The position numbers and the translations under genes were made by a program. This document shows positions 1-64,000 of a DNA stretch of 64,000 nucleotides, piece by piece (positions within the stretch are counted from its first letter, which is position 1; every line of letters starts with the position of its first letter). The stretch is from an uncultured Solirubrobacterales bacterium (lineage in GTDB: Bacteria > Actinomycetota > Thermoleophilia > Solirubrobacterales > Solirubrobacteraceae), in assembly GCA_963834885.1 (NCBI GenBank), contig CAWIDF010000008.1, positions 217,371 through 281,370 of the forward strand, in the 5' to 3' direction. The notes below the pieces were generated by a model. The model was not told where the DNA came from. It saw only the letters and a list, made by a program, of their open reading frames with translations, and searched no databases.

Positions 1-497
1 TCGCCGCGGCGTCGGGGCGGGCGATGCTGGCCTATTGGTCGGAGGAGGAGGTCGCGGCGCTGCACGAGGGCTGCGAGCTCGTGACCCCGACCGGGCGGCG
101 GCTCGAGGGGCTGGAGGAGCTGTTGGGCATTCTGCGCGAGGCGCGCCGGCGCGGTTACGCGGAGAACATCGACGAGACCTCGCTCGGGCTGCACTGCCTG
201 GCGGTGCCCGTCGGCCCGCCGGGGCGGGTGGTGGCGGCGATCACGCTGTGCGTTCCGTCGGGGCGGATGAGTGCCGCGCGCCGGCGCGAGATGCTCCCCG
301 ACCTGCTGCGCGCGGCGCGGGAGATCGTGCCCCATCCGGGGAGTGGGGGCGACGGCCACCGCCCGCTCGATGGCGATCCGGCCCCGGCAGACGATACTTC
401 ACCAAATCAATCAAGTAAGTTAGCAACTTTAGGTGCGTCGATCACGCGCAAACGCGGACGGCGCCGGCCCGATCCCAACAGAAAGGTGGCTCAATGA
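1..497 (+). CDS. IclR-family transcriptional regulator, C-terminal effector domain (5' truncated by window edge)
   Basis: Frame open from window start: ASGRAMLAY...REARRRGYAENIDETSLGLHCLAVPV...VVAAITL matches the IclR C-terminal pattern; about 55 aa low-complexity tail follows. Confidence 0.85.
   Translation, partial: AAASGRAMLAYWSEEEVAALHEGCELVTPTGRRLEGLEELLGILREARRRGYAENIDETSLGLHCLAVPVGPPGRVVAAITLCVPSGRMSAARRREMLPDLLRAAREIVPHPGSGGDGHRPLDGDPAPADDTSPNQSSKLATLGASITRKRGRRRPDPNRKVAQ
395..432 (+). promoter_or_regulatory. AT-rich putative promoter/operator of the ABC operon; inverted repeat AAGTT-AGC-AACTT (417-429)
   Basis: AT-rich patch in high-GC DNA about 60 nt upstream of the SBP start; TAAGTT (416-421) fits TANNNT. 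Confidence 0.4.
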
Positions 498-2191
498 GTC
501 GCAGCAACAGCGAGCTGGACCGGCTCCGCAGCGGGCGCACCGAGCTCGAGAACCACTACATCGACGAGCTGGTGTCGGGGAACCTGAGCCGGCGCGACTT
601 CTTGCGGCGCGGAAGCACGATCGGCATGTCGATTCCGCTCCTGGGCGCGATTCTGGCCGCGTGCGGTGGCGGCTCGTCGAGCTCGGCGTCGTCCTCGGGC
701 GGTGCGAGCACGGCCTCTGCTCCCCCGACCAAGGGCGGAACACTGCGCGTCGCGTCCGTCACCCCTGCCGCCGCGGTGAACCCGCTGACGATCGCCGACG
801 CCGGCGGCCTCACGATGATCAACCAGACCGGCGAGTTCCTGATCTTCGACTCGAACCTGAAGCTCGCGCTCCAGCCGATGCTCGCGTTGAGCTGGACGCC
901 GAACACGGACGGCAGCGTGTGGACGTTCAAGCTGCGCCAGGGGGTGACGTTCCACAACGGCGCGGCGATGACCGCCGACGACGTCGTCTGGACGTTCCAA
1001 CAACTCTCAGACCCAAAAAACGCCTCATCCGCGCTGTCGACATTCGCCGGGGTGCTCACGCCGGCGGGGGTCAAGAAGGTCGATGCGTCGACGGTCGAGT
1101 TCCACCTCGAGGCGCCGAACGCGAACTTCCCGTACTTCGTCTCCTCGGACAACTACGGCGCGATCATCGTTCCGAAGGGAACCGACTACGGCAAGTGGCA
1201 GACCACGTTCGTCGGAACTGGTGCGTTCAAGCTCGGGAGCTACACCCAGAACGTGGGTGCGACCTTCGTGCCCAATCCCAATTACTGGGGGACGAAACCG
1301 CTGCTCGCCTCGACCAGCTTCAAGTTCTACTCGAGCCAAGCGCCGATGTTTCTTGCGCTCCAGGGAAACGATGTCGACGTGATCGCGCAGTTCGCCCCGG
1401 CCGGGGCGGCTGCCATCCTCAACAACCCCACGTACAAGATCATCAAGCTGAAGTCGGCAAACCACCGCGAGCTGTCGATGCGCAACGATCAGGCTCCGTT
1501 CACGGACGCGCGCGTGCGCCAGGCGGTGGCGTACACGCTCGATCGCCCGGGGGCGGTGGCGGCGCTCCTCAGCGGCGACGGTTCGGTGGCAAACGACTAT
1601 CCGTTCGGCCCGCGGTACCCCTCGACCGATACGTCGGTTCCCCAGCGCACCCAGGACATCGCCAAGGCCAAGCAGCTCCTGGCCGCAGCCGGTCACCCGA
1701 ACGGCTTCAGCACCACGCTTCTCACCGAGCAGTATCAGGAGATTCCCGAGCTCGCACAGGTGATCGTGGCCGACGCCGCCAAAGCAGGCATCAAGATCAC
1801 CCCCAAGATCGAGAGCCAGTCCGTCTACTACGGAAAGTTCACGTTCGGCAACTCGGACTGGCTGGATGGCACGATGAGCCTGGTCGACTACGGCGACCGC
1901 GGCGCGCCGAACGTGTACCTGTCGTCGCCGCTGACCTCGAGTGGCGTGTGGAATGCGGCAAGGTTCAAGAACCCTCAGTACGACGGGCTCGTCAAGCAGT
2001 ACGTGGCTGCGCTTGACCTCGCGACCCAGAAGACAATCGCCGGGAAGATCGAGAACCTGCTCCTGGCGGAGACGCCGATTGTCTATCCCTACTGGATCGA
2101 CGGGCTGACCGCGTCGACACAGCAGGTGAACGGCCTCAACCCGACGTCGATCGCTCAGCTGTACCTGAACGCGGCGTACAAGTCTGCCTGA
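494..2191 (+). CDS. ABC transporter substrate-binding protein, family 5 (peptide/opine/nickel), Tat-exported lipoprotein
   Basis: SRRDFLRRG twin-arginine motif, LAAC lipobox, WTFKLRQGVTFHNG family 5 signature, GTGAFKL. Confidence 0.93.
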   Translation: MSRSNSELDRLRSGRTELENHYIDELVSGNLSRRDFLRRGSTIGMSIPLLGAILAACGGGSSSSASSSGGASTASAPPTKGGTLRVASVTPAAAVNPLTIADAGGLTMINQTGEFLIFDSNLKLALQPMLALSWTPNTDGSVWTFKLRQGVTFHNGAAMTADDVVWTFQQLSDPKNASSALSTFAGVLTPAGVKKVDASTVEFHLEAPNANFPYFVSSDNYGAIIVPKGTDYGKWQTTFVGTGAFKLGSYTQNVGATFVPNPNYWGTKPLLASTSFKFYSSQAPMFLALQGNDVDVIAQFAPAGAAAILNNPTYKIIKLKSANHRELSMRNDQAPFTDARVRQAVAYTLDRPGAVAALLSGDGSVANDYPFGPRYPSTDTSVPQRTQDIAKAKQLLAAAGHPNGFSTTLLTEQYQEIPELAQVIVADAAKAGIKITPKIESQSVYYGKFTFGNSDWLDGTMSLVDYGDRGAPNVYLSSPLTSSGVWNAARFKNPQYDGLVKQYVAALDLATQKTIAGKIENLLLAETPIVYPYWIDGLTASTQQVNGLNPTSIAQLYLNAAYKSA

Positions 2192-2210
2192 GCCCGGATT
2201 CCGCACGAGC

Positions 2211-3152
2211 ATGGCCAGGTTCATCCTCAAGCGACTCGGTCTCGCGCTGATCACGCTGTGGATCCTGAGCGTGATCGTGTTCGTGCTGGGTCAGGTACTA
2301 CCCAGCGATCCCGGAAGAGCGGTGCTTGGGCCGCTCGCGGATCCTCGCGCCGTGAAGGCCCTCGACCACCAACTGGGTGTCGACAAGCCATTGCTGACCC
2401 AATACTGGAACTGGATCACGAACTTCCCCGGAACCTCGACGCAGTACCAGGGGCCGATCGGGCCGATCCTTGGCCCCGCGCTCGGCCGCTCGATAAAGCT
2501 CGCGATCTTTGCGTTCATCATCGTCGTGCCACTCGGGATCTTCGGGGGGGTGGTGTCGGCCCTGAACTACGGAAAGCCGATCGATCGGACGATCAGCATC
2601 GTGGGGCAGTCGGTGTTGACCATCCCGGAGTTCGTATCGGGGATCATTCTCATCGTTGTATTTGCGGTCGAGCTGAAATGGTTACCCGTATCGGCCACGG
2701 CACCGCCGGGCTCCGGGTTCTTCACCCAGCTCAAATACCTGATCCTGCCCGTGATCCCCTTGGTGTTGGTCCTGTTCGGTTACATCGCGAGGATGGCCAG
2801 GGTGGGGACCGTGGAGGCACTCGAGTCCGACTATGCCCGCACCGCGATCCTCAAGGGCCTGCCGCGGGGCGTTGTGGTCCGGCGCCACATCCTGCGTAAC
2901 TCACTGCTGCCGACGATCACCGTGGTCGCGACTCAGACCGGTTACCTGATCGGCGGGCTGGTCGTGATCGAGACGCTGTTCCGCTACAACGGCATCGGCC
3001 TGCTCACGTACAACGCGGCCAACCAGCACGACATCCCGATGCTCGAGGCGTGCGTGCTGACGATCGGCGTCGTGTACATGGTGGTTACGCTGATTGCGGA
3101 CATTTCGTTCTCGCTGCTCAATCCCCGCATCCGGCTGAAGGCGGCCGAGTGA
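2211..3152 (+). CDS. ABC transporter permease (DppB/OppB-like)
   Basis: FILKRLGLALITL N-terminus; DYARTAILKGL...HILRNSL EAA loop. Confidence 0.93.
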   Translation: MARFILKRLGLALITLWILSVIVFVLGQVLPSDPGRAVLGPLADPRAVKALDHQLGVDKPLLTQYWNWITNFPGTSTQYQGPIGPILGPALGRSIKLAIFAFIIVVPLGIFGGVVSALNYGKPIDRTISIVGQSVLTIPEFVSGIILIVVFAVELKWLPVSATAPPGSGFFTQLKYLILPVIPLVLVLFGYIARMARVGTVEALESDYARTAILKGLPRGVVVRRHILRNSLLPTITVVATQTGYLIGGLVVIETLFRYNGIGLLTYNAANQHDIPMLEACVLTIGVVYMVVTLIADISFSLLNPRIRLKAAE

Positions 3153-4036
3153 GCATCGTCGACGTACCCGTCGAGTCAACCGGCGCGCTCCAGGCCGGTC
3201 GACGGGAGGTCCGCGCCGATCTGCTGCGCGAGCTGTTGCACTCGCCGATGTTCATGATCGGCGCGATCGTGCTGCTGTTCTGGATCGCGTGCGCGATCTT
3301 CGGGCCGACCATCGCGCCGCACGACCCGCTGGCGCAGAACCTCGAGGCGATCAACCGGTCGCCCTCCTCGTCTCACTGGTTCGGCACCGACCAGCTCGGC
3401 CGCGACGTGTTCTCGCGCGTGATCGTGGGTGTGAGGGACGTGATGATCATCGCGCCGCTCGCGACGCTGCTCGGAACGGTGCTGGGAACGATCCTCGGAA
3501 TGCTGATGGGCTATTACCGCGGCCTGGTTGACGACACACTCGGGCGGTTCGTCGAGGCGTTCCTCGCGTTGCCGCTGGTCGTGACGGGGTTGATCGCGCT
3601 GTCGACCCTGGGTCGCTCGAACCTGGTGCTGATCCTCGTGATCGGGGTTCTGTTCACGCCGCTGATCGCGCGCACGGTGCGCGCCGCGGTGCTCCTCGAA
3701 CGCGAGCTCGACTACGTGTCCGCGGCGCGCCTGCGCGGCGAGCGCGGCCCGTACATCATGTTCGTCGAGATCCTGCCCAACGTGTTCGCGCCGATCATGG
3801 TCGAGTTCACGGTGCGCCTGGCCTATGCCATCTTCGCCATCCTCACCCTGACATTCCTGGGGGTCGGCGTCCAGCCGCCGTCGGCCGACTGGGCGCTGGA
3901 CATCTCCGCTAACTTCGGTGTGGTGCCGGCGGGGTATTGGTGGGAGGTCACGTTCGACGCGATCGCGATCATCACGCTGATCGTTGCGGTGACGCTGATC
4001 TCCGACTCGATCCAGGCGACCCTGGAGGACCAGTGA
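3149..4036 (+). CDS. ABC transporter permease (DppC/OppC-like)
   Basis: HWFGTDQLGRDVFSR; DYVSAARLRGE...EILPN; GTG start overlaps upstream TGA. Confidence 0.93.
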   Translation: MSIVDVPVESTGALQAGRREVRADLLRELLHSPMFMIGAIVLLFWIACAIFGPTIAPHDPLAQNLEAINRSPSSSHWFGTDQLGRDVFSRVIVGVRDVMIIAPLATLLGTVLGTILGMLMGYYRGLVDDTLGRFVEAFLALPLVVTGLIALSTLGRSNLVLILVIGVLFTPLIARTVRAAVLLERELDYVSAARLRGERGPYIMFVEILPNVFAPIMVEFTVRLAYAIFAILTLTFLGVGVQPPSADWALDISANFGVVPAGYWWEVTFDAIAIITLIVAVTLISDSIQATLEDQ

Positions 4037-6117
4037 GTACCGCCGCGGACACACCGGCGCAAGGCGCGGTGGACACCCCGCCGCAGGACGCGCTGAGGCT
4101 CGAGGACGTTGACATCACCTATCGCGTGCGAGGACGCGATCTGGTCACGGTGCACGACGTCTCGTTCCGGGTCGGCCGGGGCGAGTCATACGGTCTGGTC
4201 GGGGAGTCGGGCTCGGGCAAGTCGACGATCGCGCTGGCCATCGTCCGCTATCTGGCGCGCAACGGCCGGGTCAGCCGGGGCGGGATCGCGATCGACGGCC
4301 GCGACGTGTTAGCGATGAACCAGGGCGAGCTGCGCCGGCTGCGTCAGAACACCGTCTCAATGGTCTACCAGGAGCCCGGGCGTGCGCTGAACCCGACGCT
4401 CCGCGTCGGGCTGCAGGTGGCCGAGGTGTTCGAGATCGCGGGCGAGGGCAAGGCGCAGGCGCTCGACCGCGCGGAGCAGATGCTGGAGAAGGTGCGTATC
4501 TCGGACCCGGCCGGCGTCATGAACCGTTACCCGCACCAGCTGTCGGGAGGCATGCTCCAGCGAGTCGTGATCGCGATGGCGCTGGCCTCCGACCCCACAC
4601 TGCTGATCCTCGACGAGGCGACGACGGCGCTCGACGCCACCGTCGAGGCCGAGGTGCTCGACCTGGTCACCGCGCTGCGCGCAGAGTTCCACACCTCGCT
4701 GTTGGTGATCAGCCACAACCTGGCCGTGATCTCCAAGATGTGCGACCGCGTCGGCGTGCTGTACGGCGGCGAATTGATGGAAGAGGGCCCGGCTCAGGAC
4801 CTCCTCCACGACCCGCGCAACCCGTACACGGTTGGCCTGCTGCGCTGCATTCCACGCCGGGACACGGTCAAGACGACTCACACGCTCGACACCATCCCGG
4901 GTTTCCCGCCGTCGCCGGGCGAGGTCGAGCACGGCTGCGTGTTTGCCGACCGGTGCGGCCTGGTCCAGCAGCGCTGCCGCGACGAAGACCCTCCCCTCTA
5001 TGACGCCGGGTCGGGCCGACAGTCCCGGTGTCACTTCTGGGAGATCGCGCAGACTCTCCCGCGCGTGGTCAGTCCGGTGCCCGAGCCCGCGGCGGTGCGT
5101 CCCGGCGAGGGCGAGATTCTGGTCAGTGCCGAGGACGTCTCGAAGACGTTCCACATGGAGGGCGAGACGATCCACGGCCTGGTCGACGTGAGTCTCGAGG
5201 TGCGGGCGGGCGAGACGCTCGGGCTGGTCGGCGAATCGGGGAGTGGCAAGACCACGCTGGCGCGCGTCCTGCTCGGACTGACCGAACCCGACAAGGGAGC
5301 GACCCTGGAGATCCAGGGCACACGGCTGCCGGAGCACGCGGGCCGGCGCACGCGCGATCAGCGGAAGTCGCTGCAGATCGTGTTCCAGAATCCGGACTCG
5401 GCCCTGAATCGCCGTCACTCCATCCGGCGACTGCTGTCGCGCTCGCTGTCCAAGCTGGGCGGCTACAGCGGCGATGCGCTGCTGAGCCGGCTGAAGGCGC
5501 TGCTGTCCGAGGTTCGGCTGGCCGATCGCTACCTGCCGATGCGGCCCGGGCAGCTGTCGGGCGGGCTCAAGCAGCGCGTCGCGATCGCCCGGGCGTTCGC
5601 CGGCGATCCCAAGATCGTGGTGTGCGACGAGCCGACCTCGGCGCTCGATGTGTCGGTCCAGGCGGCGATCCTGAACCTCCTGAACGACCTCCAACGCAGA
5701 GAGCAGGTGAGTTACCTGTTCATCAGCCACGACCTCGGCGTGGTGCGCTATCTCTCGGACCGGATCGCGGTTCTGTACCTCGGGCGGATCATGGAGCTCG
5801 GGTCCGCCGAGCAGGTGTTCAACGCGCCGCACCATCCGTACACCGAGGCGCTGCTGTCGGCCGTGCCCACGCTTGAGAACGGCGGCGCCAAGCGCGACCG
5901 GATCAAGCTCGAGGGTGAGATCCCGAGCGCGGCGAACCCGCCCACCGGGTGCGTGTTTCACACTCGCTGTCCGCGGTTCCTGGGCGACATCTGCGTGAAC
6001 ACGGAGCCGCCACTCGCGGAGGAAGAGCCCGGCCATTCCATCCGCTGTCACATCCCCCTCGAGGAGCTCCGGCGCCTCCAGGGCGAGGAGGTCTCGGTTG
6101 CCGGCGCCGGCGACTGA
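4033..6117 (+). CDS. ABC transporter ATP-binding protein, fused DppD/DppF (two NBDs)
   Basis: Two Walker A ([16 protein letters not shown]), signatures LSGGM/LSGGL, two HPY/NPY-Cys C-terminal domains; GTG start overlaps upstream stop. Confidence 0.95.
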
Positions 6118-7294
6118 CGTGGTCTCGGCCGCGCCGGGGACTGCGGCGACCCCGGCGGCGGCGATCGAGATGCGCGCCGCAGTCCTGCGCGAGCCCGGCC
6201 GGCCCGTGGCCGTGGAGACCGTGCTGCTGGCGCCGCCGCGCCGGGGCGAGGTGCTCGTGCGGGTGGTAGCCGCCGGGGTGTGCCACTCCGACGTGCGCCT
6301 GGCCGACGGCGCGCTCGGCGGCGGGCGCTGGCCGATGGTGCTCGGGCACGAGGGCGCCGGCGTGGTCGAAGCGGTCGGCGAGGACGTGATCGACCTCGTT
6401 CCGGGTGACCACGTCGCGTTCTGCTTCGTGCCCTCGTGCGGCGCCTGCGCCGCGTGCCGGTCCGGGCGCCCGACGCTGTGCGAAACGGCCGGTCGTCACG
6501 GCGTCGCCGGGATGCTGATGGACGGCACCTCGCGGCTGCGCACGCCGGACGGCGCGGTGCTCCAGCACGGCCTGATGGCGGCGTGCTTTGCCGAGCACGC
6601 GGTCGTTCCGCTGGCGGGGGCGGTGCGGTTGCCGGCGGAGATCCCGCTGTGGCAGGCCGCGCTGCTCGGCTGCGGGGTGGTGACCGGGATCGGGGCGGTC
6701 AACCTGGCGCAGCTCCGCGTGGGCGCGCACGTGTGCGTGATTGGGTGCGGCGGCGTCGGGCAGCAGGTGATCGCCGGCGCGCGGCTGGCCGGCGCGGGGA
6801 TGATCGTGGCCGTCGACGCCGACGAGACGAAGCTCGAGCTCGCGCGGCGGCGCGGCGCGACGCACGCGGTGCGCGCAGGCGCGGGCGCCCATGTCGTCGA
6901 GGAGGTACGTGCCATCTCTGGTGGCGGAGTCGAGCGCGCATTCGAGGTGGTCGGCGCCGCGACCACGATCCGCCAGGCCTGGGATGTGCTCCGCCCAGGC
7001 GGCACGGCGATCGTCGTCGGCCTGGCGCCGGCCGGGGTCGAGGTGTCGCTGCCCGCGATCGAGTTCCTGAGCGAGAAGACGATCACCGGCTGCTACTACG
7101 GCTCGGCCGACGTCCACGCCGCGCTCGGCCAGCTCGCCCAGCTCGTGGTCGACGGCCGGCTCTCGGTCGCCGATGTGGTCACGGACCTGATCGGGCTCGA
7201 TGACGTCGAGGAGGCGCTGGGCCGCCTGCGCCGCGGCGAGGGCGGGCGCTCGGTGATCGTGATCGACGAGGAGCTCGCCGGGGTGGCGCGGTGA
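6098..7294 (+). CDS. Zn-dependent alcohol dehydrogenase (MDR family, class III-like)
   Basis: GVCHSD, GHEGAG, structural Zn CGACAACRSGRPTLC, GCGGVG; TTG start with GAGGAGGT SD (alternative ATG 6170). Confidence 0.92.
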   Translation: MPAPATDVVSAAPGTAATPAAAIEMRAAVLREPGRPVAVETVLLAPPRRGEVLVRVVAAGVCHSDVRLADGALGGGRWPMVLGHEGAGVVEAVGEDVIDLVPGDHVAFCFVPSCGACAACRSGRPTLCETAGRHGVAGMLMDGTSRLRTPDGAVLQHGLMAACFAEHAVVPLAGAVRLPAEIPLWQAALLGCGVVTGIGAVNLAQLRVGAHVCVIGCGGVGQQVIAGARLAGAGMIVAVDADETKLELARRRGATHAVRAGAGAHVVEEVRAISGGGVERAFEVVGAATTIRQAWDVLRPGGTAIVVGLAPAGVEVSLPAIEFLSEKTITGCYYGSADVHAALGQLAQLVVDGRLSVADVVTDLIGLDDVEEALGRLRRGEGGRSVIVIDEELAGVAR

Positions 7295-7836
7295 ACTGGA
7301 ACGAGCAGTTGGCGCGCCGGCTCGACGGGCAGATCGGCGAGGGGTGGGGCGGGAAGCCGGGTCCCGATGGCTGCCACGTGAACGTGGTCCTGGGTGTCCG
7401 TGGGACGCCCACCGCCGCCTCGATCATCGGCACGTTCACCACGCCGTCCCCGGGCCACACGCCGATCCTCGTGGTCGTCGGCGAGAGCCAGGACAGCTAC
7501 GAGCCGGTATGGCCGCCGACGGTCATGATCAACAAGGCCACGGCGCTCGACGACCGCCATCAGACGATCACCTGGGGCGCGGGGCAGCTGGGGATCGCGC
7601 AGGGCGTGCTCGACGCGGTGGCGGACGGGCTGATTCCGCCGAGCGGCGACCTCGTCGTGCTCGTTTGCGTATGGATCGACCCCGGCGCGTCGGACGAGAC
7701 GGCCGTGCGGGCGGCCGCTCGGGTGGCCACGCGGAATGCGCTCGGCGTGGCGGTTCGCGGCCGGGAGCTCGGGGCTGCGAAGGCGCTGGTGGAACGGCGC
7801 GATTCCGTGACCAGCCCGTTCTACGAGGGGTCGTAA
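7291..7836 (+). CDS. fae: Formaldehyde-activating enzyme (Fae / H4MPT hydro-lyase) family protein
   Basis: By-eye colinear match to M. extorquens Fae: IGEG..CHVNVVLGVRGTP (VGEA..AHIDLIIGPRGSP), PPTVMINKAT (PNTLMFNKVT), GAGQLGIAQGVLDAVADGLIP ([21 protein letters not shown]), VLVCVWI (VLVGVFI), terminal SPF (HPF). Confidence 0.85.
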   Translation: MNWNEQLARRLDGQIGEGWGGKPGPDGCHVNVVLGVRGTPTAASIIGTFTTPSPGHTPILVVVGESQDSYEPVWPPTVMINKATALDDRHQTITWGAGQLGIAQGVLDAVADGLIPPSGDLVVLVCVWIDPGASDETAVRAAARVATRNALGVAVRGRELGAAKALVERRDSVTSPFYEGS

Positions 7837-7838
7837 GC

Positions 7839-8966
7839 TTGCGGATAACGGCGATCCGGCTCCAGCGGTTGACGCTGCCGCTGGACCCTCCGTTCTACGC
7901 CGCCTGGGACCCGGTGCCGCGGCGCACGTTCGACGCCACGATCGTGCGCGTGGAGACCGACGCCGGCCTGACCGGGATCGGCAGCGGGGACACCATGGCC
8001 GGCTTTGATGACTATTTTCGGTTGTTCGTGGGCCGGGACCCCCTCGCCGTTGCCCGGCACGCACGAACGCTGGAGACGGTCTCGTTTCACGGCGGGCGCT
8101 TCTGGCCGTTCGAGGCGGCCCTGTGGGACCTGCTCGGGCAGGCGTGCGGCGTGCCCGTGGCCACCCTGCTCGGGGGCTCCGCATCTGCGATACCGGCCTA
8201 CGCCTCGTGGGGCGAGTTGCGCGACCCCGGCCGGCGCGCCGAGGACGCGCACGCGCTGGTGGAGGAGGGCTTTCGCGCGGTCAAGGTAAGGATCGCGCGC
8301 GGGCGGCTCGACGAGGGAATCGCCGTCGTGGCGGCGATCCGGGCGGCGGTCGGCGACGCCCTCGAGATCATGGTCGACCTCAACCAGTGGTGGCGGATGG
8401 CGGGCGACATCGCGCCCCGGAACGGACCGGTCGACGCGCGGCGCGTGATCGAGCGCCTGCGTTCCCACGGCGTGGTGTGGATCGAGGAGCCACTGCCGGG
8501 CGAGGACCTGCGGGGCATGCGGACGCTGCGCGATCAGACCGGCGTAAGGGTCGGCGGCGGCGAGATGGCGCGTACGTTCGAGGAGCTGCGCCTCGCGCTC
8601 GAGGAGGATGCGCTCGACGTGTTCCAGCCCGACGTCGTGCTCGCCCTCGGGATCTCGGGCGCGCGCACGCTGGCCGAACTCGCGCTGCGGCGCAACCGGT
8701 GGTTCACGCCGCACACCTGGACGAACGGGATCGGGCTGCTGGCCAACCTGCACGTGTGTGCCGGCGTGGGCGGCGGGCCGTTCCTCGAGTTTCCCTACGA
8801 CCCGCCCGGATGGACGCCGGACCGGCGCGACTTCATGCTCGACACGCCGCTGGGGTTGTCGGGTGACGGGGTCGTCCGCGTGCCGGACGCCCCGGGGCTC
8901 GGCGTGGTCCTCGATGAGGAGGCGGTCGAGTTCTACGCCGAGGCGGAGCAGGCGGTGCGGGGCTGA
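7839..8966 (+). CDS. Enolase superfamily, mandelate racemase-subgroup enzyme (acid-sugar dehydratase/racemase-like)
   Basis: TTG start 2 nt after fae stop; EAALWDLLGQ, KVR, metal ligands VDLNQ / WIEEP / GGEM, QPD and PHTW (His-Asp dyad). Confidence 0.88.
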   Translation: MRITAIRLQRLTLPLDPPFYAAWDPVPRRTFDATIVRVETDAGLTGIGSGDTMAGFDDYFRLFVGRDPLAVARHARTLETVSFHGGRFWPFEAALWDLLGQACGVPVATLLGGSASAIPAYASWGELRDPGRRAEDAHALVEEGFRAVKVRIARGRLDEGIAVVAAIRAAVGDALEIMVDLNQWWRMAGDIAPRNGPVDARRVIERLRSHGVVWIEEPLPGEDLRGMRTLRDQTGVRVGGGEMARTFEELRLALEEDALDVFQPDVVLALGISGARTLAELALRRNRWFTPHTWTNGIGLLANLHVCAGVGGGPFLEFPYDPPGWTPDRRDFMLDTPLGLSGDGVVRVPDAPGLGVVLDEEAVEFYAEAEQAVRG

Positions 8967-10405
8967 GGACCGAGGCGTTCATCGACGGGCGGTTCGTCGC
9001 GGCCGCCGACGGGCGAACGTTCGAGGACGTGTCCCCGCGCGACGGAAGCGTCCTCGCCGCGGTGGCGCGTTGCTCGGGCGAGGACATTGACCGCGCGGTC
9101 CGCGCGGCGCGGCGATCGTTCGACGACGGCGGCTGGGCGCTGGCCGATCCCCGCGAGCGCAAGCGGGTGCTGCTGCGCCTGGCCGAGCTGATCGACGAGC
9201 ACGCTGAGGAGCTGGCGCAGCTGGAGTCCGCCGACGTCGGACACCCGATCAGCGACGCGCGTAATGTCGACGTCCCGGGCGCGCGCAATTGCTTCGCCTG
9301 GTACGCGGAGGCGATCGACAAGGTGTACGGAGAGATCGCCCCGACCGGCGCTGACGCGCTGGCGCTGATCGGGCGCGAGCCGCTCGGGGTGGTCGGCGCG
9401 GTGGTGCCGTGGAACTACCCGCTGATCATCACGGCCTGGAAGCTCGGGCCCGCGCTCGCCACCGGGAACTCGGTGGTGTTGAAACCGGCCGAGCAGTCTC
9501 CGCTGACCGCGCTCGCGCTGGCCGAGCTCGCGGCGGAGGCGGGGGTCCCGGACGGCGTGTTGAACGTGGTACCCGGGTACGGCGAGGAAGCGGGCGAGCC
9601 GCTCGGGCGCCACCCGCTGGTCGACAAGCTTGCGTTCACCGGGTCGGTGGAGATCGGGCGGCGGTTCCTCGTCTACGCCGGCGAGTCGAATGGCAAGGCG
9701 GTGTCGCTGGAGCTGGGCGGCAAGACCCCGCACGTCGTGCTGGCGGATGCCGGCGATCTGGACGCGGCCGTTCAGGCCATCGGCTGGGGGATCTTCTACA
9801 ACGCCGGTCAGACCTGTCACGCAGGATCCCGGGTGGTCGTGCAGCGCTCGCTGGTGGCGCCGGTGTCGGAGTTGCTGGTGGAGTTCGCAGGCGAGTTCAT
9901 CCCAGCCGACCCCGCCGACCCGGCCACAAAGCTGGGCGCGATGGTGAGCACTGAGCATCTCGCCGGCGTGCTCAGCCGGGTAGAGCGTGCCGTCGGGGAT
10001 GGAGCGCGACTGTTGGTCGGAGGGTCGCGGGTCGAGCCCGTCCAGGGTGGCGCGTACATGCAGCCCACGGTCATCGAGGCTCTCGATCCGGCCGATCCGA
10101 TCGTGCAGGAGGAGGTTTTCGGGCCGGTGGTGGCGATCCAGCCGGCCGACGACGTGGAGCACGCGGTCGCTCTCGCCAACGGCACCGGCTACGGGCTGGC
10201 GGCGGCGGTGTGGAGCTCGAACATCACGACCGCGCATCGGGTGGCGCGGCGGTTGCGGGCTGGGACGGTGTGGGTCAACACGTTCGACGTGTCCTCGCTG
10301 ACCACGCCGTTCGGCGGCGTCAAGGATTCGGGCCACGGGCGCGACCGGTCGCTCCACGCGCTCGACGGCTACACGCACCTCAAGACGACGTGGGTGGCGC
10401 TGTGA
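8963..10405 (+). CDS. NAD(P)-dependent aldehyde dehydrogenase (PuuC-like)
   Basis: VVPWNYP, FTGS, ELGGKTP, GQTC catalytic Cys, EEVFGPV; homology (FIDGRFV...TFEDVSP) extends upstream of ORF-track start to a CTG overlapping the previous TGA. Confidence 0.93.
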   Translation: MRTEAFIDGRFVAAADGRTFEDVSPRDGSVLAAVARCSGEDIDRAVRAARRSFDDGGWALADPRERKRVLLRLAELIDEHAEELAQLESADVGHPISDARNVDVPGARNCFAWYAEAIDKVYGEIAPTGADALALIGREPLGVVGAVVPWNYPLIITAWKLGPALATGNSVVLKPAEQSPLTALALAELAAEAGVPDGVLNVVPGYGEEAGEPLGRHPLVDKLAFTGSVEIGRRFLVYAGESNGKAVSLELGGKTPHVVLADAGDLDAAVQAIGWGIFYNAGQTCHAGSRVVVQRSLVAPVSELLVEFAGEFIPADPADPATKLGAMVSTEHLAGVLSRVERAVGDGARLLVGGSRVEPVQGGAYMQPTVIEALDPADPIVQEEVFGPVVAIQPADDVEHAVALANGTGYGLAAAVWSSNITTAHRVARRLRAGTVWVNTFDVSSLTTPFGGVKDSGHGRDRSLHALDGYTHLKTTWVAL

Positions 10406-11322
10406 CCGCGATCGAGCGGGTCGGGTTCATTGGCCTGGGCAACATGGGCGGGCCGATGTGCGGCCACCTAGCTCGGGCGGGGTTCTCCGTGACGGCGTTC
10501 GACTTGGATCCCGGTGCTTTGGAGCGGGCCGTCGATGCGGGTGCCCGCGCGGCCGGGAGTGCCGCGGAGTGCGCCCGGGACGCTCAGGTGCTGATCACGA
10601 TGCTGCCGGCGCCACCGCACGTCGAGTCGGTCTGGCTCGGCTCCGGAGACGGCGGCGCGATCGCCGCGCTCGAGCCGGGGGCCCTGGCGATCGACATGAG
10701 CACGAGCTCGACCGCGGTCGGGGCGCGCGTGGTCGACGCCGCGAGAGCGCGCGGGGTCGATGTGCTCGACGCTCCGGTCGCCGGGCAGTCGCTCGGCGCC
10801 CAGGCCGGGAGGCTCGCGATCTACGTGGGCGGTTCCGAGGAGGCGTTCGCCCGGGCGTTGCCGTTGTTCGAGGTGATGGGCGACCCGGCGCGGATCTTCC
10901 ATCTGGGCGGAAACGGCGCCGGGTACACGGTCAAGCTGCTCCTGAACCTGATGTGGTTCATCGAGTCGGTCGCGGTGGCCGAGGTGCTGACGGTTGGGGT
11001 GCGAGCAGGGGTGTCGCTGGATCGGTTGCATTCCGCCCTGGTCGGGTCGCCGGCCAACTCCGTGTTCCTCGAGCGGGACGTCCGAATGGTGCTCGACGAC
11101 GGTGACTACGACGAGGCGTTCCCGATGCGCCTGGTCACCAAGGACCTGGGCCTGGCCATCGACCTGGCCCGCGAGGTGGGCGTGCCGGTTGAGCTGAGCG
11201 CGCTCGTCGAGCAGATCCAGCGGCGCGCCCGCGCCGCGTACGGCGACGCCGCTGGGGAGATCAGCGCGGTCCGCCTGTATGAGGATGTGGCCGGCGTGTT
11301 ACTCCGGCTGCCCAAGACCTGA
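10402..11322 (+). CDS. Beta-hydroxyacid dehydrogenase (3-hydroxyisobutyrate/GarR family)
   Basis: GFIGLGNMG, DMST, DAPVAG, VKLLLN catalytic Lys, KDLGLA. Confidence 0.92.
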   Translation: MTAIERVGFIGLGNMGGPMCGHLARAGFSVTAFDLDPGALERAVDAGARAAGSAAECARDAQVLITMLPAPPHVESVWLGSGDGGAIAALEPGALAIDMSTSSTAVGARVVDAARARGVDVLDAPVAGQSLGAQAGRLAIYVGGSEEAFARALPLFEVMGDPARIFHLGGNGAGYTVKLLLNLMWFIESVAVAEVLTVGVRAGVSLDRLHSALVGSPANSVFLERDVRMVLDDGDYDEAFPMRLVTKDLGLAIDLAREVGVPVELSALVEQIQRRARAAYGDAAGEISAVRLYEDVAGVLLRLPKT

Positions 11323-11337
11323 GGCTGCCCTGAGGTC

Positions 11338-12318
11338 ATGGCGCGCGTAGCCCGGGCCGTCGCGGTTGATTTCGAGTGGGATGACGACTACGCGCTCGAG
11401 CGCGCCGCGCTCGCCCCGATCGGTGTCGAGCTGACGCCCGCGGGCGAACTGCGGGGGAGTGACGTCGCGGACGTGGTGGCGCTGCTCACGGCGGGTACCC
11501 GCGTGGACGGCGATGAGCTGGGGCGCTACCCGCGCCTGCGCGTGGTGTCCGAGTTCGGCACCGGCTATGACGGCATCGACGTCGATGCCGCCGCGCGGCT
11601 CGGGATCGCGGTGACCAACGTCGCCGGCTACTGCACCGAGGAGGTGGCCGATCACACACTGGCCCTCGCGCTCACGCTGGTGCGACGGATCGAGCCACTG
11701 TCCCGGCAGGCGCGCGCGGGGCGCTGGGCCACGGTCGACACGGGATCGATCGCTCGCAGCGCCGACTCGACGTGGGGGGTGGTCGGATTCGGGCGCATCG
11801 GCCGCGCGGTGGCGCGACGGGCGGTCGCGTTCGGATTCACCGTGTGCGCGTACGACGCTTACCTCGATCGCCGCGAGGTCTGCGATTACGGCGCCGAGCC
11901 GCTGGAGCTAGACGCTCTGCTCCGCCGGGCCGACGTGATCAGTGTCCACGCTGCACGCACCGGCCGCGACGATCGCATGCTCGACCGCCGGCGCATCTCG
12001 CTCCTGAAGCCCAGCGCGTATCTGGTCAACGTCGCGCGCGGGGCGTTCGCCGACGAGGACGCCCTGGCCGAGGCGCTCGACCAGGGTGCGCTGGCCGGGG
12101 CGGCGCTCGACGTCCTGGCCGACGAGCCGCCGGCGCCGGACAACCGGCTGCTCCATCACCCGCGGGTGCTGGTCACCCCGCACAGCGCGTGGTACTCGGA
12201 TCGGGCCGCGATCGAGCTTCGGACCCGGGGGGTCGGCGCCGTGGTCGACGTGCTGTCGGGACGCCGGCCGGCCGATCTGGTGCCCGAGCTCAGCGCTTGG
12301 GTGCCGGCGCGAAGCTGA
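11338..12318 (+). CDS. D-2-hydroxyacid dehydrogenase (CtBP/PGDH-like)
   Basis: GTGYDGID, EEVADHT, GFGRIG, NVARG, DVLADEP, PHSAWYS (R/E/H triad). Confidence 0.92.
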   Translation: MARVARAVAVDFEWDDDYALERAALAPIGVELTPAGELRGSDVADVVALLTAGTRVDGDELGRYPRLRVVSEFGTGYDGIDVDAAARLGIAVTNVAGYCTEEVADHTLALALTLVRRIEPLSRQARAGRWATVDTGSIARSADSTWGVVGFGRIGRAVARRAVAFGFTVCAYDAYLDRREVCDYGAEPLELDALLRRADVISVHAARTGRDDRMLDRRRISLLKPSAYLVNVARGAFADEDALAEALDQGALAGAALDVLADEPPAPDNRLLHHPRVLVTPHSAWYSDRAAIELRTRGVGAVVDVLSGRRPADLVPELSAWVPARS

Positions 12319-13891
12319 CCATCGCCGCGCTGGCGGCGGGCAGCTGAACCCTGTACTGCCCGTTGCTCGGCGGCACGCGGTCGGGCTGGAACGATCCGGT
12401 CAGGGTGCCGGTGGAGGTCTCGTCGCCGAAGCTCTGGCCGGCCAGCGTCACGCCATCCGTGGCGGCCGCGCTCGGCGCGGTGAGCGGCTCGACGATCGCG
12501 GTCTTGGTGGCGCCTCCCGGAGGTGCCAGATCCACGACCTTGTTGGCGCTCAGGCTGTCGTTGATCAGCACAACGTTGATCTGGCCGGTCGGCGTGAGCG
12601 TGGCGCGGACCCGGACGTCCGGATCGGCCGGGGAGTTCACGGCCAGCAGGCGTGAGCCGGGCGGGGCAGCCTCGGTGAACAGCAGGAGACCGTAGTACTC
12701 GGGCTTCACCTCGCCCAGCCAGTGGCCGCCCACCTGCTGGAAGGTGAACGGGTGGTAGTCGGCCTCCGGCAGCGTGTGGATGTTCACCCCGTCCACTCCG
12801 GACCGCGCCATCGCGAACAGCGTGTCGACCATCCACAGAGCCGAGGCGAAGGTGTCGCTGACGCCGGCCTGTCCCTTGCACGCCACCGAGTTCAGTTCGT
12901 CGACGCGGAACGTGGCGTGGTGCTGGTGCGCGAGGGCGATGTACTTGCCGGCGCCTTGCAACAGACCACGGGCGGAGGACGGGTCGAGCAGGTTCGGGAT
13001 GCTCGGGTAGTTCGGGTCCCCCGGCTGCGTGAAGCACTTGATCAGCGGATACCGGTGGTAGGTGACGATCTTGGTCTCCGGCTCGGCGACGAACAGCTTG
13101 TTGAGCCGAGTCAGCCACGCGTACGAGCCCGTGGCCGGCCCGGCGAACGGCGATCCGCTCAGGAGCTTGCTCAGCCTCGACATCTCGCTGGCGTAGGCCT
13201 TGAAGTGGTAGGCCCTCGGTCGCGGATACACCGCGGTGGTATTCGGGCTGAGGTAGTAGAACGGCGTGATCGGATAGAGCTCGGGCTCGTTGCCGATCTC
13301 GAACGCGTCGATCCGGCTGCGGCCGATGCCCGTCTGGAGCGCGCGCGCCTCGGTCGACACCTCGGCGGCGCTGTTCAGCTTGAGGTTCAGGTCGAGGATC
13401 ATGTGCGCGTCGGTGTCGACCGCCAGCGCACGCGTGGTGGCGAGCCAGCTGTGGTTGAGCGTGTACGTGATGCCCGGCGTGCACCTGATCGCCGGGGTCG
13501 GCCACCAGGTCTCATCGGCGCTGTTGCCGCCAATCCGCAGCACCGGAGACTGGTCGGGCGCCAAGTTGCGGATCAGCTGCACCAACACCGGATTGATCGC
13601 CCGCGGATTGGATCCGGTGTACTCCCGAACAGCCTGATACTCGAACGAGAACCCGACGAAGCCCGGGGCGATCGGACGGCCGACTGGGGTATGGCTGACG
13701 CGCACCGTCACCGGCGGGGAGGTCGTGGGGGGCGGAGTCGTCGGCGCGGGGGTCGGTGGCCCAGGGGCGGGCGGTGGGGGGGTCGTTGTCGAAGGGCAGC
13801 TCGGCGCCGCGCGAACCGAGCGCGCGGTGCCCGATAGGATCGTCGCGGCGGCAAGCGACGCCACGAGCAAGGCTGTCAACGTCCGGCGCAC
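12290..13891 (-). CDS. Secreted glycoside hydrolase family 79 (beta-glucuronidase/heparanase-like)
   Basis: Signal peptide, Pro/Thr linker, LRIGGNSAD, FEIGNEPE (acid/base), RVDELNS (nucleophile), VSDTFASALWMVD. Confidence 0.85.
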   Translation of the reverse strand: MRRTLTALLVASLAAATILSGTARSVRAAPSCPSTTTPPPPAPGPPTPAPTTPPPTTSPPVTVRVSHTPVGRPIAPGFVGFSFEYQAVREYTGSNPRAINPVLVQLIRNLAPDQSPVLRIGGNSADETWWPTPAIRCTPGITYTLNHSWLATTRALAVDTDAHMILDLNLKLNSAAEVSTEARALQTGIGRSRIDAFEIGNEPELYPITPFYYLSPNTTAVYPRPRAYHFKAYASEMSRLSKLLSGSPFAGPATGSYAWLTRLNKLFVAEPETKIVTYHRYPLIKCFTQPGDPNYPSIPNLLDPSSARGLLQGAGKYIALAHQHHATFRVDELNSVACKGQAGVSDTFASALWMVDTLFAMARSGVDGVNIHTLPEADYHPFTFQQVGGHWLGEVKPEYYGLLLFTEAAPPGSRLLAVNSPADPDVRVRATLTPTGQINVVLINDSLSANKVVDLAPPGGATKTAIVEPLTAPSAAATDGVTLAGQSFGDETSTGTLTGSFQPDRVPPSNGQYRVQLPAASAAMVSFAPAPKR

Positions 13892-13906
13892 CCAGGGCGG
13901 ACTATT

Positions 13907-15112
13907 TCAGAGAACGCCGACCCCGTGCGATGCGGCCTCGTCCCACACCGCGTGGAGGGTGGGGGGCTTGCGGAAGACGAGACCTTGGATCTTCGACGGA
14001 CGTTCCGGATCGAGTCTCAGGTTCGGCAGCCGGCGCAGCAGGGTCGCGAGCGCCGTGCGCGCCTCGAGCCGGGCGAGGTGGACGCCCACGCACACGTGCG
14101 GCCCCTGGGCGAAGGCGAGATGGCGGGGGCGGCGCGGCCGGTCCGGGTCGAACCGGTCAGGATCCGGGAAGATCGCGGGGTCGCGGTTGGCGGCGGTGAT
14201 CGAGACGCGAACGAGGTCGCCCTGGTCGATGTCGGCGCCGGCGATGTGCGCGTCGGCCGTGGCGTAGCGGTCGACGACCGCGGCGGCCGGCTCCAGCCGG
14301 AGCGACTCCTCGATCGCGGCGTCGAGCTGGGCCGGGTCGTGTTTGGCTCCGGCGAGGATTTGCGGGTGCTCGAGCAAGAGCAGGAGCGCGTTGGCGATCA
14401 TCCCCTCGGTCGTCTCGATGCCCCCGAACAGCAGCACGCCGGCGTTCGAGACGATCTGGTCGGCGCTGAGGTCCGCGTGCGCCGCGGCGGCGGCGAGCAG
14501 CGAGGCGTCGGGATCGGACTCGATGGCGGCGAGTAGGCGCTCGCGCAGGGAGGCGAAGGCGTCGCGGCCGCTCTGCGGCGTTTCGTGGCCGGCGGTGATC
14601 TCCGTCACCGCGGTCACGATCCCGTCGTACCAGGTCAGCATCGCGTCGACCTCGTTGTGGTCGATCCCGAGGGCTCGAGCCATGATGGCCGCGGCGAGCG
14701 GGCCGGCGAACGAGCGGCGCAGCTCGGCGGTGCCGGCGGGCGCGAAGGCGTCGATCAGGCGGTCGGCCTCGGTCGTTGCCGGCTGGGCGAAGCGTTCGCG
14801 GACCGCCGTCGGCCGGAACGGGCCGACGAACGGCGCGCGGTGGCGCGCGTGGGCGTCGCCGTCGAGGCTCAGCATGCTCGGGCCGACGATCTGGGCGGTG
14901 CTGAAACGCGGGTCGTCCACGGTGAAGGTTGTGGCGTCGCGCATCACGGCGAGCGCCAGATCGCGGCGGGTGACGAGCCACCCGTCCAACGCCGGCAGCC
15001 ACGAGACGGGCTCGCTCTCGCGCAGCCGGGCGTGGACCGGGTGAGGGTCCTGGTCGAGCTGCTCGAGGGTGACGCTCGCACCGAGCGGGAAGGCGTCGCT
15101 TGGGTGCGTCAC
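13907..15112 (-). CDS. Cytochrome P450
   Basis: GGIETT I-helix, EESLR, FAQGPHVCVG heme Cys; GTG start at 15112 overlaps hutI TGA. Confidence 0.93.
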   Translation of the reverse strand: MTHPSDAFPLGASVTLEQLDQDPHPVHARLRESEPVSWLPALDGWLVTRRDLALAVMRDATTFTVDDPRFSTAQIVGPSMLSLDGDAHARHRAPFVGPFRPTAVRERFAQPATTEADRLIDAFAPAGTAELRRSFAGPLAAAIMARALGIDHNEVDAMLTWYDGIVTAVTEITAGHETPQSGRDAFASLRERLLAAIESDPDASLLAAAAAHADLSADQIVSNAGVLLFGGIETTEGMIANALLLLLEHPQILAGAKHDPAQLDAAIEESLRLEPAAAVVDRYATADAHIAGADIDQGDLVRVSITAANRDPAIFPDPDRFDPDRPRRPRHLAFAQGPHVCVGVHLARLEARTALATLLRRLPNLRLDPERPSKIQGLVFRKPPTLHAVWDEAASHGVGVL

Positions 15113-16347
15113 CGACGTGTGATCCGCCACGCCGAGTCCGGGCGCACGTACACGGGATCGCCGGCGATGAACGTGGCGGCGACGGGGTTGTGGCCGAGGC
15201 GATAGGCGATGTGCTCGCTGGGCGAGTCGAGCAGCACGAGGTCGGCCCGCTTGCCCGGCTCGATCGAGCCCAGCTCGCTCGAGAGGTCGAGCACGTAGGC
15301 CGCGTTCAGCGTGACCGCGAGCAGCGCCTCGCGCGTGCTCAGCCCGTATCTGCGGACGGCCAGGCCGACGATCAGCGGCAGCGAGAAGATCGGCGAGGTG
15401 CCCGGGTTGGCGTCGGTGGCGAGCATGACGATCGCGCCGGCGTCGATCAGCGCGCGCGCCGGCGCGACCGCCTCGGCGCCCATGAACTCGGCCCCGGGGA
15501 GCAGCCCGGCGGCGGTGTCGGATGCGCCGAGGGGCGCGATGTCGTCGGGGTGGATGGCGCTCAGGTGGTCGAGCGAGCGGGCGTTGTGTTTGAGGGCGGT
15601 TGGGACCGAGCGCATGGTCGAGAACTGCTCGACGTGGGCGCGGAGGATCAGGTTGTTCGCCGTCGCCAGCTCGCCCATCCGGTCGAGCTGCTCGAGTCCG
15701 AACGCGATCGACTCGACGAAGATGTCGAGCGCGGTGGCGTACTCGGCGGCTTCCGGGATCATCGCCTCGACCTCGTCCATCCACGTGTCCGCGGTGTAGC
15801 CCGCCGGCACCACGTGGGCGAGGAGGGCCGTGCGGGTCGTGGTCTGCTCGACGGACCGGCTCAGCTCGGTGGCGAGCTTGAGCGACCGGAGCTCGCCGGT
15901 GCGCGAGAGGCCGTAGCCGGACTTGCACTCGAACGTGGTCGTGCCGTGCTCGAGCATCTCGCCGGCTAATTGGCGAGCCTGCTGGAGTATCGCGTCGTCG
16001 GGCGTGTCGCTCAGCGCGCGGGCCGAGGAGGCGATGCCCCCGCCGGCCTTGGCGATCTCCTCGTACGGCACGCCCGTGACCTTCATGTCGTACTCCTCGG
16101 CGCGCCAGCCGGCGAAGGGAAGGTGGGTGTGGCAGTCGACCAGGCCGGGGAGGAGCGCGCACCCGGTGGCGTCGATGTGGACGTCGGCGGTTCTCGAGGG
16201 CTCGAGGGCGGCGATCCGCCCGTCGTCGTCCACCGTGATCCCGCCAGGGTCGAGCCGTAGCTCGCCGGCGCGGTGGGTTCGCAGACACGGGAGGTTCGGC
16301 TCCGGTGGCGTGAGGACCTGGGCGGCGTTGTCGAAGGAGGTGGTCAC
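15109..16347 (-). CDS. hutI: Imidazolonepropionase
   Basis: PGLVDCHTH, GVPYEEIAKAGGGI, HGTTTFECKSGYGL, HVEQF, ATDANPGTSP. Confidence 0.93.
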   Translation of the reverse strand: MTTSFDNAAQVLTPPEPNLPCLRTHRAGELRLDPGGITVDDDGRIAALEPSRTADVHIDATGCALLPGLVDCHTHLPFAGWRAEEYDMKVTGVPYEEIAKAGGGIASSARALSDTPDDAILQQARQLAGEMLEHGTTTFECKSGYGLSRTGELRSLKLATELSRSVEQTTTRTALLAHVVPAGYTADTWMDEVEAMIPEAAEYATALDIFVESIAFGLEQLDRMGELATANNLILRAHVEQFSTMRSVPTALKHNARSLDHLSAIHPDDIAPLGASDTAAGLLPGAEFMGAEAVAPARALIDAGAIVMLATDANPGTSPIFSLPLIVGLAVRRYGLSTREALLAVTLNAAYVLDLSSELGSIEPGKRADLVLLDSPSEHIAYRLGHNPVAATFIAGDPVYVRPDSAWRITRR

Positions 16348-16393
16348 GCGCGGGCAGATGTGGGGGCCGCCGGCGCGCGTCCGGAGGGGATCG

Positions 16394-18031
16394 TCATTGG
16401 TCGCCCAGCATCGGGACGCGCAACCCGTGCTCGTGCGCCGCCGTCACCGCGGTGTCATAGCCGGCGTCCACGTGCCGCAGAACGCCGAGGCCCGGGTCGG
16501 CCTTCAACACCCGCTCGATCCGGCGGGCGGCCAGGTCCGTGCCGTCGGCGACGCACACCTGGCCGGCGTGGATCGACTTGCCCATGCCGACGCCGCCGCC
16601 GTGGTGGATCGAAACCCAGCTTGCCCCGCACGCGGTGTTGACCAAGGCGTTCAACAGCGGCCAATCGGCGATCGCGTCCGAGCCGTCGGCCATCGCTTCG
16701 GTCTCGCGCTGGGGGGAGGCGACCGAGCCGGCGTCGAGGTGGTCGCGTCCGATCACGATCGGGGCCTTGACCTCACCCGAGGCCACCATCTCGTTGAAGC
16801 GCAGCCCCGCCAAATGGCGCTCGCCGTAGCCGAGCCAGCAGATCCGCGCCGGCAGTCCCTGGAACTGGACGCGCTCGGCCGCGAGCTTGATCCAGCGCGC
16901 GATGTGCTCCTGGTCGCCGAACAGATCGAGGATCGCGCGGTCGGTGGCGTGGATGTCGGCCGGATCGCCCGACAGCGCCACCCAGCGGAACGGGCCCTTG
17001 CCCTCGCAGAACAGCGGCCGCACGTACGCCGGGACGAAGCCGGGATAGCTAAAAGCATCCTTGTCCCCATGCTCGTAGGCAAGGCCGCGCAGCGCGTTGC
17101 CGTAGTCGAACGCCTCGGCGCCGGCGGCGGCGAGCGAATGGATCGCCTCCACGTGCGTGACGGCGGATTCGCCGACGCGTCTGAGATATTCGTCAGCATT
17201 GGTCTGGCGCAGGGCGGCGGCTTGTTCGAGGGTCAGGCCGGCCGGGATGTAGCCGTTCAGCGGGTCGTGGGCCGAGGTCTGGTCGGTCACCACGTCGACT
17301 TCGACCCCGCGGCGCACGAGCTCGGGCAGGATCTCGGCCGCGTTGCCGGCGAGGCCGATTGACAGTGCCCGGCGCTCGCGGCGTGCGGCGTCGAGCCGCG
17401 CCAGCGCGTCGTCCAGATCCGCCGCGCGCTCGTCCAGGTACCGGCCGCGGATGCGACGCTCGATCCGCTGGAGGTCGACCTCGACGCACAGCGCGGTCCC
17501 GCCGTTCATGGTGATCGCGAGGGGCTGGGCGCCGCCCATCCCGCCCAGGCCGGCGGTCACCACGAGACGACTGGCCAAAGACCCGCCGAAGCGCTTACGC
17601 GCGATCGCCGCGAACGTCTCGTACGTCCCCTGCAGGATCCCCTGGCTCCCGATGTAGATCCAGGAGCCGGCGGTCATCTGGCCATACATGATCAGACCGG
17701 CGGCGTCGAGCTTGCGGAACTCGTCCCAGTTCGCCCAGTCGGGCACCAGGTTCGAGTTGGCCAGCAGTACCCGAGGCGCCTGCTCGAACGTCTGGAACAC
17801 CGCGACGGGCTTGCCGGACTGCACGAGCAGCGTCTCGTCGTCCTCGAGGCGCTGGAGCTCGCGGACGATCGCGTGATAGCTCGGCCAGTTGCGGGCCGCC
17901 TTGCCGATCCCGCCGTAGACGACGAGCTCGGAGGGGTTCTCAGCGACGTCGGGGTGCAGGTTGTTCTCGAGCATGCGCAGCGCCGCCTCCTGGTGCCAGC
18001 CCTTGCATCGCAGCCCGGAGACGCCGGTCAT
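16394..18031 (-). CDS. hutU: Urocanate hydratase
   Basis: [75 protein letters not shown]; ATG overlaps regulator stop. Confidence 0.97.
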
Positions 18032-18693
18032 GCCGCGGCCACTCCGACGTACCCGAGGTCGTGCGACAGCTCGCCGGCGTGGCGCGCCACCGCCCGCCCG
18101 CAGACCTCGACCTTTCGGGCCGTCGTGCGGTACACCGGGGCCAGCACGCTGAGCGCCGCTGCGATCTCGCCGACGGCGCCGTACACGGGGGCGGCGATCG
18201 AGATCACGTCGGGTTCGACCGCCCCGGCCCGGGCCGCGTAGCCGCCGGAACCGACCGCCCCGCGCAGCGCCCCGCCGAGTGCCGTCCCGCGCTGGGGGAT
18301 CGTCCGTCCCGCCCAGCCCACCGTCTGGACCAGCCCTGGGCCGGCGACCTGGCGGAGGTAAACGACCCGCCGGTCGTCCGCCGCCACCGCCAGATTGGCG
18401 GTCTCGCCGGTCTCGGCGGCCAGGGCGCTCAGGTGCCGGCCGGCCAGGTCGTACAGCGGATCCTGGCGCAGGGTCGCCGCGGCGAGCGCTCGGAGGCGGC
18501 CCCCGGCGTGGTAGTGCCCGTGCTCGTCGCGGCGCACGAGCTCCTGGGTGGCCAGCGTGGCCAGCAGCCGCGAGGCAGTGCTCGGCGAGAGATCCGCGGC
18601 GCGCGCCAACCGGCTGAGGTTGCCGCCCTCCTCGGCCACCGCGGTCAGCAGCCTCAGCGCTCGCTCCACGGTGCGGGTCCCGGCTTCCGCCAT
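18028..18693 (-). CDS. IclR-family regulator of the hut cluster (HutR-like)
   Basis: [12 protein letters not shown]-terminal HTH, TGETANL, IAAPV; leaderless-type TAGAGT 8 nt before ATG 18693. Confidence 0.88.
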
Positions 18694-18730
18694 CGGGTCG
18701 CACTCTACCGTAGAATGAAATGCCTTGTCA

Positions 18731-19624
18731 CTAGACGGCAATCGGTGCCTCCCGGCTGGTGCGGGCGGCCCCCACCGACGCGACCACGACCAGCCCCATG
18801 CCGAACAGCTCTCGTGGGGCCAGGCCCTGCCCGAGCACGATCAAGCCGGCCAACGCGGCCATCGCGGGCTCGATGCTCATCAACACCCCGAACACCGACG
18901 TCTTGATTCGCCTGAGCGCCTCGACCTCGAACGAGTACGGGATCGCCGACGACAGCATGCCCACGACACCACCGAGCAGCAGCGAGCGTGGCTCGAACAG
19001 ATGGGCCCCGCCCTGGGCGAGTCCGATCGGGGTCATGAGGACCACGGCCACGCACATCGCGAGCGCGAGGCCCGTGCCGCCTTCGAAGGCGCGGCCCACC
19101 CGCGCGTTGACCAGGATGTAGCAGCCCCACAAGCTGCCGGCGAGCAGCGCCAGCGCGACGCCGACCGGGTCGAGGTGGTGGACCCCGCCGCGCGTCAGGG
19201 CGAGGATGCCGGCCGCGGCCAGCGCCACCCAGACGAGGTCGCGCGGGCGCCGCGAGCCGGCCAGCGCCACCGCGAGCGGGCCGACGAACTCGAGCGTCAC
19301 GGCGATGCCCAGCGGGATCCGGTGCAGGGCCGAGTAGAAGCTGAAGTTCATGCTGGCCAGGATCAGCCCGAACAGGGCGGCGATCCCGAGCTGATAGCGC
19401 GTGTAGCCGGACATGCGCGGGCGCCAGAGCGCGAGCAGGATGATCGTCCCGAACATCAGGCGCAGCCACACCGCCCCGCCCGGCCCGATCTGGGCGAACA
19501 GCGTGGCGGCGACCGCCGAGCCGAATTGCACGGAGGCGATCGCGCTGACCACGAGCACGCCCGACGGCGTGCGCGCGAGCAGTCCCGGGCGGCGAGGGAT
19601 CGCCGCTGTGTCGCTGGTGGCCAC
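18731..19624 (-). CDS. EamA/DMT family transporter (RhtA threonine/homoserine exporter-like)
   Basis: SVQFGSAVA, RIPLGIAVTLEFVGPL, LSSAIPYSFEVEALRR, LMSIEPA. Confidence 0.9.
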   Translation of the reverse strand: MATSDTAAIPRRPGLLARTPSGVLVVSAIASVQFGSAVAATLFAQIGPGGAVWLRLMFGTIILLALWRPRMSGYTRYQLGIAALFGLILASMNFSFYSALHRIPLGIAVTLEFVGPLAVALAGSRRPRDLVWVALAAAGILALTRGGVHHLDPVGVALALLAGSLWGCYILVNARVGRAFEGGTGLALAMCVAVVLMTPIGLAQGGAHLFEPRSLLLGGVVGMLSSAIPYSFEVEALRRIKTSVFGVLMSIEPAMAALAGLIVLGQGLAPRELFGMGLVVVASVGAARTSREAPIAV

Positions 19625-19632
19625 CGGGTCCG

Positions 19633-21111
19633 ATGCTAACCGGGCCGGCGATCGTCCTGGACGGCGAGACGCTCACGCCGGCGAGCGTCGACGCGGCGGC
19701 GCGCCGGGGATCGCCGGTGGAGCTGGCGCCCGCGGCACGGGCGCGCAACGAAACGGCCCGGAAGACGATCGCTGCGCTGCTCGAGCGCGGGGAGGCCTTG
19801 TATGGCGCGACCACCGGCGTCGGCGCGCTGCGCGACCGGACGATCACCGACGAGGCCCGCGAGCGCTTCCAGTGGAACCTGCTGCGCAGCCACGCGGTCA
19901 GCGCCGGGCGCCCGCTCGCACCCGAGCTGGTCCGCGCCGGCATGGTCGTGCGCGCCAACCAGCTCGGGGCGGGCGGGGCGGGAGTGGCGGCCGGGCTGCT
20001 CGACGGACTGGTGGCCGCGCTCAACCACGGGGTCACACCGATCACGCGCGAGCTCGGCTCGCTCGGCACCGGCGATCTGCCCGCGCTGTCGGAGATCGCG
20101 TTGGCGCTGCTCGGCGAGGGCAAGGTGCTCCGGGGCGGCGAGCTCATCGACGCGCCGGCGCCGGCGCAACCGACGAGGCTCGGCCTGCGGGACGCGCTCG
20201 GGTTCATCAGCTCGAATGCGATGACCGCGGGGCACGCCGCGCTGCTCACGATCGATGCCCGGGCGCTCCACGACCGATGGCTCGCGGTCGCGGGCCTGTC
20301 GTTCGAGGCGCTCGACGCCGACCCGGTGGTCCTCGACGCGCGCGTCCAGGCCGGCCGCGGCGCGCGCGGCCAGGCGGTTGTGGCCGAGCGGATGCGCGAG
20401 CTGTTGGCCGGCGCCCCGTTCGACCCGCGTACGCCCGACCGCCTCGTCCAGGACCCGTACGCCTTCCGGGTGCTGCCGCAGGTCGACGGCGTCGCCAACG
20501 ACGCCCTGCGGGTGCTCGACGACGTCGTGACGCGCGAGCTGAACGCGCGCGCGGAGAACGCGCTGATCCATGACGGGAGGGCGTTCGCGACCGGCAACTT
20601 CCACGCCGCCGAGCTCGGCGCCGCCCTCGACGGACTGCGTGCGGCATTCGCGCATTCGGCGTCGCTGATCGCCGGCCGGGTGAGCGCGATCCTCGATCCG
20701 CGGATGAGCGGGCTGCCGCCGTTCCTGGCCGACGACCCCGGCCCGGACTCCGGCCACATGATGCTCGAGTACACCGCTCACGCCGCCGCCGCCGAGGCGC
20801 GCTCGGTCGCGGCGCCGATGGCGACTCAGAGCGTGTGGGCCTCGCTCGGGGTGGAGTCGCACGCGAGCCTGGCGGCGACGGCCGCTTCCCGGACGACGCA
20901 GCTCCTCGACGCGATGGGAGTGCTCGTCGCAACTGAGCTGGTCGTGTCCATGCGGGCGTTCCGGCTGCGCGGGCGAGGGCCGTCGGGGGCGGGCGTCCGG
21001 GCGCTGTTCGAGGCCGCCGCCCGGGTGCTGCCCGCGGACCCCGGGGACCGGGCCTTCGGCCAGGACGTCGAGGCCGCGCGCGAGCTGCTCGCCTCGCCAT
21101 CCGCGCGGTAG
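19633..21111 (+). CDS. Aromatic amino acid lyase family protein (HAL-like) lacking the Ala-Ser-Gly MIO triad
   Basis: YGATTGVG, LLRSHA, QDPYAFR, GNFHA present; MIO region reads GSLGTGDL instead of GS(V/I)GASGDL. Confidence 0.88.
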   Translation: MLTGPAIVLDGETLTPASVDAAARRGSPVELAPAARARNETARKTIAALLERGEALYGATTGVGALRDRTITDEARERFQWNLLRSHAVSAGRPLAPELVRAGMVVRANQLGAGGAGVAAGLLDGLVAALNHGVTPITRELGSLGTGDLPALSEIALALLGEGKVLRGGELIDAPAPAQPTRLGLRDALGFISSNAMTAGHAALLTIDARALHDRWLAVAGLSFEALDADPVVLDARVQAGRGARGQAVVAERMRELLAGAPFDPRTPDRLVQDPYAFRVLPQVDGVANDALRVLDDVVTRELNARAENALIHDGRAFATGNFHAAELGAALDGLRAAFAHSASLIAGRVSAILDPRMSGLPPFLADDPGPDSGHMMLEYTAHAAAAEARSVAAPMATQSVWASLGVESHASLAATAASRTTQLLDAMGVLVATELVVSMRAFRLRGRGPSGAGVRALFEAAARVLPADPGDRAFGQDVEAARELLASPSAR

Positions 21112-21148
21112 CCTGATCAGCACCAGAGCGACTTGGAAAGGACCCGAC

Positions 21149-22474
21149 ATGGGCGTGCAGGCAGAGGAGCAGCTGTGGGGCGGTGAGACCACCAAAGCGG
21201 TGGCCAACTTCCCGGTCTCGGGCGAACGAGTCCCGGTTCCCGTCGTCCGGTGGCTCGGGCGGATCAAGAGCGCGGCGGCGCACGTGAACGCCGAGCTCGG
21301 GCTGCTCGATCAGGACAAGGCGATGCGGATCGCGGCCGCCGGCGACCGGATCGCCGAGGGCGAGTTCGACGACCAGTTCCCGATCGACGTGTTCCAGACG
21401 GGCTCGGGGACCTCGTCGAACATGAACGCCAACGAGGTCATCGCGACGCTCGCGGGCGAGGACGTGCACCGCAACGATGACGTCAACATGGGCCAGTCCT
21501 CCAACGACGTGTTCCCGTCCGCGGTCCACCTCGCCGCGCTCGACACCGCCACCAACGAGCTGTTGCCGGCGCTCGAGCAGCTGGAGGCGTCCCTCCAGCG
21601 CAAGGCCGACGAGTTCACCGACATGGTCAAGTCCGGGCGCACGCACCTGATGGACGCGGTGCCGGTCACGCTTGGGCAGGAGTTCTCGGGCTACGCGGCT
21701 CAGGTCCGCCTCGGCGCGCGGCGAATCTCTAACGCGCTCCCGCAGGTGGCGCAGATCCCGCTCGGCGGCACCGCGACCGGGACCGGTCTCAACACCCACA
21801 AGGAGTTCGCGGAGCGCATCCGCGCGCGGCTCGTCGAGGTGAGCGGTCTGAAGATCCGCGCGCCCGAGGACCCGTTCGAGGCGCAGGGCAACCGGGACGC
21901 GCTGGTCGAGCTGTCGGGCGCGTTGAAGGTCCTCGCGGTCTCGTTGACCAAGATCGCCAACGACCTGGCCTGGATGGGGTCGGGTCCGCGGACGGCGATC
22001 GGCGAGATCCTGCTGCCCGAGCTCCAGAAGGGATCCTCGATCATGCCGGGCAAGGTCAACCCGGTGATCCCCGAGGTCGTGCTCCAGGTCGCCGCGCAGG
22101 TCATCGGCAACGACACCACGATCACGGTGGCGGGCTCGCAGGGCAACTTCGAGCTGAACGTCCGCGTCCCGGTGATCGCGCGCAACCTGCTCGACTCGAT
22201 CAAGTTGCTGGCGAACTCGTGCCGGATCTTCGCCGAGAAGTGCGTCGACGGCATCCAGGCCAACGAGGAGGGACTCCGCCGCTCGGCCGCGATGACGCTG
22301 TCGGCGGCCACGGCGCTGAACCCGCACATCGGGTACGACAAGGGCGCCGAGATCGTCAAGGTCGCCGCCGATTCCGGCCGTCCGCTGCGTGACGTGGCGC
22401 TCGAGCTGGGTGTCGACGAGGAGACCTACGACAAGGCGATGGACCTGCGCACGATGGCGCAGGGCAACCTGTAG
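21149..22474 (+). CDS. fumC: Class II fumarate hydratase
   Basis: FQTGSGTSSNMNANE, SSNDVFPS, KSGRTHLMDA, GSSIMPGKVNPV. Confidence 0.92.
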   Translation: MGVQAEEQLWGGETTKAVANFPVSGERVPVPVVRWLGRIKSAAAHVNAELGLLDQDKAMRIAAAGDRIAEGEFDDQFPIDVFQTGSGTSSNMNANEVIATLAGEDVHRNDDVNMGQSSNDVFPSAVHLAALDTATNELLPALEQLEASLQRKADEFTDMVKSGRTHLMDAVPVTLGQEFSGYAAQVRLGARRISNALPQVAQIPLGGTATGTGLNTHKEFAERIRARLVEVSGLKIRAPEDPFEAQGNRDALVELSGALKVLAVSLTKIANDLAWMGSGPRTAIGEILLPELQKGSSIMPGKVNPVIPEVVLQVAAQVIGNDTTITVAGSQGNFELNVRVPVIARNLLDSIKLLANSCRIFAEKCVDGIQANEEGLRRSAAMTLSAATALNPHIGYDKGAEIVKVAADSGRPLRDVALELGVDEETYDKAMDLRTMAQGNL

Positions 22475-22484
22475 CCGGCCGCCG

Positions 22485-23345
22485 TTACTCGCTGAGGAAC
22501 CGGTCGACGTCAGCGGCGAACTCGGCGGCGTGCTGAAACAGGAACCCATGCGCTGAGTCCGGGTAGATCTTCAGCTTCGATTGGGCGATCAGGCCGGCGA
22601 GCAGGTACGAGTAGCGCGGCAGGATCATCGGGTCGCTGTCGCCGTTCGCGATGAAGACCGGGCCCTCGATCGCCGTCACCCGCTGTAGGAGCGCGTGGTT
22701 GGGGATGCCCCAGGTGCAGACGGCGTCATATTGCGCCTGCCGGGTCTGCCAGGTCGTGTCCGCGTCCCGATCTGTGGTGCGGGCGCCGAAGATGCGCTGC
22801 GCGGATGCTTTCCCGGCCGCCTGGCTCGTCGCGGACGGCGCGTAGAAGACGGCGAGATAGCCCTCGGGCGAGCCCTGGCGCTGGCCGACGTGATCGATCA
22901 CGTCCTTCGCCCACCCGTGCATACCAGCAGCGCCCTGGGGCGCTGAGGACGCCAGCACGATGCGTCGCGGAAGGTCGGGCCGCGTGAGGGCGACCTCCTG
23001 CGCCACAAAACTCCCGATCGAGAAGCCGAGCAGGTCGACTTCGTCGAGTTCGAGGGCGTCGATGAACTCGATCGCGTCCTGTGCCATCTCGGCGATCGTG
23101 TGCGGCGTCCGGCCGGTCGTGCCGCCGACGCCGGTGTTGTCGAACGTGATCACCCGTCGTTTCTCGGCAAGCGCGTCGATCAGCGTCGGGTCCCAGTTCT
23201 CGAGGTTCCCGCGGAAGTGCTGGAAGAGGACGACGGGAACGTCGCTGCTACCGAGGTCGCGGTAGGCGTAACTGATCCCGTTGGCGGCATCGACCTGCAG
23301 GTTGTCGGCCACGAGATAGCCTCCGGCTGTCGCGCTCGTGCTCAT
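22485..23345 (-). CDS. Alpha/beta hydrolase
   Basis: QHFRG, FDNTGVG, GFSIG nucleophile elbow, NGDSD, SAHGF. Confidence 0.88.
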   Translation of the reverse strand: MSTSATAGGYLVADNLQVDAANGISYAYRDLGSSDVPVVLFQHFRGNLENWDPTLIDALAEKRRVITFDNTGVGGTTGRTPHTIAEMAQDAIEFIDALELDEVDLLGFSIGSFVAQEVALTRPDLPRRIVLASSAPQGAAGMHGWAKDVIDHVGQRQGSPEGYLAVFYAPSATSQAAGKASAQRIFGARTTDRDADTTWQTRQAQYDAVCTWGIPNHALLQRVTAIEGPVFIANGDSDPMILPRYSYLLAGLIAQSKLKIYPDSAHGFLFQHAAEFAADVDRFLSE

Positions 23346-23487
23346 GTGTTTCCTTTCGTGTTCGAGTTGCCGCGCGGTGTCGAGAGGAGTTTGACGCTCG
23401 CTGCGCGGTGCACGGCGAGAGATCTGGGCGGATCGTCCCGTGCCGCAGGGTCAGGCTGACCCGCGGCCGACGCGATTCCGCTCAAGT

Positions 23488-23509
23488 CGCGCAACCAGCC
23501 GGTTGCGCG
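23488..23509 (-). terminator. Hairpin downstream of ECF sigma gene
   Basis: CGCGCAACC-AGCC-GGTTGCGCG, 9-bp stem, no U tract. Confidence 0.4.
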
Positions 23510-23521
23510 CGCCGAGGCGAG

Positions 23522-24529
23522 CTATGCCGGCAGCACACGCGGCAGGCCGAAGCGCGCGAGCTGGCCGCTGCCCCCGAACCGGACGAGGTGCGAGATCCGG
23601 GGTCCTTCGAGCGTCAACACGATCACGCCGACCCCGCGGACGACCGGCGCGTGGACGTCGCCGATGTACTGCCCGAACGCCGGCTGGCCGTTGGCGCGCG
23701 TGGCCACGAGCCGGTCGCGCCGGTCGCCGCGCGCGGCGAACGCCTGGGTGAAGAACTCGGCGATCGGGGTGAGGCCCTGGTACTCGAACGGCTCGGGCGG
23801 CATCGTCACCCAGGCGTCGCGGGTCAGCAGCGCGACCAGCTGCTCGGTGCGGCCGTTCTCGAACGCGTCGGCGAACTGCCCGACCAGCTCGCGCTCGGCG
23901 GCCGAGCGCGGTAGCGGCGCGCGCTCGCGGCGCGGTGGCGCGGTCGCCTCGAGCGTGGCGCGGGCGCGTTGCAGGGCGCTGTTGACCGACACCTCGGTCG
24001 TGTCGAGCATGCCGGCGACTTCGGCCGCGCGGTAGCCGAGCACGTCGCGCAAGACGAGCACGGCGCGCTGGCGCGGCGGGAGACGCTGGAGCGCGGTGAC
24101 GAACGCGAGCGCGACCGTCTCGTGCGCCTCGTAGCGGGCCTCGGGGCCGGGCGCGGAATCGGGCACTCCCTCGATCAGCGCGTCCGGGTATGGCTCGAGC
24201 CAGGGGAGATCGCCGTGACGGGTGGGCGACGGTGGCTCAAACGACAGCGCTCGCACCTCCGGCGGGCGGCGGGCGCCGTCGCGCAGTGCGTTCAGGCACC
24301 GGTTGGTCGCGATCGTGTACAGCCACGCGCGCAGCGAGGAGCGCTCCTCGAAGCCGTCAAGCCCGCGCCAGGCCGACAACATCGTCTCCTGCAGTGCGTC
24401 CTCGGCGTCCTGCAGCGAACCGAGGATCCGGTAGCAGTGGAGCTGGAGCTCCCGCCGGTGGGAATCGGTCAGCGTGCGGAACGCGTGCTCGTCCCCAGCG
24501 CGGGCCCGGGCCAGCGTGGTCGTGGTCAT
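23522..24529 (-). CDS. ECF RNA polymerase sigma factor with C-terminal SnoaL-like extension (SigG-like)
   Basis: HCYRILGSLQDAEDALQET, WLYTIATNRCLN, LPPRQRAVLVLRDVLG, ANGQPAF C-terminal domain. Confidence 0.92.
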   Translation of the reverse strand: MTTTTLARARAGDEHAFRTLTDSHRRELQLHCYRILGSLQDAEDALQETMLSAWRGLDGFEERSSLRAWLYTIATNRCLNALRDGARRPPEVRALSFEPPSPTRHGDLPWLEPYPDALIEGVPDSAPGPEARYEAHETVALAFVTALQRLPPRQRAVLVLRDVLGYRAAEVAGMLDTTEVSVNSALQRARATLEATAPPRRERAPLPRSAAERELVGQFADAFENGRTEQLVALLTRDAWVTMPPEPFEYQGLTPIAEFFTQAFAARGDRRDRLVATRANGQPAFGQYIGDVHAPVVRGVGVIVLTLEGPRISHLVRFGGSGQLARFGLPRVLPA

Positions 24530-24650
24530 GGCCGGATCGTGTCATGGGTCATCACTCAAGAGGACACCGTCGCTCGGCGAAATTCATCGGTCAATTTGCG
24601 CGCACGGCCGGGTCCCAACTCGCGAGACAAACGACCGTGAGGAGGCAGGC

Positions 24651-26090
24651 ATGCGCAGAGGACCGACTTGGGTGCTGATCGTCGCGTCGATCGCGTCGCT
24701 GATGGTGGCGCTCGACGCGCTCGTGGTGACGACGGCGCTCCCGACGATCCGGGTGGATCTGGGCGCTTCGATCGAACAGCTCGAGTGGACCGTGAACGCC
24801 TACACGCTGAGCTTCGCGGTGCTGCTGATGACCGGGGCGGTGCTCGGGGACCGGTTCGGGCGCCGGAGGCTGTTCGTCGCCGGCCTCGCGATCTTCTCCG
24901 CCGCCTCGGCCGCGTGCGCGCTCGCGCCGAGCGTCGGCTGGCTGATCGCCGCCCGCGCGGTTCAGGGGTCCGGCGCGGCGCTGATCATGCCGCTGGGGAT
25001 GACCCTGCTGAGCGCGGCGTACCCGGCCGAGCGGCGCGCGGGGGCGCTCGGCATCTTCAGCGGGATCACCGGCCTGGCCGTGCTCGGCGGTCCGGTCATC
25101 GGAGGCGCAATCACGCAGGGAATCGCCTGGCAGTGGATCTTCTGGCTGAACGTCCCGATCGGTCTGCTGACCATTCCCGTCGCGCTGCGCCGAGTCGACG
25201 AGAGCTACGGGCCGCGCAGCGCGCCCGACGTTCCCGGCCTCGCGCTCATCACCGGCGCGGCGCTCGGGATCGTATGGGCGCTCGTGCGCGGCAACTCGGC
25301 CGGCTGGGGGAGCGTCGAGGTGATCGCGTCGCTGGCCGTGGGCGCGCTGCTCGCGCTCGGGTTCGTGCTGTGGGAGCGGCGCGCGACGGCGCCGATGCTG
25401 CCGCTGGCGCTGTTCGCGTCGCGCCCGTTCTCGTCGGGCAACGCGGCGATCTTCTTCCTGAGCACGGCTCTCTACGGCGCGGTGTTCTTCATGGCGCAGT
25501 TCCTCCAGACGGTTCAGCATCACGGCCCGCTCGACGCGGGTATCCGGTTGCTGCCGTGGACGGCGACGCTGTTCGTCGTCGCGCCGATCACGGGCGCGCG
25601 GATCTCCCGCGTCGGCGAGCGGCCGTTCGCGGTCGCCGGGCTGCTGCTCCAGGCCGCCGGGATGGGGTGGATCGCGCTGGTCGCCGGACCCGACGTCGCC
25701 TACTGGCGGCTCGTCGCGCCGCTCGCGATCGCCGGTTGCGGCGTCTCGATGGCGATGCCCGCGATCCAGAGTGCGGTCGTCGGCGCGGTGGCGCCGGCGA
25801 GCATCGGCAAGGCCTCGGGCACGTTCAACATGCTGCGCCAGCTCGGCGGGGTGTTCGGGATCGCGCTACTGGTGGCGGTGTTCACGGGCAGCGGCGGCTA
25901 CGGATCGCCGCAGCTGTTCAGCGACGGGTTCACGGCCGCGATCGGCGTCGCGGCGGGGCTGTCGGCGCTCGGCGCGCTGGCCGGCCTGGGTCTGCCGCAG
26001 CGTCGGCTGGCGACCGCACGGCCGGGCATGGATGCCCGGCCGCATGGTCCCAAGGACGCTGCCGCAGGCAGCCCCAGTTCAGCGGTTTAG
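24651..26090 (+). CDS. DHA2 (EmrB/QacA) MFS transporter
   Basis: GAGGAGG SD; LDALVVTTALP, WTVNAYTL, LGDRFGRRR, WQWIFWLNVPIG. Confidence 0.93.
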   Translation: MRRGPTWVLIVASIASLMVALDALVVTTALPTIRVDLGASIEQLEWTVNAYTLSFAVLLMTGAVLGDRFGRRRLFVAGLAIFSAASAACALAPSVGWLIAARAVQGSGAALIMPLGMTLLSAAYPAERRAGALGIFSGITGLAVLGGPVIGGAITQGIAWQWIFWLNVPIGLLTIPVALRRVDESYGPRSAPDVPGLALITGAALGIVWALVRGNSAGWGSVEVIASLAVGALLALGFVLWERRATAPMLPLALFASRPFSSGNAAIFFLSTALYGAVFFMAQFLQTVQHHGPLDAGIRLLPWTATLFVVAPITGARISRVGERPFAVAGLLLQAAGMGWIALVAGPDVAYWRLVAPLAIAGCGVSMAMPAIQSAVVGAVAPASIGKASGTFNMLRQLGGVFGIALLVAVFTGSGGYGSPQLFSDGFTAAIGVAAGLSALGALAGLGLPQRRLATARPGMDARPHGPKDAAAGSPSSAV

Positions 26091-26143
26091 CTCCCGGTCA
26101 CGTGGCTCCTCCGTGAGTTGTGGGAACTGCGCGGCGGCGGAAC

Positions 26144-27229
26144 CTATGTGAGGATCCTTAGACGCGCCACGACGGCGTCGGCAGGCCGGTCCGGGGCGCG
26201 CTGAGCGAACCGGGCGGGCTGCTGGCCCTGGCGCCGCGGGCGCCACACCCGGAGGTACTGCGCGAGCAGGTAGGAGCCGATGACGATCGCCAGCGCGAGG
26301 AACTGCGCGGCGAACGTCTCCCAGTTGTTGAACAGGCTGAACCACGTGCCCATCCAGCCGGGGATCGAGAGCCAGTGGATCTCCGTCGTGCCGATCCAGC
26401 CCGCGAGCTGCATCTCGTTGACCTCCTCGCCGACCTGCACGAGGAGCACGAACAGGAGCAGCACGCCGGTGATGATCAGCAGTCGCCGGTAGGGCAGGCG
26501 CTGGTGCAGCCCGAAGGTGAGGACGCCCACCGCGGCGGTGAACAGCAGCCCGATGACCACTCCCTCGAGCACGACGCCGGCGCCGTAGATCTCGCGCAGG
26601 CTCTGGAGGAAGATCACGATCTCGAACGCTTCGCGGTAGACGGAGGTGAAGCCGAGCAGCGCCAGCCCGAGCAGCATCCGTCGCTGGGTCGTCTCGGCGT
26701 CGCCGCCCAGCAGGCCGCGCCGGCGGCGATGGTGGTGCGCGATCCACCCGGTCCAGTAGACCTTGTGGAAGAACCAGTTCATCACGATTAGCAGCACGAT
26801 CAGGGCCGGGATGCCGGTGGCGGCCTGAATCGACAGCTCCGAGCCGTGGAAGCGCCCGATCAACCACACGACGCCGAACCAGGTGAGGACGCCGGCGCCC
26901 AAAGCCAGCGCGCTTCCGCCGACCACGGGACGGCGGTACACGCGATTGGCGCCGAGGAAGCTCGCGGTGATCGCCGCCAGCACCAAAATCGTCTCGAGGC
27001 CCTCGCGGAACACGAGGATCGCGCTGTCGATCACCACCGTGGTGCTCGCGAGGCGGTGTCCACCCTGCACGTCGGTCGGGTCGGGCGTGCCGCCCTTGGC
27101 GTGCCAGCCGAGCACCACCAGCACGACGGCCGCCGCGAGGACCACAGCGGTCCAGACGTAGAAGCTGGCTCGCTCCCCCGCGCGTCGCGGGCTCTTGGGG
27201 GCGGTTACGGTTGTCGGGTTGGCGCTCAT
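26144..27229 (-). CDS. FTR1-family iron permease (EfeU-like)
   Basis: Two RExxE motifs: FREGLET and YREAFEI; multiple TM segments. Confidence 0.88.
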   Translation of the reverse strand: MSANPTTVTAPKSPRRAGERASFYVWTAVVLAAAVVLVVLGWHAKGGTPDPTDVQGGHRLASTTVVIDSAILVFREGLETILVLAAITASFLGANRVYRRPVVGGSALALGAGVLTWFGVVWLIGRFHGSELSIQAATGIPALIVLLIVMNWFFHKVYWTGWIAHHHRRRRGLLGGDAETTQRRMLLGLALLGFTSVYREAFEIVIFLQSLREIYGAGVVLEGVVIGLLFTAAVGVLTFGLHQRLPYRRLLIITGVLLLFVLLVQVGEEVNEMQLAGWIGTTEIHWLSIPGWMGTWFSLFNNWETFAAQFLALAIVIGSYLLAQYLRVWRPRRQGQQPARFAQRAPDRPADAVVARLRILT

Positions 27230-27266
27230 CAGGTTAGGACAACCTTATTAGGCGACCCTAACACAG
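27229..27266. promoter_or_regulatory. Two tandem 19-bp IdeR/DtxR-like iron boxes overlapping the FTR1 start
   Basis: TCAGGTTAGGACAACCTTA (27229-27247, 16/19 to TWAGGTWAGSCTWACCTWA) abutting weaker TTAGGCGACCCTAACACAG (27248-27266). Confidence 0.75.
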
Positions 27267-27310
27267 ACTGGGCTGACGCGGCGCCACCCGCGTTGCAGCC
27301 GGGTCGCCAG

Positions 27311-28954
27311 TCAGGTGGCGACGGTCTCGGCGCCGAGCTGCTCGGAGATCGCCACGTCGATCGAGTAGTCGATCGGGACCACGATCAGCGTCGGCATGTC
27401 CTTGGCCAGGGCGTCGCCCAGGAGTCGGGGGAAGTCCTCCGCGCTCGAGCAGCGCCACGCGGGCAGCCCGAACGACTCGGCCAGCTTGACGAAGTCCGGG
27501 TTTCCGAAGTCGACCCCGAAGTGGCGCCCGAACCGCTTGTCCTGTTTCCACACGATCGAGCCGAACTGGCCGTTTTCCCAGATCACGTTCACCACCGGCG
27601 TGCGCAGGCGCACCGCGGTCTCGAGCTCCTGGGCGTTCATGAGGAAGCCCCCGTCGCCGCTCACCGCCACGACCTTGCGATCTGGGTGCACGAGCTTGGC
27701 GCCGATCGCGGTGGGCAGCGCGAAGCCCATCCCGGCCAGCCCGTTGGCGATCAGCACGGTGCCGGGCTCATGGGCGGGGAACATCCGCGCGATCCACAAC
27801 TTGTGCAGGCCGACGTCCGAGACGAGGATGTCGTGACGGCCGAGGGCCTCGCGGATGTCCCAGAGCACGCGCGGTGGGCGCAACGGGTAGTGGTCGTCGT
27901 CGCGGGCGTCGCTCAAGGCGCCGATCACGACCTCGTGCAGGCGGCTAGTCCCGACCGTGGTCTGGCTGCGGGTGCAGGCGGCGGCCAGGCGGGCCAGGAC
28001 GTGGGCGATGTCGCCGATCAGCTCGACGTCGGGAACGAAGTACTGGTCGATCTCGGCGGCGACGCTGTCGATCATCACGATCTGCTTGTCGCGGCGCGGG
28101 TTCCAGTTCTTGGGCGAGTGCTCGACGAGGTCGTACCCGACCGCGATCACCAGGTCGGCGTCGTCGAACCCGGCCAGCTCGTAGTCGCGGGCCTGGAGGC
28201 CGACCGTGCCGACCGCCTTCGGGTCCTCGTAGTCGACCAGCCCCTTGGCCATGAACGACTCCGCCACGGGGATGCCGGTGTTGTGGATGAACGCGCGCAG
28301 CGCACGCGAGGCGTGCCCCCGGACCGCGCCGTTGCCGGCCAGCACCATCGGGTTCTGGGCGCCGTCGATCAGGTCGGCGGCGCGCTGAAGCTCCTTGCTT
28401 CCGGGCTCGGGCTGAACGGGAGCGTGACGGGGCAGCGGCGAGGCGTCGAGCGGGCGGGCCATGACGTCCTCGGGCAGCTCGAGATGGGTGGCGCCCGGCT
28501 TCTCGGACTCCGCCACCGCGAACGCCTTGCGGACCACCTCGGGGACGATCTCGGGGCTCGAGACGCGAGCGTTCCACTTAACGATCGGGCGCATGATGCC
28601 GATGAGGTCGATGTACTGGTGGGATTCCTTGTGCATGCGCTCGATGTCGGACTGGCCCGTGAGGGCGACGAGGGGAGCGCGATCCAGGAAGGCGTCGGCC
28701 ACGGCAGTGACCAGGTTCGTCGCCCCTGGGCCGAGGGTCCCCAGGCAAACGCCGGCACGGCCGGTCAGCCGGCCGTACGCGTCGGCCATGTACCCCCCGC
28801 CCTGCTCGTGGCGGACCGGGACGAACTCAATCGAAGAATTGGACAGGGACTCGCTGAGATCCAGCGTTTCCTCGCCCGGGATCCCGAAGACGTACCGAAC
28901 CCCCTCCGCCTCCAGGCACTCGACGAAAACCTCTGAAGCCTTGCGTTCCGCCAT
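27311..28954 (-). CDS. Acetolactate synthase large subunit-like TPP enzyme (no small subunit adjacent)
   Basis: FGIPGEE, VRHEQGG, TLGPGATN, GDGGF...N TPP motif. Confidence 0.92.
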   Translation of the reverse strand: MAERKASEVFVECLEAEGVRYVFGIPGEETLDLSESLSNSSIEFVPVRHEQGGGYMADAYGRLTGRAGVCLGTLGPGATNLVTAVADAFLDRAPLVALTGQSDIERMHKESHQYIDLIGIMRPIVKWNARVSSPEIVPEVVRKAFAVAESEKPGATHLELPEDVMARPLDASPLPRHAPVQPEPGSKELQRAADLIDGAQNPMVLAGNGAVRGHASRALRAFIHNTGIPVAESFMAKGLVDYEDPKAVGTVGLQARDYELAGFDDADLVIAVGYDLVEHSPKNWNPRRDKQIVMIDSVAAEIDQYFVPDVELIGDIAHVLARLAAACTRSQTTVGTSRLHEVVIGALSDARDDDHYPLRPPRVLWDIREALGRHDILVSDVGLHKLWIARMFPAHEPGTVLIANGLAGMGFALPTAIGAKLVHPDRKVVAVSGDGGFLMNAQELETAVRLRTPVVNVIWENGQFGSIVWKQDKRFGRHFGVDFGNPDFVKLAESFGLPAWRCSSAEDFPRLLGDALAKDMPTLIVVPIDYSIDVAISEQLGAETVAT

Positions 28955-29024
28955 CTCGTCACCGTATCTAACCGAAACAACATGGACTCACGCCGCAACG
29001 CGCCGGCGTGTTATGTGTCTTGCC

Positions 29025-30464
29025 ATGTGGATGCGCGCGCTGGCGGTGGGCCTGTCGATGGCAGCGGCGCTGGTCCTGGCCGGGCCGGCGGCGGCCGCGA
29101 GCACCCTTTACATCAGCGGTGGCGGCGACGGCCATGGCGTCGGGATGAGCCAGTACGGCGCGTACGGGTATGCCCTGAACGGCTGGAACTACCAGCAGAT
29201 CCTCGCCCGCTACTACACCGGCACGGCGCTCGCCCAGACCAGCCCCAGCCAGACCGTGCGGGTGCTGCTGGGCAGTGGGTCGGCGGCGTTCGCCGGCGCA
29301 ACCCAGGCCGCCGGCAAGCAGCTGGACCCGAGCCTCACCTACGACGTCGTGCCTTTGAAGAGCGGTCAGCTCTCGCTGGTCAACCAGAGCACCCACAAGC
29401 TGCTCGGCAAGTTCAGCGCGCCGCTCACCGCCACCGCCCCCGGGCCCCTGAGCGTCGCGGGCCTCGGTGCGTACCGCGGCGCCCTCGAGTTTCGCCCCAA
29501 CGGCACGAAGGGCGTGTACACGGTCGACGTGGTCGGACTCGACGACTACGTCCGGGGCGTGATCTCGGCCGAGATGCCCTCGACCTGGTCGGCTGAGGCG
29601 CTGAAGGCGCAGGCCGTGGCCGCGCGCACGTACGCGATCACCACCGACGTGGCCGGCACCTTCTACAACCTGTATCCCGACACCCGCTCCCAGATGTACC
29701 GCGGCGTGTCGGCGGAGACGCCCGCCACCGACGCCGCGGTGGCCGCGACCTCCGGCCAGGTCGTCACCTACGACGGCGCGCCGGCCACCACCTACTTCTT
29801 CGCCAGCTCGGGCGGCCACACCGAGAACATCGAGGACGCCTGGCCCGGGGCGAGCGCCGCTCCGTGGCTGCGCGGCGTCGACGATCCGTACGACGGCGCC
29901 GGCGGTGACCCCTACCACCGCTGGACTCGCCGGCTCACGGTCACGGGCGCTGGCAAGCGGCTCGGGAAGCTGGTCAAGGGCAAGCTGGTCGGGATCCGGG
30001 TCACCCAGCGCGGCGTATCGCCGCGGATCGTGTCGGCGGTCGTGATCGGCAGCGCCGGCTCAACGACGGTCACCGGCGCGCAGCTTCAGGGCGCGTTCGG
30101 CCTGCTCAGCACCTGGGCGAACTTCACCACGATCTCGGCCGCGGCCGGCCACACGCCGCCGTCCGCCCTGCCGCCGGCGCCCTCCTCGGGCGGGGCGAAC
30201 GCCGCGAGCGATCTGGCCGTACTCTCGCAGCTCAAGCGCGCGTTCGCGCTCGCCGGCCAGACCGTCCCGGTGTTGCGGGGCAGTGTGGTCCCGGCGCGGA
30301 AGGGTGATTCGATCACGATCCAGGCCCGCGCCGGCAACGGCTGGCGGCCGATCAGCCGCGTCCGGCTGGGCCGGGGCGGCGCCTACTCGATTCAGGTTCC
30401 GCGCCCGGGTGTGTACCGGACGGTGTCCCGAGGGCTCGACGGGCCGTCGGTCGTCGTGCCGTAG
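29025..30464 (+). CDS. Secreted SpoIID/LytB-domain protein (peptidoglycan lytic transglycosylase family)
   Basis: Signal peptide; GHGVGMSQYGA, YVRGVISAEMP, KAQAVAARTY; start uncertain (29013/29025/29031). Confidence 0.88.
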   Translation: MWMRALAVGLSMAAALVLAGPAAAASTLYISGGGDGHGVGMSQYGAYGYALNGWNYQQILARYYTGTALAQTSPSQTVRVLLGSGSAAFAGATQAAGKQLDPSLTYDVVPLKSGQLSLVNQSTHKLLGKFSAPLTATAPGPLSVAGLGAYRGALEFRPNGTKGVYTVDVVGLDDYVRGVISAEMPSTWSAEALKAQAVAARTYAITTDVAGTFYNLYPDTRSQMYRGVSAETPATDAAVAATSGQVVTYDGAPATTYFFASSGGHTENIEDAWPGASAAPWLRGVDDPYDGAGGDPYHRWTRRLTVTGAGKRLGKLVKGKLVGIRVTQRGVSPRIVSAVVIGSAGSTTVTGAQLQGAFGLLSTWANFTTISAAAGHTPPSALPPAPSSGGANAASDLAVLSQLKRAFALAGQTVPVLRGSVVPARKGDSITIQARAGNGWRPISRVRLGRGGAYSIQVPRPGVYRTVSRGLDGPSVVVP

Positions 30465-30484
30465 CACTAGGCTCCGGGGCGACG

Positions 30485-31354
30485 ATGCCCGGCCCGCTGC
30501 TCGCCGTTGACGCGCCGTTCGTGCTGTACCGCTCGTTCTTCGCGCTGCCCGACTCGATCAAGGGCCCCGAGGGGCACGCGGTCAACGCGCTGCTCGGCGC
30601 CACCAACCTGCTGCTGCGGATCGCCGCGGATCGCGGTCCTCGGGCGATCGTGATGTGCTTCGGCGCGGAGGCGGCGCCGTACCGGGTCGAGCTGTTTCCG
30701 TCCTACCACGCCGACCGTCCGCCGGTCCCCGATGAGCTCGCGTGGCAGTTCGAGCGCGCGCCGGCGCTGTTCGCGGCCTTCGGCTGGCAGATCGAGTCGG
30801 CCGACGACGTCGAGGCGGACGATCTGCTCGGATCGCTCGCCCAGGTCGAGGCGAACGCGGGTGGCCGGGCGCTGGTCGTGACGGGCGACCGGGACATGTT
30901 CCAGTTGGTCGGCGACCGGGTGTCGGTCCTGCTCCTGAAGTCGGGGATCAGCGGGTTCGAGGAAATGGACGCCGACGCCGTGCGGCGTCGCTACGGCGTC
31001 GGTCCGGAGCTCGTGCCGGACTTCATCGCGCTGCGCGGCGACCCGTCGGACGGCCTGCCGGGCGCCCTCGGCATCGGCCCCAAGACCGCCGCAACGCTGC
31101 TCGAGAAGTACGGCTCGCTCGAGGGGGCGATCGCCGGCGCGGGCGGCGAGCGTCCCCGGGTGGCCGCGGCGCTGACCGAATCGGCCGACGAGCTGCGTGC
31201 GTACCGGGACATCGCCACGCTGCGCCCACCGTCGGTGGAGCGCCCGCCGGATCGGGCCACCGATCTGGCCGGCGGTGCCCGGGCGGCGCGCGAGCTTGGG
31301 CTCAACCGCCTGGCCGAGCGGCTCGAGAACGCGTCGGATGTGAGCGAGCTGTAG
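30485..31354 (+). CDS. Stand-alone 5'-3' exonuclease / flap endonuclease (Pol I N-terminal-like)
   Basis: VDAPFVLYRSFF, EADDLLGSL, TGDRDMFQL, LRGDPSDGLPG..GIGPKTA (H3TH). Confidence 0.92.
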   Translation: MPGPLLAVDAPFVLYRSFFALPDSIKGPEGHAVNALLGATNLLLRIAADRGPRAIVMCFGAEAAPYRVELFPSYHADRPPVPDELAWQFERAPALFAAFGWQIESADDVEADDLLGSLAQVEANAGGRALVVTGDRDMFQLVGDRVSVLLLKSGISGFEEMDADAVRRRYGVGPELVPDFIALRGDPSDGLPGALGIGPKTAATLLEKYGSLEGAIAGAGGERPRVAAALTESADELRAYRDIATLRPPSVERPPDRATDLAGGARAARELGLNRLAERLENASDVSEL

Positions 31355-31370
31355 ACGCTACGGTTCGCCC

Positions 31371-31826
31371 GTGGCCAGCGAGATCCGCGTCGAGGAAGCG
31401 ACCGAGATGTTCGACGGACTCGCGGCGGCGGTGGCGGGGCTGGTCGCGCAGCTCTCGCGGTCGGCGCGTGCGCCGTTGCCGGCCGAGGTCGAGGAGATCG
31501 TCCGCTCGCCGGCCTGTCACCTGCTGCTGGCGCGCGAGGCGGACGGCGGGATCATCGGGATGCTCACCCTGGTCGTGTTCCGCATCCCGACCGGCGTGCG
31601 CGCGTGGATCGAGGACGTGGTCGTCGACCAGGACGCACGTGGACGAGGGGTTGGCGCCGCCCTCAACCAGACCGCGATCGGACTGGCCGGCCAGCGCGGA
31701 GCGCGCACCGTCGACCTGACTTCGCGGCCCTCGCGGGAGGCGGCCAACCGGCTGTACCGCCGGCTCGGGTTCGTCGAGCGCGATTCGCACGTCTACCGAT
31801 TCGAAGGTCCGCCTCCCGCGGACTGA
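31371..31826 (+). CDS. GNAT acetyltransferase
   Basis: IEDVVVDQDARGRGVG, LTSRPSREAANRLYRRLGF. Confidence 0.9.
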   Translation: MASEIRVEEATEMFDGLAAAVAGLVAQLSRSARAPLPAEVEEIVRSPACHLLLAREADGGIIGMLTLVVFRIPTGVRAWIEDVVVDQDARGRGVGAALNQTAIGLAGQRGARTVDLTSRPSREAANRLYRRLGFVERDSHVYRFEGPPPAD

Positions 31827-31829
31827 GGC

Positions 31830-33326
31830 TCACCCGCTGAAGTGGATCCGGCCGTAGCCGATCCGCCCGCGCGTCATGGGCTGGGGCGGCAGCGCACCGG
31901 CGCCGCCGCCGCCCGGGAGCGACTCGGGGTCGGTCCCGACGCCGAGCAGGCTGCGCGTCAGCTGCTGACCGGCGTCGAGCAGGTCGTCGAGCGCGCGGGC
32001 GGCGTGCGCGGCGGTGACGAGCGGATCGGACGGGTTGTCCTGGAGCGCCTCGAGCATCGAGCGGCGGAGCAGCTCCTTTACGAACGAGGCGGTGACTCCG
32101 TCCGTGCGCTCGACGATCTCGCGCTTCTCGTCCTCCGAGAGCCGTAACGGGATCGACCGTCCGTACAGCGCGAGCAGCCGGCGTCGGCCCTCCTCGTCCG
32201 GCAGGTCGATCTCGATCGCGACGTCGACGCGGCCGGGGCGAGCCGCCAGCGCCGGCTCGAGCAGGTCAGCGCGGTTGGTGGTGAGCACGAACAGCAGGTC
32301 GGCGTCGGGGGCGGCGCCGTCCATGGCATCGAGCAGGTCGAACAGGACCGGGCTGGAACCCATCCCGGGCGGCCCGAAGCCGCGGTGCTCCGCCACGAGG
32401 TCGACGTCCTCGAGGACGATGACCGCGGGCTGGAGGTCCCGCGCGAGCTCGGCCACCGACCCGATCGCGTGTAGCGACCGTCCCGTGAGCACCAGCCGGG
32501 TGTACCCGCCCATCTGTCCGACCAGATAGCGCATCGTGTGGGTCTTGCCGGTCCCCGGCGGGCCGTACAGCAGCAGGCCCCGCTTCAGGTGCTGGCCGGC
32601 GCTGAGGAGCGCGTCCCGATGGGCGGCGATATCCAGCGCATGGCGCTCAACCCTGCCCAGGACCGCTTCCGGCAGCACCACCTCGTCGCGAGTGGTACGC
32701 GGGACCTCGCCGAAATCGAGCACGACGCCGCCCATGTTGTTGATGCTCACGTCGATCAGGTGCCCGCGGTACACGTTCAGGCGGTTGCGCAGCTCCCCGA
32801 GGCGGGCGTGCACGGCCTGCGCCGCGTCGACCGCGAGACCGGCGATCTCGACGTCGAGCGAAGGGGGACCATGTTCGGTGGCGGCGCTCACCTTGACGAC
32901 GTAGCGGCCGTCGGCGTCGTCGACGAGCAGCAGCGCGAGCTCCAGGCAAGCGAGCGTCGAGCCCGGTCCGTTCGGCAGATCAGCCAGCGCCGGTGCCGAC
33001 AGGCGCAGAGGCGGCAAGTGCTCGCCGGTCAGGAGTTGCTGCAGCGTCACCGGCGGGTGGTGGGGCGGGATCGAGAAGCCGTGCACCGCCACCTCTCGCC
33101 CGGGCTCGCGCGACCACGCGTTGAGTGCGGTCTGGAGATTCACGTGCTCGAACAGCGGCAGCGACCGTGTCACCACCGAGTGCTCGGCCGCCGCCTCGCC
33201 GAGGTGCTCGCTGACCAGCGCCACGACCTCGTTGCGCTCGTCCCGCCGCGTCGAGTACACCCAGTCGAGAAACGAGGTGAACGCCGCCGCGAACTCCCGT
33301 GCCTCCGAATCCGATGCGCCCGTCAT
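31830..33326 (-). CDS. Single-module AAA+ ATPase with uncharacterised N-terminal domain
   Basis: GPPGTGKT, VLEDVD, TTNRADLLEPALAARPGRVD. Confidence 0.88.
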   Translation of the reverse strand: MTGASDSEAREFAAAFTSFLDWVYSTRRDERNEVVALVSEHLGEAAAEHSVVTRSLPLFEHVNLQTALNAWSREPGREVAVHGFSIPPHHPPVTLQQLLTGEHLPPLRLSAPALADLPNGPGSTLACLELALLLVDDADGRYVVKVSAATEHGPPSLDVEIAGLAVDAAQAVHARLGELRNRLNVYRGHLIDVSINNMGGVVLDFGEVPRTTRDEVVLPEAVLGRVERHALDIAAHRDALLSAGQHLKRGLLLYGPPGTGKTHTMRYLVGQMGGYTRLVLTGRSLHAIGSVAELARDLQPAVIVLEDVDLVAEHRGFGPPGMGSSPVLFDLLDAMDGAAPDADLLFVLTTNRADLLEPALAARPGRVDVAIEIDLPDEEGRRRLLALYGRSIPLRLSEDEKREIVERTDGVTASFVKELLRRSMLEALQDNPSDPLVTAAHAARALDDLLDAGQQLTRSLLGVGTDPESLPGGGGAGALPPQPMTRGRIGYGRIHFSG

Positions 33327-33351
33327 GACACCGGCAACAATATCTGAGTAA

Positions 33352-34431
33352 TCAGGGCGTGAAGCGGACCGTGATCACGTCGCCGTCGGCGACGACATAG
33401 TCGCGTCCTTCCAGGCGCAGCGTGCCGCGGTCGCGGGCGCCGGCGTACCCGCCGGCGGCGACCAGCTGGTCCCAGCCGATCACCTCGGCGCGGACGAAGC
33501 CGCGCTGGATGTCCGAGTGGATCAGCCCCGCCGCGTGCCAGACCGACAACCCATCGCGCAGATGCCAGGACTGCGCCGGCTTGTCCTCCCCGGCGGTGAA
33601 GAAGGCGATCAGGTGAAGGAGCGAGAACGCGCCTCGGATGACCGCGTTCAGGCCGGACTCGCTCAGGCCCAGCTCCGAGCGCATCGCCGCCGCCTCCTCG
33701 GGCTCGAGCTCGGCCAGTTCGGCCGCCAACCGGGCCGAGACCGCGATCGCCTCGGCGCCCTGGGCGCGGGCGTACTCGAGGATCGCCGGCGGGACCTCGT
33801 CGCTTCCCTCGTCCACGTTGGCCACGAACAGCACCGGCTTGGCGGTGAGGGGCGCCAAGAGCTGGACCGCGTCGGGGGCGTCGGCGGGCGGCGGGACGGT
33901 TCGCGCGGGGCGGCCGGACTGGAGCGCCTCGATCAGCCGGCGCAGCCAGTCGGCCTCGGCGATCGCGTGGCGGTCGCCGCTCTTGGCCGTGCGCGACACC
34001 CGATCGAGCCGGCGCTCGGCCTGTTCGAGATCGGCGTAGATCAGCTCGGTCTCGATCGTCTCGATGTCGGCCAGGGGGTCGACCCGGCCCTCGGGGTGGA
34101 CCACGTTCGGGTCGGTGTGCACGCGGACCACGTGGACGATCGCGTCGGTCTCGCGGATGTTGGCCAGGAACTGGTTGCCGAGCCCCTCGCCTCGGTGCGC
34201 GCCGGCGACCAGGCCGGCGATGTCGTGGAACGCGATCGTGTCGGGTACGACCTTGGACGCCTTGACCGTGGCGGCCACGGCATCGAGCCGCTCGTCGGTC
34301 ACGGGGACCACGGCGACGTTGGGGTCGATCGTCGTGAACGGGTAGTTGGCCGCCTCCGCGGCCACCCCGGTCAGCGCGCTGAAGAGCGAGGACTTGCCCG
34401 CGTTCGGCATCCCGACGATCCCGACCTTCAC
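33352..34431 (-). CDS. ychF: Redox-regulated ATPase YchF (Obg family)
   Basis: GIVGMPNAGKSSLF, ANYPFTTIDPN, DIAGLVAGA, LGNQFLANIRE, YVVADGDVI. Confidence 0.97.
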   Translation of the reverse strand: MKVGIVGMPNAGKSSLFSALTGVAAEAANYPFTTIDPNVAVVPVTDERLDAVAATVKASKVVPDTIAFHDIAGLVAGAHRGEGLGNQFLANIRETDAIVHVVRVHTDPNVVHPEGRVDPLADIETIETELIYADLEQAERRLDRVSRTAKSGDRHAIAEADWLRRLIEALQSGRPARTVPPPADAPDAVQLLAPLTAKPVLFVANVDEGSDEVPPAILEYARAQGAEAIAVSARLAAELAELEPEEAAAMRSELGLSESGLNAVIRGAFSLLHLIAFFTAGEDKPAQSWHLRDGLSVWHAAGLIHSDIQRGFVRAEVIGWDQLVAAGGYAGARDRGTLRLEGRDYVVADGDVITVRFTP

Positions 34432-34922
34432 GGCACGAGCTCCGCGACGGCGGTGCCGAGGACCGCGCCGGCGATCACGTCGGACGGGTAGTGCACGCCC
34501 AGATACGGCCGGCTCGCGGCCATGGCTGCGGCCGACGCGTACAGCAGCCGGGCCGGGACGAGACCCGCGTAGGCCCGGGCGGCCGCGAACGACGTGGTGG
34601 CGTGGGCGCTCGGGAAGGACAGCTTGGTCACGGTCGGGGTCAGCGGGCGCAGTCCCGGCAGGTCAGGACGCCGCCGGCGCACGGCGAACTTGATGACCTG
34701 GTTGGCGGCGTAGGAGGCGGCGACGGTGCGCACGCCGCGCAGCCAGGCTCGGCGGCGGCCGGGCCGGCGATCCAGGGCGGCGCCGGCCAGACCGAGCGCG
34801 AGCCAGACGGCGGCGTGCTCGCCACTTCGCGAGTACGCCCCGATCGCGCGCTCCGCTGCGGGCTGGTGGCCGTGTGTGCGCGCGAAGACCAGGCCGGCTC
34901 TGTCCATGTCGATCAGCCTCAC
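34428..34922 (-). CDS. PAP2-family phosphatase
   Basis: KFAVRRRRP, SFPSAH, SRPYLGVHYPSD motifs; both ends overlap neighbours by 4 nt. Confidence 0.9.
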   Translation of the reverse strand: MRLIDMDRAGLVFARTHGHQPAAERAIGAYSRSGEHAAVWLALGLAGAALDRRPGRRRAWLRGVRTVAASYAANQVIKFAVRRRRPDLPGLRPLTPTVTKLSFPSAHATTSFAAARAYAGLVPARLLYASAAAMAASRPYLGVHYPSDVIAGAVLGTAVAELVP

Positions 34923-36037
34923 GCCGTGGGACTGTAGGCGGACGCCCAGCGGATCGGCAGCCCGTGGTCGCCGGCCACGGCAAGCACGGTCTCGGCGACG
35001 TGGGGGTGTTCGTGACGTTCGTGCAGCGCCAACCGCGGCCGGCCCATGTGCTCGGCCCGGGTTGGCTCCATGCTCAGGCGCACGACATCCGATTGTCCGT
35101 CGATCGCGCGTTCGATCGCCGCCCACTCCTCGGACTCGACGTACTGGCGCATGATCGAGTGCCACACCACGGTGAGCTCGCCGTCACGACGCGCGGCCAG
35201 GGCGTCGCGGAGCCATGTGGAGGCGCGCTGCCGGTCGATCGGGACCGGGTCGCGGGCGGCGACCGACAGTGCGGCGCGGAGCCGCTCGACGCGATCCAGC
35301 TCGTCGGGCCAGATGTAGGAGAGCAGCGTGAGCCGGTCGTCCTGGCGCGTCGGATCCAGCGGCGCCAGGTCGCAGCCCGCCCGCGCGACGATGTCCAGCC
35401 GCGCCGCCGCGGCGCCGAGGTCGAACGGCGGTGGCGAGGCCCAGGGCTCCTCGAACCGCAGCGCCGAGGCCGGATCGCCCAGCTCGCGGCCGCCGACCAC
35501 GTAGGCGTAGCGGTCGACCAGAAGGTTCAGGCCGGCGCTGGCCCCGATCTCGAGCAGGCGAATCGGGCGGCTGTGGCGGTTGGTCAGCCACAACAGTCCC
35601 GCGAACAGCACCGCGGAGCGCCCTGGCTCGTTGGTCTGCACGGTCCGGTGCACGCGAGCCCTGATCTGGTCGAAGTGGTCGCACATCGCGGCTCGCGCGG
35701 CCGGCCAGACCCCCTCGGGGGCGAGCTCCCCACCGGCGCTCGAGTAGAAGACGGCTAGCTCGGGCGCCTGGCCGGAGAGGACCAGGTAGTGAAGCGCCCC
35801 CATCAGCCGGAGCTGAGGCACCGAGCCGGGTGGCGTCGGGATGCCCGCGAACAGCCGCGCCACGGGCCCGCCGCGGTCGATGTCGTCGGCCGCCGCGCTC
35901 ATCAGCCCCACATAGAGCGGCGACCGGCCCGCCTGCACGAGCGAGTCGGCGTGGCGGCGGAACCGGTCCGCCAGGCTCCGACCGCCGGCCCAGGAGTCGC
36001 CGGCGCCACCGTAAGGAAGCTGCGCACGATCGGTCAC
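34919..36037 (-). CDS. DUF2332 family protein (SAM-methyltransferase-like fold suspected); start uncertain
   Basis: VQTNEPGRSA, LLEIGASAGLNL, GCDLAPLD, RLTLLSYIWPD. Confidence 0.8.
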   Translation of the reverse strand: MTDRAQLPYGGAGDSWAGGRSLADRFRRHADSLVQAGRSPLYVGLMSAAADDIDRGGPVARLFAGIPTPPGSVPQLRLMGALHYLVLSGQAPELAVFYSSAGGELAPEGVWPAARAAMCDHFDQIRARVHRTVQTNEPGRSAVLFAGLLWLTNRHSRPIRLLEIGASAGLNLLVDRYAYVVGGRELGDPASALRFEEPWASPPPFDLGAAAARLDIVARAGCDLAPLDPTRQDDRLTLLSYIWPDELDRVERLRAALSVAARDPVPIDRQRASTWLRDALAARRDGELTVVWHSIMRQYVESEEWAAIERAIDGQSDVVRLSMEPTRAEHMGRPRLALHERHEHPHVAETVLAVAGDHGLPIRWASAYSPTA

Positions 36038-36056
36038 CGTGGTTAGTGTCCCGGAC

Positions 36057-36878
36057 ATGCCCCCTCGCATCACCGTGGTCGGCTCAGCCAACATCGATCA
36101 CGTCGCCCGCTGCCCGCGCCTGCCCCGGCCCGGCGAGACGGTCACCGACGCCACGTTCGAGCGGCTGCCGGGAGGGAAGGGCGCCAACCAGGCCGTGGCC
36201 GCGGCGCGGATGGGGGCGCTGGTCAGGTTCGTGGGACGGATCGGGCGCGACGACCTCGTGCTGCGCTCAATCGAGGACGCGGGCATCGACGTCAGCGGCG
36301 TGGTGCGCGACGACGGCGAGACCGGTGTGGCGTTCGTGCTGGTCGAGGAGAGCGGCGAGAACATGATCGTGACCGCGCCGGGAGCCAACCGCCGTCTGAC
36401 GCCCGATGCGGTCGAGGTGGGCGAGGCCGACGCGGTGATGTGCCAGCTCGAGATCCCGCCCGAGGTGGTCGTGGCCGCGCGGGCCCAGGCGCGGTTTTTC
36501 TGCCTGAACGCGGCGCCGGCCCGCGGCATGCCCAAGTTCGAGCGCGAGCCGGACCTGATCGTCGCCAACCGATACGAGTACGAGCAGATCGAGCCCGGTC
36601 GCTCGCTCGTGGCGCTCACGCTCGGTGCGGAGGGCGCGGTGCTGCTCGAGCGCGGGCGCGAGATCGCGCGGGCCAGCCCGCCCGCGGTCACCGCGGTCGA
36701 CGGCACGGCGGCGGGCGACGCGTTCTGCGCGACGCTCGTGGTGTCGCTCCTCGAAGGCCGGGAGCGCGAGGCGGCGCTGGTGCGGGCGTGCGCGGCCGGC
36801 GCGCTCGCCGCCTCTCGGCCTGGTGCGCAGCCGTCACTGCCGACGGCGGACGAGGTCGACGCGCTGATGAATGAATAA
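36057..36878 (+). CDS. rbsK: Ribokinase (PfkB family)
   Basis: VVGSANID, PGGKGANQAVAAARMG, NAAPA, VDGTAAGDAF. Confidence 0.9.
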   Translation: MPPRITVVGSANIDHVARCPRLPRPGETVTDATFERLPGGKGANQAVAAARMGALVRFVGRIGRDDLVLRSIEDAGIDVSGVVRDDGETGVAFVLVEESGENMIVTAPGANRRLTPDAVEVGEADAVMCQLEIPPEVVVAARAQARFFCLNAAPARGMPKFEREPDLIVANRYEYEQIEPGRSLVALTLGAEGAVLLERGREIARASPPAVTAVDGTAAGDAFCATLVVSLLEGREREAALVRACAAGALAASRPGAQPSLPTADEVDALMNE

Positions 36879-36929
36879 GTAACTTCACATGTTCCCGCTG
36901 GCGCCCGCGGCGGCTTAGACTTGCCCGCG

Positions 36930-38402
36930 ATGGACCGGGAGTCAGCGTTGGGGGACGCGGCTGGGTCGTGGTTGGGCGCGTTCGATGACGAGGTGCGGAT
37001 GACGCGCCCGCGCCGGCGCGCGTTGGTCGCGATCGGCCTGGGGGAATTCGTCGATGCATATGACCTGATCGTGATCAGTGGGGCGTTCTTCGCGATTCAG
37101 TCACATTTTCGGCTGAGCAGCGGGGAGGTCGCCTGGTTGCAAGCAGCGGCGTTTTTCGGTTCGGCGGTGGGAGCGCTGTTTTTCGGCGATCTGGCGGACC
37201 GGATCGGTCGACGGCGCGTGTTCGTCTTGAACCTGGTCGCGTTCGTGGGCCTGGCGCTGGTGTCCGCGGTAGTCACCGAAGTGTGGATGTTGTTCTTGGT
37301 TCGGATCTTGATCGGGGTCGCGATCGGGGCGGATATCGCGGCCAGCATCTCGTTCTTGGCAGAGCTCTCGCCGAAGGGGTCTCGGGGCGGATGGACGGGG
37401 GCGATGCCCCAGATCACCTGGTCGTTGGGCGCGATTTGCGCGGTGTTGGTCGACGCCGGGCTGTACGCGTTGGTGGGGACGCAGTCGTGGCGGCTGGCGT
37501 TCGCAGCGGGTGCAATACCGGCGGTTGCGGTTCTGTGGTTGCGGCGGTCGTTGCCGGACTCGCCCCGATGGCTGTTGGCGCAGGGGCGAGTCGAGGAAGC
37601 CGTGGGAGCATTCGAGCAGTTCGGTGTCCGGGTGCTGGATCACTCGCGCTTGGCGACGATCCCCGCACGGCCGGTGGCGGTGGTCGGGATCCGGACGCGG
37701 GTTCAGCGTTGGCTCGATCCGTACGCGAGGTTGTTTGCCGGCGCGCGCCGCATGGCGGTGGTATTCGCGATCTTGATGATCGGTCTGATCCCGCTGAACG
37801 GGATCGGGCAGAGCGTGCTCACTCCGTATGTTCTGCACCAGTTTGGCGACCTGAGCAGGGTCGAGTCGATTCTGGCCGGGTCGGTGATCTGGATCGGCGC
37901 GCTGGCCGGGTCGTATCTGGCCTGGCAGACGATCGATCGGATCGGGCGGATCACCTCGATCGTGGCCGCGCTGATCGGGTTTGTCGTGGTCTACGTGTTG
38001 ATGGTCACAGTGGCGCTCGGGACCCCATGGCTGGTGCCGCTGTTCTGCCTGCTCGGCGTGGTCACGTGGTGGGGCGCGTCGGCGTGCTGGCCGCTGCCGT
38101 CGGAGCTGGCGCCGACCGAGGTCCGCGGGCGCGCGCAGGGGCTCGGGAGCGGGCTGCAACGGCTCAGCATCGGAGTGAACGTGCTGCTCGTGTCCCACAT
38201 GCTGGCGTGGGTCGGGTTCCGCGCTACGGTGCTCGCGGCCGCCGGGATCTCGGTGGCGTTGATCCCGCTCGCGCTGTGGGGCCGGCGGTTCGAGCCCGCG
38301 AGAAAATCGCTCGAAGTCGCCAGCGGCGATCAGCTTCTCGCCGTCCCGATGGCCGGGCCTGCCGCTGCCGGTGTGCCGCCCGGGGTGGTCCTCAGCCCTT
38401 AG
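36930..38402 (+). CDS. MFS transporter, sugar-porter/metabolite:H+ symporter-like
   Basis: DAYDL, LADRIGRRR, AELSPKGSRG, DSPRWL, PSELAPTEVRGRA; TAGACT 8 nt before ATG 36930. Confidence 0.9.
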   Translation: MDRESALGDAAGSWLGAFDDEVRMTRPRRRALVAIGLGEFVDAYDLIVISGAFFAIQSHFRLSSGEVAWLQAAAFFGSAVGALFFGDLADRIGRRRVFVLNLVAFVGLALVSAVVTEVWMLFLVRILIGVAIGADIAASISFLAELSPKGSRGGWTGAMPQITWSLGAICAVLVDAGLYALVGTQSWRLAFAAGAIPAVAVLWLRRSLPDSPRWLLAQGRVEEAVGAFEQFGVRVLDHSRLATIPARPVAVVGIRTRVQRWLDPYARLFAGARRMAVVFAILMIGLIPLNGIGQSVLTPYVLHQFGDLSRVESILAGSVIWIGALAGSYLAWQTIDRIGRITSIVAALIGFVVVYVLMVTVALGTPWLVPLFCLLGVVTWWGASACWPLPSELAPTEVRGRAQGLGSGLQRLSIGVNVLLVSHMLAWVGFRATVLAAAGISVALIPLALWGRRFEPARKSLEVASGDQLLAVPMAGPAAAGVPPGVVLSP

Positions 38403-39681
38403 AACGGCGCGAGCTTGGGCGAGATCGCCCGCGCCCAGCGCCCTGCCCGTCTTGCCCCGCGCCCGGACGGGCGTCCGGGCTCTTGCCTGCCGGGGCGAGA
38501 GTTTCATCGGCGACGTGGCTCATGGCCAGCGCGATCGCGCCGAGAACCTCGGCCGTGCCGCCGAGCTCGCCGAGCACCACCGGATAGTGCCCCGACGCCG
38601 GCGAGATCCACCGTTCGAGCGAAGCGCTGATGCTTTCCAGCAGGGGCTGCCCGGTCGGCGCGAGCTCTCCTCCGATGATCACGAGCTCCGGATCGAGCAG
38701 GCTGCACACGCCGGCCAGGACGCGCCCGACGGCCTCGCCGGCGTCGGCGATCAGCCTCGCGACGCCGGGGTCTCCCTCTCGAGAAAGGTCGATCAGCTCG
38801 TCGACCGTCATGTGCGGCCCGTACATCTGGCGCAGCGCGGCAGTCAGCGCGGCCCCGCCCGCGACCGTAGCCAGGCAGCCCCGGTTGCCGCAGCGGCACA
38901 CCTGCCCGTCCGGGTTGACGACGATGTGTCCTAGCTCGCCGGCCGCGCCACTCTGTCCGCTGAATATCCGCCCGTCGATGATCACCCCGCCGCCGATCCC
39001 CTCCGACAGGCCCACGTAGAACAGGTTCCGCGTGCCGCGCCCGGCTCCGAAGGTCGCCTCGGCCAAAGCTCCGAGGTTGGCGTCGTTGCCGACGTGGATC
39101 GGCACGCCCAGGCGCTCTCCGAAGAACTCGGCCACGTTGACCTCGGCCCAGCTCGGAAAGATGACGCCGGAGGCGAATCCTGGCGAGTCCGAGCGAACCG
39201 GTGCTGACACCGCGACCCCTGCGCTGATCAACTGGTCCGGCTGGAGCTCGGCGTGGCCGATCGCTCTCAAGACCATCGCCTCGGCCACCGCCAGCGCTTC
39301 CTGGGCCTGATGCGCGATCTCGAGGCGGTCGCTGCGGGCGTCCACCAACACCTCGCCGGCGCGATTAGCGACCGCGACGCGGACGATCTCACGCCCGAAG
39401 TCGACCCCGACGAACCCGCCGGACGACGGCTCCAGACTCAGCAACGTGGCCGGACGCCCCCCCGCGGGCGAGGGAGCCTGTCGCGCAGACTCCGCCCGCT
39501 CGACCACGGTCCCCTCATCGAGCAAGTCCGCCACGATGCTGGACACAGTCGTCCGAGACAGTCCCGTCTCCCGCACGATGTCCGCCTGGCTCGCCGCTCC
39601 GCGTCGCTGCAGCACGGACAGCGCCCGCGCGCGATTCCGCGCCCGGAGCGATTCCAGAGAACCAGGTGCCTCCCGAGCCAT
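38392..39681 (-). CDS. ROK-family transcriptional regulator
   Basis: N-terminal HTH (TGLSRTTVSSIV), GGRP, NDANLGALAE, AGELGHI, CRCGNRGCL. Confidence 0.93.
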   Translation of the reverse strand: MAREAPGSLESLRARNRARALSVLQRRGAASQADIVRETGLSRTTVSSIVADLLDEGTVVERAESARQAPSPAGGRPATLLSLEPSSGGFVGVDFGREIVRVAVANRAGEVLVDARSDRLEIAHQAQEALAVAEAMVLRAIGHAELQPDQLISAGVAVSAPVRSDSPGFASGVIFPSWAEVNVAEFFGERLGVPIHVGNDANLGALAEATFGAGRGTRNLFYVGLSEGIGGGVIIDGRIFSGQSGAAGELGHIVVNPDGQVCRCGNRGCLATVAGGAALTAALRQMYGPHMTVDELIDLSREGDPGVARLIADAGEAVGRVLAGVCSLLDPELVIIGGELAPTGQPLLESISASLERWISPASGHYPVVLGELGGTAEVLGAIALAMSHVADETLAPAGKSPDARPGAGQDGQGAGRGRSRPSSRRSKG

Positions 39682-39689
39682 CGTCGGGA

Positions 39690-39698
39690 ACTATATCA
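39690..39698 (-). promoter_or_regulatory. Extended -10 (TGA-TATAGT) of leaderless ROK gene
   Basis: TG-n-TATAGT 8 nt upstream of ATG; no SD. Confidence 0.65.
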
Positions 39699-39740
39699 AG
39701 ACTCCGGATCTACCGGATTCAAAGAATAACGAGTTTGTCC

Positions 39741-39769
39741 TTGACACGGAAGAATGAGCGCCGTAGGCT
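39741..39769 (+). promoter_or_regulatory. Housekeeping-sigma promoter TTGACA-N17-TAGGCT for the propeller/AT3/SGNH operon
   Basis: TTGACA 39741-39746, TAGGCT 39764-39769. Confidence 0.75.
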
Positions 39770-39876
39770 TTGTCCCGAGTGAGGATAAACCTGGGTGTAA
39801 AGCAGGACGCTTTACCACTCCTTCTGGAGAAACATCCGGGCCACTGCAACCATCGCAGTCGGGGAGGTGGATCCCT

Positions 39877-41037
39877 GTGTACAGCCGGGACACCACGCGC
39901 GCATCTCGGGTCGTCCGTCAACTGATGCTTCTGGTCGGGGCTGGGGTGGTGGCGGCGGCGGTCGCTGAGTCCGCCGCCGCCGCCGGCTGGTCGATCCAGC
40001 CGGCCCCGCGGCCCCCGCACTCGAGCGAAACCGACCTATTCGGTGTGTCGTGCACGTCGACGCGCGACTGCGTCGCCGTCGGTCAGTCAGTCGTCGCGTC
40101 GACCGACGATCCTGTCCCGTTGGTCGAGCACTGGAACGGCTCGACGTGGTCGATCGTGCGGACGACGATCCCGACCGCCTATGGCTGGTCGGGGGCGCTC
40201 TTGGCAGTGTCATGCAGTTCGGATATCGCGTGCACAGCGGTCGGCTCGTCCTACAGCAGTGCTTCAGGGACGGTTCCGCTCGCCGAGCGCTGGAACGGCT
40301 CGTCCTGGTCGATCCAGCGGACTCCCCACCCATTCGGCATCGACGACTTCAACGACGTGTCGTGCGCGTCGAGCACAGCCTGCATCGCTGTCGGCAGCGG
40401 CCAAGAGTCGTTCGCGCAACGGTGGGACGGCACGCGCTGGTCGGTTGAGAAGATCAATTTCGGCGATCCGCAAGGACGGGCAAACGCGCTAACCGGTGTG
40501 TCCTGCCCATCCCAGGGCATCTGCGCGGCGGTCGGTTGGGACGACATCGGCCTGTGCGCCGACGAATACGAGAGCGACTACGACGTCGCGGTCCTTGGAT
40601 TGTGGAAATCCGCGCGCTGGTCGCTCGGGCGCCATCCGAATCTAGGGTGCTCCTCCGGCCAGGACAACGGCGCCGGCAACTGGCTGAACGCGGTCTCGTG
40701 CACGTCGCCGACGGCGTGCACCGCGGTCGGCTCCGAGGTCGACCGCTGGGATGGCCGCCGCTGGTCCGTCCAATCGGCACCAATCGGCATCGACGCTCTG
40801 TCGGCAGTGTCGTGTCCGTCGACGAACGCGTGCACGGCAGTCGGCTCCCGGAGCTACACGTGGAACGGTCAGCAATGGTCGAGCCTGGCGATCCCCCGGC
40901 CGGCGCACGTCAAAGCCGCCGCGCTGGGCAGCGTGTCCTGCACGTCGCGGGAGTCCTGCGTCGCTGTGGGGAGCTACGAAGACCGCCAAGGCGAGGAGCA
41001 CTTACTGGTCGAGTCAATCGGGGGCGAGGAGCGATGA
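39877..41037 (+). CDS. Secreted protein with seven VSCxSxxxCxAVG repeats (predicted disulfide-linked beta-propeller)
   Basis: GGAGGT SD 8 nt before GTG; signal peptide; repeats VSCTSTRDCVAVG, VSCSSDIACTAVG, VSCASSTACIAVG, VSCPSQGICAAVG, VSCTSPTACTAVG, VSCPSTNACTAVG, VSCTSRESCVAVG. Confidence 0.82.
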   Translation: MYSRDTTRASRVVRQLMLLVGAGVVAAAVAESAAAAGWSIQPAPRPPHSSETDLFGVSCTSTRDCVAVGQSVVASTDDPVPLVEHWNGSTWSIVRTTIPTAYGWSGALLAVSCSSDIACTAVGSSYSSASGTVPLAERWNGSSWSIQRTPHPFGIDDFNDVSCASSTACIAVGSGQESFAQRWDGTRWSVEKINFGDPQGRANALTGVSCPSQGICAAVGWDDIGLCADEYESDYDVAVLGLWKSARWSLGRHPNLGCSSGQDNGAGNWLNAVSCTSPTACTAVGSEVDRWDGRRWSVQSAPIGIDALSAVSCPSTNACTAVGSRSYTWNGQQWSSLAIPRPAHVKAAALGSVSCTSRESCVAVGSYEDRQGEEHLLVESIGGEER

Positions 41038-43193
41038 ACATGGCGAGATCAGCCAACACCAACACAGACGCCCGCTCCGGGATCGGCTACTCCGCCGGGC
41101 TCGACGGCATCCGGGCCCTCGCGATCGTCGCGGTCCTCCTGTACCACGGTGGCGTGGTCTGGGCGGCCGGCGGCTTCCTCGGGGTCGAGGCTTTCTTCGT
41201 GCTGTCGGGATTCCTGATCACCTCGCTGCTCATCGCCGAGTGGCGCCGCTCCGGAACGGTCGCGCTCCGTGCCTTCTGGGCGAGGCGCGCGCGACGACTC
41301 CTCCCCGCCTTGTTCTGCCTCGTCGGGGTCGTGGGCCTGTACGAGGCGCTCGCGTCGACCGACAGCTTGGTCCCCGGCCTCAAGGGCGACGGAATCGCGA
41401 CCCTGTTCTACTACGGCAACTGGCACGAGATCGCCACCGGTTCCAACTACTTCGCGGCGACCGGTCCGCCGTCGCCGCTCCAACACACCTGGTCACTGGC
41501 GATCGAGGAGCAGTTCTACATCCTGTGGCCCGTCTCGCTGCTGGCCGCGACCTGGCTCACACGTCGCGTTCTGCGCCGGCGCAGACCGACCGACCGGCGC
41601 GTGATGGGGATGTTGCTGGCGATGAGCGTGACCCTCGCGCTCGCGTCGGCGGTCGAGGCGATGATCCTGTTCCACGGCGGCGCCGGCGCGAACCGCGTGT
41701 ACTACGGAACCGACACGAGAGCCGTCGGCCTGCTCACGGGCGCGTCGCTCGCGTTCGCGCTCGCGCTCCTGCGTAGTCCCGCCCCGGGCGCGCGAACCAC
41801 GTCCCCGGCACGCGGCTCGGGCGCGCTCGGCTGGAGCGCCCTCCTCGCGCTCTCCGCGGTGCTCGTGATGATGCACTACGGCGACGGCACATCGCCATGG
41901 CTCTACCCGTTCGGGATGCTCGCCCTCGACCTCGCGGTCGCGGTCATCATCGCCGCGGTGGTGCTCCGTCCCGGCTCTGTCGCCGGCCGGATCTTCTCGG
42001 TCGCGCCGGCGCGCCGGCTGGGACAGATCTCCTACGGTGTGTACCTCTGGCACTTCCCGCTGTTCCTGTGGCTCACCGCCGCATCGACGGGCGTGGCCGG
42101 CGCTCGGTTGCTGGGCCTGCGGCTGTCGGTCACGCTGCTCGTGAGCATCGTCTCGTTCGTGCTCATCGAGCAGCCGGTGCGCCGCCGCAAGCTGCCGAAC
42201 TGGCTCGTCGTGGGCCTGGCGCCGGCCACCCTCGGAGCCGCGTGCGTCGCGTTGTTCGCCGGGGCGGCGGTAGCGGCGCCGCCACTCGCGACGGCGCCCC
42301 TGCCGAAGCCGCCCGCGCGTGTGGAGGGGACGCAGGTGTGCCGCGTCGCGCTCACGGACACCAAGCAGTACGGGCTATCACCGCTGTCGCCCGACGTCGC
42401 GGCGGTGCAGCAGCCGCAATGGCTGGCCGCCCACGAGCTGAGCTGGAGCTCCCACAGCCGGGTGACGTTCCACACGTGTCCGCCGAAGAAGGTGTTGCTG
42501 ATCGGCGACTCGCTCGCGTTCTCGCTCGGGCTCGGTCAGATGATCGAGGAGCACAACTACGGCGTCGAACTGGCGAACGCCGCGATTCTCGGTTGCGCGT
42601 TCCACCCCGGAGGCGAGCTCAACATCTCTGGGACGTGGGAGTCGCTCCCGGCAGGATGTCCCGGGGCGCTCGGCCAGTGGCGGCGCGACGAGCTTGCGTT
42701 CAAACCGCAGGCGGTGATCGTCGAGCTCGGGTACCGGGACGAGTTCGACTGGCGCGTGCACGGCAAGGTCGTGCAGCTTGGCCAACCCGCATTCGACGCC
42801 GCCGTCGAGGCCCAGATCCAACGCTACATACAGGTACTGGGCGGCGGCCACACGCCGATCCTGTTCCTGTCGGTCCCGTTCGCAGATCCCCGTCCTCAGC
42901 CCGACGGATCACCCTCCCCGGCCGCGTCCCCGGCACGGCACGCGCTGATCAACTCGCTGCTGCGCTCGGCCGCCGCGACCGATCCGGCGGGCGTGCAGGT
43001 GTTGAACATCGACGACGTGGTCTCCCCCGGGCACAAGTACGAGCGGGAAGTGAACGGCAAGCTCTGCCGGTTCGACGGCATCCACTTCGCGATCTACTGC
43101 AGTGAGCTGGTGGCGCCCGACGTACTGAGCGCCGCCCGCGGGCTGATCGTGCGGCCTGCCGCGCCAGCCGTGCCGACCGCCCTGATCCCATGA
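41034..43193 (+). CDS. Acyltransferase family 3 fused to SGNH domain (OafA/OatA/YrhL-like O-acyltransferase)
   Basis: GLDGIRALA, GFLGVEAFFVLSGFLIT, FWARRARRLLP, HTWSLAIEEQFY; SGNH IGDSLA and DGIH. Confidence 0.92.
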   Translation: MNMARSANTNTDARSGIGYSAGLDGIRALAIVAVLLYHGGVVWAAGGFLGVEAFFVLSGFLITSLLIAEWRRSGTVALRAFWARRARRLLPALFCLVGVVGLYEALASTDSLVPGLKGDGIATLFYYGNWHEIATGSNYFAATGPPSPLQHTWSLAIEEQFYILWPVSLLAATWLTRRVLRRRRPTDRRVMGMLLAMSVTLALASAVEAMILFHGGAGANRVYYGTDTRAVGLLTGASLAFALALLRSPAPGARTTSPARGSGALGWSALLALSAVLVMMHYGDGTSPWLYPFGMLALDLAVAVIIAAVVLRPGSVAGRIFSVAPARRLGQISYGVYLWHFPLFLWLTAASTGVAGARLLGLRLSVTLLVSIVSFVLIEQPVRRRKLPNWLVVGLAPATLGAACVALFAGAAVAAPPLATAPLPKPPARVEGTQVCRVALTDTKQYGLSPLSPDVAAVQQPQWLAAHELSWSSHSRVTFHTCPPKKVLLIGDSLAFSLGLGQMIEEHNYGVELANAAILGCAFHPGGELNISGTWESLPAGCPGALGQWRRDELAFKPQAVIVELGYRDEFDWRVHGKVVQLGQPAFDAAVEAQIQRYIQVLGGGHTPILFLSVPFADPRPQPDGSPSPAASPARHALINSLLRSAAATDPAGVQVLNIDDVVSPGHKYEREVNGKLCRFDGIHFAIYCSELVAPDVLSAARGLIVRPAAPAVPTALIP

Positions 43194-44143
43194 TCACGCG
43201 CGTGGGTGTCATCGTAGGGGCCACCGTCTTGATGACGGTGGCCCTCACCGGGTCTGCCTACGCGCGGCTGACCACGACCCAGCTCGCGACGGACCTCGCC
43301 GCCTCGGCCAGCCTCAGGCACGCCCCCGCGGACCTCGAACCGCCGCTCGACGTGGCCGCGGGCGCGGCGCCGCTGATCGTCAGGAACGGGTGTCATCTGT
43401 CGCGGACCGGCCTGCGCAGCAAGCCGTGCGTCTACGGGGACACGACGTCGAACACGACCGTGGTCCTGTTCGGCGATTCCCACGCCGCCTACTGGTTCCC
43501 GGCCCTGGATCAGATCAGCCGGGAACAGCACTGGCGGCTGGTGGATCTGACCAAGGACGGGTGTCCATCCGCCGAGGTGAACATCGCGGCCTGGTTCCGG
43601 CACGGGGGCCCTTACCCCGAGTGCACGGACTGGCGTAGCAGCGCGATGACGCAGATCCTCGCGCTGCACCCCGCCCTCGTGATCGCGTCGGAGGCGAGGT
43701 ATCTCGAAGAGCCCGAGGCGCGGCCGCTGGCGGGGGTGCCCACCGGCCAAGGCACCACATGGTTGAACGGCTTGGCCGCGACCTTCCGCTTTCTGAATCG
43801 CGCGGCCGCCCATGTTGCGTTCATCTCGGATGTGCCGACTCCCACCCGATCCGCTCCGACCTGCGTCTCACTGCACCGGTCGAACGTGCAGCCGTGCGAC
43901 ACGAGCCTCAGTGCGGCGATCCGGCTGCCGGGGGTAAAGGACGACGAGCGCGTGCTCGCGCAGCGCGAGCACGTGGCCTGGGTCGACCCGACGCCGTGGT
44001 TCTGCGCCTCGACGACGTGTCCGGCGATCGTTGCCAACCTGCTCGTCTTCCGGAACATCGCGCACATGGAGCCGGTGTGGTCGCGCTTCATCGCTCCCGT
44101 TCTCGCCGACGCGCTGGTCCCGGTCATGCAGGGCGCGGGCTGA
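43190..44143 (+). CDS. Secreted stand-alone SGNH-domain protein (YrhL C-terminal type)
   Basis: Signal/anchor; PCVYGD, LFGDSHA, LTKDGCP, block V reads FRNIAH. Confidence 0.85.
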   Translation: MITRVGVIVGATVLMTVALTGSAYARLTTTQLATDLAASASLRHAPADLEPPLDVAAGAAPLIVRNGCHLSRTGLRSKPCVYGDTTSNTTVVLFGDSHAAYWFPALDQISREQHWRLVDLTKDGCPSAEVNIAAWFRHGGPYPECTDWRSSAMTQILALHPALVIASEARYLEEPEARPLAGVPTGQGTTWLNGLAATFRFLNRAAAHVAFISDVPTPTRSAPTCVSLHRSNVQPCDTSLSAAIRLPGVKDDERVLAQREHVAWVDPTPWFCASTTCPAIVANLLVFRNIAHMEPVWSRFIAPVLADALVPVMQGAG

Positions 44144-45017
44144 TCACATGCGCCGGGTCGGGCCGGCCTTCCGGCCCGGCCGCACTGTAGTCGCCGAACG
44201 GGGCGTCGCGCTGCTGCGTGGCCGCGCGTACGCCGTCGGCGGCCGAGCGCTCGACGAAGGCCTGGCCCTCCGGCGTGTTGCGCATCAGGCCGTCCAGGAT
44301 CGGGCCGAGCGTCTGGGTGGCGCGCAGTCCCATGTTCTCGTAGGCCTGGTTGACGATCAGCTTCATCGCGGCCAGCTGGGAGGATGGGATCGCCGCGAGT
44401 TGCCGCGCCTGCTCGGCGACGGCGCTCTCCAGCTGGTCGAATGGGACCGCCGCGTTGACCAGCTCGATCTCGGCCGCCTCGCGGCCCGACAGCGGCTTGC
44501 CGGTCAGCGCGTGCTCCTTGGCCTTGGTCAGGCCGAGGCGGTACAGCCACATGCCGGACAGGTAGCACCCCCACACCCGCGAGTAGGGAGTCCCGATCTG
44601 GGCGTCCTCGGCGGCGATGATCAGATCGGCGCACAGGGCCATGTCCGAGCCGCCGCCGACGCACCAGCCGTGGACCTGGGCGATGACCGGCTTGGGGGTG
44701 CGCCACATGCTCATGAACTTCTGCGTCGGGCCGTACGGGGAGGCGGCCAGGGCGAAGTCCTTGCCCGGATCCCAGCGCCCGTCGGTGGTAAGGGCCTCAT
44801 CCCAATGGTGAAAGCCGCCGGCGAAGTCGTAGCCGGCGCAGAACGCGCGGCCGGCGCCGCGCAGCACGATCACCTTCACGCCCGGGTCGAGCGTCGCCCG
44901 CTCGATCGCGGCCTCGAACTCGTCGGGCATCGGGGGCACGATCGTATTGAGCCGGTCGGGGCGGTTGAGCGTGATCGTCGCGACGGGTCCGGCGACGTCG
45001 TAGAGCAAGGTGTCCAA
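44124..45017 (-). CDS. Crotonase/enoyl-CoA hydratase family protein
   Basis: ITLNRPDRLN, RAFCAGYD, IAQVHGWCVGGG; TTG start 8 nt after AGGAG. Confidence 0.9.
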   Translation of the reverse strand: MDTLLYDVAGPVATITLNRPDRLNTIVPPMPDEFEAAIERATLDPGVKVIVLRGAGRAFCAGYDFAGGFHHWDEALTTDGRWDPGKDFALAASPYGPTQKFMSMWRTPKPVIAQVHGWCVGGGSDMALCADLIIAAEDAQIGTPYSRVWGCYLSGMWLYRLGLTKAKEHALTGKPLSGREAAEIELVNAAVPFDQLESAVAEQARQLAAIPSSQLAAMKLIVNQAYENMGLRATQTLGPILDGLMRNTPEGQAFVERSAADGVRAATQQRDAPFGDYSAAGPEGRPDPAHVISPRPA

Positions 45018-45034
45018 GGTTCATACTCCTGGGG

Positions 45035-46027
45035 TTGGTTAGGCGGCTGCTGGCAATCCTGGTGGCGGGCATTGTGGCCGTGGGATGCGGCGGGGCGTCC
45101 GCGCGGACGCCCCCGGTGGCGCCGGCCCACTGGACGGCGCTGGTCCACGTGGACCGGCCGCTCGACCTCGCCGGCCCTCGCCGGGACGGTTCGTTCGTGC
45201 TCGCCGCAGCCGGGAAGCTGTGGCTGCTCACGCCCGGGTCGGGTCGCGCGACGCGGTTCGCGCCCGGATATCAGAGCCCCGGGGGCGAGGAGCCGTACGT
45301 CGCGCTGCCGGCGGTGAGTCACCGCGGCTGCAGCTTCGGCTCGGACACCGTGTACGCGCTGCGGCTGGCAGCCGGCCGCGGGGTCGTCGGGATCACGCAG
45401 AACCGGCCGCCCCGGATGTTCGCGACCCTGGCGGCGCGTGGGTTGATCGACGGGATCGCGTTCGACGAGACCGGTCGCTTCGGCTACCGGCTGCTCGTGA
45501 CGGTCGAGCACGGCGCGACGACCACGGTGGTGGCGATCGACTGCCGCGGCCGGGTGGACACGATCACCGGCCATGCGCCCAAGGTCGAGGGCGGGATCGC
45601 GGTGGCGCCGGCGACGTTCGGGCGCTTCGCCGGCGACCTGATCGCCTCCGACGAGAACACCGGGCGGATCTACGCGATCTCACCCACCGGGGCGAACGCG
45701 CTCGTGGCGCAGTCGGGGCTGCCCCACGGCGGCGACACCGGCGTCGAGAGCGAGGCCTTCCTGCCGGCGCGCGGCCGGTTCGAGGCGCTGCTGGCCGATC
45801 GGCTCACGCCCGGAAACCGGCATCCGGGGGACAACGCGGTGCTACGCATCGGCTCCGACGCGCTGTTCGCGGCCGGCGCGCATCCGGGTGATCTCCTGGA
45901 CGCCACCGAGGGCGGGGCGAAGACGGTGGCGGTCCACTGTGGCGCGAGCGCGTGCACGGTTCGTCACGTCGCGGACGGGCCGGCTATCGCCCATCCGGAG
46001 GGTCACATCGCGATCGCGCCGCGGTGA
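45035..46027 (+). CDS. Hypothetical lipoprotein, possible beta-propeller
   Basis: Lipobox VAVGC; repeated DGIAFD / GGIAVAP strands; GC3-biased codons. Confidence 0.6.
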   Translation: MVRRLLAILVAGIVAVGCGGASARTPPVAPAHWTALVHVDRPLDLAGPRRDGSFVLAAAGKLWLLTPGSGRATRFAPGYQSPGGEEPYVALPAVSHRGCSFGSDTVYALRLAAGRGVVGITQNRPPRMFATLAARGLIDGIAFDETGRFGYRLLVTVEHGATTTVVAIDCRGRVDTITGHAPKVEGGIAVAPATFGRFAGDLIASDENTGRIYAISPTGANALVAQSGLPHGGDTGVESEAFLPARGRFEALLADRLTPGNRHPGDNAVLRIGSDALFAAGAHPGDLLDATEGGAKTVAVHCGASACTVRHVADGPAIAHPEGHIAIAPR

Positions 46028-46124
46028 CCGCATCCGGCTCCGGGCCGCGCGCGCTCCGCTTCTAGGAGTCCGGTGAGACCGCTCCGCGCGCTCGGCTGCT
46101 TCCACAGCCCGGTATCCGGCCGGG

Positions 46125-46349
46125 CTACCTTGTCCCGAAGCCCACGCGGTGGTCCTCGTGGTCGACGAGGACGTACACAACGCGCTTGAGGTCGAGCGCG
46201 ACGGTGCCGTCTTCGGCGGGGAGGTCCCACCACGTGTCGGACCCGAGCGCCTGCCGAAGCTCGGTCAGATCGGTCGGGTTCACGCGAGCGCTGAGGACCT
46301 GGCCGCCTTCGAAGCCGATCGAGATCTTCTGTGGCTTTTCGTCTGGCAT
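46125..46349 (-). CDS. Small protein, DUF3107-like
   Basis: KISIGF...VVYV...HRVGFG resembles actinobacterial DUF3107; 1 nt after mce stop. Confidence 0.65.
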   Translation of the reverse strand: MPDEKPQKISIGFEGGQVLSARVNPTDLTELRQALGSDTWWDLPAEDGTVALDLKRVVYVLVDHEDHRVGFGTR

Positions 46350-46350
46350 A

Positions 46351-46749
46351 TCAGTGTTGGACGATTTCGGTGAGGACTCCGCCGGTGGAGCTCGGGTGCA
46401 CGAAGGCTACCTGGGTGCCGCGGATACCGGTGCGCGGCCGCTCGTCGATCAGCCGGACGCCGGCGGCGCTGAGCGCGCTCAGAGTGTCCTGTACAGAGGC
46501 GACGCGGTAGGCGACGTGGTGCAGCCCGGGCCCCTTGCGGGCCAGGAACTTGCCCACCGTGGTATCGGGCCCGAGCGGCTGAAGCAGCTCGATATGCGAG
46601 TCGCCGACGTCGAGCAGCGCCGCGTCGACCCCCTGCTCGTGGACTGTCTCTCGGTGCACGAGCGGCATCCCGAGGGTGTCGCGGTACACCGCAAGCGCGG
46701 CGTCGATCGACTCGACGGCCACGCCGACGTGATCGATCGCCGTCAGCAT
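46351..46749 (-). CDS. mce: Methylmalonyl-CoA epimerase (VOC family)
   Basis: IDHVGVAV, IELLQPL, GPGLHHVAYRV, FVHPSSTGGVLTEIVQ. Confidence 0.92.
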   Translation of the reverse strand: MLTAIDHVGVAVESIDAALAVYRDTLGMPLVHRETVHEQGVDAALLDVGDSHIELLQPLGPDTTVGKFLARKGPGLHHVAYRVASVQDTLSALSAAGVRLIDERPRTGIRGTQVAFVHPSSTGGVLTEIVQH

Positions 46750-46762
46750 TCGCCGCCGGAGA

Positions 46763-48385
46763 CTACCGGCGGCCGGGTTCGGGCGGCGCGGCCGGGTTGA
46801 CCGCGGTGGCGGCGGCGACCGACAGCTGGCCGATGCGCGCCGGCGCCGCGCGAGGGACGTTGCCCATGATCCGGTCGATGTCGGCGCGCTCGAGCACCTC
46901 GTTGGTCAGCAGAGTGGCGGCGAGCTCGTCGAGCTGGACGCGGTGCGCGTCGACGATGTGCTGGGCGGCGCGATAGGCCTCGTCGGCCAGCTCGCGGACC
47001 TCGGCGTCGCGGACGCGGCGCGTCGCCTCGGCCGCGCCGTCGTCGATCGCGCGCAGCGAGCCCGAGCCGGTGCCCATCGCGTACTCGTGGACCATCGAGT
47101 GCGCGATCTCCGCGACGCGCCTGAGGTCATCCGACGCCCCGGTGGTGATCGAGCCGAACACCAGTTGCTCTGCGGCGCGTCCGCCCAGCAGCATGGTCAT
47201 GAAGTCGATCAGCTCCTCGCGCGTCTTCAGATACCGGTCCTCCTCGGGGAGGTTCAGCGTGTAGCCGAGGGCACGGCCGCGCGGGACGATCGAGATCCGG
47301 TGCACGCGGTCGACGCTCGGAAGCAGCTCTCCGCACAGAGCGTGTCCGGCCTCGTGATAGGCGACGACGCGCTTCTCGTGGTCGGTCATCGTCTTGCGCG
47401 ACTGGACGCCGGCCACCACGCGCTCCAGGGCAGAGTCGAAGTCGCGCATGTGCAGACGGTCGACGCCGCGCCGGGCGGCAAAGATCGCGGCCTCGTTGCA
47501 GATGTTCGCGAGGTCGGCCCCGGTCAGCCCCGAGGTCTGGCGAGCCAGCAGCCCCAGGTTGACGTCGTCGGCCAGCGGCTTGTTGCGCGAGTGGACGTGG
47601 AAGATCCGCTCGCGCCCGGTCACGTCGGGGGGTGAGACGAAGATCTGGCGGTCGAACCGGCCGGGGCGCAGGAGCGCCGGGTCGAGCTTCTCGAGCAGGT
47701 TCGACGCGGCGATCACCACCACGTCCTTGCGCGCGGTGAAGCCGTCCATCTCGACGAGGAGCTGGTTCAGCGTCTGGTCGCGCTCGCCGGAGACGTCGAA
47801 CCCGCGGTGCCCGCCGACGGCGTCGAGCTCGTCGATGAACACGATGGCCGGCGCCTGTTTGCGGGCGGCTTTGAACAAGTGGCGGATGCGGGCGGCGCCG
47901 ACGCCGACGAACATCTCGACGAACGCCGCCGCGGACTGGGAGAAGAAGGTGGCCCCGGACTCGTGGGCCACGGCCTTGGCCAGGAGCGTCTTGCCCGTGC
48001 CGGGCGGCCCGTGGAGGAGGATGCCCTTCGGCACCTTGGCGCCGAGCTCGCGGAAGCGCTGCGGATCCTTGAGGTAGTCGACCACCTCGCGCAGCTCCTC
48101 CTTGGCCTCGTCGGAGCCGGCGATCTCGGCCCAGCCGATGCTCGGAGCCGCGTCCGGCTTGATCTTGGCGGGCCGGGTGCGCGGCATGAACCGCATCAGC
48201 GCGAATACGCCGATGACCAGCGCGCCCATGAACACGATCGGCAGCCACGCCTGAAGGAACGAGGTCACGTCGGGATAGCCCATGAACGTGCTCGGGGCGT
48301 GGAAGATGGGGAGGAGGAGGTGGTGAGTGGGATGGGCCCCCGTGGTCGCCCCGCCTCCTCCGATGAAGGTTGCCGCCTGGATCAT
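46763..48385 (-). CDS. ftsH: FtsH-like AAA+ Zn metalloprotease with short single-TM N-terminus
   Basis: GPPGTGKT, VFIDELD, DPALLRPGRFDR, HEAGH, TGASDDL. Confidence 0.9.
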   Translation of the reverse strand: MIQAATFIGGGGATTGAHPTHHLLLPIFHAPSTFMGYPDVTSFLQAWLPIVFMGALVIGVFALMRFMPRTRPAKIKPDAAPSIGWAEIAGSDEAKEELREVVDYLKDPQRFRELGAKVPKGILLHGPPGTGKTLLAKAVAHESGATFFSQSAAAFVEMFVGVGAARIRHLFKAARKQAPAIVFIDELDAVGGHRGFDVSGERDQTLNQLLVEMDGFTARKDVVVIAASNLLEKLDPALLRPGRFDRQIFVSPPDVTGRERIFHVHSRNKPLADDVNLGLLARQTSGLTGADLANICNEAAIFAARRGVDRLHMRDFDSALERVVAGVQSRKTMTDHEKRVVAYHEAGHALCGELLPSVDRVHRISIVPRGRALGYTLNLPEEDRYLKTREELIDFMTMLLGGRAAEQLVFGSITTGASDDLRRVAEIAHSMVHEYAMGTGSGSLRAIDDGAAEATRRVRDAEVRELADEAYRAAQHIVDAHRVQLDELAATLLTNEVLERADIDRIMGNVPRAAPARIGQLSVAAATAVNPAAPPEPGRR

Positions 48386-48418
48386 GAGGCTCTTCCGCTC
48401 ATCGGCACGCCCGCGGAG

Positions 48419-49513
48419 TTACTCAACCCTCTCGAGCCGCGGGTTCGGCGAATAGCGGCGCCCGACCTTCGCCTGGGGACGCCCGTCGACCAGCACGACG
48501 TCGGCGGTGAAGTCGTTGTCGCCGCGGATCAGCGATGAGCCGACCCCGTAGGCGTCCACCGGGATGCCCTTGGACTCGAACTCCTGGATCCGCTCCACGG
48601 TGAACCCGCCGCTGGCCACGATCCGAACGTCGGGATAGCCCGCCTCGTCGAGCGCGCCGCGGACCTTCTCGACCAGGCGCGGGTTGACGCCGGTGGGCTT
48701 GAACCCGCCCATCTCGGTCCACAGCGAATGGTCGACGAGGTCCTCGCTGGTGTCCAGGCGCAGGCCCCAAAGCTTCGGCCCCAGGGCCTCGGCCACCTCC
48801 AGCGCAGTCCTGACCGAGTCGTTCTCGAAGTCGGCCAGCACGGTGATGTTCATCTCGCCGTGGTAGCGGTCGGCGAACACCCTGGCCGCTCTGACCGTGT
48901 CCCCGCCGTAGGCGGCGATCAGCGCGTGCGGGACCGTACCGATGCCACGTCCGCCCCACCACGAGGCCTGGGCGTCGGTCGACACGCCGATCGCGCCGGC
49001 CACGTGCGCGCTCCAGCCGTCGCCGGTCTGCACGAGCCAGTGGTCGTGCCGCGCCGGGAAGAAGAAGATCTGCTTGCCCCGGGCGGCGTGGACCACCTGC
49101 AGGACGTTGCGCATGATCAGCGACCGGCGGGCCAGGGTGCCGAGATACACGGTCTCGAGGTGCGCGAACAGGCTGTAGTCGCCCTCGATCGTCATCACCG
49201 TCTCGTGCGGGGCGATCTGGTCGCCTTCGCGCAGGGCTTGCACCTCGAGGTCGTTCCAGCCCGAGACCCACGTGCCATCCTCCCCTTCGCGGCCCGAGCA
49301 CAGCTTGAGGACCGCGATCGCCTCGTCGATTCCGCCGAGCACCGAGTCCCGCTTCTGGAACACCTGCATCGTGACGTGCGGGCGGTGGTCCTCCGCCTCG
49401 AGCAGCTGCTTGGTGTAGACGAAGTACGCGTCGGAGTAGTAGCCCCGCCGGATGCGGTCGACGGGCAGGCGGAAGATCGCGGGATCGAGCCGCGCCTGGG
49501 TCTGCGTCGCCAT
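48419..49513 (-). CDS. pncB: Nicotinate phosphoribosyltransferase (QPRTase/NAPRTase family)
   Basis: GYYSDAYF, FFPARHDH, GTVPHALI, LADFEND, LRLDTS, IVASGGF. Confidence 0.82.
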   Translation of the reverse strand: MATQTQARLDPAIFRLPVDRIRRGYYSDAYFVYTKQLLEAEDHRPHVTMQVFQKRDSVLGGIDEAIAVLKLCSGREGEDGTWVSGWNDLEVQALREGDQIAPHETVMTIEGDYSLFAHLETVYLGTLARRSLIMRNVLQVVHAARGKQIFFFPARHDHWLVQTGDGWSAHVAGAIGVSTDAQASWWGGRGIGTVPHALIAAYGGDTVRAARVFADRYHGEMNITVLADFENDSVRTALEVAEALGPKLWGLRLDTSEDLVDHSLWTEMGGFKPTGVNPRLVEKVRGALDEAGYPDVRIVASGGFTVERIQEFESKGIPVDAYGVGSSLIRGDNDFTADVVLVDGRPQAKVGRRYSPNPRLERVE

Positions 49514-49588
49514 GCGGGAAGTCTATGCGGGCCACGGCGCGGGGCGGCGGGGTGGCATCCGCGCCCGGCCGCGTAGCATCACCGGACC

Positions 49589-50380
49589 GTGGCGGCCCGA
49601 GACGACGACCTGGCACTCGCCCTCGAGCTCGCCGAGGTGGCCGACTCGATCACGCGGGAGCGCTTCCAGGCCGCCGACCTGGTGGTCGAGACCAAGCCCG
49701 ACCTCACCCCGGTCACCGAGGCGGACACCGCCGTCGAGCGGACGCTGCGCGAGCGCCTGGCCGAGGCCCGTCCCGGCGACGCGATTGTGGGCGAGGAATA
49801 CGGCTCGTCCGACACCCCCGACAACGGGCGGCGGTGGATCGTCGATCCGATCGACGGGACCAAGAACTACGTTCGCGGGATCCCCGTGTGGGCGACGCTG
49901 CTGGCGCTTCAGGAGGGCGACGAGATGACGGTCGGCGTGGTGTCCGCGCCGGCGCTGGGGCGCCGCTGGTGGGCGGCCAGGGGTGCCGGCGCGTTCATGA
50001 GCGACGGTCTGTCGCTCGGGCCGCGCCGGCTGCGGGTCTCGGCGGTGCGCGTCCTCGAGGACGCGCAACTGTGCGTCTCGGGCCTCGACGGCTGGGACGC
50101 GGCCGGCGGGACCGACCGGCTGCTGGCGCTGGCCCGCAGCTGCTGGCGCACGCGCGGGTTCGGCGACTTCTGGATCTACATGCTGGTGGCCGAAGGCGTA
50201 GCCGAGATCGGCTGCGAGGCGGCGGTGTCGCTGTGGGATCTCGCCGCGCCGCAGGTGATCGTGGAAGAGGCGGGGGGAACGTTCACCGACCTCGGCGGGG
50301 CGCGGACGGCCGACGGCGGCGACGCGCTCGCGACCAACGGGTTGCTGCACGAGCAGGCGCTCGCGCTCGTACGCCGCTGA
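49589..50380 (+). CDS. hisN: Histidinol-phosphatase (IMPase family)
   Basis: KPDLTPVTEAD, WIVDPIDGTKNYVRGIPVWATL, RTRGFGDFW, LWDLAA. Confidence 0.88.
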   Translation: MAARDDDLALALELAEVADSITRERFQAADLVVETKPDLTPVTEADTAVERTLRERLAEARPGDAIVGEEYGSSDTPDNGRRWIVDPIDGTKNYVRGIPVWATLLALQEGDEMTVGVVSAPALGRRWWAARGAGAFMSDGLSLGPRRLRVSAVRVLEDAQLCVSGLDGWDAAGGTDRLLALARSCWRTRGFGDFWIYMLVAEGVAEIGCEAAVSLWDLAAPQVIVEEAGGTFTDLGGARTADGGDALATNGLLHEQALALVRR

Positions 50381-50395
50381 GGTCCCCGGACGGGC

Positions 50396-51106
50396 TCAGA
50401 CCGGGAACGTCCGCGCCAGGAAATCCTTCGTGATCTCCCAGGCGCGCGCGGCCGGCTCGGGTTGGTGGAACATCGGCGCGTCGTGGTTGTCGAAGGCGTG
50501 ACCGGCGTCCTCCTGGACGTGGCACTCCATCCCGGGCCGGGAGGCGGCGAACGCGCACACCTGGTCGACCTGCTCGCGCGCGATGTACTGGTCCTGCCCA
50601 CCGAAGTGGAACAGCACCGGGCATGAGATCCGCTCGCCGTCGGCGAGCGCGCCCGCGATCCCGGAGCCGTAGTAGCAGACCGCCACGTCGGGATCGTCCT
50701 GGACCGCGACCTGGAAGGCCAGTGTCCCGCCGAGGCAGAAGCCGAGCACGCCGGCCCTCGCGCCAGTGACCTCGGGCAGCGCCCGCAACGTGGTCAGCGC
50801 GTCGATCGAGTCGCGTACGGCTAGACCGAAATCGAGCTTCTGCACGGTCTCGAACGCGCGGCCCATACCGGCCTCGTCGTGGTCGAGCACGATGCCGCGC
50901 TCGATCCGCCAGTACAGATCGGGGGCGAGCGCGACGTATCCGAGGCGAGCCAGCCGATCGGCCGACTCCTTGATGTACGAGCCGACGCCGAAGATCTCCT
51001 GGAGCACGACAATCCCGGGGCCCGAGCCCGACTCGGGCAGCGCGACGTGGGCGTCCATCGTGCCGTCGCCGGTGGTTATCGGGTCGACGCGGACCGTGCT
51101 CGCCAC
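50396..51106 (-). CDS. Dienelactone hydrolase family protein
   Basis: QEIFGV, LAPDLY, GFCLGG, YYG, AGHAF. Confidence 0.92.
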   Translation of the reverse strand: MASTVRVDPITTGDGTMDAHVALPESGSGPGIVVLQEIFGVGSYIKESADRLARLGYVALAPDLYWRIERGIVLDHDEAGMGRAFETVQKLDFGLAVRDSIDALTTLRALPEVTGARAGVLGFCLGGTLAFQVAVQDDPDVAVCYYGSGIAGALADGERISCPVLFHFGGQDQYIAREQVDQVCAFAASRPGMECHVQEDAGHAFDNHDAPMFHQPEPAARAWEITKDFLARTFPV

Positions 51107-51117
51107 GGCGGGGAAGC

Positions 51118-51579
51118 CTAACCGCTGACGCGGGAGGCCGGCGTCGGGTCGGCGCCGGCGACCGTGAGTTCCATCCGGTAGTGCGGCCCGATATCCGGCG
51201 GCTCGAACTCATCCGAGGCGGTGACGAAGCCCGCGCGCTGATACAGCTTGAGCGCCCGCGTGCGGGCGTTGCACCACACGCGGGTCGCGCCCTGATCGAT
51301 CGCGTGCTCGACGAGGGCGTGCAGGATCGCGCTGCCGGCGCCCCGGCCCCGCGCGTCCGGACGCGTGGCCATCCCGCGCACGCGCCAGTCGCCGGGCTCG
51401 CCGTCCGGGCCCACCAGCCCGACCGCGACCAGGTCGCCATCGGCGAAGGCGCCGAACGCCACCGCGCCGGCGGGCTCGTGTGTGGCCAGCTCCTCGACCT
51501 CCATGTACGGACGGAGCACGTCCCGGCGCAGGACACGGGTCTCCTCGAGCGAAACCGGACGTAACGACAACTGAGCCAT
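51118..51579 (-). CDS. GNAT acetyltransferase
   Basis: RVRGMATRPDARGRGAG, WCNART, YQRAGF. Confidence 0.9.
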   Translation of the reverse strand: MAQLSLRPVSLEETRVLRRDVLRPYMEVEELATHEPAGAVAFGAFADGDLVAVGLVGPDGEPGDWRVRGMATRPDARGRGAGSAILHALVEHAIDQGATRVWCNARTRALKLYQRAGFVTASDEFEPPDIGPHYRMELTVAGADPTPASRVSG

Positions 51580-51655
51580 CAGGCACAGCGTAGAGACCGG
51601 GCTCGGAGGCGCCCGGCGATCCCGGGCGGGTACCTTGACAAGGGGAGAGTCAGAT

Positions 51656-52825
51656 ATGGGCGGCGAAATTCACCCGACGAGGGATCGCGACGAGCCGGCG
51701 ACCGCCGAGCCGTCGCCGGATGAGCTCGACACCACGCCCGACGAACAGGACACGGACGACGGACCTACCATCACCGCGACGGGCCCGGTCTCCCGCCGCA
51801 ATGTCGTGTTCGCGATCCTGTTCTTCGCGGCGGCGCTGGCCGGTCTGTACTTCCTGATCCCGAAGGTCACCGGCCTGAACCAGACGTGGGGCCAGATCAG
51901 CCGGGGCAACCCGCTGTGGCTCGCGCTCGCGGCCGGGCTCGAGTTCCTATCGGTGGCGAGCTACGCGGTCCTGTTCCGGACCGTGTTCGCCCGGGACACG
52001 CCGCGGATCGGGTGGCGCGCCAGCGTCGAGATCCCGCTCGCCGGCATCGCCGCGATCCGGCTGCTCGCCGCCGCGGGCGCCGGCGGCGTCGCGGTCACGG
52101 TGTGGGCGCTGCGCCGCGCCGGCATGTCCGCGAAGGTGATCGCCTGCCGGATGGCGGCCAACTACGCGATCCAGTACTCGATCTACCTCGCCGCGATGGT
52201 CGTGGCCGGACTTGGGCTGTGGACCGGCGTGCTCGCGGGTCAGGGGCCGACCGCCCTGACCCTCATCCCGGCCATTCTGAGTGCCGCGGCGCTGGCGTTG
52301 GGGGCGGCGATGGGGCTCGTGCCGCGGGACTTCGAGCGGCGCCTGGATCACCTCTCGCGGCGCTCCGGCCGGATCGGCCGCCTGGCGACCAGGTTCGCGA
52401 CGCTGCCCGCCACGCTCGGATCGGGTGTGCGCACCGCGCTCGACCTGATCCGGCAACGGCACTGGGGGCTGCTCGGCGCGGTCGGCTACTGGGCCTTCGA
52501 CATCGCGACGCTCGGCGCGTCGTTCCGCGCCTTCGGGACCGTGGTGCCCGTGGCCGTGCTCGTGATGGGGTACTTCCTCGGGACGCTCGGCAGCCTGCTG
52601 CCGCTCCCCGGCGGGATCGGCGGGGTCGAGGGCGGGATGATCGGAGCGTTCGCGGCGTTCGGGCTTCCGGCGGGGCGGGCCGTGATCGCGGTGCTCGCGT
52701 ACCGGGCGATCTCGTTCTGGCTGCCCACGCTGCCTGGAATCGGCGGCTACGTCACGCTCCGCTCGACGGTCCGCGGGTGGCGTCTGGCCGACGACGAGCA
52801 GGGCGAAGCGCCCAGAGAGGGCTGA
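51656..52825 (+). CDS. Lysylphosphatidylglycerol-synthase TM / flippase-like membrane protein (UPF0104)
   Basis: Multi-TM; LPLPGGIGGVEGGM, LAYRAISFWLP. Confidence 0.85.
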   Translation: MGGEIHPTRDRDEPATAEPSPDELDTTPDEQDTDDGPTITATGPVSRRNVVFAILFFAAALAGLYFLIPKVTGLNQTWGQISRGNPLWLALAAGLEFLSVASYAVLFRTVFARDTPRIGWRASVEIPLAGIAAIRLLAAAGAGGVAVTVWALRRAGMSAKVIACRMAANYAIQYSIYLAAMVVAGLGLWTGVLAGQGPTALTLIPAILSAAALALGAAMGLVPRDFERRLDHLSRRSGRIGRLATRFATLPATLGSGVRTALDLIRQRHWGLLGAVGYWAFDIATLGASFRAFGTVVPVAVLVMGYFLGTLGSLLPLPGGIGGVEGGMIGAFAAFGLPAGRAVIAVLAYRAISFWLPTLPGIGGYVTLRSTVRGWRLADDEQGEAPREG

Positions 52826-52831
52826 CCGGGA

Positions 52832-54469
52832 TTGTCCTCGAGCCGGGACGAACCAGGCGCAGCGACGCGCGTGGGGCTGGCGATCGACCGGGCGACCCGG
52901 TGGATCGGCCGGCTGCTGCGCGGCGAGGTCGTGAAACGCGTCGGCGGTCCGGCCCGGGCCAGGGTGATCGTGATCTTCGGCGCGGTGCTGGCGCTCAACG
53001 GCGCCGACACCGCGACGGTCGGCGCCGTGGCGCCGCAACTCGAGAGCGCCCTGCACATCGGCAACGCCAAGATCGGGCTGCTCGCCGCGGTGTCGCTGCT
53101 CGTCGGCGCCGTGTTCACGATCCCGGTTGGGTACCTGGTCGACCGGTTCAAGCGCATCCCGATGCTGTCGGCGAGCATCCTGCTGTGGAGCGTGGCGTCG
53201 CTGTTGAGCGCATTTGCCGGCAGCTACGGCACGCTTCTGCTGACGCGGCTGCTGCTCGGCGCGGTGGCCGCCACGGCCGGCCCGGCGATCGCCTCGCTGA
53301 CCGGCGACTACTTCCCGGCCCGCGAGCGCGGGCAGATCTATGCCTACATCCTCGGCGGGGAGATCGCGGGCACCGCCGTCGGCTTCATCATCTCGAGCAG
53401 CGTGGCCAGCCTGATCGACTGGCGGGCGGCGTTCGTGTTGCTGGCCATCCCCGGCTTCTTCCTCGCCCGCGAGCTGTACCGGACGGTGCCGGAGCCGCTG
53501 CGCGGCGGCCAGAGCCGGCTCGAGCCGGGGGTGGTGGATCTCCACGAGGCCGCGGCGCAGGCGGCCTCCAACCAGGAGTGGGAGTGGGAGCAATCGGGCG
53601 GCGGGGCTGCGCACGACGACGATCTCGCGCACCAGGCGGCCGAGAAGCGCGGGATCAAGCCGGATCCGGACCTGGTGCTGACCGAGGACCCGCGCGAGAT
53701 GCCACTGGCGCGCGCGGTCAGGTACATCCTCTCGATCCCGACCAACGTGCACCTGATCATCAGCTCGTCGCTCGGCTACTTCTACTTCTCCGGCCTCTCG
53801 ACCTTCGCGCTGCTGTTCGTCAAGGGCCACTACCACGTCAACCAGGCCACCGCCGAGGTGGTGCTGGCCGCGCTGGTCGGCGGCGCGATGATCGGCACGC
53901 TGCTGAGCGGCAAGATCACCGACACGATGGTGCGGAGGGGGTTCGTCGAGGCGCGCGTGTGGGTGCCGGCGCTCTGCTATATCGGCGCGGCGGCGTTGCT
54001 CATCCCGGGCCTGTTGGGCAAGCACCTGACGCCCGCGCTGTGGTTCGACGTGGCCGGCGCGTCGCTGATCTCGGCCGCGAATCCACCCCTCGACGCGGCG
54101 CGGCTCGACATCATGCCGGCCGGTCTGTGGGGCCGGGCCGAGAGCGTCCGGACGTTTCTGCGCTCGCTCGCCCAGGCCCTTGCCCCGCTCGTGTTCGGGG
54201 GGCTGTCTCAGCTGATCGCGGGAATCGTGCCGGCGCAGGCGCCGATCGGCACGCACACCGGCGGCGTCTCACCGAGCGAGGCCCGGGGGCTCGAGATCAG
54301 CTTCCTGATCCTGCTCTCGACGCTGTTCGCGGCGGGCGTGTTCCTGGCCCGGGCGCGCTTCACCTATGCGCAGGACGTCGCCACGGCCGGCGCCTCGCAG
54401 CAGGCGGTGGCGCGCAACCAGGCGCGCCGGCGCCCGCTACCCGCCGAGTCCGCCGAAGATCGCGAATGA
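52832..54469 (+). CDS. MFS transporter with long acidic central loop
   Basis: LVDRFKR, LTGDYFPARERG, DIMPAGLWGRAES; 6 nt after flippase-like gene. Confidence 0.85.
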   Translation: MSSSRDEPGAATRVGLAIDRATRWIGRLLRGEVVKRVGGPARARVIVIFGAVLALNGADTATVGAVAPQLESALHIGNAKIGLLAAVSLLVGAVFTIPVGYLVDRFKRIPMLSASILLWSVASLLSAFAGSYGTLLLTRLLLGAVAATAGPAIASLTGDYFPARERGQIYAYILGGEIAGTAVGFIISSSVASLIDWRAAFVLLAIPGFFLARELYRTVPEPLRGGQSRLEPGVVDLHEAAAQAASNQEWEWEQSGGGAAHDDDLAHQAAEKRGIKPDPDLVLTEDPREMPLARAVRYILSIPTNVHLIISSSLGYFYFSGLSTFALLFVKGHYHVNQATAEVVLAALVGGAMIGTLLSGKITDTMVRRGFVEARVWVPALCYIGAAALLIPGLLGKHLTPALWFDVAGASLISAANPPLDAARLDIMPAGLWGRAESVRTFLRSLAQALAPLVFGGLSQLIAGIVPAQAPIGTHTGGVSPSEARGLEISFLILLSTLFAAGVFLARARFTYAQDVATAGASQQAVARNQARRRPLPAESAEDRE

Positions 54470-55087
54470 GCCGCGTCCGGGATCGTCGTCCCAGGCGGCC
54501 CGCTGGCTCACCTCGGCGGTGACCGTCGCGCCCGGCGGGGCCTCGGCCCGCAGACGATCGGCCAGTGCGTTGGCGGCGTCCTCGTCGGTGGCCCCGACCA
54601 GCAGGTACTTCCATTTGCGGGCCACGGGCAGGCCCTCCCCGCGCAGCCGGTCGGCCAGCTTGACGGTTTCGCGGTGTGAGGAGCAGTGGACCTTGACCTC
54701 GTACTCGGCGTACCCGCGCTCGGTCGTCTCCTCGCGCTCGCGCGCGATCAGCACCGCGTGCTCTGCCGCGCGCTCGGCGTCTGACTGGGGCAGCGGCTTG
54801 TCGGGGTCCTCCCACTCCTCCGCGGTGGGATGCCAGCGCTTGAGCTCGAACTCGGCCTTCCAGCCGTGCTGGGCCGCGATCGCGCGGATGGCCTCGGCGG
54901 CCCGGTCGGCCTGCTCGCGCTCGCCGGCGTAGACGAGCACGTCGGGGCCGTCGCCGGAGACGATCAGACGGTCGCCGTACGCGCTCTTAAAGTCCTGGCT
55001 CAGCTCTTCGGCCTCGAGCCGCTCGGTCAGCGCCTTTGCCGCGCCCTCGTCGACGAGTTCAACCCTTAGTCGCCAATCGTCACTCAT
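54437..55087 (-). CDS. Hypothetical protein with apparent internal duplication, ending FAIFGGLGG
   Basis: Typical GC3 bias; TAACCT 9 nt upstream of ATG. Confidence 0.7.
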   Translation of the reverse strand: MSDDWRLRVELVDEGAAKALTERLEAEELSQDFKSAYGDRLIVSGDGPDVLVYAGEREQADRAAEAIRAIAAQHGWKAEFELKRWHPTAEEWEDPDKPLPQSDAERAAEHAVLIAREREETTERGYAEYEVKVHCSSHRETVKLADRLRGEGLPVARKWKYLLVGATDEDAANALADRLRAEAPPGATVTAEVSQRAAWDDDPGRGSFAIFGGLGG

Positions 55088-55158
55088 TGGGGCAGGAGGT
55101 TATTACGTTGCGGCAGCCGGGTGAAACCACGACTCCGATGGGGTATACGGGGGTGATC

Positions 55159-55341
55159 ATGAACCCGTTCTCAAATGACGTGAGCCTCGCGGTCGAGGCC
55201 TACGCCGCCTACCTGAACGCCCCGCGCGGGTTCCTCTCCAGCGACGAGCAGGCGCTGTTCGACGAGGACCTGGCCCGGGCGCGTGCCGCGATGGAGCGCG
55301 CCTGGCTCGAGGCGACGCCCGTCCAGGGCGACTCGCGCTAG
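55159..55341 (+). CDS. Small (60 aa) acidic helical hypothetical protein
   Basis: GC3-biased codons, fills gap between divergent gene and rarA; alternative ATG 55138. Confidence 0.5.
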   Translation: MNPFSNDVSLAVEAYAAYLNAPRGFLSSDEQALFDEDLARARAAMERAWLEATPVQGDSR

Positions 55342-55393
55342 GCCAAACGGCCTGCCCAGCCGGGCACTCGCCCCCGCGTCGCATACTTGTGAC

Positions 55394-56698
55394 ATGGATC
55401 GCTTGTTCGGCGAGGATGAGGCGCCGGCCGCCAGCCGGTCGGCGACCCTGCCCGGCGCGCCGCTCGCGACGCGGCTGCGCCCGCGCGCGCTCGAGGAGTT
55501 CGTCGGCCAGGATCGGTTGCTGGCGCCCGGGTCGGCTCTGAGACGCACGATCGAGGAGGGGCATCCCCACTCGATGATCCTCCACGGCCCGCCGGGGAGC
55601 GGCAAGACCACGCTGGCGCGCCTGATCGCCGAGGCCTCGGGCGCCGCGTTCGAGGAGGAGAGCGCGGTGCAGGCCGGCCGGGCCGAGGTCCGCGGGGTGA
55701 TCGAGCGAGCCCGCCAGCGGCTGTCGACCGGGGGCCGGCGCACGATCTTCTTTCTGGACGAGATCCACCGCTTCAACAAGGCGCAGCAGGACGCGCTGCT
55801 GCCGGCCGTGGAGGAGGGGCTCCTGACCCTGATCGGCGCGACGACCGAGAACCCGTACTTCGAGGTCAACTCGGCGCTGCTCTCGCGGGCTCGGGTGTAC
55901 GAGCTCGAGCCGCTGACCGCACCGCAGATCCGGGTGCTGCTCGATCGAGCGCTCGAGCGGGGGGAGTGCGGCCCCGCGGCGCCGGTCGACTCGGCTGCGC
56001 TCGATTTCCTTGCCGCGCGGTCCGGCGGCGACGCCCGCACGGCCCTGAACGCGTTGGAGCTGGCGTGCTCCAACGCCGGTCCGGACGGCGCCGTGGGGCT
56101 GGAACAGGCCGAGGACGCGCTGCAGCGACGCGCGCTGCTCTACGACCGGCAGGCCGACCGCCACTACGACACGATCTCGGCCTGGATCAAGGCGACGCGC
56201 GGCTCCGACCCCGACGCGTCGCTGTACTACCTCGCGGTCATGCTCGAGGGCGGCGAGGACCCGCGGTTCATCGTGCGCCGGATGGTCGTGCTCGCCTCGG
56301 AGGACATCGGCAACGCCGATCCGCAGGCGCTCGTGGTGGCGACCGCGGCGGCCCAGGCGGTCGAGCACGTCGGCATGCCCGAGTGCCAGTTCGCGCTTGC
56401 CCAGGCCGCGATCTATCTGTCGCTGGCGCCCAAGTCGGACGCGGCCAAGCGGGCGCTCGGCGCCTCGCGGGGGTTCATCCGCGAGCACGGCGCGCAGCCG
56501 CCGCCGCCCTACCTGCGCTCCTCGACGCGGAGCGGCGGCGATTACGACTACCCCCACGCGCGTCCGGGGCACGTCTCGCCGCAGGAGCTGATGCCGGACA
56601 TCGTGATCGGAGAGCGCTTCTACGAGCCCGACGACGCCGAGGCCGCGCTGCGTGAGCGTCTGGAGGAGATCCGGCGGGCGCGTGGCCGGTCCGGATAA
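55394..56698 (+). CDS. rarA: Replication-associated recombination protein A (MgsA)
   Basis: PLATRLRP, GPPGSGKTT, DEIHRFNKAQQD, ATTENP, SEDIGNADP. Confidence 0.95.
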   Translation: MDRLFGEDEAPAASRSATLPGAPLATRLRPRALEEFVGQDRLLAPGSALRRTIEEGHPHSMILHGPPGSGKTTLARLIAEASGAAFEEESAVQAGRAEVRGVIERARQRLSTGGRRTIFFLDEIHRFNKAQQDALLPAVEEGLLTLIGATTENPYFEVNSALLSRARVYELEPLTAPQIRVLLDRALERGECGPAAPVDSAALDFLAARSGGDARTALNALELACSNAGPDGAVGLEQAEDALQRRALLYDRQADRHYDTISAWIKATRGSDPDASLYYLAVMLEGGEDPRFIVRRMVVLASEDIGNADPQALVVATAAAQAVEHVGMPECQFALAQAAIYLSLAPKSDAAKRALGASRGFIREHGAQPPPPYLRSSTRSGGDYDYPHARPGHVSPQELMPDIVIGERFYEPDDAEAALRERLEEIRRARGRSG

Positions 56699-56708
56699 CC
56701 TGCCTCGG

Positions 56709-58301
56709 ATGCAAGCCACCATCGCCACCGCCCAGCTCGAATCCTTCAATCCCGCCACCGGAGAGTCGATCGGCTCTGTCCCGGTGACCGCGCCCGAAGA
56801 CGTACAGGGGGTCGTCGACGCCGTCGCGGCGGTCCAGCCGTCATGGGCGGCGCTGTCTCTGCGGCAGCGCGGCGAGTACCTGCAGCGCGCCGCCCAGGTG
56901 ATCCTCGACGAATGCGACGAGATTCGCGATCTGATCGTGCGCGAGCAGGGCAAGCCGCGCAACGAGGCGTTCTCGATGGAGCTCCTGCCCACGATCGACG
57001 CGCTGCGGTGGATCGCGCGCGCCGGGGCCGAGATCCTCGCGGAGGAGAAGGTCCCGATGCCCCAGGTGTTCCTGAAGACCAAGCGCTCGGCGTTCGTGTA
57101 CGAGCCACTTGGCGTGATCGGGGTCATCTCGCCGTGGAACTACCCCTGGAGCATTCCGCTCGGGGAGGTCGCGCTCGCGCTGATGGCCGGCAACGGCGTG
57201 GTGTTGAAGCCCGCGTCGCTGACCCCGCTGATCGGCGAGCGGATCGCTGACGTGTTCTCGCGCGCCGGCGTCCCGGAGGGGCTCATCCGGGTGCTGCACG
57301 GCCCGGGCACCGGCGCGGCGCTCGCCGAGTCGAGCGTGGCCAAGGTGTTCTTCACCGGCTCGGTCGAGACCGGGCGTTCGGTCGCCGAGGCGTGCGCGCG
57401 GCGCCTGAAGGGCTCGGTGCTCGAGCTCGGCGGCAAGGACCCGATGATCGTGCTCGCCGACGCCCACCTGGAGCACGCCATCGCCGGCGCCGTGTGGGGC
57501 AGCTTCGCCAACGCGGGGCAGACGTGCTCGGGGATCGAGCGGATCTACGTCGAGCGGGGTGTCTCGGAGCGGTTCATCGCCGGCGTGGTGGCGGGCGCCC
57601 AACGGTTGCGCGTGGGCGACCCGACGAGCTGGGACACGGAGATCGGGCCGATGGTCTCGGGCGAGCAGATGGAGATCGTGCGCGGGTTGGTCGACGACGC
57701 GGTGGCGGCCGGGGCCGTCCTGCACTGCGGCGGCCCGGTCGACGCGCCCGCGGGTCTCGACGGCGCGTTCTACGCCCCGGCGGTGCTGACCGGCGTCACG
57801 CGCGAGATGCGGATCATGCGCGAGGAGATCTTCGGTCCCGCGGTCCCGATCGTCGTCGTCGACTCCGCGGAGGAGGCGGTGGCGCTGGCCAACGACTCGG
57901 ACTTCGGCCTGGGCGCCTCGGTGTGGACCTCGGACCGCGCGCGTGGCGAGCGGATCGCCGGCGAGTTGCAGTCGGGCATGGTGTGGATCAACGACCACAT
58001 GTTCAGCCACGGGGCCTGCCAGTGCGCCTGGGGCGGGGTCAAGGACTCCGGCCTGGGTCGCACCCACTCGAAGTTCGGGCTGTACGAGTGCGTGAACGTG
58101 AAGCTGCGCACGTGGGAGGGCTCGGCCGTGCGCGACCCGTGGTGGCACCCGTACGACGAGACGCTGGGCGAGGCGTTCCGCGCCACCGCGAAGCTGCTGT
58201 ACGGGCGCGCGTCCGACCGGGCCGCCGCGCTGCGTGACGGCGCGGTACCGCTGACGCGGCTGGGGTCGCGGCTGGCGCGTGACGCGGTCAAGCGTGGATG
58301 A
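56709..58301 (+). CDS. Aldehyde dehydrogenase with C-terminal extension
   Basis: ISPWNYP, FTGS, ELGGKDP, GQTC, EEIFGP; TAACCT 7 nt before ATG. Confidence 0.93.
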   Translation: MQATIATAQLESFNPATGESIGSVPVTAPEDVQGVVDAVAAVQPSWAALSLRQRGEYLQRAAQVILDECDEIRDLIVREQGKPRNEAFSMELLPTIDALRWIARAGAEILAEEKVPMPQVFLKTKRSAFVYEPLGVIGVISPWNYPWSIPLGEVALALMAGNGVVLKPASLTPLIGERIADVFSRAGVPEGLIRVLHGPGTGAALAESSVAKVFFTGSVETGRSVAEACARRLKGSVLELGGKDPMIVLADAHLEHAIAGAVWGSFANAGQTCSGIERIYVERGVSERFIAGVVAGAQRLRVGDPTSWDTEIGPMVSGEQMEIVRGLVDDAVAAGAVLHCGGPVDAPAGLDGAFYAPAVLTGVTREMRIMREEIFGPAVPIVVVDSAEEAVALANDSDFGLGASVWTSDRARGERIAGELQSGMVWINDHMFSHGACQCAWGGVKDSGLGRTHSKFGLYECVNVKLRTWEGSAVRDPWWHPYDETLGEAFRATAKLLYGRASDRAAALRDGAVPLTRLGSRLARDAVKRG

Positions 58302-58339
58302 CGCGCCAACGCCCACGGACGCGCGTGGGTGTGGCGCGT
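58301..58339 (+). terminator. GC-rich hairpin after ALDH
   Basis: ACGCGCCAACGCCCACG...CGTGGGTGTGGCGCGT, about 16-bp stem with one bulge and one G-T pair. Confidence 0.6.
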
Positions 58340-58374
58340 GATCCACACTGATCGACGCGGGTACTCTCTTAGAC

Positions 58375-59112
58375 ATGCCCGCCCAGGCTTACGCCGGCAA
58401 GGAATGCGTCTGCCAGCTCCGCAGGGGGATCTGCGATCAGTCCTGCGTGCAGGGGATGCTCGAGACGCCGTTCTACATCGCGTGCCTGCGCCTGACCGGC
58501 CGGCGGTGCGTGGTCGTGGGCGGCGGCGAGGTCGGGCTGGAGAAGGTCGAGGGGCTGCTGGCGTGCGACGCCGACGTGATGCTGGTGTCGCCCGAGGCTC
58601 ATCCGGAGCTGGTCCAGCTCGCGCTCGAGGGTTCGATCCGGTGGGAGCGCCGCGAGTACGCCGGCGCCGCGGACCTCGACGGGGCGTTGATCGCGATCGC
58701 CGCCACCGACGACACCGATCTGAACATCCGCGTGTTCGAGGACGCCGAGGCGCGGGCGATGCTGGTCAACGTGGTCGACGTGCCGCCGCTGTGCAACTTC
58801 ATCCTGCCGGCGATCGTGCGGACCGGACCGCTCGCGGTGGCGATCTCGACCGCCGGCGCCTCGCCGGCGCTGGCCAAGCGGATGAAGCGCGAGATCGCCG
58901 AGCTGTTCGGCGAGCCGTACGCTGTGCTCGCGGTGCTACTGAACGAGGCCCGGGGGTGGGCGAAGGCCACGCTCCCGACCTACCAGGACCGCAAGGAGTT
59001 CTTCGAGGGGATCGTCAACGGCGAGCCCGATCCGGTCGAGCTGCTGCGCGCGGGCGACATCGACGCGGTCCGCGACCTGATCGCGGACGCGCAGCGCGCC
59101 GTCGCGGTGTGA
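58375..59112 (+). CDS. Precorrin-2 dehydrogenase / sirohydrochlorin ferrochelatase (SirC/Met8/CysG-N-like) with Cys-rich N-terminal extension
   Basis: [44 protein letters not shown]; core begins at ATG 58456. Confidence 0.9.
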
Positions 59113-59606
59113 GCTCCGAGCTCACGCACCTGGATTCATCTGGCCGCGCCCGCATGGTCGACGTGGGCGAGAAGCCCGCGACCGAGCGGCGCGCGGTGGC
59201 GCAGGCTGTCGTGCGGGTTTCACCCGAGACCGCTGGGCGGGTTCAGGCCGGCGATGCGCCCAAGGGCGACGTGCTCGGGGTGGCGCGGATCGCGGGGATC
59301 CAGGCGGCGAAGCGCACCGCGGAGCTGATCCCGCTGTGCCACCCGCTCGCGCTGACCTTCATCGGGGTGGAGGGCTCGATCGAGGTTTCGGACGGCCGGA
59401 TCGTCCTGACTGCGGAGGCGCGGACGACGGGGCCGACCGGCGTCGAGATGGAGGCGATGACCGCGGCCAGCGTCGCGGCGCTCACGGTCTACGACATGGT
59501 CAAGGGGATCGAGCGGGGCGCCGAGATCGCCGAGGTCGTGCTGCTCGAGAAGTCGGGCGGCCGCTCGGGGCTGTGGCGCAGGGGTCCCGCCGAGAATCGG
59601 CCTTAG
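59109..59606 (+). CDS. moaC: Cyclic pyranopterin monophosphate synthase
   Basis: [53 protein letters not shown]. Confidence 0.96.
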
Positions 59607-59613
59607 GAGCGGG

Positions 59614-59658
59614 GCCTGGTCGAGAAACGCAAGCCCACGTTGCGTTTCTCGACCAGGC
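59614..59658. terminator. Perfect 19-bp inverted repeat between convergent genes (bidirectional terminator or REP-like)
   Basis: GCCTGGTCGAGAAACGCAA-gcccacg-TTGCGTTTCTCGACCAGGC. Confidence 0.7.
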
Positions 59659-59668
59659 TGCCGTGGGT

Positions 59669-60526
59669 CTAGTAACGAAGCGCTTCGGACAGCGCGTCGA
59701 GGGCGCCGCCCTCCGCGGCCATGTCCGCGTGAAAGGGCGGGGAGATCGAGGTCAGGCCGCCGTCGACGACGAGCGTCGTGCCGGTCACGTACTCCGCGCC
59801 CGGTGAGAGCAGGAACAGCACGCACTCGGCGACCTCGGCCGCCGTGCCCATCCGCTTCTTGGGGATCTTCGGCAGCACAGTGTCGAGCGAGGGGACGCGC
59901 CCGGTGGCGTAGAAGTAGCTCGAGGAGTCGGTCTCGATGATGCCGCCGTTGACCGCGTTGACGTTGACGCCGCGCGGCGCCAGCTCGACCGCCATGTAGC
60001 GCGCCCACGTCTCGATCGCCGCCTTGGCCGAGCCGAGGTTGGCGTAGGTGGGGAACGAGCGGATGCTGCCGTAGCTCGACAACACGACGACCCGGCCGCC
60101 CTCGCGAGGCATCAACCGGACCGCGCGCTGCGTCCCGACCACGAACGCGCGCACGTTCAGGTTGAAGGTGCGCTCGAGGTGGTGGGGCTTCAGGTCCATA
60201 AAGTGGTGGAAGTTGCTCGCGGAGGCGTTGGAGACGAAGAAGTCGAGGCGGCCGAAGTGCTCCTGCACCTGGTCGAACATCGCCTCGATGTCGTCGAGGT
60301 TCTCGAGGTCGGCTCGAATCGCCAACCCGGAGCTGCCCAGGCGCTCGGCCTCGGTCACGACCTCGCGTGCCAGTTCCTCGTTCTGCTTGTAGTTGACGAC
60401 CGGGATCGCGCCGCGCGCGGCCAGCCGCAGCGCCAGCTCCTTCCCGATCCCGCGGGAGGCGCCGGTGATCAGCGCGACCTTGCCTTCGAATCCGCGGCGG
60501 GGGTCAGGTAGGAGGGGGTCGCTCAT
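59669..60526 (-). CDS. chcA: 1-cyclohexenylcarbonyl-CoA reductase (ChcA)-like SDR enoyl reductase
   Basis: TGASRGIG, VVNYK.N, FVSNA, LSSYGSIRSFPTYANLGSAK (Y-x6-K), RYMAVELAP, NAVNGG, ISPPF: closely colinear with S. collinus ChcA as remembered. Confidence 0.8.
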   Translation of the reverse strand: MSDPLLPDPRRGFEGKVALITGASRGIGKELALRLAARGAIPVVNYKQNEELAREVVTEAERLGSSGLAIRADLENLDDIEAMFDQVQEHFGRLDFFVSNASASNFHHFMDLKPHHLERTFNLNVRAFVVGTQRAVRLMPREGGRVVVLSSYGSIRSFPTYANLGSAKAAIETWARYMAVELAPRGVNVNAVNGGIIETDSSSYFYATGRVPSLDTVLPKIPKKRMGTAAEVAECVLFLLSPGAEYVTGTTLVVDGGLTSISPPFHADMAAEGGALDALSEALRY

Positions 60527-61647
60527 CGCTTCAACAAATCCCGGGCGATCGTGGTCTTCTGGATCTCGGCGGTGCCTTCCTCGAACCGCTGGGCGCGCGC
60601 ATCACGGTACACGCGCTCGATCGGGCTCGTCGACCAGTACCCGAGTCCGCCGTGGACCTGCAGGGCGCCGTCGGTCACCCGCTGGAGCATTTCGCTCGCG
60701 AACAGCTTCGCCATGGCGGCCTCCATCGGGGCGCGCCCCGTCTCCTCCCACGTCGACGCGGCGTGCCTGACCAGGCGCCGGGCGGCCTCCAAATCCGTAG
60801 CCATCTCGGCCAGCTTGAACGCGATCGCCTGGCGCTCGGCGATCTTCTTGCCAAACGTCTCACGCTCCTGGGCGTAGACGAGGGCCAGGTCGAGCGCGCG
60901 CTGCGCGAGGCCGACGCACGTCGTGGCCAGCGAGATCCGGCTCGGACCCAGGAACCCGCTGAGGGCGATGTCCACGCCTTGGCCCTCCTCGCCGAACCGG
61001 TCGGCGACCGGCACCGGCGCGCGGTCGAACACGATGTGGCCGTGGTCGGTGCCGCGCACGCCCATCGTCTCGGCCATCTCTCGGTTGTCGATGCCCTCGC
61101 CGTGGGACGGGACCATCAGCGCCACCGTCCCGTCCGTGCCGCGGGTGCCCTCGACCCGAGCGAAGGTCATCAGGTAGTCGGCGATCGTGCCGAACGTGAT
61201 CAGGTGCTTCTCGCCGCTCAGGTAGTACGTGTCTCCCTCCCGGACGACGCTGCAGCGGATGTCCGCGCCGCTGCCGGCCCCAGGTTCGGTCAGCGTGAAC
61301 GCGACCTTGATCTCGCCGGCCACCGCGGGCTTGATGAACCGCTCGCGCTGGTCGTCGTTGGCGTGCGAGTCCATCGGGCGCCAGATGCCGTTGGCGACGT
61401 GGACGATCATCCGCAGCGACGCGTGCGACATCGAGAACAGCTCGAGCAGCTCGAGGTAGCTCGTGAACGGGATGCCGGCGCCGCCGTACTCCACGGGCGC
61501 CGCCAGCCGCAGGTATCCGCGGTCGCGCAGCTCATCCCACAGCGACAGCGGGACCTTGTGCTCGCGCTCGATCAGCTCGGCCCATCGCTCGCCCTCGTTC
61601 TCGACGTAGGTGCGGACCTCGCCGTGCAAGGTGGTGGTGGCGGTCAT
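60523..61647 (-). CDS. Acyl-CoA dehydrogenase (AnsL/PlmL-like position)
   Basis: FTLTEPGAGS, GEKHLIT, RETFGKKI, QVHGGLGY, YRDARAQRFEEGTAEIQ. Confidence 0.93.
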   Translation of the reverse strand: MTATTTLHGEVRTYVENEGERWAELIEREHKVPLSLWDELRDRGYLRLAAPVEYGGAGIPFTSYLELLELFSMSHASLRMIVHVANGIWRPMDSHANDDQRERFIKPAVAGEIKVAFTLTEPGAGSGADIRCSVVREGDTYYLSGEKHLITFGTIADYLMTFARVEGTRGTDGTVALMVPSHGEGIDNREMAETMGVRGTDHGHIVFDRAPVPVADRFGEEGQGVDIALSGFLGPSRISLATTCVGLAQRALDLALVYAQERETFGKKIAERQAIAFKLAEMATDLEAARRLVRHAASTWEETGRAPMEAAMAKLFASEMLQRVTDGALQVHGGLGYWSTSPIERVYRDARAQRFEEGTAEIQKTTIARDLLKR

Positions 61648-63158
61648 GCGGTCACGAAATCGCGGGCTTGCTCGCGCAGGACGAACTTCTGGATCTTGCC
61701 CGACGGCGTCCGGGGGAGCGTGTCGACCAGCTCCAGACGCTCGGGCCAGTACGTCTTGGCGACGCGGTGTGAGTCTAGGTACTCGAGCATCGTGTCGAAC
61801 TCCAGGTCCCCGACCACGAACGCGCAGGCCCGCTCGCCCAGCCGGTCGTCTGGCATGGCCACGATCGCCACATCACGCACGGCCGGGTGGGCGTGCAGCA
61901 GCTGCTCGATCTCGGCCACCGGCACCTTCTCGCCGCCGCGGTTGATCACGTCCTTGACGCGACCCGTGATCCGGACGTAGCCGCGAGCGTCGATCCGAGC
62001 CAGGTCGCCGGTCCGGTACCAGCCGTCGTCGGTGACGGCCTCGGCGGTCAGATCGGGGCGATTCAGATAGCCCTCGAACAGACAGTCGGTGTGGACCTCG
62101 AAGTTGCCCTCCTCGCCGGTGGCGAGCGCGACACCGGAATCGTCGACGACGCGCAATTGCACCCCGGCGAGAGCCCGGCCGTCGCTTCCCCAGGCGAGCT
62201 CGGGCGGGTCGCCGGGCGCGAACGCGCAGCCCAGGCAGCTCTCGGTCGTGCCCCACGCGCCGCCGACCTCGGCGTCGAGGACCTCGCGCGAGTGGCGGGC
62301 CAGTTCGCGCGGGATGGCGGCGCCGGTAGCGACGAACGTTCGCAAACGCGACGGCTGCTCGCCCGTCTCGGAGGCCACCCGGGTGAGGTCGGCCAGGAAC
62401 GGCGTGGCCGCCTGGACGAACGTGACGCCGAAGCGCTGCATGGCCTGCAACCCGGTCGAGGCGTCCCAGACCTCCTGGAGAACCAGCGTCACGCCCAGCC
62501 GGATCGCCACCCACATTCCGTACAGGAAGCCGGTCTGGTGGGCGAGCGGCGAGGGCACGTAGACCACGTCGCCGGCGCCCAGTCCGAAGTGCTCGATGTG
62601 GTGATCGGCGGCGCGGGTGAGCACGTCGTAGCGGTGGAGCGCTCCCTTGGGCTCACCGGAAGTCCCTGACGTGAACAGCAGCTGGGCAAGCCGATGCGGA
62701 TCACCCGCCGACGAGGGCCTCGGCGAGCCGGCGGAAACCAGGCACTCGTACTCGTCGGGCAACACGACGAGGTGCTCGACGGACGGAAGGCCGGCCGCCA
62801 TCTGCGCGTAGTCGCGGCCGCGGAAAGTGTCCGGGACGAACAGGACGCGGGCGCGGCTCGAGCCGAGCATGAACGACAGCTCGCGCTCGCGGAAGATCGG
62901 CATCAATGGCTCGCACACCGCGCCGGCGCGCAGCACGCCAAGTGCGATCGTCACGAACTCCAGGCGATTGGGGAGCTGGAACGCCACGGGCTCACCCGGG
63001 AGCACGCCGAGCCGCCCCAACGCTGCCGCGACCCCGTCGGCGTCGTTCTTCAAAGCAGCCCAGGTCAGCTCGCGCACCGATCCGTCGGCGCTGATCTCGA
63101 CGACGGCTCGCTCGCCCGGCCGCTCGCGGGCGTGTCGGTCCAGATCGCCGAGGATCAT
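61644..63158 (-). CDS. AMP-dependent CoA ligase, cyclohexanecarboxylate-CoA ligase (AliA/AnsK)-like
   Basis: PLMPIFRERELSFML, FTSGTSGEPKG, WGTTE, YRTGD, GRVKDVINRGGEK, PSGKIQK; ATG overlaps upstream TGA. Confidence 0.9.
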   Translation of the reverse strand: MILGDLDRHARERPGERAVVEISADGSVRELTWAALKNDADGVAAALGRLGVLPGEPVAFQLPNRLEFVTIALGVLRAGAVCEPLMPIFRERELSFMLGSSRARVLFVPDTFRGRDYAQMAAGLPSVEHLVVLPDEYECLVSAGSPRPSSAGDPHRLAQLLFTSGTSGEPKGALHRYDVLTRAADHHIEHFGLGAGDVVYVPSPLAHQTGFLYGMWVAIRLGVTLVLQEVWDASTGLQAMQRFGVTFVQAATPFLADLTRVASETGEQPSRLRTFVATGAAIPRELARHSREVLDAEVGGAWGTTESCLGCAFAPGDPPELAWGSDGRALAGVQLRVVDDSGVALATGEEGNFEVHTDCLFEGYLNRPDLTAEAVTDDGWYRTGDLARIDARGYVRITGRVKDVINRGGEKVPVAEIEQLLHAHPAVRDVAIVAMPDDRLGERACAFVVGDLEFDTMLEYLDSHRVAKTYWPERLELVDTLPRTPSGKIQKFVLREQARDFVTA

Positions 63159-64000
63159 ATGGCCGGCACCGTGCCGGACACCGCCGCCGGCACGCCGAGG
63201 GCGTTCATGTGGTCGAGGAACTCGGGATAGGAGATCCGGTACGCGTGCGGGTAGGACAGCTCGGTCACGCCGGACGCGATCGACCCCGCCACGGTCAGCG
63301 CCATCAGCACCCGGTGGTCGTTGAACGAGGACAGGTTGGCCCCGCGCAGCCGCGGCACGCCCTCGAAGGTCATGTCGTTGCCGTCGAACTCGATCCTCGC
63401 GCCCATCTTGCGCAGCTGGAGCATCGACGCTACTCGGTCGGACTCCTTGAGCCGGACGTGGGCGACGTGGCCGAGCGCGCTGCGCCCGCGGGCGCGGGCG
63501 GCCAGCACGGACAGGATCGGGACCATGTCGGGGATGTCGCGGCAATCGAGCGGGCCGCCCTCCGGCGGGGTGCCGTCGTGGTCCATCGAGATCGAGTGCT
63601 CGTCCTCGGCGATCCGGAACGGGACGCCCGCGGCCATCAGGTTCTCGAGCACGGCCGCCTCGGGGTGCCCGGCGATCGTGGTCGGGCTGCGGAAGGTGAC
63701 CTTGGACGGGTGCAGCGTGCACGCGGCCAGCCCGAACATGGCCGAGCCCAGGTCGGCCGGAAGCGTGACGTTGCCGGCGTGGGGTCGCTGGTCCGGCTCG
63801 ATGTAGAACTCGCGCCAGTCCTCGCGCGCTGAGACCTCGAGGCCGAACTGACGCATCATGTCGATCGTGAGCTCGAGGTAGGGGCGCTCGTTGAGCTCGC
63901 CGCGCACCTCGACCACGGTCGGCTCGCTCGCGTACGGCGCCAGCATGAGCAGGCCGGAGATCCACTGGGAGAGCGTGCCGTCGATCCGGATCCGCCCGCC
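63155..64000 (-). CDS. EPSP-synthase (AroA)-fold protein, AnsJ-like; 5' truncated by window edge
   Basis: IPDMVP, RLKESDR, NDHR, SYPEF; open frame to 64000 reading IDGTLSQWISGLLM...GELNERPY. Confidence 0.85.
   Translation of the reverse strand, partial: GGRIRIDGTLSQWISGLLMLAPYASEPTVVEVRGELNERPYLELTIDMMRQFGLEVSAREDWREFYIEPDQRPHAGNVTLPADLGSAMFGLAACTLHPSKVTFRSPTTIAGHPEAAVLENLMAAGVPFRIAEDEHSISMDHDGTPPEGGPLDCRDIPDMVPILSVLAARARGRSALGHVAHVRLKESDRVASMLQLRKMGARIEFDGNDMTFEGVPRLRGANLSSFNDHRVLMALTVAGSIASGVTELSYPHAYRISYPEFLDHMNALGVPAAVSGTVPAI

Follow-up and report, generated by a model that had tools for sequence, protein, structure and literature searches.

A stand-alone four-gene operon with a putative role in shikimate-derived alicyclic acyl-CoA synthesis in an uncultured Solirubrobacterales bacterium

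The stretch of DNA analysed here, a window of 64,000 nucleotides from an uncultured Solirubrobacterales soil bacterium, ends in four coupled genes that very probably encode a biosynthetic pathway to a shikimate-derived alicyclic acyl-CoA. Our overall reading, to which we assign a probability of about 0.6, is that the operon makes cyclohexanecarboxyl-CoA (CHC-CoA) or a near relative, which primes the synthesis of omega-cyclohexyl fatty acids. Such orphan cassettes are already known; what is new is the form with the reductase complement found here, and the true peculiarity lies in the variable reductases around a constant J-K-L core rather than in the stand-alone state. The relevant features are the following:

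58375-59112, plus strand: sirC/cysG-N, precorrin-2 dehydrogenase/sirohydrochlorin ferrochelatase, a conserved flank that is syntenic in all close relatives
59154-59606, plus strand: moaC (PF01967, 178 bits), which bounds the insertion on the left and is convergent with chcA
59614-59658, no strand: perfect 19-bp inverted repeat with a 7-nt loop, 100% complementary, between the chcA and moaC stop codons
59669-60526, minus strand: ChcA-like SDR, predicted enoyl-thioester reductase, 285 aa (adh_short_C2, 203.8 bits)
60523-61647, minus strand: AnsL-like flavoprotein of the acyl-CoA dehydrogenase (ACAD) fold, 374 aa, with all three ACAD domains
61644-63158, minus strand: AnsK-like acyl-CoA ligase, putative shikimoyl-CoA synthetase, 504 aa (AMP-binding and AMP-binding_C)
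63155-64000, minus strand, full gene to 64495: AnsJ-like EPSP-synthase (EPSPS) paralogue (PF00275, 267.8 bits, full length)

The four cassette genes all lie on the minus strand and form one translationally coupled operon. Every junction is a 4-nt ATGA overlap, read in the sequence at 63155-63158 and deduced from the coordinates at 61644-61647 and 60523-60526, in agreement with the gene types and overlaps claimed in the first-pass annotation. Their reading frames have a GC3 of 0.94, which supports the four ORFs as real genes. The 784-aa entry in the ORF list extends the CoA ligase out of frame. The EPSPS gene crosses the window border (full gene L001:4155-5495); it encodes 446 aa, of which the C-terminal 281 are inside the window, and its TTG start codon is uncertain by about 30 nt.

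The cassette represents an insertion of about 5.9 kb that separates moaC from mogA, two genes that abut each other in cassette-free genomes of the same genus. The earlier ORF picture was incomplete at this border since moaC had been overlooked. Past position 64000, the remainder of the EPSPS paralogue is followed by a divergent nucleotidyltransferase gene, mogA and the ccmABC and hemACD genes. At the other end, the inverted repeat lies 11 nt past the stop codon of chcA and 8 nt past that of moaC, and is a probable bidirectional transcript end. Scans for sigma-70 promoters and intrinsic terminators gave no match, as expected at 70% G+C, and no Rfam family was found in the window.

The ansatrienin cluster of S. 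collinus contains ansJ-ansK-ansL-chcA-ansM, and the phoslactomycin set reads plmJK-plmL-chcA-plmM. The operon described here resembles these sets in its four protein families, their order, the translational coupling and the FabL-like SDR enoyl reductase, but it is located outside any PKS/NRPS cluster in a genome that lacks PKS genes altogether, and this genome encodes no AnsM/PlmM-type FadH flavoenzyme. The J, K, L and ChcA proteins are 49, 50, 60 and 52% identical to those of the Herbiconiux solani cassette, the next paralogue in the own genome reaching at most 35%, and are 56-65% identical to the cassette proteins of A. cellulolyticus and of the S. ardesiacus KS/CLF/ACP cluster. With these three organisms as proxies for the characterised S. 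collinus and S. platensis sequences, the comparison assigns the four proteins as orthologues of the AnsJ/K/L/ChcA cassette; the canonical ansJ-ansK-ansL-chcA order proposed earlier is borne out.

The proteins are clearly set apart from the genome's own paralogues. The genome contains three PF00275 genes, namely aroA on contig C1, the cassette gene and a murA-like gene on C4. Cassette-linked EPSPS proteins form their own clade in a phylogenetic tree (SH-aLRT 99), apart from AroA representatives and from the genome's own AroA, and bit scores range from 469 to 328 inside this clade and stay below 290 for ordinary EPSPS. The separate aroA and the distinct clade rule out that the cassette gene is the housekeeping aroA. 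Compared with E. coli AroA, the cassette protein has kept the PEP-site residues, with S23 replaced by Y, S169 deleted and S197 replaced by E. When compared with fused JK proteins, it shares 56% identity with the EPSPS half of those from S. ardesiacus and A. cellulolyticus, and the CoA ligase shares 57% with the ligase half of such fusions. The ACAD has 61-65% identity to its counterparts in the H. solani, S. ardesiacus and A. cellulolyticus cassettes and at most 32% to the other ACADs of the genome. For the SDR, identity to cassette SDRs is 52-59%, and the next SDR of the same genome reaches 35%; its best NCBIfam match is the enoyl-ACP reductase FabL (254 bits, under the cut-off of 328), and it carries a Y-x6-K motif (PTYANLGSAK).

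Judged by these orthologies, the operon would take shikimate or 3-phosphoshikimate out of primary metabolism and turn it into a cyclohexane-carboxyl-CoA whose ring is saturated or nearly so. The AnsK-like ligase would form the CoA thioester, the AnsJ-like EPSPS and the AnsL-like flavoprotein would carry out eliminations of ring hydroxyls, and the FabL-type ChcA-like enzyme would use NAD(P)H to reduce alpha,beta-enoyl-CoA intermediates. In Streptomyces, AnsM/PlmM performs a 2,4-dienoyl-CoA-type reduction. Without a dedicated enzyme, this step may be taken over by a generic FadH/OYE Fe-S enzyme or by ChcA; alternatively, it may be skipped, which would leave a double bond in the ring. CHC-CoA proper is, by a narrow lead, our favoured product.

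A rival reading is a degradative role. The best NCBIfam match of the ligase is cyclohexanecarboxylate-CoA ligase (TIGR03208) and the ACAD matches cyclohexane-1-carbonyl-CoA dehydrogenase models, as would suit the breakdown of alicyclic acids such as cyclohexanecarboxylate, quinate or shikimate-like compounds by an AliA ligase, an AliB dehydrogenase and a BadH-like SDR. These scores are, however, far under the curated cut-offs (TIGR03208, 475.6 against 792 bits; NF043006, 189 against 650; TIGR03207, 156 against 575), and the Y-x6-K motif marks the SDR as an enoyl reductase, not a hydroxyacyl-CoA dehydrogenase. Moreover, a catabolic route has no place for an EPSPS paralogue, and in Streptomyces the orthologous set is found inside a polyketide-type cluster. 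Adjacent badK and badI genes had been named beforehand as a sign that would speak against biosynthesis; no BadK-type hydratase, BadI-type ring hydrolase or crotonase-family gene is present within 10 kb on either side. We therefore regard catabolism as highly improbable. Equally improbable is the idea that the operon is a decaying, non-functional remnant of a five-gene cassette after AnsM loss. AnsM is indeed absent here and present in close relatives at the same locus, but the four ORFs are intact in 15 ChcA-only loci, and the dN/dS values of the four genes (0.06-0.28, lowest for the AnsL-like ACAD with 0.06-0.14) equal those of the flanking hemA, mogA, sirC and ccmC, at similar dS. All four cassette genes are thus under purifying selection. 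Furthermore, the stretch between chcA and moaC holds no trace of AnsM, and a clean hairpin closes the operon.

The first-pass annotation had seen no ansM-like gene after chcA, which is correct, as the hairpin and then the convergent moaC follow; it had further suggested that the missing gene could lie outside the window. We found no AnsM in the 33 kb past position 64000 and no orthologue anywhere in the genome, where the best matches are generic OYE proteins of 26-36% identity on contigs C3, C11 and C14. AnsM is also missing from four sister MAGs with the same four-gene form; a five-gene relative matches at 53%. Compared with the known five-enzyme pathway, the route encoded here is therefore incomplete. 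Of the earlier interpretation, the cassette family, its order, its position outside a PKS cluster and the lack of reported lipids stand, whereas the suggested placement of AnsM beyond the window does not. Nor is a stand-alone cassette unusual. Orphan cassettes are widespread, occurring in at least 574 genome stretches and in Herbiconiux, Acidothermus, Eremiobacterota and Binatia, and a stand-alone cassette was noted previously for Sulfobacillus (PMC4378227). The operon resembles the orphan cassettes of Alicyclobacillus, Sulfobacillus and H. solani (L109) in lacking polyketide genes, and for these FAS-II priming is presumed. The H. solani cassette has the same 4-nt couplings and proteins that are 49-60% identical, but it contains a fifth gene right after the SDR (OYE and Pyr_redox, 773 aa) that is absent here. 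In the plasmid collection we detected only ordinary aroA and no cassette match.

The 80 best loci in a scan of genome contigs were all Solirubrobacterales-like. The J-K-L core stays the same across 81 Solirubrobacterales loci, and the reductases vary: a locus may have ChcA alone, AnsM alone, both of these, or an F420-type luciferase-like enzyme (LLM). On the tree, the reductase complement switches at least four times. Sister cassettes, such as those of 'Conexibacter' sp. S30A1 (CGMCC 1.17174) and DBS9H8 (CGMCC 1.17346), which come from acid mine drainage, share the gene order and a J-K-L core of 63-73% identity with the operon described here. They occupy another chromosomal site, however, are preceded by an F420-type luciferase-like oxidoreductase, followed by AnsM, or both, and lie in genomes that lack ChcA altogether. 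With such different reductases in the sisters, the end product of the J-K-L core may not be fixed.

This variation bears on a rival that we consider unlikely, though far less so than catabolism or decay: without AnsM, the same pathway family would yield a different product, with a use outside the bulk fatty acids of the membrane. Candidates are partly unsaturated, hydroxylated or aromatised acyl-CoAs such as cyclohex-3-enyl-, hydroxycyclohexenyl- or benzoyl-CoA, the last requiring one reduction and three dehydrations. The genome-wide absence of AnsM from five independent four-gene MAGs fits such a product, as do the repeated switches of the reductase set and the genomes with AnsM and LLM that have no ChcA anywhere. 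On the other hand, at one and the same chromosomal site, very close relatives carry either ChcA alone or ChcA plus AnsM in an interleaved pattern, which suggests that AnsM is dispensable rather than product-defining. The genome also encodes two generic FadH/OYE Fe-S flavoenzymes, at C3:626134-628428 and C14:320300-322288, that could stand in, and the S. ardesiacus ketosynthase cluster likewise contains JK-L-SDR with no AnsM within 10 kb.

Returning to CHC-CoA or a near relative as the product, FabH would use the acyl-CoA as a primer, giving rise to omega-cyclohexyl (or cyclohexenyl) fatty acids in the membrane lipids. The absence of PKS genes that was claimed for the window extends to the whole 6.25-Mb genome, whose only condensing enzymes are those of FAS-II, two FabH and two FabF encoded in two FabH/FabF loci. 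Because of this, the acyl-CoA is most probably a FabH primer. The most economical use of the product is in omega-cyclohexyl fatty acids, and we put the chances that omega-alicyclic acids are its main fate at about even. When S. lividans or S. avermitilis expressed the five genes of S. collinus, omega-cyclohexyl acids reportedly made up as much as about half of total fatty acids (Cropp, Wilson and Reynolds, in 2000). Among 23 genomes of the same genus, the number of FabH copies shows no correlation with cassette presence, and we rejected the idea of a second FabH dedicated to the cassette. Neither a FabH nor a KS gene accompanies the cassette at this locus; a FabH-like gene adjoins the cassette in a single locus, L063.

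In contrast to the known omega-alicyclic producers, the host lineage, Thermoleophilia/Solirubrobacterales, has no alicyclic lipid on record. Published fatty-acid profiles of Solirubrobacter list no cyclohexyl acids (PMC10722151), and our literature search found no report of them in Solirubrobacter or Conexibacter. As no cultured member of this lineage was identified, 'not reported' reflects missing data and is not a negative result. The genus description of Herbiconiux allows for cyclohexyl-C17:0 (PMC10011130), and H. solani carries an equivalent stand-alone cassette.

More speculatively, J-K-L could be a general module for making shikimoyl-CoA and removing its hydroxyl groups, to which individual lineages add different reductases: an SDR of the ChcA type, an Fe-S flavoenzyme of the AnsM type or a luciferase-like enzyme that depends on F420. 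The ChcA-only form would then produce a ring other than cyclohexane (e.g., cyclohex-3-enyl), or ChcA would carry out all four reductions. This modular arrangement is doubtful, and we rate it a little below the different-product alternative. If it were true, abundant soil Solirubrobacterales would carry an undescribed family of alicyclic lipid tails, and omega-cyclohexyl acids would be confounded as biomarkers of Alicyclobacillus and acidophiles. Omega-cyclohexyl fatty acids are regarded as rare, a feature of a few Gram-positive acidophiles, and are used as a marker in chemotaxonomy and in environmental studies. Solirubrobacterales belong to the commonest soil Actinomycetota, and the cassette is present in about one third of the species of this genus-level group; should its carriers make omega-cyclohexyl lipids, the source of such lipids would be broader. 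The CHC-CoA pathway is still incompletely understood, and the ChcA-only, AnsM-only and F420-LLM versions of one core offer a natural experiment on which of its reductions need which enzyme. Compact four-gene cassettes may also find use in precursor-directed biosynthesis, e.g., for doramectin-type starter units. Here, the EPSPS and the ligase are encoded by separate adjoining genes, unlike in the fused plmJK, and EPSPS-ligase fusions number in the hundreds among the homologues.

The cassette lies on the minus strand at the right end of the window (C8:217371-281370 of a 6.25-Mb genome in 17 contigs; window G+C ~70%), where it is convergent with moaC:

63155-64000, minus strand, running on to a TTG at 64495 outside the window: EPSP-synthase-fold gene, 446 aa
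61644-63158, minus strand: AMP-binding CoA ligase, 504 aa
60523-61647, minus strand: acyl-CoA-dehydrogenase-fold gene (ACAD), 374 aa
59669-60526, minus strand: short-chain dehydrogenase/reductase (SDR, ChcA-like), 285 aa
59154-59606, plus strand: moaC (PF01967, 178 bits)

The ligase starts with the ATG at 63158, within an ATGA shared with the EPSPS stop codon, the ligase/ACAD and ACAD/SDR junctions are likewise 4-nt overlaps, and GC3 is 0.94 in the frames of the cassette genes. The first-pass annotation, which had described four coupled genes at these coordinates, was therefore correct. It overlooked the convergent moaC, a gene hidden in a simple list of ORFs by longer spurious ones that overlap it. 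A 784-aa ORF in the mechanical ORF list is the ligase with an out-of-frame Arg/Pro-rich extension and no true longer gene.

An inverted repeat of 19 bp, perfectly paired around a 7-nt loop (59614-59658), begins 11 nt 3' of the SDR stop, and the stop of moaC, which is preceded by sirC, lies directly past it; this single hairpin is common to the moaC and chcA stops. Beyond the window, 5' of the EPSPS gene and divergent from it, follow genes for a DUF6036/DUF2204 nucleotidyltransferase, mogA, ccmA/B/C, hemA, hemC and cobA-hemD, so that the operon has no fifth gene on either side. Cassette-free genomes of the same genus show the order sirC-moaC-mogA-ccmABC-hemA, with a moaC-mogA gap of 28-80 bp in four of five and ~1.4 kb in the fifth. 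This near-adjacency indicates that the ~5.9 kb separating the two genes in the present genome represent an accessory island. The nucleotidyltransferase gene between cassette and mogA (L001:5957-6454 in the numbering of this locus; window-equivalent 64957-65454, plus strand) occurs only in some island-bearing relatives and is missing from sites without the island; it may have come in with the insertion and is possibly toxin-antitoxin-like. The ccmA, ccmB and ccmC homologues (System I haem export; L001:6942-9062), directly upstream of hemA-hemC-cobA/hemD, are conserved across the genus, and no ccmE-H was seen near them. Actinomycetota normally use System II, so this arrangement is unusual for them.

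AnsM, the dienoyl-CoA reductase of the canonical route to cyclohexanecarboxyl-CoA (CHC-CoA), had been reported missing after chcA, and indeed only the hairpin and moaC are found there, with no AnsM remnant 3' of chcA. The suggestion that AnsM might lie upstream, outside the window, did not hold up, since the genes there are divergent and not AnsM. The genome has three Oxidored_FMN genes, two of which (contigs C3 and C14) encode generic FadH/OYE Fe-S flavoenzymes. The third, a 795-aa ORF on contig C11 (136538-138925), joins a monooxygenase-like FAD-binding region at the N-terminus with an OYE domain at the C-terminus; its layout, judged by eye from the translation, seems to resemble the bifunctional salicylyl-CoA 5-hydroxylase/oxidoreductase. 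The three Oxidored_FMN proteins share only 26-36% identity with cassette-linked AnsM of relatives, Herbiconiux solani and Acidothermus cellulolyticus, whereas a five-gene relative gave a 53% match at its cassette in the same comparison. No AnsM orthologue was found in this genome or in four sister MAGs with the four-gene form. Its absence is a lineage trait and not an assembly gap.

The EPSPS paralogue is one of three PF00275 proteins in the genome, besides a murA-like gene and an aroA candidate; the one with the canonical PADKSISHR motif is the probable aroA. Of 1.84 billion representatives searched, a small set shares 42-53% identity (328-469 bits) with the cassette EPSPS, and several members of that set (981-1029 aa) carry a fused CoA ligase; below them, scores fall to ordinary EPSPS at ≤40% identity. 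Cassette-linked EPSPS form a single clade apart from EPSPS representatives and the genome's own AroA (SH-aLRT 99). Relative to E. coli AroA, the cassette EPSPS retains residues corresponding to K22, R124, D313, E341, R344, H385 and R386, has Tyr in place of S23 and Glu in place of S197, and lacks one of S169/S170; the carboxyvinyl-transfer side looks intact and the shikimate-3-phosphate side remodelled. The SDR carries a Y-x6-K motif (PTYANLGSAK) and best matches the enoyl-ACP reductase FabL in NCBIfam (254 bits, below cut-off), as expected for the predicted enoyl-thioester reductase. The best match of the ligase is cyclohexanecarboxylate-CoA ligase (475 against a cut-off of 792).

All four proteins share 49-65% identity with cassette proteins of H. 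solani, A. cellulolyticus and Streptomyces ardesiacus; the next paralogues in the own genome (≤35%) fall far behind. Family membership was judged from these proxies, not from the S. collinus/S. platensis proteins, and from the published gene order, reportedly that of Cropp and colleagues (2000) and Palaniappan and colleagues (2003). In H. solani the operon EPSPS-ligase-ACAD-SDR-OYE/Pyr_redox stands alone and shows the same 4-nt couplings; no polyketide genes lie within 10 kb of it, and according to its description the genus may contain cyclohexyl-C17:0 (PMC10011130). The S. ardesiacus JK-ACAD-SDR genes lie within a KS/CLF/ACP cluster. In A. cellulolyticus 11B a fused JK gene and the ACAD are followed by three unrelated genes and after these by SDR, FadH-like reductase and ketosynthase; a permease and a two-component system split this cassette (L110:13022-23015). 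Alicyclic lipids are not known to have been reported from this thermophile.

A catabolic Ali/Bad-type module is very improbable given the EPSPS paralogue, the enoyl-reductase motif of the SDR and the sub-threshold equivalog scores, and neither hydratase nor ring hydrolase was found within 10 kb on either side. We consider it equally improbable that the operon is a decayed, no longer functional five-gene cassette, as its ORFs are intact and under purifying selection. Of the 37 genomes in the genus-level group, 11, including this one, carry the EPSPS paralogue; none of 24 genomes sampled from the order's other families does. When this genome is compared with its relatives, dS is 0.4-0.7 for cassette and flanking genes alike, and dN/dS is 0.06-0.28 for the cassette versus 0.08-0.22 for sirC, mogA, hemA, ccmC and the aldehyde dehydrogenase gene. 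These values indicate that the island has been inherited with its surroundings since its arrival and is maintained by selection.

Orphan cassettes of the AnsJKL-ChcA family are widespread, with at least 574 matching stretches in our genome scan, and fused EPSPS-ligase forms occur in Streptomyces, Crossiella, Allokutzneria, Streptosporangium, Eremiobacterota, Binatia and Acidimicrobiales; orphan cassettes were already noted in Sulfobacillus (PMC4378227). Three features are new: a four-gene form without AnsM is fixed in a clade of abundant uncultured soil Solirubrobacterales, it is inserted cleanly between moaC and mogA, and the reductase complement is modular. Among 81 loci (the best 80 of the at least 574 stretches, belonging to named MAGs and isolates, together with H. 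solani), all contain the J-K-L core, and the reductase partners vary.

Reductase complement of cassette loci, omitting loci cut by a contig end
ChcA only: 15 loci (plus this genome)
ChcA plus AnsM: 14 loci
AnsM only: 11 loci
Luciferase-like oxidoreductase upstream plus AnsM: 15 loci
Luciferase-like oxidoreductase only: 6 loci
None of the three detected: 3 loci

Genomes of the AnsM/luciferase-like forms contain no ChcA orthologue anywhere. In a J+L tree rooted with H. solani, the window copy belongs to a five-member ChcA-only clade nested in a 19-member clade (support 100) in which ChcA-only forms are interspersed with ChcA-plus-AnsM forms at the same moaC-mogA site; the reductase labels each change at least four times. 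The luciferase-like enzyme best matches an F420-dependent family in NCBIfam (151 against a cut-off of 167) and could be a non-homologous substitute for the enoyl-CoA reductase in ChcA-less cassettes. In 'Conexibacter' sp. S30A1 and DBS9H8, whose cassettes lack ChcA, this probably F420-dependent enzyme is encoded directly upstream of the EPSPS paralogue (L095:9052-9981 and L100:8997-9980). These two cultured carriers of the luciferase-like/AnsM forms are acid mine drainage acidophiles growing at pH 2-3 (PMC13272565), which is suggestive because alicyclic lipids are linked to acidophily. The swapping of reductases around a constant core and the absence of AnsM both favor the serious rival, a product other than fully saturated CHC-CoA, which we regard as somewhat unlikely.

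Whether CHC-CoA or a related thioester, the acyl-CoA has one evident use. The first-pass annotation found no PKS in the window, and the whole genome (94.6% complete) encodes no multidomain or type II PKS either; its only two real ketoacyl-synthase genes each adjoin a FabH, and thus FAS-II priming is the only evident fate. Described Solirubrobacter species contain mainly iso-C16:0, which implies branched-primer FabH enzymes, a type that in Streptomyces and Bacillus also accepts CHC-CoA. In this genome the cassette has no adjoining FabH, and the number of FabH genes in same-genus genomes bears no relation to cassette presence, which argues against a dedicated FabH link. In one relative MAG only, a FabH-like gene (L063:8915-9887, minus strand) directly adjoins the cassette on its upstream side in divergent orientation; it is matched in two segments that differ in reading frame, suggesting a frameshift or sequencing error.

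What the first reader, a model, noticed from the sequence alone, without database searches (positions are those of the whole stretch)
63155..64000. EPSPS-fold protein has lost shikimate-3-phosphate phosphate-binding residues
Seen (by-eye alignment to E. coli AroA): GSVSSQF becomes GTLSQW (one Ser lost); LVSKPY becomes LNERPY (Ser197 to Glu); AKTFP becomes RISYP (Lys411 to Ile); Asp313, KE..R and DHR are retained. Inference: not a housekeeping AroA; likely binds unphosphorylated shikimate or a CoA/adenylate derivative and performs an elimination step. To my knowledge AnsJ-type chemistry is poorly characterised, so this free-standing copy is a tractable target.
Basis: partly seen in the sequence, partly recalled or inferred. 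Interest (0 to 1): 0.65.

Follow-up and report, generated by a model that had tools for sequence, protein, structure and literature searches.

The report
EPSPS-like first gene of cyclohexanecarboxyl-CoA operon

Summary
The ORF is the C-terminal 281 codons of a 435-446 aa gene that runs off the window (C8:280525-281865, minus strand). It is not the housekeeping aroA. The genome has a canonical aroA in an aminotransferase, DAHP synthase, prephenate dehydrogenase, aroA operon, and also a murA. The gene heads a translationally coupled operon: EPSPS-like, CoA ligase, acyl-CoA dehydrogenase-like, SDR. This is the ansJ-K-L-chcA / plmJK pattern. The cassette is inserted between moaC and moaB and occurs in only 3 of 121 genomes of the order.

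The functional inference is not supported. Glu197 is in 29/125 and a non-Lys411 in 50/125 of the nearest AroA-type proteins; His336 is the commonest residue (64/125). Two complete genomes have a Glu197 enzyme as their only AroA-type gene, next to a chorismate-synthase-family gene. The sister Anaerolineaceae AroA, flanked by aroE, aroC and aroD, already has Tyr23, Ile169, Trp172 and Glu197. Truly clade-specific changes are Asp49His, Asn94Ser, QGD to HPE and Glu351Gln. All universally conserved catalytic and PEP-site residues are kept.

Verdict: new member of the known AnsJ/PlmJ family, biochemistry unresolved, moderate-low interest.

The parts
63155..64000 (-). C-terminal 281 codons of the EPSPS-like (AnsJ/PlmJ-type) gene. 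The gene continues beyond the window to genome C8:281832 (conserved GTG start, MRLLV...) or C8:281865 (TTG).
   Evidence: (TIGR01356 306 bits against a cut-off of 287). AF2 model pLDDT 94.4 and TM 0.90-0.92 to closed E. coli EPSPS.
61644..63158 (-). Acyl-CoA ligase (AnsK-like). Its ATG overlaps the TGA of the EPSPS-like gene (ATGA at 63155-63158).
   Evidence: AMP-binding plus AMP-binding_C; best NCBIfam match is cyclohexanecarboxylate-CoA ligase, 476 bits, below the cut-off of 792. The same gene order is seen in 72 of 82 related loci, and the two genes are fused in many lineages.
60523..61647 (-). Acyl-CoA dehydrogenase-fold flavoprotein (AnsL-like), with a 4-nt overlap to the ligase gene.
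   Evidence: It has the same phyletic pattern as the EPSPS-like gene, 3 of 121 genomes of the order.
59669..60526 (-). Short-chain dehydrogenase/reductase of the FabL / enoyl reductase type (ChcA-like), with a 4-nt overlap. It is the last gene of the operon.
   Evidence: best match FabL, 254 bits, below cut-off. It is present after the ACAD gene in the relatives of at least 82% identity.

Best explanation
The ORF is the larger part of a free-standing AnsJ/PlmJ-type paralogue of EPSP synthase. It is the first gene of a translationally coupled four-gene operon: EPSPS-like, acyl-CoA ligase, ACAD-fold flavoprotein, ChcA-like SDR. From memory, this is the cassette type known from Streptomyces for converting shikimate into cyclohexanecarboxyl-CoA (CHC-CoA). 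Shown here: it is an accessory gene, inserted between moaC and moaB and patchy within one genus. It coexists with a canonical aroA. It belongs to a monophyletic clade that branched from within Glu197-type housekeeping AroAs. It is under purifying selection and folds as a closed EPSPS. It keeps every universally invariant catalytic or PEP-site residue: Lys22, Arg27, Arg124, Ser170, Gln171, Tyr200, Asp242, Asp313, Lys340, Glu341, Arg344, Asp384, His385 and Arg386. Inferred: it is a catalytically active enzyme that binds a shikimate-type free acid, because the carboxylate ligand Arg27 is kept. It also binds PEP or another phospho/carboxylate anion, and it acts immediately before (or channels into) the CoA ligase, to which it is fused in many lineages. 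My best mechanistic guess (about 40%) is carboxyvinyl-transfer-type chemistry retuned by Asp49His and Asn94Ser near the Lys22/PEP-phosphate subsite. A lyase step is the next guess (about 25%). The exact reaction is not established.
For: Fold and family: PF00275 at 268 bits, TIGR01356 at 306 bits, 1G6S E = 1.7e-47, AF2 pLDDT 94.4, TM 0.90-0.92. Not housekeeping: a canonical aroA sits in an aromatic operon and murA is also present. Five of 5 other carrier genomes have at least 3 PF00275 genes. Operon: ATGA-type 4-nt overlaps. The J-K-L order is conserved in about 70 of 82 loci, with ChcA-like and/or FadH-like (AnsM-like) genes after it. J-K fusions occur in Streptomyces, Lentzea, Microbacterium, Sinomonas, Bacillota and Chitinophagales. 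Homologues occur in many Streptomyces, including S. rishiriensis, and in Herbiconiux; that genus may contain cyclohexyl-C17:0 (PMC10011130). Clade monophyly has support 0.997. Invariant residues are kept and clade-specific changes were mapped. dN/dS is 0.14-0.34. Accessory nature: 3 of 121 genomes and an empty moaC|moaB site in a congener.
Against: No biochemical datum is available here. The key papers could not be read (Cropp 2000; Skyrud 2020, whose title credits a shikimoyl-CoA synthetase and an FAD-dependent dehydratase and does not name an EPSPS-like step). The EPSPS-like protein may therefore be dispensable in vitro. This genome lacks the AnsM/FadH-like reductase that many relatives have, so the pathway may be incomplete or altered. 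Cultured Conexibacter and Solirubrobacter are not reported to contain cyclohexyl fatty acids, so the end product here is unknown. Orthology to S. collinus AnsJ itself was not tested because that sequence was not on hand.
Confidence: 0.7

Rival explanations
1. The enzyme has lost the 3-phosphate pocket and so binds unphosphorylated shikimate (or a CoA or adenylate derivative). It catalyses an elimination, the 1,4-conjugate dehydration that opens the CHC pathway, without PEP.
For: Ser169 to Leu is nearly clade-specific; canonical enzymes have Ser or Thr in 114 of 125. Glu197 could pair with Lys340 and fill the phosphate site. The pathway needs three deoxygenations (established labelling work, from memory).
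Against: Glu197, non-Lys411 and His336 are common in housekeeping AroAs. The sister housekeeping AroA already has Tyr23, Ile169, Trp172 and Glu197. Lys340 and Ser170 are kept. All PEP-site arginines are invariant, which is unexpected if PEP or another anion is not bound. Arg27 (carboxylate ligand) is kept, which argues against a thioester substrate. The title of Skyrud 2020 assigns dehydration to an FAD-dependent enzyme.
Confidence: 0.2
2. It is a second bona fide EPSP synthase (isozyme) that happens to be linked to the cassette.
For: It passes the TIGR01356 equivalog cut-off. All invariant catalytic residues are present. Its nearest outgroups are working AroAs with almost the same pocket.
Against: Asp49 is Asp in 123 of 125 canonical enzymes but His or Gln in 12 of 12 clade members. 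Asn94Ser, QGD to HPE and Glu351Gln are clade-specific. The gene is strictly linked or fused to a CoA ligase and has the same phyletic pattern as the ACAD gene. An extra AroA would drain shikimate away from a shikimate-derived product.
Confidence: 0.1
3. It is a non-catalytic shikimate-binding or specificity module that hands substrate to a promiscuous CoA ligase.
For: N-terminal fusions to the ligase are frequent. The ligase is called 'promiscuous' in the title of Skyrud 2020 (seen in reference lists).
Against: Complete conservation of the catalytic pair Asp313/Glu341 and of the PEP-site residues Arg124, Arg344 and Arg386 across 43-100% identity is hard to explain without catalysis.
Confidence: 0.1
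4. The operon is catabolic, for reductive degradation of shikimate/quinate or activation of cyclohexanecarboxylate, rather than biosynthetic.
For: The best NCBIfam matches of the ligase and the ACAD include cyclohexanecarboxylate-CoA ligase and cyclohexanecarbonyl-CoA dehydrogenase. No PKS or dedicated condensing enzyme is adjacent. It is accessory and patchy in soil bacteria.
Against: All those matches are far below the curated cut-offs (476 against 792, 189 against 650). The same gene set is fused or linked in Streptomyces, where (from memory) it is biosynthetic. No hydratase, thiolase or ring-cleavage genes are present.
Confidence: 0.07

Closest known systems
AnsJ (Streptomyces collinus ansatrienin cluster), the PlmJ part of PlmJK (phoslactomycin), and the corresponding AsuB / MycA proteins: the EPSPS-like component of the CHC-CoA cassette (from memory; Cropp et al. 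2000 Nat Biotechnol 18:980, cited)
   Same: An EPSPS-fold protein directly upstream of, or fused to, an acyl-CoA ligase, followed by an ACAD-fold protein and ChcA-type and/or dienoyl-CoA-reductase-type reductases. It falls in the same monophyletic clade as Streptomyces J-K fusion proteins, at about 50-55% identity.
   Different: It is free-standing rather than fused. It sits in a Solirubrobacterales chromosome between moaC and moaB with no PKS nearby. This copy of the cassette lacks the AnsM-like reductase. Direct comparison with the published AnsJ sequence was not possible.
Housekeeping EPSP synthase AroA (EC 2.5.1.19), in particular the Glu197-type subfamily (Planctomycetota, Spirochaetota, Clostridia, Anaerolineae)
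   Same: The fold, the length, all invariant catalytic and PEP-site residues, the Glu197 / non-Lys411 / His336 pattern and (with Anaerolineaceae) Tyr23-His24, a hydrophobic residue at 169 and Trp172.
   Different: Asp49His, Asn94Ser, Arg100Tyr/Gln, QGD(271-273) to HPE and Glu351Gln. The genomic context is a CoA-thioester operon instead of aro genes. It always coexists with another AroA.
MurA (UDP-GlcNAc enolpyruvyl transferase)
   Same: The same PF00275 superfamily fold and PEP chemistry.
   Different: It is only a distant relative (TIGR01072 71 bits against a cut-off of 393). The genome has its own murA on contig C4.

Membership tests
EPSP synthase superfamily (PF00275 fold) | Two-domain inside-out alpha/beta barrel fold with a full-length profile match | tested here: met
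   PF00275 at 267.7 bits over positions 3-417. AF2 pLDDT 94.4. Foldseek TM 0.90-0.92 and rmsd 2.1-2.2 A to 1G6S, 3FK0 and 7TM5.
AroA, 3-phosphoshikimate 1-carboxyvinyltransferase (TIGR01356 equivalog) | Score above the curated equivalog cut-off | tested here: met
   306.1 bits against a cut-off of 287.25. Pipelines will therefore name it AroA, as the NCBI and JGI names of homologues show.
AroA, 3-phosphoshikimate 1-carboxyvinyltransferase | Catalytic and PEP-site residues Lys22, Arg124, Asp313, Glu341, Arg344, His385 and Arg386 | tested here: met
   All are conserved in 12 of 12 clade members and 125 of 125 canonical sequences.
AroA, 3-phosphoshikimate 1-carboxyvinyltransferase | S3P-site residues (E. 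coli Ser23, Arg27, Ser169, Ser170, Ser197, Tyr200, Asn336, Lys340; assignment from memory of 1G6S) | tested here: inconclusive
   Arg27, Ser170, Tyr200 and Lys340 are kept. Ser23Tyr, Ser169Leu, Ser197Glu and Asn336His are changed. The same changes occur in context-verified housekeeping AroAs.
AroA, 3-phosphoshikimate 1-carboxyvinyltransferase | The near-invariant Asp49 and the QGD(271-273) motif | tested here: not met
   Asp49 is Asp in 123 of 125 canonical sequences, but His in 11 and Gln in 1 of 12 clade members. Gln271 becomes His and Asp273 becomes Glu in 12 of 12.
AroA, 3-phosphoshikimate 1-carboxyvinyltransferase | Being the organism's shikimate-pathway step-6 enzyme (sole aroA, aro-gene context) | tested here: not met
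   A separate aroA at C1:195.4-196.7 kb lies in an aminotransferase, DAHP synthase, prephenate dehydrogenase, aroA operon. This gene lies in a CoA-ligase / ACAD / SDR operon.
AnsJ/PlmJ-type component of the CHC-CoA cassette | EPSPS-like gene adjacent or fused to an acyl-CoA ligase, followed by an ACAD-fold gene | tested here: met
   4-nt overlaps in the window. The order is conserved in about 70 of 82 loci. Fusions of about 980-1030 aa exist.
AnsJ/PlmJ-type component of the CHC-CoA cassette | Complete reductase set (ChcA-type SDR plus AnsM-type FMN/FAD dienoyl-CoA-reductase-like protein) | tested here: not met
   The SDR is present. No AnsM-like gene is in the operon and there is no close homologue in the genome (best 26-31% identity). 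Close relatives do carry it.
AnsJ/PlmJ-type component of the CHC-CoA cassette | Same clade as the Streptomyces proteins | tested here: met
   The clade is monophyletic with support 0.997. Streptomyces, Lentzea and Microbacterium loci share the SKYHAHR, GSSGTT, LSQW, NERPY, HPE and AYRISYP signatures. Identity to the published AnsJ or PlmJK sequences themselves was not tested.
AnsJ/PlmJ-type component of the CHC-CoA cassette | The operon yields cyclohexanecarboxyl-CoA from shikimate | not testable with these tools
   This needs heterologous expression and LC-MS.

The most novel reading that the evidence does not exclude
AnsJ-type proteins are still active PEP-dependent carboxyvinyl transferases, but work on a non-phosphorylated shikimate-derived acid (shikimate itself, or a later 3- or 5-hydroxy-cyclohexene/cyclohexane carboxylate). 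They would install an enolpyruvyl ether on the hydroxyl equivalent to shikimate O5 so that this otherwise unactivated hydroxyl can leave. That would give EPSPS chemistry a new role as leaving-group activation in a deoxygenation pathway. It would also explain why the PEP site is fully conserved while the Lys22/Asp49/Asn94 surroundings are remodelled.
Probability: 0.15. Interest if true: 0.65.

Novelty: new member of a known kind. Interest (0 to 1): 0.3.

Why it matters
The EPSPS-like component of the CHC-CoA pathway has been known as a gene since 2000, but as far as I could establish it has no assigned reaction. This work gives three practical points. First, automatic annotation will call this protein AroA (it passes TIGR01356), and JGI often mislabels stand-alone copies as 'cyclohexanecarboxylate-CoA ligase'. 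Both labels mislead pathway reconstruction and surveys of glyphosate targets. Second, residue-by-residue comparison with E. coli AroA alone is unsafe. Glu197, the absence of Lys411 and hydrophobic 169 / Trp172 are lineage traits of working AroAs. The real discriminators of the AnsJ clade are Asp49His, Asn94Ser, HPE for QGD and Glu351Gln. Third, a free-standing, well-folding (pLDDT 94) copy is a convenient construct for finally assaying the family. Cultured sources exist as well (Conexibacter sp. S30A1, Streptomyces, Herbiconiux), so this particular copy is not unique.

Tried and rejected
1. I tried to read the primary literature on the pathway. Skyrud et al. 2020 (doi 10.1021/acscatal.0c00406), Rui et al. 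2010 (PMC2915727) and Cropp et al. 2000 are not held.

2. I looked for an open paper listing the E. coli S3P and PEP ligand residues. Only a docking paper naming pocket residues turned up. The ligand assignments therefore rest on my memory of 1G6S.

3. The context of the Glu197-type protein P0226 was uninformative: a short contig with no DNA. I replaced it with two complete genomes.

4. A paralogue count in the Anaerolineaceae genome holding P0292 was not possible because the genome is not held. Only the gene neighbourhood could be used.

5. I searched the chemotaxonomy of Conexibacter and Solirubrobacter for omega-cyclohexyl fatty acids. None is reported, so I do not claim a lipid product here.

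6. I considered that the ORF might be a decaying duplicate. I rejected this on dN/dS of 0.14-0.34 and the invariant catalytic residues.

7. I considered Lys411 to Ile a real loss of a PEP ligand. I rejected it as diagnostic, because 50 of 125 nearest AroA-type proteins lack Lys411.
Full report
**What is there.** Window 63155-64000 on the minus strand is an open frame that runs off the window end. The complete gene is C8:280525-281865, 446 codons from a TTG. Orthologues begin at the conserved MRLLV..., so the real start is probably the GTG 11 codons further in, giving 435 aa. The part inside the window matches Pfam EPSP_synthase positions 155-417. The full protein scores 267.7 bits with PF00275 and 306.1 bits with the AroA equivalog TIGR01356, whose cut-off is 287.25. 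An AlphaFold2 model built on a 33-sequence family alignment has mean pLDDT 94.4 and pTM 0.92. Its best structural matches are ligand-bound, closed E. coli, Klebsiella and Vibrio EPSP synthases (TM 0.90-0.92, rmsd 2.1-2.2 A). Open forms score 0.57-0.64.

**Check of the observation.** The HMMER alignment to E. coli AroA (1G6S, E = 1.7e-47) and a 150-sequence MAFFT alignment indexed on the E. coli sequence fetched from MG1655 confirm each substitution.
- DGSVSSQF becomes DGTL-SQW. The loop is one residue shorter, Ser169 becomes Leu, and Ser170 and Gln171 are kept.
- LVSKPY becomes LNERPY (Ser197 to Glu).
- AKTFP becomes RISYP (Lys411 to Ile, with Arg at 410).
- Asp313, Lys340, Glu341, Arg344, Asp384, His385 and Arg386 are kept.

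It carries Ser23Tyr, Val24His, Asp49His, Asn94Ser, Arg100Tyr and Pro101Phe. The pattern is fixed across clade members of 43-100% identity. Pairwise dN/dS against eight orthologues is 0.14-0.34. It is therefore a maintained, functional gene.

**It is not the housekeeping AroA.** The genome has three PF00275 genes.
- The gene on contig C1 is a canonical AroA (TIGR01356 362 bits). It is the last gene of a run made of an aminotransferase, a DAHP synthase, prephenate dehydrogenase and aroA.
- The gene on contig C4 is MurA (TIGR01072 482 bits).
- A chorismate synthase is also present.

Five other genomes carrying a homologue of this gene, three of them complete chromosomes, each have at least three PF00275 genes.

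**Context.** The gene heads four minus-strand genes joined by 4-nt start/stop overlaps, the first being ATGA at 63155-63158.
- The EPSPS-like gene.
- An AMP-forming acyl-CoA ligase. Its best NCBIfam match is cyclohexanecarboxylate-CoA ligase, below the cut-off.
- An ACAD-fold flavoprotein.
- A FabL / enoyl-reductase-type SDR.

From memory, this is the order of the S. collinus ansJ-ansK-ansL-chcA(-ansM) and phoslactomycin plmJK-plmL-chcA-plmM genes, which make cyclohexanecarboxyl-CoA from shikimate. Cropp et al. 2000 is cited for such a cassette. PMC13304725 states that MycA1-A4 make the CHC moiety from shikimate.

Among 82 related loci, EPSPS-like, ligase, ACAD is the conserved core. The reductase complement varies.
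- SDR plus a 678-aa Oxidored_FMN/Pyr_redox_2 protein (AnsM-like), for example L009, L022 and L083.
- The AnsM-like protein alone, for example Conexibacter sp. S30A1, L068.
- The SDR alone, as here.

This genome has no close AnsM-like gene anywhere; the best tblastn identity is 26-31%.

In many lineages the EPSPS-like and ligase parts are one polypeptide of about 980-1030 aa. These include Streptomyces, Lentzea, Microbacterium, Sinomonas, Homoserinimonas, Rugosimonospora, a Bacillota MAG and a Chitinophagales MAG. Homologues occur in dozens of Streptomyces, including S. rishiriensis. They also occur in Herbiconiux (WP_218003789.1), a genus whose description allows cyclohexyl-C17:0 (PMC10011130).

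**Accessory nature.** Only 3 of 121 sampled genomes of the order have the gene, all in the same genus. They are exactly the genomes that have the ACAD orthologue. In a congener without the cassette, moaC and moaB are adjacent. Here the four genes plus a DUF6036 / AbiEii-like nucleotidyltransferase ORF lie between them.

**Why the functional inference fails.** I compared 12 divergent clade members with 125 of the most similar AroA-type proteins, taken from a search of 1.84 billion representatives.
- Glu at 197 is found in 29 of 125.
- A residue other than Lys at 411 is found in 50 of 125.
- His at 336 is the commonest state, in 64 of 125.

To test whether Glu197 proteins are real AroAs, I located them in GTDB genomes. 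In two complete chromosomes (CP070782.1 and OZ244653.1) the Glu197 protein is the only PF00275 gene besides MurA. In each it lies next to a chorismate-synthase-family gene.

In a maximum-likelihood tree the AnsJ-like clade is monophyletic (support 0.997). Its sister is a small group (P0138, P0139, P0153; support 1.0), and the Glu197 clade comes next (support 0.91). A member of the P0138 cluster, Anaerolineaceae MBG0785142.1, has shikimate dehydrogenase directly upstream, with chorismate synthase and dehydroquinase within about 6 kb. So it is a housekeeping AroA by context. It already reads SKYHTHR (Tyr23, His24), L-I-S-P-W (Ile169, Trp172) and LNEASY (Glu197).

Most of the 'lost phosphate ligands' are therefore inherited lineage traits of working EPSP synthases. 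In addition, Lys340 and Ser170 (phosphate site) and Arg27 (carboxylate site) are invariant in the clade. A conserved carboxylate ligand argues against a CoA-thioester substrate.

**What is really specific.** These columns are conserved in the clade and rare or absent in the 125 canonical proteins.
- Asp49 to His. Canonical enzymes have Asp in 123 of 125.
- Asn94 to Ser.
- Ser169 to Leu, shared only with the sister group as Ile.
- Phe172 to Trp.
- Gln271 and Asp273 (QGD) to HPE.
- Glu351 to Gln.

Arg100 is replaced by Tyr or Gln; canonical enzymes have Arg in 105 of 125. Every position that is invariant or nearly so in the canonical set is kept in 12 of 12 clade members: Lys22, Arg27, Arg124, Ser170, Tyr200, Asp242, Asp313, Lys340, Glu341, Arg344, Asp384, His385 and Arg386.

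From established knowledge of the EPSPS-S3P-glyphosate complex (1G6S, from memory), Lys22, Arg124, Arg344, Arg386 and Gln171 bind PEP, and Asp313 and Glu341 are the catalytic acid and base. Asn94 lies at the PEP-phosphate subsite. I believe Asp49 is near Lys22, but I could not verify this.

I therefore infer an active enzyme with an intact anion/PEP site and a retuned Lys22 environment. It would act on a shikimate-type free acid next to the ligase step. Whether it transfers a carboxyvinyl group, eliminates phosphate or water, or merely presents substrate cannot be decided in silico.

[quoted passage not shown] The EPSPS-like protein may therefore be unnecessary in vitro. I could not read the paper. 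No cyclohexyl fatty acids are reported for cultured Conexibacter or Solirubrobacter, and no consumer of CHC-CoA is encoded nearby. The end product in this organism is therefore unknown.

**Earlier AI notes.** Notes from this scan on the same cassette in this and three other genomes agree on the cassette's identity. I treated them as leads only.

**Verdict.** The gene is a new member of the known AnsJ/PlmJ family. Interest is moderate-low, mainly as a convenient free-standing construct for an enzyme family whose reaction is still unassigned.

Noticed in passing
window 59607-64000 and beyond (genome C8:276976-282849); locus L247: The four-gene cassette plus a 165-aa DUF6036 / AbiEii-like nucleotidyltransferase ORF (C8:282327-282824, plus strand) lies between moaC and moaB. 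In a same-genus genome without the cassette (G002) moaC and moaB are directly adjacent. Two other congeners have 2.5 kb and 8.4 kb of other DNA at this spot, so it looks like an insertion hot spot.
   Followed up: partly
loci L009, L013, L016, L020, L022, L024, L026, L081, L083 against the window; L068: The cassette exists in three versions among close relatives: with SDR plus AnsM-like FMN/FAD reductase, with the AnsM-like protein only, or with the SDR only (this genome). The window's genome has no close AnsM-like gene at all. Either ChcA-type and AnsM-type reductases are interchangeable or the pathway here is truncated.
   Followed up: partly
homologues P0002, P0006, P0007, P0017 and others: JGI/IMG names many stand-alone 430-450 aa PF00275-only homologues 'cyclohexanecarboxylate-CoA ligase'. 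This label was probably propagated from J-K fusion proteins. NCBI names them 3-phosphoshikimate 1-carboxyvinyltransferase. Both labels are misleading.
   Followed up: no
loci L122, L124, L134, L167: A large, phylogenetically broad subfamily of housekeeping AroA has Glu at E. coli position 197, Thr169 and no Lys411 (motifs SKSHTIR ... TSQY ... LNEKPY ... VTFP). It spans Planctomycetota, Spirochaetota, Clostridia, Bacteroidales, Nitrospinota and some archaea. How these enzymes bind the S3P phosphate is not covered by any solved structure I could find.
   Followed up: partly
L068:14793-16283 (Conexibacter sp. S30A1): A phage-integrase-family gene lies within about 700 bp downstream of the cassette in this cultured strain, which hints at mobility of the cassette.
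   Followed up: no
window 58375-59112 (+) and 56652-58301 (+): A siroheme-synthase N-terminal-type (precorrin-2 dehydrogenase-like) gene and an aldehyde dehydrogenase ORF flank the moaC side. Upstream of moaB lie ccmA-like, hemA-like and probably further ccm/hem genes (named from ORF translations and tblastn synteny only, not profile-checked). This is an ordinary cofactor neighbourhood unrelated to the cassette.
   Followed up: no
PMC10722151 Table 2: Two Solirubrobacter strains are reported by MIDI to contain C18:3 w6c (6,9,12), an unusual fatty acid for bacteria. I wondered whether an alicyclic acid could be misnamed by the MIDI library. This is pure speculation and was not tested.
   Followed up: no
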